Shown one piece after another: positions 1 through 64,000 of a stretch of 64,000 bases of DNA (its first letter is position 1; every line of letters starts with the position of its first letter). Below the pieces are notes generated by a model, which saw only the letters and a list, made by a program, of their open reading frames with translations, ran no database searches and was not told where the DNA came from. The position numbers and the translations under genes were made by a program. Source of the DNA: an uncultured delta proteobacterium (GTDB lineage: Bacteria; Desulfobacterota; Binatia; Binatales; Binataceae); contig CAWDTQ010000010.1 of assembly GCA_963805315.1 (NCBI GenBank), forward strand, positions 154,937-218,936. The letters are read 5' to 3'.

Positions 1-1191
1 ATCGCGGCCCAGAAAGCCGCCGCCGTTTTCGGTGAGTCCTACCCGCGCGCCTTCGACCTGGCGCGCACCGCATCGCCCGCGCAGCTGATCGACGATTTCC
101 ACGATCTGCGCAATTCCAGTGGCGCCAATCGGATGGCCCTTCGACAGGAGTCCGCCGCTTGGATTGACGACGTGGACTCCGCCGAGATCCAGTGCTCCTC
201 TCGCGAGGAACTCAGGACCTTCGCCCTTGGCGCAGATTCCTAGTTCTTCGCATGCGATCAGTTCGGCCGGCGCGGCGGCGTCGTGGACCTCGAGCACGTT
301 TATATCCGACGGCCCGACGCCGGCGATTTCGTAAGCGCGCTTGGCCACCCGCTCGAGCGCGGTGGGTTCGTCGGGTGCACGATCGCGTCCTGAAAAAACT
401 ACGGACGCACGCACCTCGACCGGCGTCGCGATACCGAGCCGCTTCGCATACTTCTCCGACATGAGCACCGCCGCAGCCGCACCGTCTCCGATCGGCGAAC
501 ACATCAATACGGTCAACGGCGCAGAGACCTCGCGCGCGGCGAGGACCTGCTCGCGCGTGACGCGTTCGTGGAACTGTGCCTTGGGATTCAGCGCGCCGAA
601 GTCGTGGCTCTTCACGGCGATGTCGGCAAAGGTGCTCGCGGTCGCGCCGCTGATCTTCATGTACTCGCGGGTTGAAGCTGCGTAGATGTCCATGAAGAAC
701 GACTTCTTTTCGCCGCCCTCCTTTGCTTCCGGCTTCCGGTCGGCGGAGGCCATGCGGGCCTGGAGTTCGCGCATCTGCTCCAAATCCACGGCGGTGCCGA
801 TCGCCCGGAAAGTCAGGCCTTTATCGGGATGGGTCATCTTCTCGGCGCCGACGGCGAGCGTGACGTCGTAGAGTCCCGATTGAATGGCCATCCACGCGAG
901 GTGGAACGCCGACGACGCTGACGCGCACGCGTTTTCCACGTTGAACAGCGGGACGCCGAGGATCCCGGTGTTCCGCAGCGCGACCTGTCCCCGGATCATT
1001 TCCTGGCCGGTGATCAATCCCGAAATAGCGTTGGAAAAGAAAACTGCCTCAATCTCTTTCGGCCCGATGCCGGCGTCCTTGAGCGCATCTGCCACCGCTT
1101 CTTCGGCCAGCGAGCGAACGCCACGATCGGAATATTTGCCGAAGCGCGTCATCCCGACGCCGGCGACTGTCACACGTTCTCTGTTGGACAT
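1..1191 (-). CDS. Thiolase family protein (SCP2/lipid-transfer type), 3' end runs off the window
   Basis: Translated by hand from the ATG at 1191: MSNRERVTVAGVGMTRFGK...VENACASAS...EVHDAAAPAE...NPSGGLLSKGHPIGATG. Missing from the ORF track because there is no stop inside the window. Confidence 0.9.
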   Translation of the reverse strand, partial: MSNRERVTVAGVGMTRFGKYSDRGVRSLAEEAVADALKDAGIGPKEIEAVFFSNAISGLITGQEMIRGQVALRNTGILGVPLFNVENACASASSAFHLAWMAIQSGLYDVTLAVGAEKMTHPDKGLTFRAIGTAVDLEQMRELQARMASADRKPEAKEGGEKKSFFMDIYAASTREYMKISGATASTFADIAVKSHDFGALNPKAQFHERVTREQVLAAREVSAPLTVLMCSPIGDGAAAAVLMSEKYAKRLGIATPVEVRASVVFSGRDRAPDEPTALERVAKRAYEIAGVGPSDINVLEVHDAAAPAELIACEELGICAKGEGPEFLARGALDLGGVHVVNPSGGLLSKGHPIGATGIAQIVEIVDQLRGRCGARQVEGARVGLTENGGGFLGRD

Positions 1192-1205
1192 AGCGATTCT
1201 CCCTG

Positions 1206-2765
1206 TCAGGCGCGGGCCACGGTGATTCCGGCTTTTTCCCGATCCCACGCGTTGCCGATGCCGCGTTGTTTGAGCGCGGCGTATTGAATTCGTTGGGTGC
1301 CGGTTTTGGGAAGCTCGTCGACCACCTCGACGTATCGGGGGACTGCGTAGTAGGCCATTCGGTCGCGGCAAAACCCGATCAGTTCTTCGGGAGCGAAGCG
1401 CGCACCGTCGCGCAGAACGACCGCGACTTTGACTTCATCCTCGCCAAGCTCGGAGGGAACCGCGTAAGCGGCCGATTCGAGGACTGCGGGATGCTCATTG
1501 ATGACGGTTTCGATTTCCCACGCGGAAATGTTCTCACCGCGGCGCCGAATCGACGCCTTCTTGCGTCCGCTGAAATAGAAAAACCCGTCGTCGTCGGTCT
1601 TCGCGAGGTCGCCCGAATGAAACCATCCGCCTCGATACGCCTCGGCGGTTGCGTCGGGCAGTTTGTGATACTGGCTGAGCTGGCCTTTTGGATGGCGAAA
1701 GACCAGCTCACCAACTTTGCCGGCAGGGAGAGGATTGTCATTGTCATCGACGACTTTGAAATCCACTCCGCCGACTGGCTTGCCCATCGACCCGACCCGA
1801 CCGACGTCGTTGAGCAGGAGTCCCGGTGAATCCACCATCCCGTAGAACTCGACGATCTTTGCGCCGAAGCGCCGCTCGAATTCCTTCCACGCGCCTGGAG
1901 GGCATGCGGCCGAGAGCACGACGCGCACGTTGTGCTTTCGATCGTCGGGGCGTGGCGGCTGTTTGAGCAGGATAGAGAGCATCCCGCCGAGCGTGTTGAA
2001 TTCCACCGCGTCGAATTTGCGGCAGTCATCCCAGAACCGCGAAGCGCTGAAACGCTCGCCCAGCGCGAACTTCGCGTCGAGCGTCATCGAGCCGAACCCT
2101 GAGATCATCAGCGCGTTGCCGTGGAACAGCGGCAGCGCTGTGTACATCGTCTCGCCCGGCTTGACCCCGGTGGCGGCAAGGACGGCGGCAAGAGAGTAGC
2201 CATCTGACCCACTGGCGACGACGCCCTTCGGCGGTCCGGTGGTCCCGGACGTGTACATCATGCCGCCGCCGCCCGCGTGTTCGCCTACCTCCACATTCGG
2301 CTCGCGAGCGGAATGATCGAGCAGTCGCTCGAGGGTCCAGTCGACTCCACCTCCAGCCTTGCCGTCCGCGACCACCGCGCGCCTGAGATTCGGCACGGTG
2401 GCCTTGACCGCCATCACCGCTTCTTTGAGCGGCTCTTCAAAAATTACCGCGGTTGAATCCGAATCCGCGAGAATATGATGCAAGGTGGCGCCGCGCTGCG
2501 AAGTGTTCACCGGAACGCTGACGGCGCCGATGAATCCGATGGCGAAATGAAGCCAGATAAACTCCGGCCGGTTGCCCATCATGATCGCAACGCGATCTCC
2601 GGGCCGGATACCCAGTTCGAGCAAGCCGTTGGCGGCGCGTTGGATATTCTCGAGCACCTGTTGCCAGGTGAAACGCTGGTCCTTGAACTTGAGCCAGACC
2701 TCGCTCGGATGCTGCGCGACGCGATGCCTTATCAGTTGCTCGATCGGTCCCTGAAGACGCGCCAT
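1206..2765 (-). CDS. ATP-dependent acyl-CoA ligase (CaiC-like AMP-binding enzyme)
   Basis: 519 aa; YTSGTTGPPKG P-loop, GWFHSGD, RRRGENIS and LPKT motifs. Confidence 0.92.
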   Translation of the reverse strand: MARLQGPIEQLIRHRVAQHPSEVWLKFKDQRFTWQQVLENIQRAANGLLELGIRPGDRVAIMMGNRPEFIWLHFAIGFIGAVSVPVNTSQRGATLHHILADSDSTAVIFEEPLKEAVMAVKATVPNLRRAVVADGKAGGGVDWTLERLLDHSAREPNVEVGEHAGGGGMMYTSGTTGPPKGVVASGSDGYSLAAVLAATGVKPGETMYTALPLFHGNALMISGFGSMTLDAKFALGERFSASRFWDDCRKFDAVEFNTLGGMLSILLKQPPRPDDRKHNVRVVLSAACPPGAWKEFERRFGAKIVEFYGMVDSPGLLLNDVGRVGSMGKPVGGVDFKVVDDNDNPLPAGKVGELVFRHPKGQLSQYHKLPDATAEAYRGGWFHSGDLAKTDDDGFFYFSGRKKASIRRRGENISAWEIETVINEHPAVLESAAYAVPSELGEDEVKVAVVLRDGARFAPEELIGFCRDRMAYYAVPRYVEVVDELPKTGTQRIQYAALKQRGIGNAWDREKAGITVARA

Positions 2766-2793
2766 GTCGATCCCTCCGCGATTCCGGCGGCTG

Positions 2794-4057
2794 CTATGCC
2801 GCCGCGTGTGCGGTCACGCCGTTGTGACTCAGGATGTGGCGCGCACCCGCCAGGCTCAGGACATCCGTGGTGCCGTCCTCGATCAACGATGCGCGTGCGT
2901 CGCGGAAGAGTTTTTCGATTCCGTACTCCTTGCTGAGGCCGTTGCCGCCGAATACCTGGAGTGCGTCGCTGGTAACCTCGAATGCTTTCTCGGTGCAGAA
3001 TGTCTTGGCCGCGATCGCATGCTCGAGTGACGGCGTCGCCGAGGTCTGGTTGTAGGTCATCACGGCGCGTGACAGCGCGCGGCATGCCTCGACCTTCGTG
3101 AACATCTCGAACAGATGCTTCTGCACCAGTTGATGCTCGCAAATGGCCTGCCCGCCCTGGACGCGTTGCTTCGAGTATTCGAGCGCCTCCTCATATGCCG
3201 CGCGTGCCACGCCCGTGAATGCGGTTGCCATCGCAGAGTTGGCAAATGTGAGAGTTCGTTCGAGCTCGAGCTCGTAGCCGTTGCTGTTCGTCAGCATCCA
3301 GCTGCGCGGAATCCTCACGTTGTCGAAATAAATCTCGCCCTGGTTGAGCGCGCGCTGTCCGAGCTTGTTGAGCGGCTTGCCCTTGGACACGCCCGGCAGG
3401 TTGAGCGGAACGAACGCGATACCGCCGCCGGCCATGCCGGCCTTGCGCTCGGTCGTCAGATAGAGCGCCGCGTGAGTTGCGATCGTGCCGTTGGAGACCC
3501 ACGCCGCTTTCTGCCCGTTGATCACGAACGAGTCGCCGTCGGCGCGCGCGACGACCTGACCGGTAACGCGCGGATTGTGAAACTGCGGAGTGCCGGGCAC
3601 CAGTTCATCGGAGCCGTGCTGAGGCTCGGTGATCGCCCAGCATCCGATAAGAGCGCCTTCGCGATCGGCGAGATAAGGCTTGAACGAATTTTTCGTAGAG
3701 CTCCGGATTGCCGCTCGCGGCGGCGGCGGTAAACGGGAAGCTCGCGCAGAGCAGGCTCAGCCCAAGATCCACCGCGCCCCACGACATCTCCTCGATCAGC
3801 ACATGCATTCCGAGCCCATGCAGTCCCATGCCGCCGATTTCCGCGGGCAGGCCGGCGACGTGATACCCCAGTTGGTACGCCTGCTTGAAGACGCTTCTCA
3901 GCGGCGAATCGAGCGCGATTACCTCGCGCGGGTCGGTCATCCGGTCGAGCACCGCCGCAGCCGGGCGAAGGACGTCCTTTGCGAAGCGATGTACGCTTTC
4001 TTTGACGGACTCGATTTCCTTGGGGAGTTCGAGGTTCAGCTCATGATAGTTGTCCAT
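2794..4057 (-). CDS. Acyl-CoA dehydrogenase (frameshifted near 3600-3680)
   Basis: ORFs 3605..4057 and 2794..3600 join; INGQKAAWVSNG, R-x-Q-GG, ALQVFGGNG and EKLFRDAR..IEDGT motifs. Confidence 0.9.
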
Positions 4058-4115
4058 AATCTGCTCCGCATTGCCGGCTGGGTTGCCAGATGCGTTGCAT
4101 ACGTCATGCCCGCAA

Positions 4116-4129
4116 TGAACGATCGTTCA
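4116..4129. promoter_or_regulatory. Perfect 14-bp palindrome TGAACGATCGTTCA, putative TetR-type operator for the acyl-CoA operon
   Basis: Lies about 60 bp upstream of the ACAD start. Further palindromes are nearby: TCGGAT-gt-ATCCGA at 4148-4161 and TTTGT-g-ACAAA at about 4179-4189. Confidence 0.55.
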
Positions 4130-4258
4130 ATTGGGGTTTTCATCCGTTCGGATGTATCCGATCGCTACAGTGAATCGGTTTGTGACAAATCAAATTGCGC
4201 CACGCGTCAAGGCGAAACACGCGGCGGGTCTTTCAGGAAAGTAGCGATGCGGGCGCCG

Positions 4259-6137
4259 TCATAGCTTGGTGAAGCCGTCGGGGCTCCACTGTTCCGAGCC
4301 GACTCCATTATGGACGAAGAACAGCCCGTCCGGATCGTATTTTCGCTTGATTGCGGCGAGGCGATTGTAGTTGCTCCCCCAGTACGCTTGCTGAAAGTTT
4401 TTCTCGAAGTAATTGCTCTCGCTCACATAGGCTCCGGTTTCGCCTGCGACGGCGCGAAGTTGATTCACGCTTTGGTCAATCCGCTTCGCAGCTTCCCGGC
4501 CTTTCACAACCGAGGGCTCATGCCCGGGAATTCCCGGATATGCGGGGCCCTCGCCGTCGGCGACAATCGCCAACGCGAAGGCGGTCAGCACGGCGGGATT
4601 CGTTGCGGTGTCTGTCGCGCCGGCGATTGCGTCGGGTGGCGCTCCTGCAAGTCCCTTGTTGAAGTGTAGTCCGACCCATGCAATACCGGGAGCTCGCAAA
4701 CAACGCGTCGGCGAGACCCTGCTGCGCGTTTTCCTCGAGCAGCGACGCCGGCATCCACAGCGACTCGTACCCCCAGAGGAACTGTCCGACCTGATCCCCG
4801 TCGCCCTTCCACCAGACGTCATTGGGTCCCGCGCCAGGCCGCCGATCGACGACGAAAAGAGGCTCCCTCATCACAAATCCGAGGACATCGTCAAACAATC
4901 CGATCAGCGGGTTGCCATTCGAGGGAAAAGCGATTTCGGGTCCAATTTTCTCTCAGCCATTGCACGTCCCACATGCGTCGCGCCGGGAAGCTCGCGATTG
5001 TAACGAGTCCTTCAGTAGAACATCCGTGCGCCGAATCCTTCACCCAGTCGAGAAACGGCTGCCAGACCTGTTTCGCCTGCTCCGTGTCCAGTCCCTGAGA
5101 GACCATGTTGATGACGAGCTTGTTGTCCGGGTTCACGATGGGCCTGCTCTCCCCAATGGTCGTTGAAGAGGTGCTCGCGGTAGAAGCTCACGAACTCGCG
5201 GATCAGTCGCCGATAGGCGTCATCCGAGGCTGCTTTGATCTTGAAGCTGGCGACGCCGAAGAACTCGGGAAGATCGTGAACCCGCAGCGTCATCTTACTC
5301 ACCACGCCGAAGCTGCCGCCTCCGCCGCCCTTCAGCGCCCAGAACAGATCGGGGTTGGTGCATGCATTCGCGACGCGAATCTGGCCGTCGGCGGTGACTA
5401 CTTCAGCCTCGAGCAAACTGCCGGCTGCTGTGCCGTAGTGCTTCGAGAAACTTCCAAAGCCGCCGCTTTGAACCAGGCCCGCCCAGGCATACTGTTGTGC
5501 ATCCGCCTCCTTGAACGTATTTCCCGCCCTGGGTCGTAACCGCCTGATAGGCCTGCATCCCGATTGTTCCAGCGCCGAGCGTCACCGCCGCCTGCGGTTG
5601 CATAGCGTGCTCGCATCCTTGCGGAACAAATTCGGGATTCATCGCGATGTCGTGCATGTGCCGGGTCCAGATCAGAAGCGAATCGGGCGCGTTGGACGTG
5701 CCTTGATAGCTGTGGCCGCCGCCCTTGACCACGAGGCGCAAGTTATTTTCGCGCGCAAAGTTCACCGCCGCCGCAATGTCTTGGGCATTTCGAGCCGCGA
5801 CTGCGTAAACGCTCGGCTTGGTATCCCACGCGTCCACCCATCCCAAGGTCTGCGTGAGACCCGGCTGATCGCCGATGTAATACGGATTTCTCAGGTTCTC
5901 CGAGCAGAGCTTGGCGGCGGCGCCTGAAGGATCGGTTTTGAGTGCCGAAAGAGGAAAATCGACAGGAATCAAATTTCCGCCGACCGCATCATTGAGTTGC
6001 TTCCACGCCGACTGCGACGGCCATGCGGCATCGGAAGGGCGGCGCCGGCTGATATTCGTACTCGCCAGCAGGCGGCGCGGCAAAATCGGGATGAGCGCCG
6101 CCGTTCCGATTGCTTTCAAGAATGATCTTCGGTTCAT
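4259..6137 (-). CDS. Tat-exported FAD-binding oxidoreductase, berberine-bridge-enzyme like (multiple frameshifts)
   Basis: MNRRSFLK twin-arginine signal, VKGGGHSY FAD-binding motif, DLFWALKGGGGGSFGVV, and C-terminal YWGSNYNRLAAIKRKYDPDGLF (BBE). Split over about 5 ORFs. Confidence 0.85.
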
Positions 6138-6270
6138 TTACCCATACTGTCATCGCATTTTCGATCGACGATCAATGGCGCGCCTAGGCGAAAGCTCGGC
6201 GCGGGTCTATAAACAAAAAGACGCCAGGCAGTTGCTCGTGCGATGAACCCGCCCCGGAGGAGATTCACCA

Positions 6271-8029
6271 ATGGCGAAAATAGACGGCGGTGAGATGCTG
6301 GTGCGGACGCTCGAGCGCGAGGGCGTTCGCGAGATTTTCACGCTCCACGGCGGCCATCTCGATGCGATCTATGCGGCGTGCGGTGCACATGGCTTTCGCG
6401 TGATCGATACGCGTCACGAGCAGGCAGCGGCGCACATGGCTGACGGATGGGCGCGGACGACGGGACGTCCGGGCGTCGCTATCGTGACGGCGGGACCGGG
6501 CGTCACCGACGCGGTCACGGGAGTCGCCAACGCCTTCATGGATTCGATCCCGATGATTTTGATTGGCGGACGAAGCCCGCTCGCCGACGATGACAAACTG
6601 CCGCTGCAGGCGGTCGATCAGATGGGCATCTTGCGCCCGATCACCAAGTGGGCGCGCAGTGTGACGCATACCGAGCGGATTCCGGAGTACCTGGCGGCCG
6701 CGTTCCGCCATGCCACCTCGGGCCGGCCCGGGCCGGTGTTCCTGGAGCTGCCGATTGACGTGCTGTTCGCGCGCGTCGATGAGGAGCGAGTCGAGTTTCC
6801 CAAAGACTATCGGCCCAAGGAGCCTGCCGGTCCGGGCCGGGCCGCGCTCGCACAGGCGCTCACATGGCTGCGCGAGGCGAAGCGTCCGGCGATCCTTGCC
6901 GGTGGTGGAGTATGGTTCGCGCAAGCCGCGGCGGAGCTTACGCGCTTTGCCGAAATTACCAATACGCCGGTGATGACGAATTCCAAGGCGCGCGGCTCGA
7001 TCTCCGAGGAGCATCCGCTGTGCTTCGGCGGCTTCGGTGCAATTCATCCGGCGATCCATGCGAAAAGCGGGGCCGACCTGGTAATCCTGCTCGGCACGCG
7101 GATTGGGATGTTCACCGGCGGGCGCAACTCGGTGATTCCGGGTGACGCGCGCGTAATCCAAGTCGATATCGAGCCCGAGGAGATCGGGCGCAACCGGAAT
7201 ATTGAACTCGGAATCGTTTCCGATTGCGGCGAATTCCTGCGCCAGGCATGCGAAGCGGCGAACAGTGAAAAGGAAAAATTCGGTCGTCACGAGGAATGGC
7301 TCGAGCGGTTGAGCGCGGTCCGCAATGCGATGAGCCATCGCTTCGACGAGGCGATCAAAGACGGACCCGGCCCGATTCATCCGGCGCGGATGGTGCATGA
7401 GATCGCGAAGACTCTCAGTCCTGACGCGATCGTCGTCGCCGACGGCGGCGAGACCGCCGCGTGGATGTCGAACGCGTGGACGGCGCGCCATCCGGGGCGA
7501 TTTTTGACGCACGGCTATCTCGGATGCCTGGGAACCGGCCTCCCGTTCGCGCTCGCGTGCAAGGCGGCGCATCCCGACAAACAGGTTTTCTGCATCGTGG
7601 GCGATGGATCTGCGGGCCTCAACTTCTCGGAATTCCATACCGCCGCGAAGAACAACCTGCCCATCACCGTGGTAATCAACAACGACCAGCAATGGGGGAT
7701 GTCCGAAGCATGGGCAAGAGCTGATGTGGGGCAAAGGCCGCAGCATGGCCACCGAACTCGGCATGGTTCATTACGAGCGCGCGGCTGAGGGCCTCGGCGC
7801 GCAGGGTGAACTCATCGAGCGCGCGGCGGATATCGCGCCGGCGCTGAAGCGGGCGCTCGCCTCAGGACGGCCCGCGTGCCTCAACGTCGTCACGGACCGC
7901 GACGTGATCGAGCCGGGCACGCTGGCGATGTATAGCGCCGGCCTTGCCGGGCCGTCGAAGGAAAAACCGAAGCCGGATGCAGGCGGTGAAACTACCCTGC
8001 CCTACTACGGCAAGCGCAAACTTGATTGA
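6271..8029 (+). CDS. Thiamine diphosphate-dependent enzyme (acetolactate synthase/2-hydroxyacyl-CoA lyase family), frameshift near 7705
   Basis: RHEQAAAHMADGWAR and GDGSAG...NND ThDP motif; C-terminus in ORF 7724..8029. Confidence 0.88.
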
Positions 8030-8334
8030 TCAGGCAAAACCTTTGCCGGCCTGAGAAAGAAAGAGAGCGGCGCCACCAAATCCGAAATGTGAGCCGGAAG
8101 GCAGTTGACTCAAAAGAACAGCGGCCCTTTTGGAGTTGAACAGTTGTATCGAAAAGAACTCAGCTCTGGTCCCATCCGATACATATTCTCGAGGCGCGAT
8201 GAGACGTTTACCGATTTCACGAGCAGTTCGGAGCCGAAACTTCGCAAACAATTCATTTCGCAGCCCGGGACGATTGGTATGGTCCTTGCGTTAGATTCGA
8301 TAGGCGTTTTTAGGCATAAAAAAAGGAAAGGAAA

Positions 8335-9138
8335 ATGGACCGACAGAAAAACGCGACTCCCACCGACTTCGATCTTTTAACTCAGTTGAAACCCCTGTCG
8401 TTTCTGTCGCGAGTCGCATTGCACGAGCTCGCGATCGGACTCAATTCTGCAAACTTCAAAAGGGGCGCGCTTATCCTTCCTGAGGACGAGCTCGCGGACG
8501 GAGTCCATATCCTGCTAAGGGGTGTCGCGAAGATCACTTGCCTGAACCCGGCTGGCGAGCACGTAACCATAGCCTTGCTAGCGCCAGGTCCAATCCCCCA
8601 GTTTGTTTCTCTGCCAGGCGACCGACGGAATTTTCGATGCGAGGCTCAAAGCGATTGCAGGGTCGGCAGTGTGAGCTGGGACCAATTCGATGTCATCACC
8701 AGGGAAGCATCCAGATCCGATTTAAGAAAATTTCACGAAAACAATCTGACGCAATGGCATCGGTTCTTCGGCGGTAGCCTCGACCTTCGCGAGCGCCTTT
8801 TGTTTACCCTTCTTCAGTTGTGTTCAATCTTCGGCGTCAAAGACTCCCGCGGTACGCTCCTGCGAATCGTCCTAAGCCACAAGGACTTGGCTGGCCTGGT
8901 GGGCGCGACAAGGCCAAGAGTCACCGAGCATATCGCCGAGCTCGAGCGTGAGCATCTGCTAATTCGTCAAGGTCGGCAGATAATTGTCCGCCTGGATAAG
9001 CTCGAGAGTTCTATCGGTATCGCACCGCGTGAGACGAACGCTTCCCGCGCAAGAGCTGTGGTGCAACCGCGTTTGCCGAATGTAGGACACCTCTATGCTC
9101 CAAGTTTTTTCGCAGCGGCAGCCGTTGAAGGCCGCTAG
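8335..9138 (+). CDS. Crp/Fnr family transcriptional regulator
   Basis: cNMP-binding-like N-terminus and HTH LSHKDLAGLVGATRPRVTEH. Confidence 0.85.
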   Translation: MDRQKNATPTDFDLLTQLKPLSFLSRVALHELAIGLNSANFKRGALILPEDELADGVHILLRGVAKITCLNPAGEHVTIALLAPGPIPQFVSLPGDRRNFRCEAQSDCRVGSVSWDQFDVITREASRSDLRKFHENNLTQWHRFFGGSLDLRERLLFTLLQLCSIFGVKDSRGTLLRIVLSHKDLAGLVGATRPRVTEHIAELEREHLLIRQGRQIIVRLDKLESSIGIAPRETNASRARAVVQPRLPNVGHLYAPSFFAAAAVEGR

Positions 9139-9191
9139 GGCGTTATCCACCGGATCAATGCTAAAACGAACACGACTATCAGAGGAACCTT

Positions 9192-9371
9192 ATGAGCGGA
9201 ACAAGTGACAAAATCAAAGGCCGTGTGAAAGAAGCAGTTGGCGTCTTGACAGACGACACTCGTCTAAAGAAAGAGGGCAAGCTGGACCAAGCCACCGGCA
9301 AGATCAAAGAGGTCGTGGAGCGCGGGATCGACAAGGCCAAGACTGTTGTAAACAGGCGCGCGAAAAAATAG
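9192..9371 (+). CDS. csbD: CsbD family stress protein (59 aa)
   Basis: Translated by hand: MSGTSDKIKGRVKEAVGVLTDDTRLKKEGKLDQATGKIKE...; AGAGGA RBS. Below the ORF track size cutoff. Confidence 0.88.
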   Translation: MSGTSDKIKGRVKEAVGVLTDDTRLKKEGKLDQATGKIKEVVERGIDKAKTVVNRRAKK

Positions 9372-9463
9372 CGCGTGCTCAGTTACCGCAGTAACTAGAG
9401 AATCGGCAAGGCGATGCATGGGCGAACAGCAAGTTGGAGTCTTCGCCTAGTGGAGCAATACGG

Positions 9464-9694
9464 ATGAAATCGATCACATTGTTCGGAACACTGCTCGTGT
9501 TGTTGGGGATTTTGGGACTCGCGATTCCGGTATTCACGACCTCACAGACTAAGGACGTGGTAAAACTGGGCGACCTTAAAATCCAGAATACTGAGCAATC
9601 TACTCACGTGATTCCCCCGGCTGTGAGCGCTGGAGCGCTCTTACTGGGTGTGGTTTTTATCGGCGCAGGGCTTTACCAGAGATCGGGCAGTTAG
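9464..9694 (+). CDS. Small two-TM membrane protein (DUF3185-like)
   Basis: Two hydrophobic helices flanking TKDVVKLGDLKIQ; GGAG RBS. Confidence 0.7.
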   Translation: MKSITLFGTLLVLLGILGLAIPVFTTSQTKDVVKLGDLKIQNTEQSTHVIPPAVSAGALLLGVVFIGAGLYQRSGS

Positions 9695-9735
9695 ACCGCT
9701 TGTTGGTAGCAGACGAACTGAAATCAGAGGGCAAA

Positions 9736-10164
9736 ATGAAAATCCTGGCCAAAATGAAAAGAGGATCGATCAGTGATCGGACAGTCAGGATCTTTGGAGT
9801 GTTGCTCTTCGCAACTTTGGCGACTGGTTGTTACGACTCAGGCTACTACGGAAGTCCGGGCTACTACGGAAGTCCAGGCTACTACGGAAATTCGGGCTAC
9901 TATGCGAGTCCGGGTTACGGAGGGAATACCTACTACTCGAAAAACGTCTACCGGGGCTACGGCAGTTATCCGCAACCCGGCCTATTCGGCGGCTACGCAC
10001 CTGCTCACGAGGCTTGGGACGATAGCAGCCGGGGCAGGACCAGCTACAGCAGCGGAGGACACGGTGGCGCCGAAAGCAGCGAACATGGCGGCGCCAAGAG
10101 CAGTGGACACGGTGCCACGGGAGTCGGCGCGAGACATGACGGAGGCAGCGGTCATGGCCACTAA
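9736..10164 (+). CDS. Gly/Tyr-rich putative lipoprotein
   Basis: Lipobox-like LATGC, GYYGSP repeats, Gly/His-rich tail. Confidence 0.65.
   Translation: MKILAKMKRGSISDRTVRIFGVLLFATLATGCYDSGYYGSPGYYGSPGYYGNSGYYASPGYGGNTYYSKNVYRGYGSYPQPGLFGGYAPAHEAWDDSSRGRTSYSSGGHGGAESSEHGGAKSSGHGATGVGARHDGGSGHGH
9841..9912 (+). repeat. 4 x 18-bp coding tandem repeat (GGCTACTACGGAAGTCCG-like)
   Basis: Encodes GYYGSP/GYYGSP/GYYGNS/GYYASP. Confidence 0.9.
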
Positions 10165-10186
10165 TCTTCGACGTCGGGGAAAAGCA

Positions 10187-11177
10187 ATGCGTCACACAAT
10201 AGATGGCAATCGAAAAATCATGACGGGTTGGCAAGCTTTCTGGGTCTTGTCTGTATGTCTCATACTTGGCCTTGGCAGCAGCAACGCGGCCTTGGCACAA
10301 CAGCCGGGCCAGAAGACTTTCAGTTCGGCGGCAGAGGCGACCGACGCCTTCGCTGGAGCCATACAGAATCACGACGAGGCAGCGATGCTGGCGATCCTGG
10401 GCCCATCCGGCCAGGACCTGATTTCGTCCGGCGATCCGGTCGCCGACAGGAACAAACAGGATTCCTTTACCGCCCAGTATCATGCGTCGCATCAGTTTGC
10501 TGCTGCCGGCGACGGACGAACCTTCCTCTACATAGGCAGCGAGAATTGGCCGACTCCGATACCGCTGCGGCAAAACGGATCTCAGTGGTACTTTGACACC
10601 GACTACGGTAAGCAGGAAATTTTATATCGACGGATCGGCGCCAACGAGTTGGACGTGATCAAAGTCTGTGGTGCAATCGCCGATGCGCAGCGGGACTATT
10701 ACTCAACGCTGCACGACGGCGCGTCGGAGCATCAATACGCGCAGAAGTTCCATAGCACGGCAGGGACGCAGGACGGCTTATACTGGGACGTCAAGGCAGG
10801 CGCGCAGCCGGAAAGTCCTTTGGGTCCCCTGGTCGCTGAAGCGGCTTACGAAGGCTATCAACACCACACCAACGGCCAGCCGCATCCCTTTCACGGCTAC
10901 GTTTACCGCATACTAACCAGTCAAGGAGCCAACGCGCCCGGTGGCGCGCGAAACTATATCGTCAATGGCAAGATGACCGGAGGATTTGCGCTGGTTGCCT
11001 ATCCTGTTAGCTATCGCGCGTCAGGAGTGATGACCTTCGTTGTCAATCAGGACGGTCAGGTCTATCAAAAGGACCTAGGGTGTTAATACCGACCAGATAG
11101 CCAGCGCGATGATGTCGTACGATCCGGATGCGACGTGGCAAGCAGCGACCAAAGCGACCGTCGCGGCGCAAAAGTAG
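10187..11177 (+). CDS. DUF2950 family secreted protein (apparent frameshift near 11080)
   Basis: Signal peptide; WPTPIPL, RRIGANEL, DGLYW, PFHGYVYRIL, SGVMTFVV and YQKDLG motifs. The shifted frame continues as NTDQIASAMMSYDPDATW to the TAG at 11177. Confidence 0.85.
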
Positions 11178-11236
11178 GACGAGGATCGCATCCGCGCATC
11201 TGAGAGCAGTAATCCGGTCAAGGAGGCAGATAATTC

Positions 11237-11686
11237 ATGCCTTGCGATACACGTCTCTTGACCTTTAACGAAATGCTGAGGCTTGCGACGCAACGACAGG
11301 CAGCAAGCTGCGAGCATTTGACAAAACGCCGAGCGCAGATTGAAAGAGCAAAGGCTGACGTTCAGGCAGCGCAAAAGCGCCTGGACCGAGCCATCTTTCA
11401 CGAAACTCAAGCTCGTAAGGCATATATCGATTGGCTGAATTATCTGAATGCTCTTGCAGGCAATGGCTCTCCGCTGATGCGGGAAAAATTGACCGGCCTC
11501 CATAGCGCGAATGCGCAAGCAGTTCTGGAAACGCTGTCATCGCGCGAGACTGTCAGCCGGTTTCAAAAAGCAGTGAATGAAGCAATCGCCGACTTTACCT
11601 TTGCTCAGAATGAGCAAAGGAAGATCGCAGAAGAGAGGAACCTCATCACAAGTGAAATCGCAAAATTGAGCGTCCTGAGCCGGTGA
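11237..11686 (+). CDS. Hypothetical helical/coiled-coil protein
   Basis: 149 aa ORF with AGGAGG RBS; no family recognised. Confidence 0.55.
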   Translation: MPCDTRLLTFNEMLRLATQRQAASCEHLTKRRAQIERAKADVQAAQKRLDRAIFHETQARKAYIDWLNYLNALAGNGSPLMREKLTGLHSANAQAVLETLSSRETVSRFQKAVNEAIADFTFAQNEQRKIAEERNLITSEIAKLSVLSR

Positions 11687-11928
11687 ATCACGCCGCGTTG
11701 ACCAGGCGCGCCAAATCAATCCGGCTGAGCAAAGCATCGCGGGCGCGCTGTCAATCCCTAGCCTCTAGTGGCACATCCGATGCTTTGTGATCCACAATGT
11801 CGGGTAGCTTCACGGTCATGCTGGAGGGCCGCAGGGGCGGCAGTGGACTTACTGAAAACGGCGGCGGTTTTCTCGGAACGGATGCGGCCGCGATGTCGAT
11901 CGATAATTTCTCGGTTTGAGGAGGGACA

Positions 11929-12711
11929 ATGGAATATCAGGAACTGATCGGCAGTCGGCGTTCAATTCGCTTCTTCGATCCCAAGCGACCGGTCGAGCAA
12001 GAGAAGATTCAAAAAATCCTCGAGGCTTGCCTCATCGCCTCGTGCGCGGTCAACGCGCATTGGCTCCGCGCGATCGTCGTAAAGCGCGACGATATACCGA
12101 AGGAAGCACTCGAAAAACTGAAGACTCCGGTGCAGGCAACGGTCATCCAGCTCGCGCCGGTGCACATTTACTTTTACGCCGACCTCGGCGTCGTCAACCG
12201 CGTCAAGGGCACGCGTCTGCGACAATTGCTCGACGTGAACATCATGTCGTCGTCGCACGGCTGGAGCGCCAAGTTCGTCGACGAGGTGGTCTATCCGCAA
12301 ATCCTCAAGCCCATGACCGAGTCGCCGTACTATCCCGTGATGGCGGCCTTCGATTGTGGCGTCGCGGCATGCCAGGGCCTGCTGATGGCATTCGAGCAGG
12401 GTCTTGGCGCATGCCTGACGGCGTTCACCGCACCGGTTATCGGCGAGATCACCAAGCCGCCGGCGGAGTGGTTCCCGCTCTATCAACTGAACGTCGGCTA
12501 TTCGCTCGAGTCGCGCGAAGCCGGCGGACAGCGGCCGCGGCCCGCATTCGCAGAGCAATACTTTCTTGGCAAATACGGAAATCCGTTCCCGCGCGATCCC
12601 AAAGTCGTTGAAGAACTCAAGAAGTCCAGGTTACTGCAAGCACCTGCTCCGCTCCCGGGCCGCAAGGAGGAACTCCGTCGCCTCGCGCGGGAACTGAATT
12701 TGCCGGAGTGA
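11929..12711 (+). CDS. Nitroreductase family protein
   Basis: SRRSIRFFD N-terminus and DCGVAACQGLLMAFEQGLGAC; strong RBS. Confidence 0.85.
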   Translation: MEYQELIGSRRSIRFFDPKRPVEQEKIQKILEACLIASCAVNAHWLRAIVVKRDDIPKEALEKLKTPVQATVIQLAPVHIYFYADLGVVNRVKGTRLRQLLDVNIMSSSHGWSAKFVDEVVYPQILKPMTESPYYPVMAAFDCGVAACQGLLMAFEQGLGACLTAFTAPVIGEITKPPAEWFPLYQLNVGYSLESREAGGQRPRPAFAEQYFLGKYGNPFPRDPKVVEELKKSRLLQAPAPLPGRKEELRRLARELNLPE

Positions 12712-12731
12712 TCGTGATAAGAAGTCCAGAG

Positions 12732-13587
12732 ATGCGACAGCCAGTAACAATCTGGAGCGAAGGAACCCGGCTCTCGGCTGACCTGTGGATGCCGGACGGC
12801 CTGGCAGATGGCGCCAAGGTTCCTGCGATTCTGTTGTGTCACGGATGGGGTGGACTGAAAGAGCATCTCACTCAGACCTATGCGCCGTGGTTCTCGAAAG
12901 CCGGCTTTGCCGCTTTGACCTTCGACTACCGCGGATGGGGCGATAGCGAAGCCAGACTGGTTCCGGTCGGCGATGTACCCAAACCGGCGGCGGATGGCGA
13001 GGTCACGATTCGCGCGCGCGCTGTGCGCCAGGTAGTGGACCCTTACGATCAGATTCGCGACATCGCGAACTGTCTCGACTACCTGCAAGGCGTCGGGCAG
13101 ATCGATGCGGACCGGATCGGTTTGTGGGGTTCGAGCTACGGCGGCGGACACGTCGCGTACATGGCCGCACACGACCCGCGCGATAAAGGCGATTGTCGCG
13201 CAGGTCGGTGCGCAGCAGCCGTTTTCAGGGACGCTCGCTCATGCGCGTGCACGTGCGGTGGCGGAAGCGCGCGGCGAGATCGGTCCGATCCCGCCAGCCG
13301 AAGACGCCGTTGCGGGCCTGACCGGTATACCGCATCTCGCCAGGATGGCGTATTACAGCCCGCTCGCGACGGCGGCCGAGATTCGAGTGCCGACGCTGGT
13401 AATCGACGCGGAGCACGAGGAGCTATTCGATCGCATGCAGAACGGTCGCGCACTCTATGAGATCGTCGCGAAGAACGCACCGGCGCGCTACGTGACCTTT
13501 CCGTGCAAGCACTACGCGATCTACGACCAGTACTATCGCGACGCGTCCAGCCTTGCCCGCGACTGGTTCATCACGCACCTGGCTTGA
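12732..13587 (+). CDS. Alpha/beta hydrolase (frameshift near 13180)
   Basis: CHGWGG, FDYRGWGDS and nucleophile motif GSSYGGG; the C-terminus with the putative catalytic His lies in ORF 13105..13587. Confidence 0.85.
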
Positions 13588-14112
13588 TCAGTCGTCGGCG
13601 AGATGTTCGTCATAGCCGGCGCGAGCGAGCGCGTGCCGGAGCGCTTCATAGACCTTGGGCGTATCGAGATGAGGCTTCACCGGGACTTGCGGCGTCGCCT
13701 TGAGCGAAGCGAGCAATTGCGCAGCCGCGGCGCCGGCCAACTCTTCGCAAACGTCGTACACTCCGCCGTCGCATTCTTCGAGCGGATTGTGCCGCGCCAA
13801 AACCACGCGGATCGCGCTGACGATACGTGGCCGCGGCGCAGGTATCATCAGCGCCGCAAGAACGCCGTGGTCGAGCCGGAGCCGCGCCGCCTCGGGAAGC
13901 GGCGTTCCGCGCGCCCGCTCCGCCGCCGGCAACAAGACTTTTTCCTCCATCGAGATGTGTCGCAGCAATGCGCGGCGGAACTCATCGTATGCCGCCAGTT
14001 CTTCGCCGCTGCGGCACGACCCGGCCCGCTCCAGAAGGGAGCCGAGCAGTGCATGATCGTGCGCGAGGAACTGCCAAATCGCCCCATGAGGTATCGCACC
14101 GGCCTTATCCAT
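13588..14112 (-). CDS. Hemerythrin-domain protein
   Basis: DH...HISMEE...DH...HNPLEE metal-ligand pattern. Confidence 0.85.
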   Translation of the reverse strand: MDKAGAIPHGAIWQFLAHDHALLGSLLERAGSCRSGEELAAYDEFRRALLRHISMEEKVLLPAAERARGTPLPEAARLRLDHGVLAALMIPAPRPRIVSAIRVVLARHNPLEECDGGVYDVCEELAGAAAAQLLASLKATPQVPVKPHLDTPKVYEALRHALARAGYDEHLADD

Positions 14113-14181
14113 TGTTCACCGCCCCTGACTCGAAGATCACTCCGTCGGCGAGCACAGCGCTGAATGTTTGCGATGGCGAGC

Positions 14182-15366
14182 TCATGAACGAATCAGCTTC
14201 GGTCCGAAAAAGATCAGCCAGACTGCCGACCCCAGGATCCACATCGCGGATGCCCATCCGAGGTGGACGAAGTACGTGTTGCTCGCATCGGCGGCAAGCC
14301 TCGCGAGTAGCGCAATCATGAATGCTGCGCCGAGTATGATAACCGCCGGCGGCCTCCCGAGCGCAAGTTGCTCCATGTTGAGATGACCCAGCGCGACGTG
14401 GGTGGCTACTCCGAAAGCCATCAGGCTGAAGCCGCCGATGAAGAGAATGTGCAGGGCCGGTACGCGATAGTCAGGCCAGAGTGCCGATACGATCAAGCCC
14501 ACCGGCATTAACCAGGTCGCCATCCAGACGAGCTTGCGATGCACACCTGGCTTGCCGGGCGGGCGCCATGCTCCGCCGCCCAGCCCCAGGCCGATCGCGA
14601 CGACAATCGCGCGCAGCATCGGGCCGATCCGTTCAAAGCCGACCTGCTCCATCACCAGGCTTGCGAAGATCGCGGCCCCGGCGACGCCATATGCGATCGC
14701 CTTCCACCGTTCGCGCGGCGAGGAACCGAGATCGGGAGGAGGAGATGCGCCGCTCATCAGCGGCAGAACCAGGCCGCCGATACCGATCGCGAGGCAGAGG
14801 AACACGCCCTGCTCGACCATCAGCCGACCCAAGCGGCCCGTCCATGGGGCTGCGTTGTCGGAACTCAGCCGCGGCGATCAAGACTGCACCCGCGAAACCC
14901 TGGATCGCCGCGATAGGCACCAGCACAAAGGCGGCGGGCGGGCGGCGGCCCGCAGCGCGGCCAATGAAGCGACGAATCGCAAACTGCCCGAGCAACACAA
15001 ATAGCGCGGCGTAGGCGATCTCGCTGATCACCCAGCTCTCCCCAATTGCCCCAACCGTGGTGACGACCAGCGCCGCGGCCAACGCCCACATCTCGATCGG
15101 GGTCAACCGGCGGCGTTTGCGTGCGGCGCGGCAACGCGGTGAGGAGGAAGCCGATGGCGAACGCCATCATGAATGCCTGCATCTGCACCAACCCGTGAAA
15201 CTTGCACGAATAAGTCGACGTGACGCCCATCGCGTAGGTCAGCCAATGGCCCACGCCAATCCAGGCGAGAAAGAACGCCGAGGGGAAAGAAGATTCGGAA
15301 CGGCTCGCTACGCCAACGTGAGACGCCCGGGCTTGCCGGGTACAGCTCGTGCTCAGTGTTCGCCAT
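14182..15366 (-). CDS. nnrS: NnrS family membrane protein (frameshifted)
   Basis: EPFRIFFPLG, HGLVQMQAF..GFLLTALP and ALHILFIGGFSLMAFGVATHVALGH motifs; 4 ORF pieces. Confidence 0.8.
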
Positions 15367-15611
15367 GTGCGTCACACATGGTCAGTTCCGATTCAGAGAT
15401 TCAAGTCCGACATTACGGGACCAATCTGCTCCCTTACCCAGCCCAATCGTGCTGGAAAACTGCGACCGACCGAGCCCGGTTCCTGTTGCGGTGTAGCAAC
15501 TGGCAGTTGCATTACTGTACATATTGTAACATCGCCTAAACGAAAAGTATGAATAATACGCATCAATTACGGTGGCATAAATGATGCTGGGTAACGCAAG
15601 AGCGCGAAGTA

Positions 15612-18600
15612 GTGCGTTCAGCCAGCGTGAAGCACAGGAGCCTGACAGCAGCGACAGTCCTGCTCGGGGTGGCGATGGCCATTTCGGTGTGGGGCGATCC
15701 GACCACGCTTAATATATCGGACGCCAGCGTTACAGTTACCGGCAACTCGTCGACCACGCTTAATTTTCCGATCTCGCGCGGCGGCGATACCAGCTACGAC
15801 GCCTTCGTTCAGTACCAGACTCAGGACGGCACCGCTGTCGCCGGGACCGACTACACGGCGGCCACGGGCTCGCTTCTGATTCCGGCCGGCACGACCAGCG
15901 CGACGATTCCGGTGACAGTAGCCGGCAGCATCATCAGTCAACCCGACAAAACCTTCCAGATGCTTCTGCTCGGTGGCGGGGGCGCGGCAAGAACCTTCAC
16001 GCCCAGCTTTGCCACGCAACAAACCTTCGACACGGGCGGCGCCCCGGACTGGGTGACGGCGGCGGACCTCAACGGCGACGGCTTGCCCGATCTGATCGTC
16101 GCGAATTTCAACAGCAATACGGTGTCGGTGCTGCTCAACACCACCGCCCCGGGCGCCGCCACCCCCAGCTTCGCCACCCAGAAAACTTTCGCCACGGGCA
16201 GAGGCCCCGCCTTCGTGACGGTAGCCGACGTCAACGGCGACGGTAAGCCCGACCTGATAGTGGCAAATCGTCAACGGCAATACGGTCTCGGTGCTGCTCA
16301 ACACCACCGCCCCGGGCGCGACCACGCCCAGCTTCGCCGCCCAGAAAACTTTTGCCGTCGGCGGCGGGCCGCTCTCGGTGGCGGCGGCCGACGTCAACGG
16401 CGACGGCAAGCCCGACCTGATAGTCGCGAATGGGAACGACAACACGGTCTCGGTGCTGCTCAACACCACCGCCCCGGGCGCAGCCACGCCCAGCTTCGCG
16501 GCCCAGCAGACCTTCGCCGTCGGCAACGGCCCGGTCTCGGTGGCGGCGGCCGACGTCAATGGCGACGGCAAGTCCGACCTGATCGTGGCGAATGGAAACG
16601 ACAACACGGTCTCGGTGCTGCTCAACACCACCGCCCCGGGCGCAACCACTCCCAGCTTCGCCACCCAGCAGACATTCGCCGTCGGCATCTTCCCGCAGTC
16701 GGTGACGGCGGCCGACGTCAACGGCGACGGCAAGCCCGACCTGATCGTCGCGAATGAGGGCGGCAACACCGTCTCGGTGTTGCTCAACACGACCGCCCCG
16801 GGCGCCGACCACTGCCGAGCTTCGCTGCCCAGCAGACCTTCGCTACGGGCACCGAGCCCGATCGCGGTGACGGCGGCCGACGTCAATGGCGACGGCAAGC
16901 CTGACCTTATAGTGGCGAATTTCAACGACGACACCGCATCGGTGCTGCTCAACACCACTGCTCCGGGCGCCGCGACCCCCAGCTTCGCCGGCCAGCAGAC
17001 CTTCGCTACGGGCACCGAGCCGGTCTCGGTGATAGCGACCTCCGTCAACGGCGACGGCAAGCCCGACCTGGTCGTCGCAAATGTGGGCGACGACACGGTC
17101 TCGGTGCTGCTCAACACCACTGCGACGCCGGCGACGACGTTTGACGCCAACAGCTTCGCGACCCAGCAGTCCTTTGCCGTCGGCAACAACCCGCGCTCGG
17201 AGACGACGACCGACGTCAACGGCGACGGCCAATCGGACCTGATCGTGACGAACGAGAACGACAACACGGTCTCGGTGCTGCTCAACACCACCGCTCCAGG
17301 CGCCGCCACGCCCAGCTTCGCCACCCAGCAGACCTTCGCCACGGGCAACGAACCGCACTCGGTGACCACCGCCGATATCAACGGCGACGGCAAGCCCGAC
17401 TTGATCGTGGCGAATTATGGCGACGACACGGTCTCGGTGCTGCTCAACACTACCGCCCCCGGCGCGACCACGCTCACCTTCGCCACCCAGCAGACTTTCG
17501 GCGTGGGCAGCGGGCCGTACTCGGTGACGACGGCCGACGTTAACGGCGACGGCTTGCCCGACCTGATTGTGGCGAACTACAACGACAACACGGTCTCGGT
17601 GCTGCTCAACACCACCGCCCCGGGCGCCGCCACGCCCAGCTTCGCCACCCAGCAGACATTCGCAACAGGCATCGAACCGGCCTCGGTTACGGCTGCCGAC
17701 GTAAACGGCGACGGCAAGCCTGATCTGATCGTCGCGAACTTCAACAGCAACACGGTGTCGGTGCTGCTCAACACCACCGCCCCGGGGGCAGCCACGCCCA
17801 GCTTCACCACTCAGCAGACCTTCGCTACAGGCGTCGAACCGGTTTCAGTGACGGCGGCCGACCTAAACGGCGACGGCAGGCCCGACCTGATCGTGGCGAA
17901 TGAGAGCGACCACACGGTTTCGGTGCTACTCAACACCACGGCCCCCGGAGCCGCCACCCCCAGCTTCGCTACTCAGCAGACCTTCGACACAGGTATCGGA
18001 CCGGCCTCGGTGACGACTGCGGACATCGACTGCGACGGCAGGCTCGACCTGATCGTGGCAAATATGAACGACAGCACCGTCTCGGTGCTGCTCAACACGA
18101 CAACGCCGGGTGCCGCCGTCGCCAGCTTCGCTCCCCAGCAGGCCTTCGCGACGGGCGGCGGACCGGTCGCGGCGGCGGCGGTCGACGTCAATGGCGACGG
18201 CAAGCCCGATCTGATCGTGGCGAATTCGGCCAACACGGTCTCGGTGTTGCTCAACGCGCTGTATGCGACCACTCTGTCCGGCAGCCCAGCAACCGGGACA
18301 ATTCACTATAGCGCGCCGACGGGGACGCCGACGCAGACCGCTACCGCAACCGCGACACCCACAGCGACTGCGACGGCTACCGCCACCGCGACGGACACAT
18401 CGACGGCCACATCAACGGCGACCGCAACTGCGACTGCGACGGACACAGCCACATCAACAGCGACTGCTACCGACACTCCGACCGCAACTGCAACGGCGAC
18501 CGAGACGGCCACGTCAACAGCGACTGCAACCGCGACGGCCACGTCGACTCCGACTGCAACTGCCACCGCGACCGAGACGGCCACGTCAACAGCGACTGCA

Positions 18601-19059
18601 ACCGCGACGGCCACCGCGACTCCGACCGCAACCGCCACGGCGACCGACACAGCCACCTCAACAGCGACTGCAACTGCTACCGCGACTCCGACTGCCACGT
18701 CGACTGCCACGGCAACCGCAACGGCCACTTCGACCGCAACCGCAACTGCGACACCGACTGCAACTTCCACAGCGACGCTGACCGCAACGCCGACTGCGAC
18801 CGCCACTGCCACAGCAACGGCCACATCAACCGCGACTGCTACCGTGACTCCGACTGTAACTGCCACGGCGACGCCGACGGCAACCCAGACCTCGACGCCA
18901 ACGGCGACACCTACGCCGAGTGCGCCTACTTCAAAAGCTCAGTGCCAGAATGGTGGATGGAAGCAGTGGGAAGGCCCACCGCTCAATTTCGGGAATCAGG
19001 GCAACTGCATCAGCTATGTGAATTCGCACCCGGCTCCGACGGGCGCGTCTAAAAAGTAA
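15612..19059 (+). CDS. Large secreted surface protein: signal peptide, Calx-beta, 14 FG-GAP repeats, Thr/Ala stalk, C-terminal Cys-Trp mini-domain (frameshifts near 16270 and 16810-16860)
   Basis: YQTQDGTAVAGTDY (Calx-beta), DVNGDGKPDLIVAN repeats, TATATP region and PTSKAQCQNGGW..FGNQGNCISYVN. Confidence 0.88.
16005..18255 (+). repeat. 14 x 162-bp (54 aa) FG-GAP coding repeats
   Basis: First codon of each D-x-N-G-D motif at 16065, 16227, 16390, 16552, 16714, 16879, 17041, 17212, 17374, 17536, 17698, 17860, 18022, 18184. Confidence 0.92.
18313..18930 (+). repeat. Low-complexity (Thr-Ala)n/Pro stalk-encoding region
   Basis: About 200 codons of ACN-GCN repeats. Confidence 0.9.
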
Positions 19060-19060
19060 A

Positions 19061-19074
19061 ACGGCTTCGGCCGT
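19061..19074. terminator. Hairpin ACGGC-TTCG-GCCGT directly after the surface-protein stop
   Basis: C(UUCG)G tetraloop. The A-tract precedes the hairpin, so a U-tail exists only on the minus strand. Confidence 0.4.
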
Positions 19075-19508
19075 ACAGTCCGAGCAGGCCGTCGCTATGC
19101 TGGTCGCCGGCGAGTGCGGCCGCCGCTCATGTGGGTGGCTTCCTGCCTCGGAGCTTCTTGGTCACGAGTTACGGCCAACCGATTGTGTTTCAGATCGCGT
19201 CACGGGTCTCCCTTCATCGCATCAATTCGATAACAATTCTCGCGGCCGCTGAAATTCCGGTTCAGATGTGAATTTCTGGCAGGACAAGAGTCAATCGGAT
19301 TCGCGTTTCGTCCTGATGAACTAAAAACGCTTCGCTTATCGCGCCACTTTCGTGCCACCGGTGCCATTCCATTGTCGGCATTCCGCCGCTCGATTGAGTT
19401 GCCGTGGGCCCAATCTATCCACCTCGCGCGGCATGGATCTTGTGATCTCCCATTCAGAGGCCGCTGCTACGGCGGCGAAGCGAAAAGGCGCACCCCGTAA
19501 GCGAAGAC

Positions 19509-20999
19509 ATGCGTCCGAAAGGGAACCTCATAGACAGGTTACTTTGGCTCGGCTTTGCCGTGGCCATCGTTGCTGCGGTGGCAATCGGCTGGAGTGCCGA
19601 CAAAGACGCGAACGAGTCGTACGCATGGAACGTCTGGATAACTCACACGCAGAATGTTCTCGGTGTTTTGGACGACGCTCAAGGAAATACACTCTCCACG
19701 CTCGCGGCGATTCGAACTTACTACCAGAACGGCGATCTGACGAGCCTGGACAGCGTTATTAGCCTTGTCTCCAAACTCGAGCGCCAGTCTGCGGTACTCC
19801 GATCGCTGACCGTGGATAACGCGTCCCAGCAGAATCGAGTCGATCAATTGGATCGTACTGCGCAACGAATGACCGCGCTCTCTCAGAACCTCATTCATTC
19901 GGCTCCGGCCTATAGCCAGCAACAGTCCACTAAAACGACGGTGGCCGCCGAGCTGAATACCGACGTTGACCAACTGCTCGAGCAATTGCGCCAAATGAAC
20001 GCGGCGGAAGGGCGGCTGCTTGCGGAACGCACTGCAAGGGCTCGCGTGACTTCGCGGGACAGCATGACTGTCCTGGGATTCGGCGGCAGCTTCATCATCG
20101 TGTGGCTGCTGATAATCGGCGGCTACGCAGTCGTGACCAGGAAGCGGCTGACGGACGCGGCCAAAGCTCTCGCCGTCAGCCAGGCGGAATTGACTCGCGT
20201 CACCGAGCGCAAGCAAGCCGAGGAAAAAGTCCGGGCGCTTAACGAGTCGGAGCGGCGACATGTGGCGCAACTCGAAGTCGTCAACAAGGAACTGGAAGCG
20301 TTCTCGTACTCGGTGTCGCACGATCTGCGCGCGCCGCTGCGCAGTATCGACGGCTTCAGCCTGGCGCTGATTGAGGATTACGCCGACAAGCTCGACGAGC
20401 AGGGGAATAGCCACCTAAGACGCATCCGGGCCGCCACTCAGCGGATGGCTCAACTGATCGACGACTTGCTGAAGCTGGCGCGCGTGACGCGCAGCGAGAT
20501 GCGCCTTGAAGCGGTGGACCTGAGCGCATTGGCGAACGCAGTCCTGGCCGAGTGCCACAAGAGCGAGCCGAAGCGCCAGGTCGAGTGCGTGGTGCAGGAG
20601 CATGTCGCGGCACACGGAGATCCACGGTTGCTTCATCTGGTTTTTGAAAATCTGCTTGGCAACGCGTGGAAGTTCACCAGCAAGACACCGCACGCAAAGA
20701 TTGAGTTCGCAACGGCGGATCAAGACGGACAGCCGGTCTATTTCGTGCGCGACAACGGGGCCGGCTTCGACATGGCGTATTGCGAAAAGCTCTTCGGCGC
20801 CTTCCAGCGGCTTCATGCCGCGACCGATTTTCCCGGAATTGGGGTCGGACTCGCAACCGTTCAGCGGATCATTCACCGTCATCGCGGGCGAGTCTCGGCT
20901 GAGGGAGCAGAGGGTAAGGGAGCTACGTTTTCGTTTACGCTTGCAGCTAACCAAGGAGACAAGGATGAAAGAACGGGCGATCCTGCTAGTGGAAGATAA
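19509..20999 (+). CDS. CHASE3 sensor histidine kinase
   Basis: TM-CHASE3-TM ([14 protein letters not shown]); H-box [14 protein letters not shown]; NAWKF, DNGAGF and G-box motifs. Confidence 0.92.
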
Positions 21000-21416
21000 C
21001 CCTGACGACGAAGCGCTGACGCTGCGCGCGCTCAAGAAGAACAATATCACCAACAAAATCGTGGTCGCGCGCGACGGGGCCGAGGCGCTCGACTACCTCT
21101 TCGGTACCGGACCGTTTGCAGGCCGCGACACCAGCGTGCAGCCGGAACTGGTTCTGCTGGACCTGATGCTCCCCAAAGTGGACGGTTTCGAGGTGCTGAA
21201 GAGGCTGCGGGCCGACCAGCGGACGAGATTCCTCGCCGTGGTTATTCTGACTTCCTCCAAGGAGCAGCAGGACATCGTAAACGGCTACGGGCTGGGCGCC
21301 AATAGCTACGTGCGCAAACCGGTTGACTTTCAGCACTTCGTCGATGCCGTCCGGCAGCTCGGGCTGTACTGGCTGGTCCTTAATGAAGGGCCTCCTTCCG
21401 ATCTCAGGAACGGCCC

Positions 21417-21420
<4 letters not shown>
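20965..21420 (+). CDS. Single-domain response regulator (Rcp1-like)
   Basis: [21 protein letters not shown] and GANSYVRKP motifs; ATG at 20965. Confidence 0.92.
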
Positions 21421-23813
<2,393 letters not shown>

Positions 23814-23997
23814 TAGATGTCCGCATAGACTCGCAAGCGCCTCGAATCCTTACTTCCGCCATGCCCGCCAACTTGTCATAGTCCCTTGCTGTGTAGACTT
23901 GCCCCTCGACCGACACCTCTTCTGTGTTGGCTTAGGAGCCTTGGTCAATTGGCACGTCCGTTCGGCGGTTCGAACTTCGCCAGGTATCGGTACGTGA

Positions 23998-24261
23998 ATG
24001 AGACCGGGATCCAAAATAGAGAGCGAACGAGATTTCTTTGAATTCGACCGCAGCACCCTCATAGGTCAACTGAACGCTCTTCGGCTCACGGTCCGCAATG
24101 CCATGACCGAGATCGCGTTGGTCGCGGCCGAGAACGTGTTCGATCCGCCCCTGTCGGCCAAACTCAAACGGAAGGCGCGCGCCCTGGAGCGCGTGGCCCA
24201 ACGGTTGGATGACTTGGGCAAGGTGCTGGCCCGCGCGAGATTTCCCCGTGTGAGAAAATAG
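23998..24261 (+). CDS. Small helical hypothetical protein, paralogue A
   Basis: 87 aa; aligns end-to-end with the 25415..25714 product. Confidence 0.65.
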   Translation: MRPGSKIESERDFFEFDRSTLIGQLNALRLTVRNAMTEIALVAAENVFDPPLSAKLKRKARALERVAQRLDDLGKVLARARFPRVRK

Positions 24262-24278
24262 CGGGCCGCCCAAGCAAC

Positions 24279-25297
24279 CTAACCCACAGTTCGAGATTTG
24301 CCACTGGTCTGATTGATCGCCCGCCACGCCGAAACACTGCGCCCGAAGCGTCTCTTGTACCAGCGCGAAAAGGCGCTCAAGTCGGAGAATCCGAGCATCT
24401 CGGCGACGACGCCCAGGGGGCGCTCGCGGCTGTCGATGTAGCGATTAGCCACTCGGTTCGGACCGCGTCCACGATTGCGGTGAAACTCGTTCCTTCGTCC
24501 GCGAGGCGTCGATGCACCGTCTTGCGATCGACACCGAGGTGTTCCGCGATCCGTTCCATCCGGCAATCTCCCGAGGAGAGCATCAGGTTGACGAGCTCCC
24601 GCACGTTCTCGGCGAAGGTCGCGTTCGTGCGCGCGATCGAATCAACGTATTGCTTCACGTAACGCGCCATGGCCGGATCGGCCGCCGCGATAGGAGAGTC
24701 GAGATCGCTCGAGCGGCAGACTATTCCGTTGAAATCGCGGTTGAACTCGGAACTTCCGCCGAACACTCGCCGGTGAACATCGCAATTGCGTGGAGGGCTG
24801 TGCGCAAAGCAGACTCGCGGCCTCCACCCGTCTCCGAGAAATAAACGCATCGTTCGATAAACTACACCGACCGTCATCTCGACAACTTGACGCGTGGGCG
24901 CAGGCGTTTCGACAAACAGCACCAGGCTTATGACCGCGTTGCCGTCGCGCTCTTCAATTCGCAGTGACACGGAGTCGGTATGCACCTTTCTATTTTGAAT
25001 CCAGGCTTCGAGCCCCTGGCGAACGGTGGGTTGATCGCGAACGAGTAACCCCAGCGGGCCGAGATTTGCGAGCTTGCGTTTCTCTGCCAGCCGCAAGCCG
25101 AAGTCGTCTATCCCCGCTGCTGCTGCCGACACTTCCAAAAGCTCGCGCACCGCAGCCTCCGGAACTTTGAAGTCCGGGTTCTGCAAACAACGCCGGGACA
25201 GGCCGACGCCGGCAAGCATCCGCGTTGGATCGAGACCCACTGAACGAGCGACTTCGAGATAGTCGGTCAGGCTGGCGCTACGGACCAGCTTCGGCAT
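24279..25297 (-). CDS. AraC family regulator (OruR/VqsM-like; frameshift near 24450)
   Basis: DDFGLRLA..LGPLG N-domain, IAEHLGVDRKTVHRRL, and second HTH LGFSDLSAFSRWYKRRFG in ORF 24279..24566. Confidence 0.88.
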
Positions 25298-25316
25298 TCT
25301 CAATTCTTACGGCCAG

Positions 25317-25352
25317 TGTCCCCATAAGTCAAAAAAATGTCCCCCACTGTCA
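25317..25352 (+). promoter_or_regulatory. Tandem direct repeat TGTCCCC-N4-GTCA x2 (21-bp period), putative AraC binding site
   Basis: TGTCCCCATAAGTCA-AAAAAA-TGTCCCCCACTGTCA in the divergent promoter between araC and paralogue B. Confidence 0.65.
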
Positions 25353-25414
25353 GACGCCGGACCGCGCACTCGGATAGCTTCGAGTCAAGCGTATTCGTTA
25401 AAGGGGGGCCGCTT

Positions 25415-25714
25415 GTGCCTGTTCCGCTTTCGAAAAACGCACCTACCAAAACTAGAGTGGGATCCAGGTTGCAGAGCGAACGAACCTGCTTTCAAGCGGA
25501 CCAAACCGCTCTGGTGCAGGAACTGAAGTTGGTGGAAACCGCGATCGAAGATGGCGCAACCGAAATGGCGATGATCGCGGCCGAGAGCGTATTCGACGAG
25601 CAGGTGTCAAAGATTCTCATTGACGAGGCCCGCGCCTTGCACCGGATGGGGCAGGGGCTCAAGAGCCTGCGACTTGAAGTCGCGCGTGCGCGGCTCGACA
25701 AGCATGGAAAATAG
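25415..25714 (+). CDS. Small helical hypothetical protein, paralogue B
   Basis: GTG start after AAAGGGGG; homologous to 23998..24261. Confidence 0.65.
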   Translation: MPVPLSKNAPTKTRVGSRLQSERTCFQADQTALVQELKLVETAIEDGATEMAMIAAESVFDEQVSKILIDEARALHRMGQGLKSLRLEVARARLDKHGK

Positions 25715-25770
25715 CGCAGCGTCGCACGCAAGCGCTGCCTGACTGGTCATCCCCGCTTCGAACGCCGACC

Positions 25771-27172
25771 TCAGTTGTGATTGTAGCCGCCAGCCTCGGT
25801 TTCGGTGAGTGGCCGTGAGAATGGATGCTTTTCGAGAAGCGCAAGCGAACGGCGAATGTCTTCCAGCAGAAGGTCGCCAAGGTCACGGCTAACACCGTGG
25901 CGAACCAGGATCCGCTGGACTACGAGATCCTCCCGGTTCGGCGGCATCGAGTAGGCCGGAACCTGCCATCCGCGCGCACGGAGCCGATCGGAAAGATCGT
26001 AAAGAGTGAAGCCGTAGTCGTTGCCCTCTCTGAGTGTCCAGCAGACCGCGGGAAGTCCCGCCGTGCCCGTCGTGGATGACGCGGAATGGCCCCATCTTGC
26101 CGATCTCGGCCGGCAAGTGTTGAGCGGTGTGGTAGCAGGCGTTCTGGACTTTCCGGTAGCCTTCGAACCCGAGCCGCAAGAAAATTGTAGTACTGGCAGA
26201 CGATTTGACCGGCCGGGCGCGAAAAGTTCAACGCGAAGGTCGGCATATCGCCGCCCAGGTAGTTGACGTGGAAAATCAGATCTTCCGGCAGGTCCGCATG
26301 GTCGCGCCATACCACCCATCCGACGCCAAGCGGAGCCAGGCCAAACTTGTGCCCCGAAGTATTGATGGACTTGACTCTTGGCAGGCGGAAATCCCACGCA
26401 AGGTCGGGCTCGCAGAACGGAGCGAGAAACCCGCCACTGGCCGCATCGACATGTATTGGAATGTCGAGTCCGCCGGTCTTCTCAAGATTGTCCAGAGCTT
26501 GCGCGATTGCCTGTACCGGCTCGTACTGACAGCACATCGTCACGCCGAGCGTCGGTACGACCATGATGGTATTTTCGTCGCAACGAGCCAGCGCCTGTTC
26601 CGGGCCCATCAGAAAACGGTCACCTTCGACCGGAACTTCACGGACCTCGACATCGAAGTAGCGGCCGAACTTGTGCCAGCAGACTTGCACCGGCCCGCAA
26701 ACCAGATTCGGCCTGTCAGCAGGCTTGCCCTGCGCTCGCCTCTTTTCCTTCCAGCGCCATTTCGCCGCAAGACCACCGAGCATCGCCGCCTCGCTGGAGC
26801 CGGTGGTGGAACAGCCGATGGTGTTTGAACCGGCGGGAGAATTCCAGAGGTCGGCCAGGATATGAACGCATCGCGCTCTCGATCTCGGCGGTCTGCGGAT
26901 ACTCGTCCTTGTCGCACATATTCTTGTCGATGCACTCGGCCATCAGCGTCTGCGCTTCGGGTTCGATCCAGGTGGTGCAGAAGGTCGCGAGGTTTTGCCG
27001 CGAGTTCCCATCGAGCAACAGCTCGTCGTGAATAAGTGCGTAAGCGGTATCGCGGCGAACTGCTCGTCGCGCGGAATTCGATACTTTGGAACCGACAGAG
27101 AAAGATCGCTGGAAGCATAGATGACCGTCCGAGATTTTCTTGCCGAGCGTCATGTTTTCTGTGAAGTGACAT
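25771..27172 (-). CDS. gadB: Glutamate decarboxylase (PLP-dependent), several frameshifts
   Basis: [47 protein letters not shown] (PLP Lys) and GWQVPAY motifs. Confidence 0.9.
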
Positions 27173-27900
27173 CTTCTGTTCCTCCAATGCCCGTCCAAAA
27201 CTGATCCCGCGTAACGAGCGCTGCTGAAGCGCACTGACGAGTCCGCCAATATCCTGCAACGCGGAGGGCGCTATAACCATTCCAAATAATTTCGATGCCG
27301 ATGCAGAGCAGGATGAAGGCCGACAGGCGCACGACCACATTGGTGCCCTGCTCGCCCAGCGCTCCGACGGTACCTTCGGCAAATCGGTAGCACACATATA
27401 TGGTTGCCGCGATCGCGACGAGACCGGCGACGGCCCCGCCGCCGAGGACCGCCAGTTGTGCGAACGGCTCCCGCGGCCGCTGGCTGCCGAGCGTAATCGC
27501 TACGGCAATCGATCCCGGGCCTACTGTGATCGGCATGGTGAGGGGATAAAACGCGTCGGTCGGCGATCCCGGCTTATGCGCGGTCCGGTCGTCGTACAAA
27601 ATCATCTCCCGCCTGGAGAAGGCTCCAGCCGGTTGCGGCCACGACGAGTCCGCCGGCGACACGCACGATGGGCAAAGTGATGCCGAAAAACTCAAGCACA
27701 TACGAGCCGAACAGCAGCGAGCCCAGCAGCAGGAAGAAGCTGTTGATCGTCACCCGAAGCGCGAGTGCGTTACGTTCGTCGTCGGTACAGTGTCGCGTCA
27801 GGCCGAGAAAAATCGGCGCGCCGCCGATAGGGTTTACGATCGGAAACAACCCGACGTAAACGAGAAGAAAGGCATTAGCAATATCGCTGACCGAGGTCAT
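27150..27900 (-). CDS. MarC family membrane protein (frameshifted)
   Basis: [40 protein letters not shown] and [12 protein letters not shown] motifs; exact stop uncertain. Confidence 0.85.
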
Positions 27901-28069
27901 GCCACCAGTTCTTGCGCGCGGGACGCAGTAGAACCGACACCGGGCGGAAACGCAACCATCGGATTGAACCGCCGGAGCGAAAATTCGCTCCGACGGTTTC
28001 GTCATCGAGAAATGTTTCGAGAAGAAAGATAACGAGTTAACCGATTGAAGCAAGCCCCTACAGAGAATT

Positions 28070-28261
28070 TTATTTTTCTACTAATTGACATCGATTTGCA
28101 GAATCGAGGTCGATAAAACTGTCTCGTCGCCGGAAGGGGTTCTCGATCAAATGATGGTCCTCGATCGGTACTGGTCCCGCCGGACCCGCCGTGCGGGAAT
28201 TCTGATTGTCGGCGAACGCCGCTCCGCTATCGGTGGTCAGAATCTTCCTGGAACCCATCAT
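28070..28261 (-). pseudogene. N-terminal remnant of a monofunctional heme catalase
   Basis: KILTTDSGAAFADNQNSRTAGPAGPVPIEDHHLIE resembles the catalase N-terminus (LTTxxGAPVxDNQNSxTAGPRGP..D..LIE); similarity ends abruptly. Confidence 0.75.
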
Positions 28262-28403
28262 TTTTCTCCCCTGCTTCAGTGACACCTGACAAGGCGTGAA
28301 AAATGAGCGCACAATCGAGTGGTGGGCTGTAGATGGCGCGGATGGTAGGATTCGTCGAGACGCGGTCCACCAGAAGTCGGCTCGAATGGCCTAGGGAATT
28401 CAG

Positions 28404-31400
28404 ATGCCACGTGAGACGCGGAGCGCTCGATCCACGGCGGTTGGAACCGGCGAGGCAGTGTCCAGCGTCCGCTCTGCCCAAAGCGGAGCGTTCCGGAAAG
28501 AGGGCGAGTACTGGACCGTCGGCTACGGCGGGAAATCCTTTCGTCTCAAGGACACCAAGGGGCTCGGCTACCTCGCGCATTTGCTGCGGCATCCTGCGGC
28601 CGAATTCCACGTGCTCGATCTGGTCGGCGGGATTGCAGGCAAGCATGAGGACGACGAAAACGAGAGCAGTGGGTCGGCGCACGGCTTGCCGCGAGGCGAG
28701 GAGGAGCTTGAAAAGGCCGGAATCCATATCGGCAGCCTGGGCGACGCTGGCGAGATGCTCGACGATCAAGCCAAGGCCGCGTACAAGCGGCGGCTGTCCG
28801 ACTTGCGCGAAGACCTCGATGAAGCCAAGGAAGTGGGAAACGTCGCGCGCGCCGAGCGGGCGGAAGAGGAGATCGACGCGCTGACGAGAGAACTGTCGCG
28901 CGCGGTGGGACTCGGCGGGCGCAATCGCAAGGCAGCGTCAGCCTCGGAACGGGCGCGGCAGAGCATCACCAAGACCATCAAGGCGGTACTGGAAAGAATC
29001 GCGGAGAGCGACGCAACGCTCGGCGAGATCCTGTCGCGGGGTATCAAGACCGGCGCCTTCTGCTCCTACCAGCCTGACCCGGATTTTCCGATTGAGTGGC
29101 AATTCGGTGAATCGACTATCGAGCCAGAGCAGCGCCCGGCTTCGAGTGGCGATGCCGCGCCGGCACGAGCCGATCATCGGCCGGACTCGCGGGTGGTGCT
29201 GGAGGTTTCGCCGTTCTCGCTCGCGCAACGGACCTCCTTTGTGGGGCGGGAATCTGAACTAGGGGCGATTCGTGCGGCGATCGATCGCGCGCTGAGCGGC
29301 CACGGCTCGCTGTTCATGCTCGGCGGCGGACCCGGCGTCGGCAAGAGCCGTTTGGCGAAGGAGATGGCGGATTACGCGTCGCGCGTTGGCTTCCGATGCA
29401 CCGTAGGCCACTGCTACGAGAGAGACGAACCGTTTCCGTATCTCCCCTTCGTCGAGATCATCGAAAGCATGCTGGCGCAGGCGGCCCGTCAGGATGATTT
29501 CCGTCGCGCGTTGGGCGAAAATGCCGCCGAACTGGCCCAGATGGCGCCCAGCCTGCGGCGGGTTTTTCCGGATATTCCGCAACCACTGGAACTGCCGCCG
29601 GCGCAAAAGCGCCGTTATCTTTTCCAGAGCTTTTCTGAGGGGCTGGGGCGCGCGGCACAAAGCCGCTCGCAGTTGGGCATCCTCGAGGACCTTCAGTGGG
29701 CGGACGAATCGACGCTCGCGCTTTTGATTCATCTGGCCAATCGGGTCGCTCAGCTCCCGGTAGTGATCATCGGCACCTATCGCGACGGATATTCGGAGCA
29801 TAATCCGGCGCTGGTCAGAACCCTGGAAGAGCTGATTCGGATGGATATTCGTCCGCTGAAGCTGGGCGGTCTATCAAAAGACGCGGTCGCGCAAATGTTG
29901 CATTGGCTCAGCCAAAGGCAAGCTCCGGAAAGCCTGGTGAACCTCATCTTTGAGGAGAGCCAGGGATATCCATTCTTCGTCGAAGAGGTTTACCGGCATC
30001 TGGTCGAAGAGGGGAAAATCTTCGACGAGGCGGGGCAGTTCCGCACTGACATCGAGATCGACGAGATCGACGTTCCCGAAAACGTACGCTTGATCATCGG
30101 GCGACGCCTGGAGCGGTTCAACGAGAATGAAAAGCGCGTGCTGGCAGCCGCCGCGATGATCGGACGCAGTTTCAGCTTTCGGCTGCTGACCGAGGTCAGC
30201 CAAGTCGACGTTGACGAACTCTTCACCGTCATCGAGAAAGCGCAGCAGATGGGAATAATCGTCCCCAGCTCCGAGGGACCCGAGAAGCCGTTCACCTTCG
30301 CCCATGAACTCGTGCGTCAGACGCTACTCGCCGAGCATGTCGGCTCCGCGCAAACAACAAATGCACGCGGCGGTCGCCGAACGCGATCGAGCTGGTCTAT
30401 CCCCGTTTCGTCAACGAGCGCGCCGGGGAGATCGCTGAGCATCTCCTCAAGGCAGGATCGTTCGCGGACGGCCGGAAAGTGGTCCGTTACCTGATGCTTG
30501 CGGGTAAGAATGCACTCGATGCCGCCGCATTCGAGGAAGCGCGGCGCAGCTTTCGGTCTGCCTTGTCGTATCAAGGCGCACTTGACCTGAGAGAAAAAGC
30601 TGAGCTGCTGGCGAGCCTCGCGATGGCCGAGCTGGGTCTCGAGCAATGGGACGCAGCAGTCGCCAATCTCCGCGAGGCGCTCGAAATTTACACCAATCTC
30701 GGCGACCGGGAGATGATCGGCAGCAGCTTTGCCGAATTAGCCGATGCCTTCATCTGGGTTGGCCGCTTCCGGGACGCGATCGAAACTGCTCGTCGTGGAC
30801 TCGACTACCTTGGGGCGGACGTCAGCGCTAACCGGGTACGCCTTCTCGCTGCCCTCGGGCAGGCCAGCGCGGCCTCTGCAGGCCGCGAGTCGGCATGTGA
30901 GGCGCTGAAGGACGCACTGGATATAGCATCCAAACTTTCCGATCCAAAGCTTGAGGCCAGGGTGCTCGGCGCTCGGTCGATTGTAAATCTGCATTTCTTT
31001 CGTTTGAGAGAATCTGCGGAAGATGGACTTCGCAGCGAACAAGCTGGGCGGATCGGATGCGCCTCCCTGGCAGCGCGCCCTGCAGCTACGAGTTCTGCAT
31101 CAGACATTGCTGACTCTAGGGAGGTTGGAAGAGGCTGTCAGAATAGCGGACGAGCTTGAGCCCTTGGCGACCAGGATAGGACAAGCTTATTCCATCGCGA
31201 TTTGCCTGAGCACCCGAACCTGGCTCGAATTCGTCAGAGAGCCCAACCTGGCCAAACTCGATGCCGGCTTTCAGGAAGTGTCGAAGTCCGACGCGAAAGC
31301 GAGGTTTCCCTTCTGGGAAGTTCTCTCCGAGGTACAACTAAGTGTGTTGGATTTCATTCGCGGCGACTGGGCGGGCGCTTTATCGCATGCGCAGGCCTCC

Positions 31401-32099
31401 TGCCGCCGCGACCCGGAAATGAGCTCGATCGAGGGCTTCGGTGAGGGAGCACTTTTTCGACAGATGGCATACTCCGGCGATCGCGCCGGCGCATTGGCAT
31501 TGCTTGAAAAGAATCGCGCGTCGTTGCCGGTTAGCGGCCGGGAAACCATAAGAGGTTCGTGGTGGATGCTCGGCGTTGGTGGTCGAGGGCCTTTTCATGC
31601 TCGGCGAGCAGAGAGCAAGCCGGAAAGCTTTACCCACTTGTCCGCGAGTTGATCGACACTGGAGCAGTAGTGGTTTGGCCGATCCCACGCTACACGCAGA
31701 CTATCGCGGGACTCGCTGCGGCTGGGGCACATCAGTGGGAAACCGCCGAGAAATCATTTTCAGGTCGCAAGGCGGCAAGCTGAATTCTTTCCGGATCTCC
31801 TCGAACAAGCCGAGATACGCCGCTTCCACGCGATGATGCTGAGGGACCGCGCCGGCGCAGGCGATCGCGAAAAAGCGCGAACACTACTTAGTGAGGCGCT
31901 GGAGACCTACACGCATATCGGGATGCCTCGTCACATCGAGATGACTCAGGCTCTCGCCAAGGATCTGCACCGACTGATCGCGAGCTCCAGACTTGCTCTG
32001 ACCTTGAAGAGTCGACTGGCTGCGCGCCGGCGGCGCCATGAATTCCGGTCCTATCGGATCCTTGACGGTGGCGCGAATGATCCGATCGATCTCACGTAG
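28404..32099 (+). CDS. STAND/AAA_16 ATPase with TPR-like C-terminus and N-terminal helical domain (frameshifted into about 5 ORFs)
   Basis: FVGRESEL, Walker A GGPGVGKS, Walker B ILEDLQWAD, GYPFFVEE and FAHELVR motifs, followed by helical repeats. Confidence 0.85.
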
Positions 32100-33007
32100 C
32101 GCGCTGTCGTCGAGCTTCCATCCCATCACGTCGCCAACCGGGTCGAGTTGGCCGGGATGTCGTGCGCCCCAAAGCGCGCTCGTCACGCCCGGCTGATCGA
32201 GCACCCATCTGAGCGCCAGGTGGATGACTCGTTTGCCGTAATTTTCCTGGGCGAAATCATCCAGCCGCCTTACGGCCTCGAGGTACTGTTGGAATCGCGG
32301 TGGTTGGAATTTAGGATCGGTTCTGCGCAGGTCGTCGCCTTCGAATTTGGTGTCGGGGTTCATCCGGCCGCTCAGCAATCCGCGGCAGATCGCGCCGTAG
32401 GCAAGTACCGCGATGCCTTGCGATGCGCAGTACGGCAGGACATCTTTTTCGATCTCGCGCTCGAAGAGATTGTAGGGCGGCTGCGCGGTATGAATCGGCG
32501 CGACCTGGCCGGAACTCATTCATCTGCGCCGGCGAAAAGTTACTCACGCCAATCGCGCGAATTTTGCCCTGCTTGAAGAGCGTCGCCATCGCGTCGGCGG
32601 TCTCGCCGATCGGGGTCATCGGATCCGGCCAGTGCACCTGGTAGATGTCGATCACGTCGGTCCTGAGCCTCTTCAGCGACGCCTCGACTTCGGCGAAGAT
32701 TCGCGCGCGGGTCGCGTTGCGAAACGGCTCGCCGTTGCTCCAGTCGAGCCCGACCTTGGTGGCGATCGCCACTCGCTGTCTCAGACCGTCTGACGCGAGC
32801 GCTTTGCCGACGATCTCTTCCGACCTGCCGAAGCCATACACCGGCGCGGTGTCGATCAGCGTGATCCCGCGATCGATTGCGGAATGGATCGTGCGGATCG
32901 ATTCCTCTTCATCGGTGCCGCCCCACATCCATCCACCCATCGCCCACGTGCCCAGACCGATCCGCGAAAACTGAAGATCTCGCACTTCGGATTCTCGTGG
33001 TTTCCAT
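31884..33007 (-). CDS. Aldo/keto reductase (YhdN/general stress protein 69-like), frameshifted
   Basis: SRIGLGTWAMGG, IDTAPVYG, YQVHWPD, QPPYNLFER and GPEFMAPP motifs. Confidence 0.88.
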
Positions 33008-33021
33008 ATCGTCTTCTCCTT

Positions 33022-34182
33022 TCACGATTTGCTTGGGTTGCTCTCGACTGGTTGAACCGGTTCGCCGTCGCGCGCCGCCTCTCCGACGTTCACTGCGATC
33101 TGCTCGCCCGCGCGAAGGTCCCCGTTGACTTCGACCTTGTATCCGTCGTCGTGGCCGACCGTCACTTCGACCAGTTTGAGATGGTTGTCACGCACGACCG
33201 GCAAATAAATTTTGTCGTTGCGGAATATGAGCGCGTCGTCGGGCGCTGTCAGGCTGGTGGACGTCACGTGCGCGGTCATCTTCATGTTCGCGTACATTCC
33301 AGGAAGCAGCGACCGATCCTGATTTGGCAAATCGACCTCGACCAGCATCGTGCGGGTGGTTTGATCGAGAGCCTCGGGATGGCGCGTGATCGTGCCGGTG
33401 AAATTGCGGTTGGGAAAATCGGTGACGGTTATCGTTGCTGGATCGCCGTCCTTGATAAACGACGAGATGCTTTGCGGGACGTATGCATAGACCCTGAGCG
33501 GGGACAGCGTGGCCAGCGCGACGATGGGTATGCTGGGTGTCGATGATGGCGTCGTTGCTTGCGGAATCAAGGTACCGGGATCGACATAGCGCGCAGTTAC
33601 GATGCCGTCGAAGGACGACCGCACTACCTCATACTGTTGCATCGCGAGTTGTTGCTGGTAGAGCCGCCTTTGCCTGCAACATCGCGGAGTGCGTCTGGTC
33701 GGCCGTCTGTTGCGGAACGACCTGCTGGCGAACGAGATCCTGGTAGCGGACGTCGGTAACGTTTTGAATCCAATAGAAAGAACGGGCATCAGCCACCTGC
33801 TTGTCCGTCTCCGGCGATTCGATCAGCGCGATAACCTCTCCCGCCTTGACGTGGTCGCCCTTGTCCACGTTGATGGTCTTCATGTAGCCGGCGACCTTCG
33901 CGTAGACCGGAGTTTCGATGTAGCCGTGAATGCTGGCCGGAAGCTCGATCGTCCGCGACGCACTGCCGCCTGAAATCTGCGTCACCAGCACATGCGGTCC
34001 GATCGCGGCGGTTTGAGCAAGCTCCGTCGTCTGACGCTGGAGGAGATCCTGCCGCGCGAGCACGAATCCGCCGGAAACGACTGAAGGCTACAAATACTGC
34101 CGCAAACAGGGCGATCAGTGAGCAAGCGGCCGGATTTGCGTTGATTGCGGTTCTCTTCTGGCTGCTTATCGATGGAACTCAT
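33022..34182 (-). CDS. RND efflux periplasmic adaptor (MFP), frameshifted
   Basis: YAKVAGYMKTINVDKGDHVKAG, FDGIVTARYVDPG and TRTMLVEVDLPN..LLPGMY motifs. Confidence 0.88.
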
Positions 34183-34185
34183 TGT

Positions 34186-37100
34186 TCAGGCTCCTGGTAT
34201 CGAGATCGCTTCGACGCGTTCGTCGCGCTGCTTCTTGGTGATCAGCGTGCGACTGAAGATTGAATAGACCGCGGGCACCACGAACAGCGTCATCATGGTT
34301 GCCGCGAAAAGTCCGCCGATGACGGCGCGCCCCAGCGGCGCGTTCTGCTCCGAGCCCTCGCCCAGCGCGAGCGCCATCGGCAGCATCCCGAGAATCATCG
34401 CGAGCGCCGTCATGATGATCGGCCGGAAACGGACGTGGCCCGCCTCGATCGCAGCCTCGACCGGTCCCATCCCTTCCTCACGCATCTCGTTGGCGAAAGT
34501 GATGAGCAGGTTGCCGTTGGCGACGCCGACGCCGACGGCCATGATCGCGCCCATCAGCGACTCGACGTTGATCGTCGTGCCCGTCAGCACCAGCATCCAG
34601 AGCACGCCGGCCAGCGCGCCCGGAACCGCCATTATGATGATGAACGGCTCGAGCCATGACTGAAAATTCGCGACCATCAGCAGATAGACCAGGACGATCG
34701 CGAGGATCAGGCCCAAGCCCATCGTCTTGAACGACTGGTTCATCGCCTGGCTCTGCCCGCGAATGACGACGTGGGTGCCGGCCGGCAGTTGGCCGAGACT
34801 GTCTATCGCCTTTTGAACCGCGCTGGTCGTGCTGCCGAGGTCGCGTCCATCGACGCCGCAATCCACGTCGATAACTCGCTGCACCGTGTAGTGCGCGACC
34901 ACCGCAGGGTCGTTGCTGTGGCTAATCGACGCGACGTTGCCGAGAAATTGTGCCTTCGGTCCAACGGTGCCGTTGGTGAGCGGCGTATTGTTGGTCCCGT
35001 TGATGTACGGCGTATTGGTGGTGCCGTCGCTGAGCGGCGCATTGGTGCTGCCGTTGGTGAGCGGAGTGTTGGCGATTTGATCGATAGACGCAGTCGTCTG
35101 AATAGGCGCCTGGGTCACGACGTTGTAATTGACGCCGTTGACCGGATCGAGCCAGTAGTTCGGCGAGATCAGGCTGTTGCCGCTCAGCGACGAGAGCAGC
35201 CCCGACGCGACCTGCTGCTCGGTTACGCCGAGCTCGAGCGCTTTGGCGCGATCGACCTTGACCTTGAACGACGGGTAGTCCAGCGGCTCCGCGATCCGCA
35301 TATCGGTGACGCCCGGAATCATCGCCATCTTCGCGGCGAGGCGCGCGGCGATTTTGTAATCGGAGTGGAGATCGTTGCCGTTGATTTGAGCGTCGATCGC
35401 CGCCGGCAGCCCGAAGTTCAGCACCTGGTTCACGATGTCGGCGGCCATGAAGTAGCCTTCGACATTCGGGAACTTCGTGCTCATCATTTCGCGGATGCGC
35501 TGCTGGTAAACGGCCGTCGGATGATGCTTCGGCTTGAGCTGGATCAGGATTTCGCCGTCCTGGGGGCCGATGTTGTCGCTCGGGAAAAACGCGATCGCGT
35601 ATGGCTGCGGCAGATCGATGTCGTCGCTTATCTGCTGCAGCTCATCGGCGGGAATTATCTGCCGGATCGAGCGCTCGATTTCGTCGACCATGACGGTGGT
35701 CCGCTCGATCCGCGTTCCGCTCGGCGCGCGCACGTGAAACTTCATGAGTCCGGCGTCGACCGTCGGAAAGAAATCCTCGCCCGTGACGTACAGCAGCGGC
35801 AGCGTGCCGACGATCATCAGCGCGGCGCAGGTCAGTGAGAGGCCGCGATGCGCAATGAACGTAGTCACCGCCGACACGTAATGCTGGCGGAGGCGCTCGA
35901 AGCCTGCTTCGAACCCGCGCAGGAACCGTCCCCAGAGTCCTGTGCCGTGGACCTCCTGGTGTCTCTCGGGCAGCAGGTAGGAGGCCATCGTCGGCACCAG
36001 CGTGCGCGACAACAGGTACGAGGTCAGCATCGCGAACACGACGGCCAGCGCGAGCGGCGTGAAAAGAAAACGCGCGACGCCGGTCAGCAGCACCACCGGA
36101 AAAAACACGATGCAGATGGAAAGCGTGCCGATGAACGTCGGCGTGGCGATCTGGTGCGCGCCATCGAGAATCGCGACCAGCAGCGGCTTGTTCATCGCGT
36201 GATTGCGATGGATGTTCTCGATCTCGACCGTCGCATCATCGACCAGCATCCCGACTGCAAGCGCAATTCCGCCCAGCGTCATCGTGTTGATCGTCTGGCC
36301 GGCAAGATGCAGGCATGCGATGGAGGTAAGGATCGAGAGCGGGATCGACGCGATCACGATCAGCATGCTGCGCGGGCGAACCGATGAATACCAGCACCAT
36401 CAACGCCACCAGCGCCGCCGCGATCGCCGCCTCGCGCACGACCTCCCATAGCGACGCGCGAACGAAGGCGGACTGGTCGAAGGTGAGCGCGACCTTCAGG
36501 CCCTTGGGCGCGACCGCGAGAATGTCCGGGATGCGCGCCGGACGGCGTCGACGACCGACAACGTCGACGCGGCCGCGTGCTTGATCACCAGCAGAAAGGT
36601 CGCAGGACGCCCGTCGATACGCACGACGTTGGTCTGCGGCTGATGCGTATCGCTGACCGGTGCGACATCGCCGAGAAAAACCGGGATGCCGTTGGTTACT
36701 TTGATCGGCAGCCGGTTGAACTCGGACACCTTGGTCGGATTCATGTTCAGGTCAACGTCGTACTCGTAGTTGCCCATGCGAGCCGTGCCCGACGGGATGA
36801 CGACGTTGGTGGTCGAGAGCGCGTTGCCGATATCCACCGGCGACAGGCCGTTGGCGTACAGCTGCTTGGGATCGAGGTTGACGACGACCGCGCGCTGAAC
36901 GCCGCCGATCGGCGCGGGCGACGAAAATCCAGGTATCGTGAAAAGCTGCAGGCGAATGAAATTCAGACCGTAGTCAAAGAGCTGCTGTTGCGAGAGCGTG
37001 TCGCTGTAGATGTTGAGCTGAGCGACCGGAACGTTCGCGGCGTTGTAGGAAATGATATTCGGGGCCGTAGTGCCCGTGGGCGCCTGGCGCAGGATTGTCT

Positions 37101-37443
37101 CCGAAACCGAGTCGATTTGCGCGATCGCGGCGCCGATGTCCGTGCCCGGTTGGAAATAAACTTTGAGCATGCCGATTCCGAGCATCGACTCCGACTCGAT
37201 ATGCTCGATTCCATCGACGGTCGTCGAATAGGCGCGCTCGCTGATGATCACGAGCCGGCGCTCCATATCGATCGCGTTGAGCCCGGGGTAGCTCCAGACC
37301 ACCATCACGACCGGCAGATTGATGGCTGGAAAAATATCGACGTTCATCAGGGTGAACGAGAGCACGCCCATCACCAGCATCAGCAGCGCCATGACCGCCA
37401 CTGAGAGCGGACGCCGAAGCGCCAGTCGAACGATCCACATCAT
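34186..37443 (-). CDS. RND efflux transporter permease subunit (frameshifted near 36370-36540)
   Basis: ALRRP..DIFPAI, LAVGMLVDDATVEIEN, RFRPIIMTALAMILGMLP and APLGRAVIGG motifs. Confidence 0.92.
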
Positions 37444-37468
37444 GGCTGATAACCCTCCCGCAGACGCC

Positions 37469-38421
37469 TCAGTCGGTCATCGCGCCGCCTGAATCTTCAG
37501 TCTTGAGATGAAGCTGGTAGTCGCTGCGGAATTTACCGTGGACCCGCGCCAGGCGTTCCATCTCGCTGATCACGCTCGAGAAATCCTCGTCGCCATTGAC
37601 CGCCGTACGGGCGGCGTTGACCTGATGCGCGGCTGCGGTTGCCGGCATCGGCACGCCGAGTTCGGCTCGCTTTGTCGAGAATCAATCTGAAGTCCTTGTT
37701 CATGAGTTTCAGCGGGAATTGCGGCGAGTAGTCATCGTGCTCGGCGCGAAGCAGCTTGTTCTGGTGTGCGCGCGATACCACTGCGGTCTTCGCAAGTACT
37801 TCCAGCAGGAGTTCGCGATTGAGTCCCGCTTTTTCTCCAAAGGCGACTGCCTCCGCGATCGCCTGCATGTTCACACCGAGCAAAGCGTTGACCACGAGCT
37901 TCATCGAGGTCCCGGAGCCGCTCGGCCCCAGGTGGAAATACTGCTTCGCGATTGCGGAAAAGATTGGTTGGCAGGCTTCGAACACGTTCGCGTCCCCGCC
38001 GCAGAGGAGAGTCAAGATGCCCTGCTCTGCCGCAGGCGTACTGCCGGAAATTGCGACATCCAGGACTTCGATCTTGCGCTCTAACCCCATCCGATGCAGC
38101 AATCGCGACGTATCCGGCGAGACGGTGCTCATCTCGATCACGACGGTTCCGGGGTTCGCGCAGGCAAGAACTCCTTCCGGACCCTGATAAACGCTCAGAA
38201 CCGCTTCGTCATTGGGCAGGCACGAGATGATAACATCCGATTTCCTGGCGAGCTGGCGAACACTGGGCGCGGGCACCGCGCCGCGCAACGAGCGCTGCCG
38301 TTTTACGACTCGTGTGGTCGTACGCCAGGAGTTTGAAGCCATTATTAAGAAGTCTGCGCGCCATGCGCTGTCCCATCGCGCCAAGCCCGATGAATCCAAT
38401 CGTGGAATTTTGCGAAATCAT
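37469..38421 (-). CDS. NAD(P)-dependent oxidoreductase, 3-hydroxyisobutyrate dehydrogenase family (frameshifted)
   Basis: IGFIGLGAMG, EMSTVSP, GSGTSMKLVVN and FPLKLMNKD motifs. Confidence 0.88.
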
Positions 38422-38435
38422 TGTCCTGATGCCCC

Positions 38436-38630
38436 CTAGAGGATTCCGAAAGCGACCAACATCGAAATAGTTGTCGCGCTCATAAGGGCCAGCCCAATCA
38501 ACGCCAGAGCGAGAGCGGCCGTGTCCTCGTCGTAGGAGCCATACGGAATCGCCCGCGGGTGAACTACTTTCGTCTCGTGAGGCGTAACCTTGGTGAAATG
38601 CCTGTAAATTTCGGCTTATTTCGGTTCCAT
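38436..38630 (-). other. Possible small membrane protein leading the operon, with in-frame TAA at codon 5
   Basis: MEPK*AEIYRHF...DTAALALALIGLALMSATTISMLVAFGIL*; RBS-like AGAGG upstream; stop lies 15 bp before the next ATG. Confidence 0.35.
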
Positions 38631-38759
38631 TTTCTTCAACCTCTCAACTAAAGGGCGTGAAAAGTCATCGCACGATTCGCGTGCTGCTCGATCTCACTTG
38701 CGTTCAACGAACTGGTTTCTCGAATCCACCAAGGCCGGCGGGCGGCAGTTCCCAGCACC

Positions 38760-39102
38760 GCCAGCGCGAACTTTGGCGAAAGACCTGCGCAAAGCGGAGC
38801 AGCACGGCGCAGAGCTTGGGTTGTCGGAGGATGAGCGCGCCTTTTACGATGCGCTCGAAGTGAACGACACCGCCGTCCAGGTGCTCGGCGACGATACGCT
38901 CAAAACGATCGCGCGGGAGCTGGTTGATACGGTGCGGCGCAACGCCAGCATCGATTGGACGATCCGCGAAAACCTTCGCGCAAAGCTGCGCGTGGCCGTA
39001 AAGCGGATCCTGCGCCAATACGGATATCCGCCGGATATGCAAGAGAAGGCAACGCGGACGGTGATCGAGCAGGCGGAATTAATCTGCGCCGACGCGGCAT
39101 AG
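38760..39102 (+). pseudogene. hsdR: C-terminal (DUF3387) remnant of type I restriction subunit HsdR
   Basis: [15 protein letters not shown]...[41 protein letters not shown]; no helicase part upstream. Confidence 0.8.
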
Positions 39103-39335
39103 CCATCCTTTCGTTCCGTACACGGTCGCTTCGCGCTCTGGCTGTCGCCTAGTGTTCCGATCAGTCGCAACACCAAAGTCCCCTCCGAAAAATCGAAACA
39201 GAGGGAATTGGGCCAAATGCCCACCGTACATCTCGATTCGACCTTTCTCTGCGGGACTTCGCGCTCAGAGAACGCCGTGCACGCAGCCTTTTCACGACCG
39301 AGGGCCCGGTTTTCTCTGCATCGGCGACTCGGGTG

Positions 39336-39422
39336 CGGAGGGGGTGGGATTCGAACCCACGAGGGACTTTCATCCCTGCCGGTTTTCAAGACCGGTGCCT
39401 TCAACCACTCGGCCACCCCTCC
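39336..39422 (-). tRNA. tRNA-Ser (anticodon UGA)
   Basis: GGAGGGGTGGCCGAGTGGTTGAAGGCACCGGTC-TTGAAA-ACCGG, long variable arm, GGTTCGAATCC and acceptor CCCCTCCG. It is followed by CA rather than CCA, possibly a dropped base. Confidence 0.96.
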
Positions 39423-39978
39423 AAGCCTTCGATTCTATTAGTTTTTCGACCACTCTCCTATTACAACTTGAGCCTCTACTGCTGCGCAATTGCTACCGCT
39501 ATGGCAACGGGTTTGGTGGTCGTCCATTCGCCGGTCGTAGAGGATTTGGCGGTGATCATGAGTTTGGTGGCGGCGGCGGATTCACACAGTATGCGTTTGC
39601 CGGGCGAAGGCGCGACACTCCCAACCAGGTCCAAGTAGTGACTCGACGTTTCCGTGCCTGCGCGAAACTGGTCACTGCAACATTTCTCGAATCTGTCGGC
39701 ACCTATTGCACGCGTCGCACTCTCGGCACGTCGCCGAGATTTGGATGTTACTCACAATTCCGGCTCGCGCTATTAACGAAACAGCCCCTCGCTAGCGATG
39801 CCGGTTGCATGAAGTGACGTTACCTCCTGGGGGACAATCAGTCACAAGTCATAACACGCGATCTCAACATAGGGCGATGCGGTTGGGGCGACTCGATACG
39901 ACCGCTTGACTTCATCCGAGGGCAGTGGTTGGCTTCCGTTTGTGCTCCAGAACTGGTCAGTTGGAGCAGGTATTACGG

Positions 39979-40335
39979 ATGCGCACAGAGAGAAGTCACA
40001 TGCGCCGCTTCCTGCCCTTAGTGCTGGCGGCGTTGTTCTGTACTATTACAGTTTCGCAACTCACCAGACCGCTCTCGGCCCTGACGCTAAGCAGCGCCCC
40101 GCGACTGGCAAATGGTTACCAGAGGTTTACGCGCTACCCGGTCAAAGAGGTCGGCAACAAGCCTATCGACATTGCCGCAACGAGCGGCTACTTGACCTCT
40201 TCTCTATTGGTCGTGGCGCTCAAACGAGACCTTGCGGCCACGAGCGTGCCCGACAAGGCCGATGTGACCGAATGGCCCTCTAAGTTTCTCTTTCATCGAC
40301 GAACACCACCGCGATCGTCCGACGACACCAACTAG
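39979..40335 (+). CDS. Hypothetical protein with signal-like N-terminus
   Basis: MRRFLPLVLAALFC...; no family recognised. Confidence 0.35.
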   Translation: MRTERSHMRRFLPLVLAALFCTITVSQLTRPLSALTLSSAPRLANGYQRFTRYPVKEVGNKPIDIAATSGYLTSSLLVVALKRDLAATSVPDKADVTEWPSKFLFHRRTPPRSSDDTN

Positions 40336-40667
40336 CTTCTTCAACATATTCCCTGGAATTCGCGCTCACGTCGCGATTGAACATCTTTCGCCGATGAAAG
40401 AGTTGGCGACGGGTGCGCACGAGCGATTTCGAGCGGGAAGGCGGACGTCTCGTGCAAACGTCCTGATAGGCGAGCACGGCCTGCCCGATATGGACGTTTC
40501 GACGGCATAAATCGGTTGCATAACGTGACAATCTCGCCGACTCAGAGCATAGGTCACGCGGTGAGGTTGACGAGCCTGTGGAGAAATCAAGATCGGGTGA
40601 GTCTGCATCCTACATCGCTTCGGGACGCGGAAGGGAACGATCGACGCTTCCAGGAAGGAGAATCGCT

Positions 40668-40928
40668 ATGAAATGCGTTCTATGCGCCAAGACATCGATC
40701 GAGGTTGATATTGATCCCCTTCCTCTGAGCCCCGAGGCCCGAGAGATGCTCCAGGAGCAATCCGGGCTCAACCCCGATGAAGCTTTAGCCAATCATGCCA
40801 TCTGCCGTGAGTGCTTGGCTCTTCCGTTTGCTGAGCGAAACAAGCTGGCTGAAAAGGCGATTGAAAGAGGACGGGGCGAAGATTTGTGCGATCTGATTAC
40901 AGATGCTCTCAGAAATAGGCAGAATTGA
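40668..40928 (+). CDS. Small CxxC...CxxC (zinc-binding) hypothetical protein
   Basis: AGGAG RBS; CVLC and CREC motifs; 86 aa. Confidence 0.6.
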   Translation: MKCVLCAKTSIEVDIDPLPLSPEAREMLQEQSGLNPDEALANHAICRECLALPFAERNKLAEKAIERGRGEDLCDLITDALRNRQN

Positions 40929-41143
40929 AACCAGCACACTTCCCGAAACAGCTATCCGCCGGTACTGATGCGCGAGGACAACGCTTGGCACATAGTTGCT
41001 TCACTCTTGACAAAATTCGAAAGGGAGCGCCTCCTATCGCTCACGTCTGTGTGCATGCGCAAAACCCACCGCAACCCGCGAAATAATCGTACGTCTCAGT
41101 GCCAATTTCTACTGCTTTACCCCTGACGAGGCGGGAAGCGTCG

Positions 41144-41310
41144 TCAAGCCGACCCCGTCGTCGAAATCGTCGAAGCCGTGTGGTGTAACACGAGCACGGG
41201 ACAATGAGCTTCGCGAATGACATGCTCTGTGACGCTGCCCAGAACGAAATGCTCAAAGCCGGTGCGTCCGTGGGTAACCATTACGATCAAATCTACTCCG
41301 AGTCTCGTGA
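41144..41310 (-). pseudogene. C-terminal remnant of a universal stress protein (UspA)
   Basis: [36 protein letters not shown]; the N-terminal part is absent. Confidence 0.78.
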
Positions 41311-41534
41311 GCGGCCCGCACGATATCGGTATCAGGCACACCTGTTCTGACATCGATAACATATTGCCCTTCAGCCTTGAGGGTGTTGGGACTATCAGTT
41401 CCAGCTTGGCTCTAGCTTCAATCTACTTATGAAGAGAAGTTCAGAAGCCGCGGAAGAGGGATAGAATCGCGGCCTTAACGCTGTCGCGCGCTAGAATTCC
41501 AGTAGCGATCTACCCGTCGCTCTGTCAGCGGCTG

Positions 41535-41735
41535 CCTTGGTGACGGAGAACCCGTACCTTTGATGCCGAGCCGCGCTGGGAGATACAAAGTGCCAAGCGG
41601 TTCTGTCGAATTATGGATGACGAGTCGTTAATCGAGCGGACGAGACAACGGGTCGAGCCGGCGATTCCGAAGGATCGAATTTTCTACACGCTCAGCCGAA
41701 GCCATGAAGGTTATTACGTATCGTTGATATTTGCT
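41535..41735 (+). pseudogene. Degenerate N-terminal fragment of a sugar-phosphate nucleotidyltransferase (mannose-1-P guanylyltransferase like)
   Basis: KRFCRIMDDESLIERTRQRVEPAIPKDRIFYTLSRSHEGYY resembles PKQFC...LLEQT.RR....I...I.....H..YY. Confidence 0.5.
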
Positions 41736-41829
41736 CCTGCCCGTTGCGACGCTGGCCGCGCACCCGGTGCTGGTGAGATAGTTAGATTGATCATCTAATT
41801 GACTTGGCATCGATTAATCCGGCTGATTC

Positions 41830-44247
41830 ATGTCCGATCCAACTTCGAAGCCTCCTTTGACGGTCGAGTCCAAGTCTGGAGCAGCGTCATCGGCGGAAGT
41901 CGGTTCGCCTGATAAGACAGCCGGCAATTTGACCGATGGCTCTCTGAGCGGCCTTACCAGCGGCGCGGCCGCCGTCCGGCTTAAGAAGTTCGGCCCCAAC
42001 GCGGTGCCCGACACCTCGGCGCATCCGTTGCGTTCGGCCTTGAGTAAATTCTGGACGCCCGTTCCATGGATGCTAGAGGCTGCGATCGTGCTCGAGCTGG
42101 CGCTGGGCAAGTACGTCGAGGCGTCGGTCATTGCGGGCCTGCTGGTGTTCAACGCCGCGCTCGGGTTCTTCCAGGAGTCGCGCGCGCAGGCGACTCTTGC
42201 CGCGCTGAAGTCGCGCCTCGCGCTGAACGCGTCGGTCAAGCGCGACGGCGTCTGGAAGATTGTGCCTGCGGTCGGCTTGGCGCCGGGCGACATCGTGAAG
42301 CTTTCTCTTGGCGCCGTGGTGGCTGCCGACGTTCGCGTACTCGAGGGTTCAGTTTTGCTCGACCAGTCCATGCTTACCGGCGAATCCATACCCATAGAAG
42401 GTGGTCCGGGCACGCAGACCTATGCCGGCGCGCTAGTGCGGCGCGGTGAGGCGGTTGCGGAGGTCACGGCGACCGGAACGCGCACCAAGTTCGGACGCAC
42501 CGCCGAGCTGGTCCGCACCGCTCACGTCACTAGTTCGGAGCAGAACGCTGTTCTTACCGTCGTGCGCAATCTCGCGTTCTTTAACAGCGGGGTCATTGTC
42601 TTACTGGTAGCGTACGCCTACCGGCTGGCGATGCCGCTTGCTGAGATCATCCCGCTGGTGCTGACCGCGATCCTCGCCTCGATCCCCGTCGCGTTGCCTG
42701 CAACCTTTACCGTCGCGGCCGCGCTGGGCGCACGCGCACTGGCGCGCCTGGGCGTGCTTCCGACTCGGCTCTCGGCCGTGGATGAGGCCGCAACTATCGA
42801 CGTCCTGTGCGCCGACAAGACCGGCACGCTGACGCGCAACGAACTGCAGGTCACCGCGGTCCGTCCCGCGCCGGGCTTTGACGAAGCCGGCTTGCTGGGA
42901 CTCGCGTCGGTAGCGAGTGCGGACGGCGGGCAGGACCCGGTCGATGCGGCCATTCGCGCCGCGGCCTTGAACAAGGTTGCCGCCAAGCTGCCGAAGCTGA
43001 TCAAGTTCGTCCCCTTCGATCCCGCGAAGAAAACCTCCGAGGCAGCTGCCATGGATCCGGACGGGGGTGGCACAGTGCGGATCGTAAAGGGTGCGTATGC
43101 CGCAGTGGTTGGCCTCGCCGCAGCGTTACCGGAGTTGTCGGAGGCGGCCAACGAGTTGCAGCAGAAGGGTTTCAGGCTGCTCGCCGTCGCAACCGGTACT
43201 GCGGCGTCGATGCGCTTGGCGGGACTCATCGCGCTGAGCGATCCGCCGCGCGCTGACTCTGCCGCATTGGTTGCGGAGATGCGCACCTTGGGTGTGCGCA
43301 CCGTGATGGTGACCGGCGACGCGCCTGCGACGGCTGCAATCGTAGCGCGTGCAGTGGGACTCGACGGAGCCGTCTGCCCGCCGGGGCCGATTGGGGACGC
43401 GGTGACGCCCGAACAATTCGCCGTCTTTGCCGGCGTGCTGCCTGAGGACAAGTACAAACTCGTGAAAGCGTTCCAGAAGGGCGGCCACAATGTCGCGATG
43501 TGCGGCGACGGCGCCAACGACGCGCCCGCCTTGCGCCAGGCGCAAATGGGAGTCGCCGTGTCGACTGCAACCGACGTTGCCAAGTCCGCGGCCGGCATAG
43601 TGCTTACCGAGCCGGGACTCAGCGGGATCGTGGCCTCGGTCAAGGAAGGCCGCATGACCTTTCAGCGCATCCTGACCTACACGCTAAGCTCGGTTACCAA
43701 AAAAATCGTACAGGTAATGTTCGTGGCGGTTGGCCTTGTCATCACGGGACACGCGATCCTGACCCCGATGCTGATGGTGCTCATTATGATCACCGGCGAC
43801 TTCCTCGGCATGTCGTTGACGACCGACAACGTCAGTCCCTCGGCGCTGTCCAATGTGTGGCGCATCGGCCACGTGACAATCTTGGGAATCTTCATGGGAG
43901 TCAGCGAGCTGGCCTTTTGCACGGCGGTTTTGATGGTCGGCAAATTCAGGCTGGGGCTTGGGATCGGCGAGCTGCAAACTCTGTCTTTGCTTGCCGTGGT
44001 GTTCGGCAATGAAGCCTCGCTCTACGCCCTCCGCGCCCGCCAAAGCCTGTGGTCCACGCCCAGCGGCTGGCTCGTTCTTTCTTCCGTGGCGGATGTTCTT
44101 ATCGCTTCGACGTTGGCTGTGCGTGGGATCGCAATGACGCCTTCGCCCGTAATCCTTGTGGTCGGAACGCTGCTCGGGGCAGTTGCCTTCGCATTTGTCG
44201 CAGATATCGCAAAATTCCCGATATTGAATCGCCTCAAGATTGCTTAG
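41830..44247 (+). CDS. P-type ATPase, plasma-membrane H+-efflux (P3A) type
   Basis: KFWTPVPWMLE, DQSMLTGES, IPVALPAT, DKTGTLT, PFDP and GDGANDAPAL motifs; intact 805 aa. Confidence 0.88.
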   Translation: MSDPTSKPPLTVESKSGAASSAEVGSPDKTAGNLTDGSLSGLTSGAAAVRLKKFGPNAVPDTSAHPLRSALSKFWTPVPWMLEAAIVLELALGKYVEASVIAGLLVFNAALGFFQESRAQATLAALKSRLALNASVKRDGVWKIVPAVGLAPGDIVKLSLGAVVAADVRVLEGSVLLDQSMLTGESIPIEGGPGTQTYAGALVRRGEAVAEVTATGTRTKFGRTAELVRTAHVTSSEQNAVLTVVRNLAFFNSGVIVLLVAYAYRLAMPLAEIIPLVLTAILASIPVALPATFTVAAALGARALARLGVLPTRLSAVDEAATIDVLCADKTGTLTRNELQVTAVRPAPGFDEAGLLGLASVASADGGQDPVDAAIRAAALNKVAAKLPKLIKFVPFDPAKKTSEAAAMDPDGGGTVRIVKGAYAAVVGLAAALPELSEAANELQQKGFRLLAVATGTAASMRLAGLIALSDPPRADSAALVAEMRTLGVRTVMVTGDAPATAAIVARAVGLDGAVCPPGPIGDAVTPEQFAVFAGVLPEDKYKLVKAFQKGGHNVAMCGDGANDAPALRQAQMGVAVSTATDVAKSAAGIVLTEPGLSGIVASVKEGRMTFQRILTYTLSSVTKKIVQVMFVAVGLVITGHAILTPMLMVLIMITGDFLGMSLTTDNVSPSALSNVWRIGHVTILGIFMGVSELAFCTAVLMVGKFRLGLGIGELQTLSLLAVVFGNEASLYALRARQSLWSTPSGWLVLSSVADVLIASTLAVRGIAMTPSPVILVVGTLLGAVAFAFVADIAKFPILNRLKIA

Positions 44248-44287
44248 AAACGTGGCCAAGCATCGGCGGTACAAGCTCTCAATGCCG

Positions 44288-44719
44288 TCATGCAGTCCTT
44301 CCAATCGAGACGCGGCGGCTTAGTCGAACGACATTGCGGCCGTCGCGCCGGCTGTAGTGCGCTTCGTCTGCAAGTTCGCGGATCATGTGCAGGCCCAGTC
44401 CCCCGACCGGCCTGCTATCGAGCCGCTCACTGAGATCGGGCGCCACCCTGTCCAAAGGATTGAACGCCTGGCCGTCGTCGCCGAACTCGATCGTCAGCCT
44501 GTCTCCCTCCAACTCGAGCATAACTTCGGCGATGCCCTTCGGCCTGGGTTGGTTGGGATATCCGTACCGTGACAGATTTGTAAGCAGCTCCTCGAGCACG
44601 ATAAGCATCCGCGCCCGGTCGTCCTCCGCGAGACCTTGTTCGGCCGCAAAGGTATTCACGAAGCTTTCCAGCTCGCGCATCGCGCCGTTGTGGACGCGGA
44701 CAGTCAGATGAGCGCGCAT
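44288..44719 (-). CDS. Anti-sigma factor / Ser kinase (RsbW-like)
   Basis: LEELLTN, DDGQAFNP and GGLGLHMIR motifs. Confidence 0.88.
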   Translation of the reverse strand: MRAHLTVRVHNGAMRELESFVNTFAAEQGLAEDDRARMLIVLEELLTNLSRYGYPNQPRPKGIAEVMLELEGDRLTIEFGDDGQAFNPLDRVAPDLSERLDSRPVGGLGLHMIRELADEAHYSRRDGRNVVRLSRRVSIGRTA

Positions 44720-44821
44720 CGGCAGATTCTAGCGCGCCGAGTCACGTTTGTCGCGCTGGCTTCCACGCCGGTGGCGCGCTAGGTTGCTCGGCAGAATATG
44801 GTGATTGATCGGGGGCATAAC

Positions 44822-45292
44822 ATGAAAGCCATCGCTCACAGTTGTCGCTCGACTGCAAGTGCGTGTCTCGGCATCCTCTTGATGCTGAGTTTCGCTTCCG
44901 TGGCGACCGCGCAGAGTCCACAGATTGCGCAAGTCAAGACGGTCTCCGGACAAGTGTCTATCCAGCGCGGCGGCGCAATCGTGCCGGTCAAGGTTGGAGA
45001 CCCTCTGTTCGAGAAAGACGTGATCGACACCGGCGCTGACGGCGCGATCGGGGTCACCTTCATCGACAACACCGTGATGTCTGCCGGCCCGAACAGCGAG
45101 ATGGCGCTCGAACAATACCGGTTCGATTCGAATAATTTTAAGGGCTCGATGCTGACCGACATGCGCAAGGGCACGCTCGACATGGTATCGGGCGATATCG
45201 CGAAGAGTTCGCCGACGGCGATGAAAGTCAGGACGCCGGCGGCGATCCTTGGCGTGCGCGGCACACATTTCGCCGTCGAAGTGCCCGACTAG
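44822..45292 (+). CDS. Secreted FecR-domain protein
   Basis: Signal peptide, DVIDTGADGAIGVTFIDNT and VRTPAAILGVRGTHF motifs. Confidence 0.88.
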   Translation: MKAIAHSCRSTASACLGILLMLSFASVATAQSPQIAQVKTVSGQVSIQRGGAIVPVKVGDPLFEKDVIDTGADGAIGVTFIDNTVMSAGPNSEMALEQYRFDSNNFKGSMLTDMRKGTLDMVSGDIAKSSPTAMKVRTPAAILGVRGTHFAVEVPD

Positions 45293-45297
45293 TCATC

Positions 45298-45885
45298 GTG
45301 CGACGCTCCTATCCATTGCTGCTGATGTTCTTTGCGCTTGGGTGCGCGCAACGCCAGGCGCTCTTTGTCGTCCTGCCGAATGCGGACGGCACTGCGGGCG
45401 CGATCACGGTGAGCGATAATCAGAAATCCGTGGTGCTGGATAAGCCTTACGCCCAGAGCGAGGAAAAAAGCGGCAGCGTGTCGGCAGCCACCGCGACCGA
45501 TGCGCAGCACGTGCAGCAGGTTTTCGGCAACGCTCTCGCAGCCGAGCCCATTCTGCCGGCGCATTTTCGGCTCTACTTCCTGAAGGACACTGACTCACTG
45601 ACGGCGGAGTCCGAGCAGCAGTATCGCGCGGTGTTCGATGACATCAAGCGGCGTCCGGTGTACCAGGTCGAAGTTATAGGATACACCGACACGCTCGGCA
45701 CGCCCGCACACAATCAGCAACTCTCGATGAAGCGCGCGGAGGCGATTCGCGACCGGCTGGTCCGTGACGGACTCAGCGCCAATTCGATTTCCGTCGCCGG
45801 TCGCGGCGAACTGGACCCTGCTGTGCCGACTGCTCCGCAGGTTGCCGAGCCGCGCAATCGCAGAGTCGAGATCACTGTCCGCTGA
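45298..45885 (+). CDS. OmpA-family (peptidoglycan-binding) lipoprotein
   Basis: Lipobox ALGC; GYTD..G..HNQQLSMKRA and NRRVEI motifs. Confidence 0.9.
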   Translation: MRRSYPLLLMFFALGCAQRQALFVVLPNADGTAGAITVSDNQKSVVLDKPYAQSEEKSGSVSAATATDAQHVQQVFGNALAAEPILPAHFRLYFLKDTDSLTAESEQQYRAVFDDIKRRPVYQVEVIGYTDTLGTPAHNQQLSMKRAEAIRDRLVRDGLSANSISVAGRGELDPAVPTAPQVAEPRNRRVEITVR

Positions 45886-48002
45886 CTAGCTCGACGCAGG
45901 CTCCGCGCCCGTCCAACGCACGGCAAGCAAGGTGATGTCGTCGGCCTGCTCGGCGTCGGCGGCAAATCGACGGACATCTTCATGCACGAGTTCTACCAAC
46001 GCTTTGGCGCTGGCGGTTGGCGCCGACTGGAGCAGAAGCCCGAGCCGCGCTTCCGTATAAAACGCGTCGTTGCGATCTTCGGCCTCGGTCACGCCGTCGG
46101 TATAGAGCAGAATCAAATCGCCCGGCGTGAGCTGATGGCGTTCGACAGCGTACGGAAAGTCGTCGACCGTACCGAGCGGCGGCCCGCCTTCGCCGGCGAG
46201 TTCGTTCGCCTTCGCACCCGTGCGGATGAGGAAAGGCGAGTCGTGGCCCGCGTTCACGCAGGCGAGCATCCCCGAGGCGAGATTCAGGATTCCGGCGAAG
46301 ACGGTCACGAACATCATGTCCCCTCCGGCGGCGGCCATGTCGCCGCTCGAGGCGGAAATCCTGGCGTTGGCCTCAGTGAACGCTTTTGCGAGGTCTTCGT
46401 CATTCCGCGCGAGCGCGTCACGCAGGACTTCCTTGGTCATCGCCATGAATAGCGCCGCCGGAACGCCCTTGCCCGACACGTCGGCGATCGCGAAGAAGAG
46501 CCGCCCGGAGTCGAGGAGGATGAAATCATAGAGGTCGCCACCGACCATTCGCGCCGGTTCGATGAGCGCGTAGACATCGACGTCGCGGTTTTCAGGGGGG
46601 CCGGGAAATCGATGCGGCAGCAGTCCCATCTGGATCGATCGCGCCGCACCGAGTTCGCCTTCGAAGCGAGCTTCAACCTCGCGCTCACGCTGCAAGTCAA
46701 GCTCGGCAGCGCGCAAAGTCGCGGCAAGCATCACGCCAAATGTCGCCAGCGACGCGATGCTCGGACAGAGCGCATCGACGAGCAGGTTGAAGAAGAGAAA
46801 ACATCCGAAGGCGGCGCCGACGAGCAGCACAATCAGGATGACCAACTCCGCGGTGGCGAGTGGAGGCCGACTGTAGGGCAGCGCGAAAATGGCAATCAGG
46901 CCGGCCGCGAGGACCATCACGATCTCTATCCAGTCCAGTTTCGCAGGCCGCCGCAGAAAGTTTCCGTCGATGATGCATTCAATCAACTGCGCGTGGATCT
47001 CAACGCCGGCCATGAGTCCGAGCGGCGTTTGTCGCATGTCGATCAACCCTTGGCCGATTACGCCCAGCAATATGATCCCTCCTCGCAACGTGGCCGGGTC
47101 GTGGGAACCGTCCAGCAGATCCGCCGCGGAGACATAGCGAATCTCATAGGAAGGTGTGAAGTACGGATATACGCGGCCGCGCGCGTCGGTCGGGATGAAG
47201 ACACCGTCCACGCTCCCCCCCTGACACCGTCGTGGGCCGTCAGGATTCCGAGCGCGCCCGCGCCTGTCGTAACGCGGAGCATTTCGAGTGAGAGCGCCGG
47301 CAGCAACTGGCCGTGGCCAACAACGAACAGCGGCAGACGTCGCGTCATGCCGTCCGGGTCCGGACTGTCGAGCACCGCGGCTTGTCCGCGCGCGGCGGCG
47401 GTCAGTTCGGGCAAGCTCCGCAGTAAGTAGGGGTATGTAATCAGGAACGGACGCGGGTCGCCGCCGGACTCGCGAATGATAGTGACGCGTGACGGTCCGC
47501 GCGCGGCAGGCTCTGGTTCATCCGAGGAGCCGATTCCGAGCACCGTCGGCACTTGTGAGAATGCTTCGGCGAGCGCGGCCTCATTCGATGGCAAAAGCGA
47601 AAGCTCGTGGGCAAGTGGCGCCGGGAGGTCCGGCCTCGCCTCGACCAACTTCCCGGGTGACACACGATCTGATTCGGCGAAGATGATGTCGACGCCGAGC
47701 ACGTGCGGACGGCCTGCGGCGATCTGCTGGACCAGCTTTGCGACCAGCGTTCGCGGCCACGGCCACTGGCCGTACTTCGACAGGCTCTTCTCGTCGATTG
47801 CCACGATGCGAACCGGCAGCGGATGGTAGGTGCGCGGCGCGATCTGTTGTTCCAGGTCGAAGCCGTGCATGACGAAGGTCTCGAGGAAAGCCGGATTGCG
47901 CGCACGCATCAGAACGAGCAGCCCGAGAATGATCAGAGCCGTCGCACGTCCCGGGGCCCTGAAGATCTCACGCCAGTGTGCGGACGGTCGTCGAGTGGGC
48001 AA
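45886..48002 (-). CDS. CHASE2 - TM - SpoIIE (PP2C) sensor phosphatase (frameshift near 47215)
   Basis: IVAIDEKSL..GQWPWPR and GVEIHAQ (CHASE2); VGGDLYD, ADVSGKG, NAGH, YTDGVTEA and DDITL (PP2C). Confidence 0.9.
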
Positions 48003-48015
48003 CTCAGGCCAGTCC

Positions 48016-48981
48016 TCAGAGAACGATCTCGAGTCCGTCGTAGGCGGAGGAGACCTTTAGCTGTTGCTTTTGCTCGGGACGGCTTAGCTCTTCAAAGCGG
48101 CGCGTCTCGGCCAAGATTTTTTCGAGCGTTTGATCGTCGTTGACGGGCTCATGATGGTACATCACAAGGTGCTTGACGCCGGCGAGCTGGGCGAGCTCGA
48201 CGCCGATCATATTGCTCGAATGTCCCCAGTCCTCCTTCACAGAAATCTGATCGGCGAGTGAGTACTGAGCGTCGAAAATCAGCAGGTCGGCGTCGCGGAA
48301 GAACTCGATGAAAGGATAGCTCTCATCGAGCGCTTCGTACTTGTGCTCGGAATCTGTGGAATACACCACCGTCTTTCCGTCTTTCGAAAAACGATAACCG
48401 TAGGAATCGCCGCCATGCCTCTGCGCGATCGCCCGCACCGAGAGTCCGTCAATTTCGTAGGTGCGGCTGGGCTCCAGCACGACGAACTCGATGGTCGCTC
48501 CCAGCGTTCGGAAATCAACCGGGAACGATGGATTGGACTGCTGGCGCTCGAAGGCTTCGCGCATATTCTTGTGACAGCCGTGAATGCGAATGATATTGCC
48601 GGGAATGTAGGACGGGGTGAAGAAGGGAAATCCCATGACGTGATCCCAATGAAGATGGGACATGAAAATGTTGAAGCGATTTTTTTTGGCGAAACCAAAC
48701 TTCGCCAGCACGCTGTTGCCGAACTCGCGCGCACCAGATCCCATATCGCACAGCACGTACTCGTCGCCGCCGGTGATGATTTCGGTGCAGCTGGTATTGC
48801 CGCCGTAGGTGCCGCGAACTGAAAACGGCAGCGTGGCGTCGATGAACTTGTCGATAGCTTCGGCGCTGTCGAGGTTCCGATTACGGGCCGCCAGCAACGC
48901 CTCGCGAACTTTCGTCCGCACTGCGCGATAGTTAAGCGGCGATGGCAGCGAGCCTCGGCTTCCCCAAAAACGGATTAACAT
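48016..48981 (-). CDS. MBL-fold metallo-hydrolase (RNase Z/phosphodiesterase-like)
   Basis: FWGSRGS, YGGNTSC, SHLHWDH, DAQY, WGHSS and YHHEP motifs. Confidence 0.88.
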   Translation of the reverse strand: MLIRFWGSRGSLPSPLNYRAVRTKVREALLAARNRNLDSAEAIDKFIDATLPFSVRGTYGGNTSCTEIITGGDEYVLCDMGSGAREFGNSVLAKFGFAKKNRFNIFMSHLHWDHVMGFPFFTPSYIPGNIIRIHGCHKNMREAFERQQSNPSFPVDFRTLGATIEFVVLEPSRTYEIDGLSVRAIAQRHGGDSYGYRFSKDGKTVVYSTDSEHKYEALDESYPFIEFFRDADLLIFDAQYSLADQISVKEDWGHSSNMIGVELAQLAGVKHLVMYHHEPVNDDQTLEKILAETRRFEELSRPEQKQQLKVSSAYDGLEIVL

Positions 48982-49024
48982 CGCGGTAGGTGTCCTATGC
49001 GACCGCTTGCGGCAATCCGGTCGG

Positions 49025-49360
49025 TTAGCTCAACGCCTTGATAGCTTCAGCCGTGGTATCGAAGACCTGCACTACGAATGAGAAGCGGCTGATAGCGAAA
49101 ATTTCCTTGACCATCGGGGTAAGACCGGCGACCGCGAGACGGCCGTTGGTCGCTTTCGCCTGTTTGGAGGCCATCATAAGCGCACGCAGGCCCGCGCTCG
49201 AGATGTACTCGACGCGAGAGAAGTCGATAAGAACTTTGCTTCCGGCGGATGCGACGCTGTCGAGCAACTTGGGTTGAAACATCGTGCTCGTATCATTGTT
49301 GATGCGCCCCACCGGGATGAGGACTGTGATGTCGCCTTGGCGCTGCTCGTTGATTTCCAT
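49025..49360 (-). CDS. STAS-domain anti-sigma factor antagonist (RsbV-like)
   Basis: YISSAGLRAL with the conserved phospho-acceptor Ser. Confidence 0.9.
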   Translation of the reverse strand: MEINEQRQGDITVLIPVGRINNDTSTMFQPKLLDSVASAGSKVLIDFSRVEYISSAGLRALMMASKQAKATNGRLAVAGLTPMVKEIFAISRFSFVVQVFDTTAEAIKALS

Positions 49361-49525
49361 AACTCTCCCCCAAATTGCAGCAAAAGGCCCAAGCAGTGGT
49401 TCGATTCCGAGCTATTTTCGGCGTTTATCCGATTTTGCGCAAGCTCGCGGTCAATGCAAGCTGAAGTTCGCTGTTGCATTTGCGCGACCCGTTGCTAGTT
49501 TGAGGCCGGGCGACGCGGAGCGAAG

Positions 49526-49621
49526 ATGCAATACGACGACATTATTGTAGGCGCGGGTTCCTCGGGCGCAGTCCTGGCCGCGCGCCTGAGCGAAAATCCG
49601 AACCGCACAAGAACGAGGTGA
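49526..49621 (+). pseudogene. Truncated N-terminus of a GMC (choline dehydrogenase-like) oxidoreductase
   Basis: Translated by hand: MQYDDIIVGAGSSGAVLAARLSENPNR then TRTR*; GGAG RBS. Not in the ORF track. Confidence 0.8.
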
Positions 49622-50295
49622 TCGGAGTGTCGTTTTTGACAATCAAGCGAGAGACGGACGTCGTTGCGCTGGCAGCCTTTGTTCTGGCAGTCGCCGCGGT
49701 GATCTACCAGGTCAGCGCGTATTTTCGCGGCGCGCAGGTAACGTTATTCGGACCTGAGCAGATGCTGATCCACGGCGATAAATATCCCGACGGCCAAACA
49801 TACGTTCGATTCGCGACGCGGATGTCTTATCTGAATTCCGGCGACATAGGCTACAACGCGGTGATCGGTCGTGAGCTGCTACGGGTCGAGATCAACAACA
49901 CCGTTTACACCCAGACATGGGCGTATTTTATCCAATCCAGCTCCGCCGACGGTAAGACGCTGAGTTTGGGAGAGCAGGTGGAAGCGGTTCCTACACCGAT
50001 AAACGGTGGCGACAGCAAGACTCATGAGACCTACTTCGCTCCGTGGCCAATCGACTGCAAGGGCGCCGCTTCCGACTGCAAGCCGGAGGCGAATTTCATG
50101 CTGTGGGACACGTTCCTGAATTCCATAAAGTCGGGCGACGTTCTCAAATTTCAAATGACGGCGGAAATTTATGGGGAGAAAGCGCAGACGACTTCATGCA
50201 CTGTCGATGTAACCGCGGAATTGCTCGACCAGTTGAAGACTACACCGAACAAGTGGAGCGCTCCCGCATGCCGCGAAGCCTTGTCGTTGCACTAG
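49618..50295 (+). CDS. Hypothetical N-terminally anchored protein with 4 Cys
   Basis: One TM helix, then a beta-rich domain; no family recognised. Confidence 0.65.
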   Translation: MIGVSFLTIKRETDVVALAAFVLAVAAVIYQVSAYFRGAQVTLFGPEQMLIHGDKYPDGQTYVRFATRMSYLNSGDIGYNAVIGRELLRVEINNTVYTQTWAYFIQSSSADGKTLSLGEQVEAVPTPINGGDSKTHETYFAPWPIDCKGAASDCKPEANFMLWDTFLNSIKSGDVLKFQMTAEIYGEKAQTTSCTVDVTAELLDQLKTTPNKWSAPACREALSLH

Positions 50296-50388
50296 GCGGG
50301 CGAGGCCAATTTCGCGTTTGCAAAACATCAAGTTTTGGTGAAACGATCGGGGTTCCAAATGAAATCTTTGTTTGACGAGTCATAACCG

Positions 50389-51574
50389 ATGACTTCACAG
50401 CGCTGGAACGATGAGATGCTGGACGCGATGCGCCTGGTGGGCGACCCGCCCGCGGACGCCGCAATCGAGGCTATTTTCGCCGCCGACCAGCAAAAGGCTG
50501 TGCAATCCTTCATGACGCGGACGATGACCAACGATGCTCCTCTGCCGTCGTCGCTTCCACCCGAGCTGCGAGACTTTCTCGAAAAGAACGCGGAGTCACC
50601 GTTTGCCGATCCGGCGCGCGTCGAGGCAGCGCAGGATCTTTTCGTTGATCACGGCCCCGAAATTCTGATTACTCTCGGATGCTATGCGCTGCCCGACGCT
50701 TATGCGGCGCGCAAGGGCGTCAAGGTTCTCCATCAGACTGCCTACCTCGCCAATCGCCCCAATCGACGCTTGTTCAGAACCATGCAAATGGTGGTCGATG
50801 TGATGGAGCCGGGAGGGCTCGGTCCCCACGGACGGGGAATCCGCACCGTGCAGAAAGTACGGTTGATGCACGCGGCGATTCGTTACCAGCTGCATCACGA
50901 TAGAACCGCGAAGTGGAACGACCTCGCTTACGGGGTTCCAATCAATCAGGAGGATCTCGCCGGCACGCTTGCTGACCTTTTCCTTCCTGGCCATCGATGG
51001 ACTGCGGAAGCTTGGTGCGAACATCTCGGACAAAGCCACCCAGGCTTACTTCGATACATGGTGCGGGGTAGGCAGGCTGCTCGGTGTGCTGCCGGAAATG
51101 ATTCCGGACAGTCTCGAAGCGGCAGCCGAGTTGAAGGAGATAATCAGCCGGCGTCAGTTCGCTCCCTCGGACGAAGGGCGGGAAATGACTCGGGCGCTGA
51201 TCGTGATGCTGGAAAAGAATTCGCCGCCGATGCTGGAAAGCATACCGACCGGCCTGATGCGGCTCTTCATCCGGGCGGAGGTCGCCGACTATCTCGGGAT
51301 ACCTGATGGCCAAATGCAGAAATGTCTGGCCGGCATTACCGTGGAGTTCGCCAAATTCGTCGATCGCGACCTCGAGGATTCCCAATGGCAGGCGATGATG
51401 TTTCGCCATCATATCCTGAGCGTCATCGAGGGCATGATAAAGGTGGAGGCAGGAGACCAGCGCGACTTTTTCCGACTGCCGACCAACCTGCACCAGAAAT
51501 GGCGGGGAGCGAATCCCGAATCTGAAGAGGGTCTCTGGGGGCATCTCGCGAATTGGATCGAGTCGCGGGTATAG
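50389..51574 (+). CDS. Lcp/MpaB-like heme oxygenase (DUF2236), frameshift near 50970
   Basis: GDPPADA, KVRLMHAAIR and GVPINQEDLAGTL motifs. Confidence 0.85.
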
Positions 51575-51643
51575 GTGACGGACACCGCCAGTTGATGTTC
51601 ATCGAGCCCTACAATCCGACTACAACGGCGCCGGCAGTCTGAA

Positions 51644-54600
51644 ATGCAGTGTCCAACTTGTGGTAAGGAGAATTCCGGGTCCAACAAATATTGCTCCGAA
51701 TGCGGAGCGTCGCTGACGCGCACTTGTTCCAAGTGCGGCTCGCAAAATCCTGCGCCTTCGAAATTCTGCCACGAATGCGGCAACAGCCTTGCGCTGGAAA
51801 GCGCACTATCAGCCAAAGCCACCGCAGCGGCTCCGTCGCCTCAGGATCCGGGTATTGGCGATGGCGAACGCAAAACTATCACGGTGCTATTCGCCGATAT
51901 CCAGGATTCGATGGATCTCCTCGAGTCGCTGGATCCCGAAGATGCTCGCGGGCTGGTCGATCCTGCACTGGAGATCATGGTCGACGTGGTCCGCCGTTTC
52001 AGATGGACGTGTGGTGCAATCCACCGGTGACGGAATTTTCGCCCTGTTTGGCGCTCCGATCGCGCACGAAGACCATCCTCAACGTGCAATCTACGCGGCG
52101 CTCGAACTCCAGGAAAGAATCCGGCGCTACTCTGACTCTTTGCGCGAGTCGGGCCGTCTGCCGATCTTCGTGCGGGTTGGCGTGAATACCGGAGAGGTGG
52201 TGGTCCGCAGTGTGCGGACCGATGACGCGCGCGTCGAATATACGCCGATCGGACATCCGACCAGTCTCGCTTCGCGGTTGCAGTCGTTAGCGACGCCGGG
52301 AGCGGTGGTCGTCGGCGATCAGACTCGAAAGTTGTCGTGAAGGGTTTTTCCAGTTCAGGGAGCTCGGCCCGCGCAAAATCAAGGGCGTCAGCCAGCCGGT
52401 CATCGCCTACGAAGTCGTCGAACTTGGTCCGCTGCGAACCCGGCTGGAAGCCGCAGCGCGGCGGGGACTGGCCAAGTTCGTCGGCCGCGAGCCGGAGCTC
52501 AACGAGATGAAACGCGCGGTCGAGCAAGCCCGGTCTGGGCGCGGCCAAATCGTCGGAGTCGTCGGCGACGCGGGCGTCGGGAAGTCGCGCCTGTTTCATC
52601 AGTTCAAGACGACTTCAGGCGGCGGGTTCAAGCTGCTCGAAACGTCGGGGATCGCTCACGCAAAGGAATGGGTGTATCTGCCGTTCGTCGAACTGCTGCA
52701 GAAGTATTTCGACATTCAGCCCGATGACGACGGCGAAAAGCGCCGCCATAAAATTCAAAGCCGGCTGACCGACCTCGATGCCGGCCTGCTCGATACGGTC
52801 CCATATCTGAACGCGCTGCTCGGAGTTCCCGAGGCTGACGATCCAATAGCGGGTATGGATCGGCAGCTTCGAAAACAGCGGACTCTCGACGCGATCAAAC
52901 GCGTGCTGGTGCGCGAAAGTCTTGCGCAACCGCTGCTGGTCATCTTCGAGGATTTGCACTGGTTCGATACCGAAAGCCTGGAATTTCATGACGCTGCTCG
53001 CGGATTCTCTCGCCACCCTGCGGATACTGATGCTGGTAAACCACCGGCCCGAGTTTGCGCATCCGTCGCACGCAAAGTCGTACTATGAGCAGTTGCGGCT
53101 CGACCCGCTGGAAGCCAACAACGCCGAGGAGCTGTTGTCCGTACTGCTGACCGATGCGGTCGAGTTGCGCCCGTTCAAGGAGCTGATCATCGAGAAGTCC
53201 GAGGGCAACCCGCTCTTCATTGAAGAGATCGTGCGGGCCCTGTTTGAGAACGGAACGATTGTGCGCGAGGGCGATCAGGTGCGAGTCACCCTGCCTCGCG
53301 CCGATATTTCCATTCCTGCGACGGTCGAAGGGATCGTCTCCGCGCGCATCGATCGGCTGCCGCCGGAGGAGAAAAGCCTGCTGCAGGCGCTGGCCGTGAT
53401 CGGCGAGGAGTTTGCATTGCCTGTCGTCCGACATGCGCTCGGAAGGCCGGAGGACGAGCTGCTTGCAGGTCTGGCGTCCCTGCAAAGCGCTGAGTTTATT
53501 TACGAGCGACCGACCATCGCCCAGACCGAATACATCTTCAAGCACGCATTGATCCACGACGTCGCGTACAAATCGGTGTTGCAGGAACGCCGCAAAGCGA
53601 TCCACGGCAAAACCGCCGAGACCATCGAGACTCTGTACGCCAACCGGCTCGACGATCATCTCGACAAGCTGGTCCATCACTATCGCCTCAGCGGCAACGG
53701 GCTGAAGACCGTGCACTACCTGCATCAAGCGGGACAACACGCCTATGAGCGATCGGCGGTGACTGAAGCGCTCACGCACTTCAACGCGGCGCTTGAAACA
53801 GTCAGCAAGTTGCCCTCTGACACCGCGATCAAGGAGCTGGAACTTGCGCTACAGATAAGCCTCGGCAACTCGCTGATGTCGACCGGCGGTTACGCGGCCG
53901 AAGGTACGGCCAAAGCCTTCGAGCGCGCGAGAGAGTTATGCGGATTGGTGGGTGATAGCTCGCAGTTGGTCCCGGCGCTGTTTGGACTGTGGGCCTTCCA
54001 TAACTTCGGCGGCAATCTGAAGGTTGCGCAGGAGCTCGGCGAAGAGTTGCTGTCGATAGCCGAGCGCAGGCAGGACCCGGCGACCAGGCTGATGGCGCAT
54101 ACTTCGTTAGGCGTAACGTTTACCTATTTGGGCGAGTTGCGCCGCGCGCTCGAACACTGCACGCAGGGCGTTTCGGTCTTCAGTCCGGCGGAGCGGTTGC
54201 CTGCATTTTTGGCGCAGGCTCGTTCCTCGTGCCGCACCTGGCTGGCTCAGCTGCTCGCGCTAACTGGGCGTCCCGAACCGGCACTAAGACTCATCAACGA
54301 GGCGGTCAAGGCGGCCCGTGAGTCCAGGCAAACCGTTGCGCTCTCGAACACGCTAATCGGAGCCGGCGTTGTGGCGCTGATCCTTGCCGATTCGGCGGCA
54401 GGGAAAGCTTGGTCGGAGGAACTGATCGGCCTCGCGAAGCAAGAGAGATTCGCGCTGCCTCTGTCATGGGCGCAAATTCAGCACGGTTACGCACTGGCGC
54501 TCGAAGGCAAACCGGAGGCGGGCATCGCAGAGATGCTCGAGGGTCTCGCGTCGGTGCGCGCCGTTCACGTTCAGATCGCACTCGCGCTAAGCCTCTGCTG

Positions 54601-54985
54601 GCTATCGGAGGGCTATGTGGCTGCAGGCCAGGCGAATCACGCGCGCAAGGCTCTGGGGGACGCTTTCGCAACCATGGAGAACACTGGCGAGCGCCTGTAT
54701 GAATCCGAGTTGCACCGGGTGCGAGGTGAAATCGCGCTGATATCCGAGCCACCAGATACCACCGAGGCAGAGCGATGCTTTCGAATCGCAATCGACACTG
54801 CGCGCAGCTCCGGAGCGAAGTTGTGGGAGCTCCGCGCCGCCACCAGCCTGTCCGCGCTCCTCTCGAAGCAGGGCAAGCGAGACGAGGCAGCCGGAGCGTT
54901 GGCGCCCGTCTGTGCGTCGCTCCCGGAGGCAGACATCGCGGATCTACGCCGCGCAAAATCAATCCTCGACCGACTCGGTGCCTAG
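51644..54985 (+). CDS. Double zinc ribbon - class III nucleotide cyclase - STAND ATPase - TPR protein (frameshifted)
   Basis: 4 x CxxC, TVLFADI, TGDG..FGAPIAHED, GVNTGEV, GDAGVGKS, FEDLHW, GNPLFIEE and WELRAATSL motifs. Confidence 0.9.
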
Positions 54986-54993
54986 AACCGCTC

Positions 54994-56253
54994 GTGGCCC
55001 AAAACACATTAACGATAGTCACGCGCATCAAGCCGGGCGATCTCGACGCACTCGATCAGCTGCTCAGTAAGATCGGTCACGAGGAAGAGAAAAATGAGCA
55101 GCTTCGATTTGCGGAGATCGCGTCGCTTCACATGGCCGGGATCGCAATCGCCGCCCAGGATTCGAGATTTCCGCCGATTCTGATCTTCGATTCGAACTTC
55201 GACGGAACTGCGGACGAATATCTTCGCGCGCTGGTCGTCCACGGCCGCGCCGGAATCGACGCGATTTACAGCAAGTGCGAGGGCTATCCAGAAGAGTCCA
55301 CGCGCACCGACGCCGCGATCGTGGCCTACCTTCGCGAGCATAGCATCCCGGCGGCGGCGTTCTTCGTAGGTCTGCCCGGTCAGACAGTGGCAAGCATTCG
55401 AAATGCGATCGCGGTGCGCGAGGAGATCAATCGCTTCCTGGACGCCGAAATTGCGAAGAATTCAATTCAGGGCCTTAGCGCGTTTGCGATCCGCGATCGG
55501 ATAGTGGCTCATCTGGAGCACGACTCCCGAGTAAAGCCAGAGATTCCTCCGGCTACTTTTTCGAGTTACCGGAGGATCGCTCAACGCAACACCGCGATAG
55601 CCTCGCTCGTAGGACTTGTAGTCGGGGTAATTCTATCGCCGCTGCTCGTGGTCTGGATTCTTGCCGTGCGCTACCTGGAAGTGCATGAGCAGAGGACGCC
55701 GCAACCGCTGGATCCACAGGTCGATGAGCGCACTTACGCGATCGAAGATGCCTTCATACAAAATCATCTCGCCACGATAGGTGTAGTCAAGGACAATCCG
55801 ATTCGGCGTTTCTCAATACGCACCGCGGTCGCGATGACGGGAATCCTGTTTCAACGGATTCTGTTGCGCGGCGGCTTCGGCGGCGTCTTCACCCTGCACT
55901 TCGCGCACGTGGTCTGGCTAGATGAGGGTCGGCGAATCCTGCTGTTGACCGGCTATGACGGCAGCGCACTGGAGTATCTCGGCAACTTCACCGACACAGC
56001 CGGTTACTATCTCAACGGCGCTTACGGCAACGTCAACAACTATCCTGCGTGCAAGTGGCTGATTGGCCGAGGCGCGGCAAGCGCCAATGGGTTTGCGAAT
56101 TGGGCCAGGCAGCACATGCAATACACTCCCGTGTTCTACAGCGCTTACCCGAATGAGACCGTGCTCAACCTTATGCGCGACCTGGACATTCGCGACCATC
56201 TGGCCACCGCCAGGAGCGAGTCCGAAGTTGAGCGGCTACTCAGATTGTTATGA
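54994..56253 (+). CDS. DyP-associated protein with internal duplication and central TM helix
   Basis: GTG start; the QN..LH.A...(F/Y)DG...EYL...YP unit occurs twice; overlaps the dyp start (ATGA). Confidence 0.75.
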   Translation: MAQNTLTIVTRIKPGDLDALDQLLSKIGHEEEKNEQLRFAEIASLHMAGIAIAAQDSRFPPILIFDSNFDGTADEYLRALVVHGRAGIDAIYSKCEGYPEESTRTDAAIVAYLREHSIPAAAFFVGLPGQTVASIRNAIAVREEINRFLDAEIAKNSIQGLSAFAIRDRIVAHLEHDSRVKPEIPPATFSSYRRIAQRNTAIASLVGLVVGVILSPLLVVWILAVRYLEVHEQRTPQPLDPQVDERTYAIEDAFIQNHLATIGVVKDNPIRRFSIRTAVAMTGILFQRILLRGGFGGVFTLHFAHVVWLDEGRRILLLTGYDGSALEYLGNFTDTAGYYLNGAYGNVNNYPACKWLIGRGAASANGFANWARQHMQYTPVFYSAYPNETVLNLMRDLDIRDHLATARSESEVERLLRLL

Positions 56254-57683
56254 GTGTGAAACCTACCGGCCGCTTCGATTTTCACGATATCCAGGGACTC
56301 GTGCTCAACGCATATGGGCATCTCGACTATTCGCGATTTCTGTTCTTCAAGATTGTCGATCGCGATGCCGCAAAGCGATGGCTCATCGACATCGCGAACC
56401 GGGTCAGCTCAGCCAGGCGGCGCCGCAGCGAGGACGAGCTTCCCGGATCTCAAACGAACATAGCATTTACCCTGAGCGGCATGGAGAAACTCGGCCTGCC
56501 GCATGACGCGTTAGCAGCCTTTCCGCGGGAGTTTCAGATGGGAATGGCCGCGCCTGAGCGATCTCGCAAACTCGGCGACCTCGGGCCTAGCGCCCCGGAG
56601 GGTTGGCAATTCGGCGGGCCGAACACACCCAGTATAGATGTCCTGGTCATGCTCTATGGGCGAGACGAAACGGTCCTCGATCAAGCGACTAGCCAGGAGT
56701 TCGAGCCCACGCCCGCATCCAACGGGCTCGAAGAAGTCTTCGGCCAAACCTCGATACGTCATGGCTCGAACGAGCCGTTCGGTTTTCGCGACGGGATTTC
56801 GCAACCGGCCATCGAAGGCGCCGGGCAAAGGGTGCTGCCCGGTCAATCGATAGTAAAGGCCGGAGAATTCCTGCTCGGCCATGTAGATGAATACGGCGAC
56901 GTAGTACCGGTGCCGACGGTTTCGCGCGAGCTTGATCCTGATCGCATTCTCGCGGCGGACTCGTCGCAACCGACGCAAGGCAGCTTCGGTCTTAACGGCA
57001 GCTTTCTCGTATTGCGCAAGCTTGCACAGGATGTAGCGGGATTTCGGAGCTTTCTCGATCGCACGACGCGTAACGCCGACGGGTCATCGAATCCCGATCG
57101 AGCGAAACTCCTGTCAGCAAAAATGATTGGGAGATGGCCCAGCGGCGCGCCGCTGACACTGGCTCCTGAAAATGACGATACCGAGCTGGGAAAAAACAAA
57201 AGTCGCAACAACGATTTCGGCTTCGCCGCTTCCGATCGCGATGGCTTTGCTTGTCCGATTGGTTCTCACATCCGCAGGGCCAATCCACGCGATGCGCTGG
57301 CTTTCCCACCCGAGCCCAAGCAGTCGCTCAAAATCGCAAATCGCCATCGAATAATGCGGCGCGGAAGACCGTACTACGAATTGTCGACCGCCACCGGCGA
57401 ACTTGTCGAGCAAGGGCTTCTGTTCATCGCGATAAATGCCACGCTGCACCGGCAGTTCGAGTTCATCCAGCAGTCGTGGCTCAACAACCCGAAATTCAAC
57501 GGACTCTATGACGAAAGAGATCCGCTATGCAGCGCCAACACGGGCGATGCGATGATGACGATACAAGCCAGGCCGGTGCGCGAGCGCATCCACGGACTCC
57601 CGCGCTTCGTCACGGTGCGCGGCGGCGCTTACTTCTTCCTGCCCTCGATTCGCGCGCTCAAATTTCTTGCGCAAATTCATTGA
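56250..57683 (+). CDS. Dyp-type (dye-decolorizing) heme peroxidase
   Basis: DIQG, FGFRDGISQP (GxxDG), HIRRANPR, HRIMRRG, QFEFIQ and GGAYFFLP motifs. Confidence 0.92.
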   Translation: MSVKPTGRFDFHDIQGLVLNAYGHLDYSRFLFFKIVDRDAAKRWLIDIANRVSSARRRRSEDELPGSQTNIAFTLSGMEKLGLPHDALAAFPREFQMGMAAPERSRKLGDLGPSAPEGWQFGGPNTPSIDVLVMLYGRDETVLDQATSQEFEPTPASNGLEEVFGQTSIRHGSNEPFGFRDGISQPAIEGAGQRVLPGQSIVKAGEFLLGHVDEYGDVVPVPTVSRELDPDRILAADSSQPTQGSFGLNGSFLVLRKLAQDVAGFRSFLDRTTRNADGSSNPDRAKLLSAKMIGRWPSGAPLTLAPENDDTELGKNKSRNNDFGFAASDRDGFACPIGSHIRRANPRDALAFPPEPKQSLKIANRHRIMRRGRPYYELSTATGELVEQGLLFIAINATLHRQFEFIQQSWLNNPKFNGLYDERDPLCSANTGDAMMTIQARPVRERIHGLPRFVTVRGGAYFFLPSIRALKFLAQIH

Positions 57684-57685
57684 CT

Positions 57686-58197
57686 ATGAACACGCCGCGA
57701 TCCGAACACAGCGATAAGCGACAGAAACAGAAGCGTCGACGCGAACCCACCATACCGCCCGAGCTACGCATCAGGAAGCTGGAGCATCTGCGGAGTCATC
57801 TCCAGACAGCAATTGAAGTGGAGCATTCAACCATATGCTCCGGCGGCGCTGTAGCCTTGGCCGGCCGCTCAATGCTGAGAAACGTCTCGATCGAGTGCTT
57901 CGATAACTTTTCCAGGTTCGCCCGAAAGGCATCGTCGCTGTGCGGCAGCAAGGTCGGATACTTCGGAATGAACTGCGAGTTGTTGAGTTGCGGGCTGCCC
58001 CCAATTGCATTGAGCACATTGGCCGCCAGGATCAGATGGAGCATCTCCTCCACGACGACACTCTTGATGATCTCCGCCGCCTCCGGGTTGGAACAGTCCT
58101 TGATCGAGTAGAGGGCGCAGATGTTTTCTGTCGATAGCTCGCGCACCCCAGACTCGATCGCCTCATAAAACTGTAACAGACTGTGATAGCGATTCGA
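57686..58197. pseudogene. Scrambled ferritin-like (VioB/RebD-type) gene
   Basis: Plus strand LQTAIEVEHSTI; minus strand CALYSIK..VVVEEMLHL..ERPA..APPE and SNRYHSLLQFYEAIE. Confidence 0.8.
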
Positions 58198-58229
58198 CCG
58201 CCGGGTCGGAGTGCTAATCTAAGTAAGCC

Positions 58230-58973
58230 TCACTTCGTCGCGACGCCTTGATCCTGCCATAGCTTGATACCGCCGAGCAGCCCCTCCGTGTTGCTTACCA
58301 CCCTGACGTTCGACGGCAGCTTGAAGTTGATCGTCGCCGCGTTGCCGCCACCTATGTATAGCCGGTCGTAGTTGAAGGTCTTTGCCAATTCGTCAATCGC
58401 TTCGCGCAGGTGCTTGTTCCACTTCATCTTGCCCTTTTTGAGGAACGCCCGGTTGCCCAGCTCGTCTTCATAGGTCTTGCCGTTGCGAAACGGATGGTGC
58501 CCCAGCTCGAGATGAATCCGGTGCCCGTCCACGAACAGCACCGATCCGAAACCGGTGCCGAGCGTGATCACCAGCTCGTCGCCGTGGCCGGTGACGCATC
58601 CCAGGCCCTGCACGTCGGCGTCATTGGCGATTCGCACGGGTCGCTTGAGCTTCTTCTTCAGCGCCGCCTCGAGCGGGAAGTTATTCCATCCTTTGCCCAG
58701 ATTCGGCGCCGTGTAGACGACGCCATTCTTGATCACACCCGGAAACCCAACCGACACGCGATCGAACGCGCCCGCCATCTTCGCAAGCTCCTGTATGATC
58801 GAGATCACCTTCTTGGGCGTCGCGTTATGCGGCGTCTTGATCTTCTGCCGCTCCGTGATCATCCTGCCTTTTTCGTCGAGCGCGGCCGCCTTGATTCCGG
58901 TTCCTCCAACGTCCACTGCGAGCGTGGTTGTCGACTTAGTCGCCGTTTGCTTCGCCGGTAGTTCTTCTCTCAT
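58230..58973 (-). CDS. ROK family sugar kinase, polyphosphate glucokinase-like
   Basis: LAVDVGGTGIK, VGFPGV, ANDADVQG, TLGTGFGS, LELGH and YIGGGN motifs. Confidence 0.85.
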   Translation of the reverse strand: MREELPAKQTATKSTTTLAVDVGGTGIKAAALDEKGRMITERQKIKTPHNATPKKVISIIQELAKMAGAFDRVSVGFPGVIKNGVVYTAPNLGKGWNNFPLEAALKKKLKRPVRIANDADVQGLGCVTGHGDELVITLGTGFGSVLFVDGHRIHLELGHHPFRNGKTYEDELGNRAFLKKGKMKWNKHLREAIDELAKTFNYDRLYIGGGNAATINFKLPSNVRVVSNTEGLLGGIKLWQDQGVATK

Positions 58974-59115
58974 CTGCTCACTCTTTGATCGATGCGTGCG
59001 GGAATCTTCGCTCGTGATTGGTTCCTTATATATCAAACAGCGGCTACACGCATTCTTGTGGCATCCGCTCGTCGCGGCGTGATAATTCACGCGTCGCGGG
59101 GATGCCGGGAACGCG

Positions 59116-60429
59116 TTGCAATCGCGAATAGCAAATTACTTCGGGCTGGAGGCTGCCGGCACCACGTTTCGACGCGAGCTGCTCGCCGGCGTCACCACGT
59201 TCGTCACGATGTCCTACATAATCGCGGTCAATCCCGCAATTTTGAAAGTCGCCGGAATCCCCGAAGGACCTTCTATGGTCGCGACCGTGATGACCGCGGT
59301 GCTTGGCACGCTCGTGATGGGCCTGTACGCCAATCGACCGTTCGCGATCGCGCCGTACATGGGCGAAAACGCTTTCGTCGCGTACACGGTCGTGAAGGTG
59401 CTCGGTTACAGTTGGCAAACCGCGATGGGGGCCGTGTTCATTGCGGGCGTGATGTTCACGCTGTTGACAGTCGCGCGCGTGCGGGCGTGGATGGTCGAGG
59501 CGATCCCGTCGGGACTCTCCTACAGCTTCGGCGTCGGCATCGGACTGTTTCTCACTTTCATCGGACTGAATGAATCCGGAATCGTGGCAATGGGGGTGCC
59601 CGGCGCGCCGGTGAGGCTCGGCAACCTCGCAATGCCATCGGTCGAGATCGCGATTCTCAGCTTCATGCTGATCGCGATCCTGATTGTCCGCCGCGTGCCG
59701 GGCGCGATCCTGCTCGGCATCCTGATCTCGGCTGCGCTTGCGTTTATCACCGGCGTCGCAAAGCCACCGACGCAGTGGATCAGCATGCCGCCGAATCCCG
59801 CGCCGATCATGCTGCAGCTCGATCTGCGCGGCGCGCTGAGCGTCGGATTTTTCGGCGTTCTGCTGACGATATTCGTGATGGCGTTGATCGACACGATGGG
59901 TTCGCTGATAGGAGTCTCGGCGCGCGCCGGATTTCTCGACGCCGACGGCACGTTGCCGCAAATAGAGCGCCCGATGCTCGCCGACGCGATCGCGACGATG
60001 TTCGCGGGCCTCGTCGGCACCACCACCGCCGGCGCGTACATCGAGTCCGCCGCCGGCGTCCACGTCGGCGGCCGCACGGGACTGACCGCCGTGGTCGTCT
60101 CCGCGCTGTTCGCGATGTCGCTGTTCTTTGCGCCGCTGGTCGCCGCGATCCCGGCGGCAGCCTACGCGCCGGCGCTGATCATAGTCGGCGCAATGATGGT
60201 CGCGCCGGTCGTCAAAATCGACTTCGACGACTACACCGAACTGATTCCGGCGTTCACGGTGATCGCGTTGATGAGCTTCACCTACAACATCGGCGTCGGC
60301 ATCACCGCCGGCCTGGTGCTCTACCCTCTTTTCAAGCTCGCCGCCGGACGCCATCGCGAGGTCCACGCCGGATTGTGGATTTTATGCATCCTGTCGGTCC
60401 TGTTTTATGTTTTCTTTCCCTACAGATAG
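59116..60429 (+). CDS. NCS2/AzgA family purine permease
   Basis: ELLAGVTTFVTMSYIIAVNPAIL, APYMGENAF and YIESAAGV..GGRTGL motifs. Confidence 0.92.
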   Translation: MQSRIANYFGLEAAGTTFRRELLAGVTTFVTMSYIIAVNPAILKVAGIPEGPSMVATVMTAVLGTLVMGLYANRPFAIAPYMGENAFVAYTVVKVLGYSWQTAMGAVFIAGVMFTLLTVARVRAWMVEAIPSGLSYSFGVGIGLFLTFIGLNESGIVAMGVPGAPVRLGNLAMPSVEIAILSFMLIAILIVRRVPGAILLGILISAALAFITGVAKPPTQWISMPPNPAPIMLQLDLRGALSVGFFGVLLTIFVMALIDTMGSLIGVSARAGFLDADGTLPQIERPMLADAIATMFAGLVGTTTAGAYIESAAGVHVGGRTGLTAVVVSALFAMSLFFAPLVAAIPAAAYAPALIIVGAMMVAPVVKIDFDDYTELIPAFTVIALMSFTYNIGVGITAGLVLYPLFKLAAGRHREVHAGLWILCILSVLFYVFFPYR

Positions 60430-60526
60430 TAGAGACAGTTGATTAGTGGATTAGCATCAGTTGACCTAATGCCCTTTTCGGTCTATTTTCGTCTTACTTA
60501 GCTTGTAGGCATCATTGAGAGGCAAA

Positions 60527-60793
60527 ATGGCTATTTTCACCAAGCAGTTCGCCGACGCCGACGAGTATGAGAAATGGCTGGAGAAGGCCAGTGGGCGGAT
60601 CAACGTACTGAAGATTCAGAATTCACCGACAATCTTTGGTTCGACAGATCAACCTTCAGCCGGACCGGTCATCGTAAGGTACCATACGAGCGATAAGTCG
60701 TTCGTTCCCCCGAAGAGCGCGAGTTACAAAAACGTCGAGGCCGCGATCGTCGCGGCCGGCTTCCTGGCACTGTCCCTTTACCTGATGTCGTGA
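60527..60793 (+). CDS. Small hypothetical protein with C-terminal TM
   Basis: AGAGG RBS, 88 aa. Confidence 0.55.
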   Translation: MAIFTKQFADADEYEKWLEKASGRINVLKIQNSPTIFGSTDQPSAGPVIVRYHTSDKSFVPPKSASYKNVEAAIVAAGFLALSLYLMS

Positions 60794-60819
60794 TGCTCGG
60801 ACGATAGCCGTCCCGACGA

Positions 60820-62860
60820 TCACGCTGTTCTCTCTCGATCTCTCGGCGCCGGCGCAGGACTGAGCGAGCCGGGCACGCGCGCAATATGCTCGGGCGTCAG
60901 GCGCAGCTTGCGCGTCTGCTCGTTGAAGAGTTGCGAATAGACGCCGCCACGCTTCACCAGCTCCGAATGCGCCCCGACCTCGACTATTTTCCCGCGATCG
61001 AGCACCACGATCACGTCCGCATCGACGGCGCTGGCAAGCCGATGCGCAATCAGGAACGAGGTTCGCCCCTTCATCAGGCGGCGCACCGCGTCGTGAATCA
61101 GGTTTTCGACTTCCGAATCGAGTCCCGACGTCGCTTCGTCGAGAATCAGAATCGGCGGGTCTTTCAGAAACACGCGCGCGAGCGCCAGCCGCTGCCGCTG
61201 ACCGGTCGACGGCCGCACCCCGCCCTCGCCTATCATCGTGTCGAGCTTGTCGGGCATCGACTCGACGAAGTCGCGGATGTTGGCCTGCTCGAGCGCGCGC
61301 CAGATGTTCGCGTCGGTGGCGCCGGGCCGTCCATATAGCACGTTCTCGCGGATCGACGCGCTGAACAGGATTGCGTCCTGCGGAACGATCCCGATCGAAT
61401 CGCGCAGCGACTTGAGCGTGACGCTCGAGATGTCGGTGCCGTCGATCAGGATTCGGCCCGAGGCGAGTTCATAGAAGCGCGGAATCAGGCTCGCGAGTGT
61501 GGTCTTGCCCGCGCCCGAGCGTCCAACCAGCGCGACGGTCGTCCCGGCGGGCACGGCAAGGTTCACGTCGTCCAGCGTGATGCGGATCGGTCCGCCGTCG
61601 AGCGGCTTGTAGCCAAAGCGCAGATGCTCGATCTCGACCAGGCCGCTTTTCACTTTCAGCGCCGGCGCACCGGGAAGGTCGCGCACCTCGGGCGTCTCGT
61701 CGAAGAACGCGAAGATCCGCTCGATCGCCGCGAGAGCCGTCGCCACGATTACCGACAACTCCGAGAAGCGCTGCAGCGGCAGGTAGAGCGCGGGGAGAAG
61801 GCCGAAGAACGCGACCACGGTTCCGATGGTCATTTTGCCGTGCATGATCATCAGCGCGCCCGCCCAGATCACAATCAGCGGCGCGCCGCGCGAGATGAAC
61901 TCGGTGAGCATCTGATGTGTGGACGAGAGCTTCACGCTCTCGATCGTCAAGTCGTACATTTCAGTCGTGCGCTTATGGAACCGGCGCGCCTCGTCAGCCT
62001 CGCGCGCGAACGATTTGACCGTCGAAACGCCGGCGACGCGCTCCTGCAACTCGCCGGAAAATTCTTCGACAACTTCCTGCAGGTCGTGGCTGGTCTCCTT
62101 GATTTTTGGCGACAGAATCCTGATCACCGCGACGTAAAATGGAACAATGATCAGCGAAATCCACGCCAGCCGCACGTTCAGAGAGAACAGCAGCCAAATC
62201 ACGAAGCCCAGCGATACGCCATCCATCCAGATGTTGATCATCGCGGAGCCGACGAAGTTCTGCGCCATCGAGATGTCCGAGATAAATCGCGAAACCACGG
62301 CGCCCGAGGTCGTGCGATCGAAAAACGAATGCGACAGGCGCTGCATGTGCTTGTACAACGCGTAACGCAGATCGAAGATCAGACGATGACCCGCCATGCT
62401 CGCCCAGTAGTTGCGGAAGTACGTGGCAATCGCCTGAACGAGAAACAGCGCGAACAACGCCGCGGTCAAGCGCTTCGAGCTTGGCGGCAGAGCCCACGCC
62501 GAGACGAAGCGTCGCGGCAATCGCGATGCACCACCTGTCGATCGTCGAGTTCAGATGCTCGAGATGCGGCTGCGGAACCAGCAGAACGTCGAAGACGTAT
62601 TTGAAGGCGAGCGGAAACGCCAGCGGCAGCGTGAACTTCAGGATGCCCATGACCGAACCGCCTGCCACCAGCCACAGATGCGGCCGCACGTAGCCGAGAA
62701 ACCGCACCAGGGCAGTCCTCGGAACGACACGGTCAAAGATGCGTTCGAAAAAACCGCGGCTACGTTGGTCGGGGTCGTCTGGGGCGCCAGTCGGCTCCTC
62801 AGGAGAACAACCCACCGTCTCCGGCGCGCCGGCAATCACTGCGGAACGACGATTTGGCAT
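60820..62860 (-). CDS. ABC exporter, fused permease/ATPase (Sav1866/MsbA-like), frameshift near 62470
   Basis: TMD followed by GRSGAGKTT, PSTGQRQR signature and ILILDEATS. Confidence 0.9.
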
Positions 62861-62924
62861 GCGCAACAGATTAGCAGTCGCGCGAGAGCCAGAAAATATG
62901 TGTCGGGCGAGAGCGAAACCGCTC

Positions 62925-64000
62925 TTACGCGGCGGCTGAGATGCGATCGATCATCGCTGGAATCTTGCTGCGCTTGGCGTGGCCGGCGAGGCCGGCCGCC
63001 GCGATCCTTTCCATGTACTCACTGACAGCCAGCTTGATGAACTTCGCCGTCGCGACGCGGCCCTTGTCGACCTGCGGCTTTTCGAGTCCGCCGCCGCAGA
63101 TGATGATCATCGGCTCGAGCAGCTCGGGACTGCCGATAAGTCCGATCAGAGCGTGCTCGGTATGTTCGAGATAGCCCTCGATCGCATTTGCTTCGAGCGG
63201 GCGATGCTTCAAATGGTACCGAAGCTGGCCGAGTCCGTAGGCTGCCTGGCGCGCCGCGTCCTGCATCGCGTAGCGCATGATCTTTCGATCAACATTGGTC
63301 GGCGCGAACGCGGCCACTTGGCGATATAGCGTCAGCAGGAATCCGGCGAGCGACAGATTGATCGACACCGAACCCTGCGGAAACTGATCGGCCCACAGCC
63401 ATTCTTTGAGTCCCTGCTCGGCCGTGGCACTGGCGCGCCCGAGTCCGGCGCCGCCGAAGAGCGCACGCTTGCGAAAGACCTCGAACAGCCGCGACGCGTC
63501 GAGCATTTGCGCGCACATCCAGCTTTTCAGCTCCAAAAAATCCTGGTTGATCAGCGCCACCCACTTCGACGGAAAATCCATCGAGACGATCTGGCACTCC
63601 TGCAGAAAGGTGTAGAGCTGCGCGCAGGCCATCTCGAGCTCGGGCGCGAGCGGTTTGGTGTGAAGCTCAGTCCAAGGGATGTCGGTCGCGGGGACCCATC
63701 GCCGCGCCTTTACCTCTTCGTAAAGTTCCGCGACGTTGTCCGACCATACGTCTGACTTGCGATTCACGACGTAGCCCATGTCGGGCAGCTTGCCGACCTT
63801 CTCGCTTCCGCGCGACACCATCGACTGACTGGTGCGCACGTCCTCGGGAATATTGGTGTAGCCGTAGCTGCCGACGTCCAGATCCTGATAGGTGAGTCCG
63901 CGCTTCGGATCGGACGCGCGACCTGCTATGCGCTCAGTCTTGGCCTCGTACCAGTGCAGGCCCAAGTGTCCTTCCATCACCTTCTGCGCGGCCTGGAGGA
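62925..64000 (-). CDS. Ferritin-like (di-iron fold) protein, 5' end outside window
   Basis: Helical protein with LYEEVKARRW.P..DIPW; E/D-x-x-R patterns in place of canonical ExxH. Confidence 0.55.
   Translation of the reverse strand, partial: LQAAQKVMEGHLGLHWYEAKTERIAGRASDPKRGLTYQDLDVGSYGYTNIPEDVRTSQSMVSRGSEKVGKLPDMGYVVNRKSDVWSDNVAELYEEVKARRWVPATDIPWTELHTKPLAPELEMACAQLYTFLQECQIVSMDFPSKWVALINQDFLELKSWMCAQMLDASRLFEVFRKRALFGGAGLGRASATAEQGLKEWLWADQFPQGSVSINLSLAGFLLTLYRQVAAFAPTNVDRKIMRYAMQDAARQAAYGLGQLRYHLKHRPLEANAIEGYLEHTEHALIGLIGSPELLEPMIIICGGGLEKPQVDKGRVATAKFIKLAVSEYMERIAAAGLAGHAKRSKIPAMIDRISAAA

Follow-up and report, generated by a model that had tools for sequence, protein, structure and literature searches.

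A six-gene cassette common to soil bacteria of several phyla points to a metallo-hydrolase as the probable output of a partner switch

Which protein does a partner switch control when no sigma factor is encoded beside it? Partner-switching modules, such as RsbU-RsbV-RsbW and SpoIIE-SpoIIAA-SpoIIAB of Bacillus, are textbook regulators of sigma factors, and to our knowledge only a few partner switches have enzyme outputs, of which SiaABCD is the clearest case. The question is raised by a locus in a 64,000-nucleotide stretch of contig CAWDTQ010000010.1 (hereafter the window) from a Candidatus Binatus genome, for which a sequence-only reading had proposed that envelope-sensing proteins act through a PP2C phosphatase, with an embedded metallo-β-lactamase-fold (MBL) hydrolase as a possible regulated output. 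We find that the locus is a six-gene signalling cassette common to soil bacteria of several phyla, and that an MBL phosphodiesterase, instead of a sigma factor, is most likely under the control of its STAS protein, judging from conserved gene order and natural gene fusions.

All six products were matched by Pfam where that reading had placed their genes. The series opens on the minus strand with a single-domain STAS protein of 111 aa (49025..49360; Pfam STAS, E 2.9e-17), the presumed phospho-switch, followed on the same strand by an MBL-fold metallo-hydrolase of 321 aa (48016..48981; Pfam Lactamase_B_2, E 3e-16), the proposed regulated output, and by a CHASE2-PP2C (SpoIIE-type) inner-membrane phosphatase (45886..48002; Pfam CHASE2 and SpoIIE, E 1e-49), which is divided between two ORFs in the window. 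On the plus strand lie a FecR-domain secreted protein (44798..45292; 164 aa ORF; Pfam FecR, E 2.4e-9) and an OmpA-like peptidoglycan-binding lipoprotein of 195 aa (45298..45885; Pfam OmpA, E 7.1e-19) with the lipobox ALGC and Cys16, while an RsbW/SpoIIAB-like serine kinase of 143 aa (44288..44719, minus strand; Pfam HATPase_c_2, E 7.8e-23) completes the set. The order and orientation are hence STAS>MBL>CHASE2-PP2C> <OmpA<FecR RsbW>, with FecR and OmpA, as had been noticed in the window, on the opposite strand within the STAS-MBL-PP2C...RsbW series; its relatives share this layout. The OmpA and phosphatase genes are convergent and their stops adjoin as described, TGA at 45883-45885 being followed by CTA (the reverse complement of TAG) at 45886-45888, and the kinase gene is divergent from FecR. 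A promoter and terminator scan gave no excess over shuffled sequences (1 promoter observed vs 1.2; 3 terminators vs 5.4). A tRNA-Ser gene lies 5 kb from the cassette in the window; in the nine Binatus loci (17.5 kb fetched for each), just one has any tRNA.

Is the phosphatase gene functional? The sequence-only reading had considered all catalytic motifs intact, and this stands for the PP2C, MBL and kinase motifs and for STAS Ser55, but the phosphatase ORF itself is split in the window. ORF 1 (47058-48002, 314 aa) holds the N-terminal part of CHASE2, and ORF 2 (45886-47211, 441 aa), which overlaps it, holds the C-terminal part of CHASE2 and the SpoIIE domain, covering profile positions 2-191 of 192. 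Conservation across 10 sequences was seen for the PP2C motifs GGDLYD, DVSGKG, TDGVTEA and DDITLL. Where the frame shifts, the minus strand has seven G residues in a row (47215..47221), and an eighth G restores the phosphatase frame. A true frameshift, i.e., a pseudogene or a phase-variable G-tract that turns the sensor on and off, would account for a window that has G7 where G8 is required, and slippage is possible at homopolymer tracts; we nevertheless regard it as very improbable. Three public contig sets (X1, X2, and X3) have an extra C behind 47214, the 8-G allele resting in each run on one contig of low depth (3.3 for X1), and record 4 of X1 overlaps the window over 267 nt with 0 differences besides that extra base. 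In the alignment, both closest orthologs have one base more than the window at this site, where they carry CAGGGCGGC and CGTAGCTGC, so the G-tract is not conserved. A same-genus ortholog of the phosphatase occurs in 12 of 24 genomes (11 of 23 without the unpublished genome G024), and 10 same-genus orthologs are intact, with called ORFs of 699-720 aa collinear with both window pieces. A second gene, AcrB, is also split in the same window, and the source genome is a metagenome bin of 16 contigs. Given the independent contig that is otherwise identical over 267 bases and the 10 intact same-genus orthologs, the split is most probably a homopolymer assembly error at the G-run.

The remaining switch components resemble those of RsbU/V/W-type modules, of whose hallmarks the cassette has the SpoIIE/PP2C phosphatase, the single-domain STAS protein bearing a phosphorylatable Ser, and the HATPase_c_2 kinase, but no linked sigma factor. 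The STAS protein exceeds the cut-off of the NCBIfam anti-anti-sigma model ant_ant_sig (TIGR00377; 65.1 vs 53.45 bits), and its Ser55, within the motif YISSAGLR, shows at least 90% conservation across 50 STAS proteins of the cassette; from our own motif alignment, we take this residue to be the phospho-acceptor position of SpoIIAA and RsbV. The kinase exceeds the PF13581 cut-off (81.3 vs 27.4 bits) and has the N, G1, and G2 boxes, and across 33 kinases of the cassette, E44, N48, D81, and G109 are invariant, while G106, G107, and L108 show at least 90% conservation. Its likeness to RsbW (E 4.9e-9) and SpoIIAB (9.5e-4) is weak, both matches being below the NCBIfam cut-offs.

How widely is the arrangement shared? 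An MBL motif scan yielded 593 confirmed loci, and the counts that follow are from the best 80 of these, which span at least seven phylum- or class-level groups. Among the 64 of these loci that are adequately flanked, all six genes occur in 42, while 13 lack the kinase only, 5 are reduced to STAS-MBL-CHASE2/PP2C, and the last 4 comprise other subsets, so that the six genes are indeed conserved together in other genomes, as the proposed neighbourhood check had asked. The adequately flanked loci come from Binatota, Alpha-, Beta-, and Gammaproteobacteria, Methylomirabilota, Dormibacterota, and Verrucomicrobia. Nevskia soli DSM 19509 (locus L072) is a cultured carrier of the full set, and all nine fetched Ca. 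Binatus loci have the six genes in order, with differing flanks. Because identical order and orientation recur across phyla, the arrangement is, by sequence comparison, far beyond chance. There is no seventh cassette gene in these 80 loci, the largest flanking family occurring in 8. STAS lies directly upstream of MBL in 79 of the 80, and the 80th is without upstream DNA. Of five genomes checked in which no kinase gene adjoins the other cassette genes, four encode small HATPase_c_2 proteins elsewhere, and all five have a HATPase_c_2 match over the cut-off, the best one of genome G241 lying in a 922-aa frame.

The pairing of STAS with MBL extends to single polypeptides. By Pfam, 11 of 12 mid-length proteins carry both domains, with the verified fusions including STAS-MBL, MBL-STAS, TIR-STAS-MBL, MBL-STAS-Pkinase(-AAA-TPR), and MBL-CHASE2-SpoIIE, and 144 of 378 fetched homologs have the two together. 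In a FastTree phylogeny with no support values other than SH-like ones, STAS-MBL fusions branch from within the cassette clade. As natural fusions join STAS and this MBL subfamily with either domain first, and Ser/Thr kinases take part as well, MBL is the probable output, and the earlier proposal to that effect is strongly backed by these natural fusions. In fused forms from Chloroflexi, an unrelated Hanks-type kinase takes the place of RsbW. Those fused to the kinase often have Ile or Val at the residue aligned with Ser55, with a Ser one position earlier, so phospho-control of the fused Chloroflexi STAS domains is not assured; a phospho-motif regular expression matched 19 of the 144 fused STAS domains, a pattern too strict to be informative.

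Adjacency and fusion show a functional link at the sequence level, but which protein regulates which is not given by them. The RsbW-like kinase could itself bind and inhibit the MBL enzyme, with unphosphorylated STAS capturing the kinase and so freeing MBL, as RsbV frees SigB. All three classical switch parts are there with intact motifs, and the kinase belongs to the cassette not only in the 42 complete loci but also in three smaller gene combinations that lack part of the sensor set (4 loci, including L045, L052, and L059). We consider this wiring rather unlikely, however, as STAS-MBL occurs without an adjacent kinase in 13 plus 5 of the 64 loci, and the fusions that recur are those of STAS with MBL, no HATPase_c_2-MBL fusion appearing among the Pfam strings listed for 120 longer homologs. 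The substitution of a Hanks-type kinase for RsbW in Chloroflexi likewise fits a pure kinase role.

A more conventional reading, in which the kinase serves as anti-sigma factor to a sigma factor whose gene lies elsewhere, MBL being an accessory or passenger, would follow the best-known role of HATPase_c_2/STAS/SpoIIE sets, and the weak RsbW/SpoIIAB similarity mentioned above agrees with it. The genome has nine matches to the sigma-70 family, and it is only 87.7% complete, so the missing part could hold a sigma factor or further switch proteins. Yet none of the nine lies on the contig of the window, a single one has region 3 and is presumably the primary sigma factor, and the 80 loci show no conserved sigma gene up to 4.5 kb from the cassette, which bears out the earlier remark that the locus has no sigma factor. 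Further, of all cassette proteins MBL is the best conserved (within-genus identity of 73-87% vs 50-73% for the kinase), is never lost beside STAS, and is fused to it. A classical sigma switch is thus decidedly unlikely, and control of MBL by STAS stays our preferred reading. In the genome as assembled, the cassette supplies the only SpoIIE, the only HATPase_c_2 over the cut-off, and the only small STAS protein, and if our reading is true, it would be the sole partner switch of this Binatus genome.

What kind of enzyme would such a switch control? The MBL ligands H109, H111, D113, and H114 (HxHxDH), H189, D210, H254, and H276 do not vary among 76 diverse homologs, whose identities are 33-87%. 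An AlphaFold2 model from this 76-sequence alignment, which replaced one from just 10 close sequences (pLDDT 59.9), reached pLDDT 96.7, and its best Foldseek matches were RNase Z (1y44), YhfI (6kns), ELAC (1zkp), and PhnP (3g1p), the RNase Z, YhfI, and 1zkp chains among the top ten rows having target-normalised TM-scores of 0.74-0.82. Sequence identity to solved structures is 15-19%, with RNase Z the best structural match at 17%, and a sequence search of solved structures gave weak RNase Z and YhfI matches only. The enzyme models confidently as a member of the RNase Z/YhfI/PhnP-like phosphodiesterase branch. It shares the fold and the full HxHxDH/His/Asp/His set of RNase Z/ElaC, YhfI, and PhnP (1y44, 2cbn, 6kns, 1zkp, and 3g1p), and its GHSS loop can be aligned to the one in E. 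coli ZipD. In contrast to these relatives, it falls below every curated family cut-off, is partnered with STAS, and has, following the first strand, a helical insert of about 50 residues peculiar to the family, which in the model is an N-terminal helical pair (residues 18-56) and the only obvious insert. Scores were far below the cut-offs of the RNase Z model TIGR02651 (62.5 vs 292.95), the Apyc1-type cyclic-nucleotide phosphodiesterase model NF041851 (50.3 vs 400), and the curated PhnP model, and PF23023 was absent from the MBL Pfam scan at E ≤ 0.01, though it was among precomputed hits. We rejected a specific Apyc1 relationship, as a viral fold library gave generic MBL matches only (E about 1e-7). 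The suggestion of a cyclic-nucleotide phosphodiesterase, made from the sequence, therefore becomes just one among several equally weak substrate options. An anti-phage defence reading was rejected as well: PADLOC matched none of the five other cassette proteins, and the OmpA domain matched only generic ZorB/MotB models.

The MBL family is large, with 851 representatives at E ≤ 1e-30 and thousands of members. In a plasmid search, we found one distant Leptospira homolog without STAS, and no sign that plasmids carry the cassette. The possibility that MBL lies upstream of or beside the switch, i.e., that it makes or destroys a ligand for STAS or the phosphatase, or is an RNase merely scaffolded by STAS, draws on the lack of direction in fusion and adjacency and on stand-alone distant homologs in other contexts, e.g., that of Leptospira interrogans (36% identity), beside trmB and a PilZ protein. 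We give it little credence: in the multidomain fusions, MBL is N-terminal to kinase, AAA, and TPR signalling modules, at the end where the effector of multidomain signalling proteins usually sits, and the cassette has no second conserved gene that could be the output.

On the input side, the proposed joining of a FecR/OmpA-lipoprotein/CHASE2 module to a PP2C output agrees with the Pfam domains and with an OmpA lipobox conserved in 10 of 10 Binatus orthologs. The likelier start of the FecR protein is the ATG at 44822, and its signal peptide, read from the translation, ends ATA-QS; FecR is kept beside OmpA in cassette loci. The best NCBIfam matches of the OmpA lipoprotein are YiaD, PA1041, and YfiB, all below cut-off. 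That FecR proteins accompany CHASE2 cyclases, as stated in the sequence-only reading, can be seen in the same genome, where a FecR-like gene encoding a secreted protein lies upstream of a CHASE2 adenylate/guanylate cyclase and forms a second FecR-CHASE2 pair besides that of the cassette. A 332-aa ORF beside the cyclase was rejected as an Arg-rich off-frame artefact, the real neighbour being on the other strand. The cassette may be the degradative counterpart of this second sensor.

Together, these observations suggest a route from envelope to enzyme. The secreted FecR protein and the outer-membrane OmpA-like lipoprotein would act on the periplasmic CHASE2 domain, potentially signalling the condition of the envelope or peptidoglycan, or the presence of a periplasmic ligand, by analogy with YfiB-YfiR-YfiN. 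In the cytoplasm, the PP2C domain would remove, and the RsbW-like kinase add, a phosphate on STAS Ser55, and one STAS phospho-state, as conservation and fusions hint, would bind and gate the co-transcribed MBL enzyme, which might then cleave a nucleotide-type signal or RNA. We hold it somewhat better than an even bet that the locus is a self-contained, sigma-factor-independent partner-switching cassette with trans-envelope input and enzyme output, in which the phosphatase split is an assembly error. The more specific and general idea, that phospho-STAS directly gates an RNase Z-like MBL enzyme as a widespread, undescribed partner-switching output, through which the FecR/OmpA/CHASE2 sensor would turn cell-wall or periplasmic conditions into nucleotide-messenger or RNA cleavage with no transcription factor, is tentative, its chances falling a little short of even. 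We found no paper on this STAS-MBL/CHASE2-PP2C wiring, and hence no sign of the already characterised homologous loci that the sequence-only reading had named as a refutation. If true, the model would extend partner switching to a post-transcriptional or second-messenger output, give a function to an MBL family tied to the switch by cross-phylum gene order and repeated fusion, and offer a tractable model for CHASE2 input from FecR-like and peptidoglycan-anchored partners; with N. soli as a cultured carrier, it is directly testable.

How does the cassette compare with known systems? With RsbU/V/W and SpoIIE/AA/AB of Bacillus, it shares the SpoIIE-type PP2C, the HATPase_c_2 serine kinase, and the single-domain STAS protein in which Ser is conserved; it differs in being without a linked sigma factor, in a phosphatase apparently gated by periplasmic CHASE2 with FecR and OmpA partners, and in embedding an MBL hydrolase to which other lineages have STAS fused. 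Its proposed logic has its nearest precedent in SiaABCD of Pseudomonas aeruginosa, in which the membrane PP2C SiaA and the kinase SiaB set the phosphorylation of SiaC, a small switch protein that controls an enzyme, SiaD, and not a sigma factor (PMC7647112, PMC8457831). SiaC is phosphorylated on Thr68, whereas the cassette switch is a canonical STAS protein (PF01740) with Ser, and the output is a GGDEF cyclase in place of the MBL phosphodiesterase, the cassette sensor being CHASE2 with FecR and OmpA (PMC7647112, PMC8457831). Membership is not indicated, as the SiaA model scored 38.7 vs a cut-off of 700, and the cassette has no DUF1987-type switch or GGDEF domain. YfiBNR of P. aeruginosa combines a Pal/OmpA-like lipoprotein of the outer membrane with a soluble protein in the periplasm and a signalling enzyme of the inner membrane (PMC4887326, PMC4655355); this tripartite trans-envelope architecture is alike and nothing further, the cassette having a FecR-type protein instead of YfiR, a CHASE2-PP2C enzyme instead of PAS-HAMP-GGDEF, and a YfiB model score of 65.6 vs a cut-off of 128. 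Closest on the sensor side are FecR-CHASE2 pairs, in which a secreted peptidoglycan-linked FecR partner is encoded beside a CHASE2 membrane sensor as here, e.g., the PA4035-like LysM-FecR protein with a CHASE2 histidine kinase in the Burkholderia 'BiofilmReg' operon (PMC5192318), while the CHASE2 cyclases CyaD1/D2/K of Sinorhizobium meliloti require the outer-membrane protein NsrA (PMC13001267). Compared with these systems, peptidoglycan binding in the cassette would come from a separate OmpA lipoprotein and not from LysM on FecR (PMC5192318), and the output domain, in contrast to a histidine kinase or cyclase, is a PP2C phosphatase (PMC5192318, PMC13001267).

Pfam identified the product of each of the six genes that the sequence-only reading had grouped within 44288–49360 of the window, namely a STAS protein (49025–49360, minus strand), a metallo-beta-lactamase-fold hydrolase (MBL; Lactamase_B_2; 48016–48981, minus), a CHASE2 plus SpoIIE/PP2C protein (hereafter the phosphatase; 45886–48002, minus), an OmpA-domain protein (45298–45885, plus), a FecR-domain protein (44798–45292, plus), and an RsbW-like HATPase_c_2 kinase (44288–44719, minus). 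Their orientation gives three transcription units: STAS-MBL-phosphatase on the minus strand, FecR-OmpA on the plus strand and convergent with the first, and the kinase gene, which is divergent from FecR. The OmpA protein carries an ALGC lipobox, kept in 10 of 10 orthologs from Candidatus Binatus (the genus of the window's organism), the FecR translation includes a signal peptide, and the ortholog alignment places in the phosphatase, from the N-terminus on, one membrane helix, the CHASE2 domain (periplasmic), and three further hydrophobic helices, with a charged linker leading to the PP2C domain. The linker ahead of PP2C is 7 residues shorter in the window phosphatase (45886–47211, minus); these residues, present in 9 of 9 orthologs, correspond to alignment columns 448–454 in the charged linker, past the last membrane helix.

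The OmpA stop (TGA, 45883–45885) touches the phosphatase stop (45886–45888), as had been claimed, and of the 61 loci having both genes, 39 have stops that overlap or are directly adjacent (−66 to 0 nt; for instance, 17 loci overlap by 14 nt and 6 by 4 nt, and 10 have 0 nt), 18 have stops 1–105 nt apart, and 3 have them more than 1.5 kb apart, with one value being a duplicated-hit artefact. Ends that overlap or abut leave no room for a terminator, and from the convergent junction one may suspect that the phosphatase and OmpA operons are linked by antisense read-through or by coupled termination of transcription.

The phosphatase had also been counted as one gene, but it is not a single ORF in the window: it lies in two frames, with the shift at a seven-G run on the minus strand (47215–47221). 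An eighth G yields ...GVRGGSVDGVF..., in register with ...GVQGGSVDGVL... of the closest ortholog, and the frame is open in 10 same-genus orthologs (704–730 aa). Public contigs from three runs, aligned to the locus, have an extra C behind 47214, and the contig from one of these sets (X1) is otherwise identical to the window over 267 positions. The AcrB/RND transporter gene (34186–37443, minus) is also split into two ORFs, of 315 aa (profile positions 1–302) and 726 aa (positions 359–1020), with the frame change near a short C run (~36366–36380), which points either to a further indel error of the assembly or to a second pseudogene. Given the open orthologs, the X1 contig with its extra C, the split AcrB, and the nature of the genome (a metagenome bin of 16 contigs, 87.7% complete), we consider it highly likely that the phosphatase frameshift is a homopolymer assembly error, leaving a small possibility that the gene is truly inactivated or phase-variable. 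Wherever an analysis called for the full-length phosphatase, it was represented by natural orthologs and never by a mended window sequence.

Elsewhere in the window, a tRNA-Ser(TGA) (39335–39422, minus; region 38844–41800) is followed by ~2.4 kb of lower G+C (0.54–0.56 vs 0.60–0.66 nearby), in which the ORFs gave no Pfam match. Foreign DNA may have inserted at this site, which is 5 kb away from the cassette.

The closest loci are those of Candidatus Binatus and Binataceae from soil metagenomes. A phosphatase ortholog occurs in 12 of 24 same-genus genomes when one unpublished genome (G024) is counted and in 11 of 23 without it, and the order and orientation of the six genes are identical in 9 of 9 fetched same-genus loci, while the flanking genes vary. 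Beyond the genus, an MBL profile run against a single genome of each species led to 593 confirmed loci, of which the best 80 (55–89% identity) were analyzed; these belong to Binatota, Methylomirabilota/Rokubacteria, Dormibacterota, Eremiobacterota, Verrucomicrobia, and Alphaproteobacteria (Stellaceae, Kordiimonadales, and Minwuia), Betaproteobacteria (Burkholderiales and Casimicrobiaceae), and Gammaproteobacteria, including the cultured Nevskia soli DSM 19509. Distribution is patchy, with the MBL found at E ≤ 1e-60 in 10 of 201 sampled genomes of the phylum, i.e., 9 of 142 genera.

In 79 of the best 80 loci the gene immediately upstream of the MBL is STAS, and the remaining locus ends before the upstream DNA. 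The 64 of these 80 with sufficient flank show the genes conserved together: all six genes are present in 42, only the kinase is absent in 13, and the rest have STAS-MBL-CHASE2/PP2C only (5), the same three plus the kinase (1), PP2C-STAS-MBL-kinase without CHASE2 (1), or STAS-MBL-kinase (2). Because the profiles used to find neighbor genes derive from Binatus proteins, kinases that have diverged may have escaped detection; ORFs adjoining the kinase-less loci are unrelated, and all five of the kinase-less-locus genomes that were checked have a HATPase_c_2 match over cut-off elsewhere, in small frames (151–257 aa) in four and with the best match in a 922-aa frame in the fifth (G241). No seventh cassette gene emerged, as no further flanking family reaches more than 8 of the best 80 loci; the cassette is therefore self-contained and, as the sequence-only reading had held, without a sigma factor.

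Judged by motifs, the cassette has every part of a partner switch: the PP2C metal motifs are intact in the ortholog alignment, the kinase N, G1, and G2 boxes are intact (across 33 sequences, E44, N48, D81, and G109 never vary, and conservation is at least 90% at G106, G107, and L108), and Ser55 of STAS, the presumed phospho-acceptor, is conserved within YISSAGLR. This is the only partner switch in the 87.7%-complete genome, whose sole SpoIIE domain, sole HATPase_c_2 over cut-off, and sole small STAS protein are those of the cassette (the other STAS match lies in a 538-aa frame). Of the nine sigma-70-family genes of the same genome, all lie on contigs other than the window's and just one contains region 3, and thus no SigB/SigF-type factor was found as a classical client in the 87.7% of the genome that is covered.

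The MBL is the best conserved cassette protein (73–87% identity within the genus vs 50–73% for the kinase), and its metal ligands are invariant across 76 sequences with identity down to 33%. It belongs to a large family, with 6627 representatives at E ≤ 1e-3 and 851 at E ≤ 1e-30, and a search for longer homologs, with architectures verified by Pfam, recovered STAS-MBL fusions (P0241, P0244, P0246, P0269, P0267, P0252, and P0122), MBL-STAS fusions (P0247, P0296, P0316, P0342, and P0377), a 608-aa TIR-STAS-MBL protein (P0121), an MBL-CHASE2-SpoIIE protein (P0215), and MBL-STAS-Ser/Thr kinase proteins with or without AAA_16 and TPR (P0128, P0131, P0130, and many Chloroflexi proteins). By our own profiles, 144 of 378 fetched homologs have both STAS and MBL domains, in a set enriched for long proteins and hence not a frequency. 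Giant Chloroflexi proteins of 1190–1700 aa (within P0126–P0240) combine an N-terminal MBL with STAS, a Hanks-type kinase, AAA_16, and TPR. In a FastTree phylogeny of 123 MBL domains (SH-like support only), STAS-MBL fusions are nested in the cassette clade and kinase-fused forms make a separate clade; supported branches force at least two origins of STAS-MBL, and the two domain orders require independent fusions. These architectures are the strongest evidence that STAS and MBL may work together physically. Further, the replacement of the cassette kinase by an unrelated kinase in fusions suggests that its role is to phosphorylate STAS. At the position matching Ser55, the kinase-fused proteins often carry Ile or Val. 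Distant family members occur in other contexts, as seen from a stand-alone homolog (36% identity) on a Leptospira interrogans plasmid record (NZ_CP092665.1, 5995–7408), which lies between divergent trmB and a gene for a PilZ-domain protein and lacks a STAS neighbor.

An AF2 model of the MBL from the 76-sequence alignment (pLDDT 96.7, pTM 0.93) had as Foldseek neighbors RNase Z (1y44, 2cbn), YhfI (6kns), the Bacillus anthracis ElaC homolog (1zkp), human ELAC1 (3zwf), and PhnP (3g1p, 6b9v), at 15–19% sequence identity; among the top ten matches, the chains of RNase Z, YhfI, and 1zkp reach a target-normalised TM-score (TMt) of 0.74–0.82. A viral fold library gave nothing specific. Because this placement agrees with sub-threshold NCBIfam matches (RNase Z, E 3e-17; Apyc1-type cyclic-nucleotide phosphodiesterase, E 2e-13; PhnP) and with the JGI automatic name (phosphoribosyl 1,2-cyclic phosphodiesterase), the modeled enzyme is very probably a phosphodiesterase, for which a cyclic nucleotide, a linear nucleotide, or an RNA end are possible substrates. 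The first of these is what the sequence-only reading had suggested, and nothing beyond these matches supports it.

While the gene content and motifs, the topology features, the synteny across phyla, and the fusions and fold have been shown, the mechanism, in three steps, is what we infer. First, FecR and the OmpA lipoprotein would modulate CHASE2, by analogy with YfiB-YfiR-YfiN (PMC4887326) and with the LysM-FecR/CHASE2 kinase operons (PMC5192318). Second, the phosphatase and kinase would set the phosphorylation of STAS Ser55. Third, one STAS state would gate the MBL, for which SiaC-SiaD offers an analogy (PMC7647112). The same genome holds a second FecR-CHASE2 pair (L106, contig 7, 5592–8793, minus), in which a CHASE2 adenylate/guanylate cyclase of 742 aa has the gene of a FecR-like secreted protein (285-aa ORF) directly upstream and on the same strand. 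Nearly all 24 same-genus genomes have a ~750-aa CHASE2 paralog.

Full-text searching found no literature that links CHASE2 to FecR and OmpA, CHASE2 to partner switching by a PP2C, or STAS to an enzyme of the MBL fold, and papers beyond that search may exist. The MBL falls outside RNase Z and Apyc1, and the cassette outside SiaABCD and YfiBNR, with scores under the cut-offs and different partners, while classical sigma-controlling switches of the RsbU/V/W type differ in having a sigma factor. The cassette would work like a combination of a sigma-controlling switch, SiaABCD, and YfiBNR.
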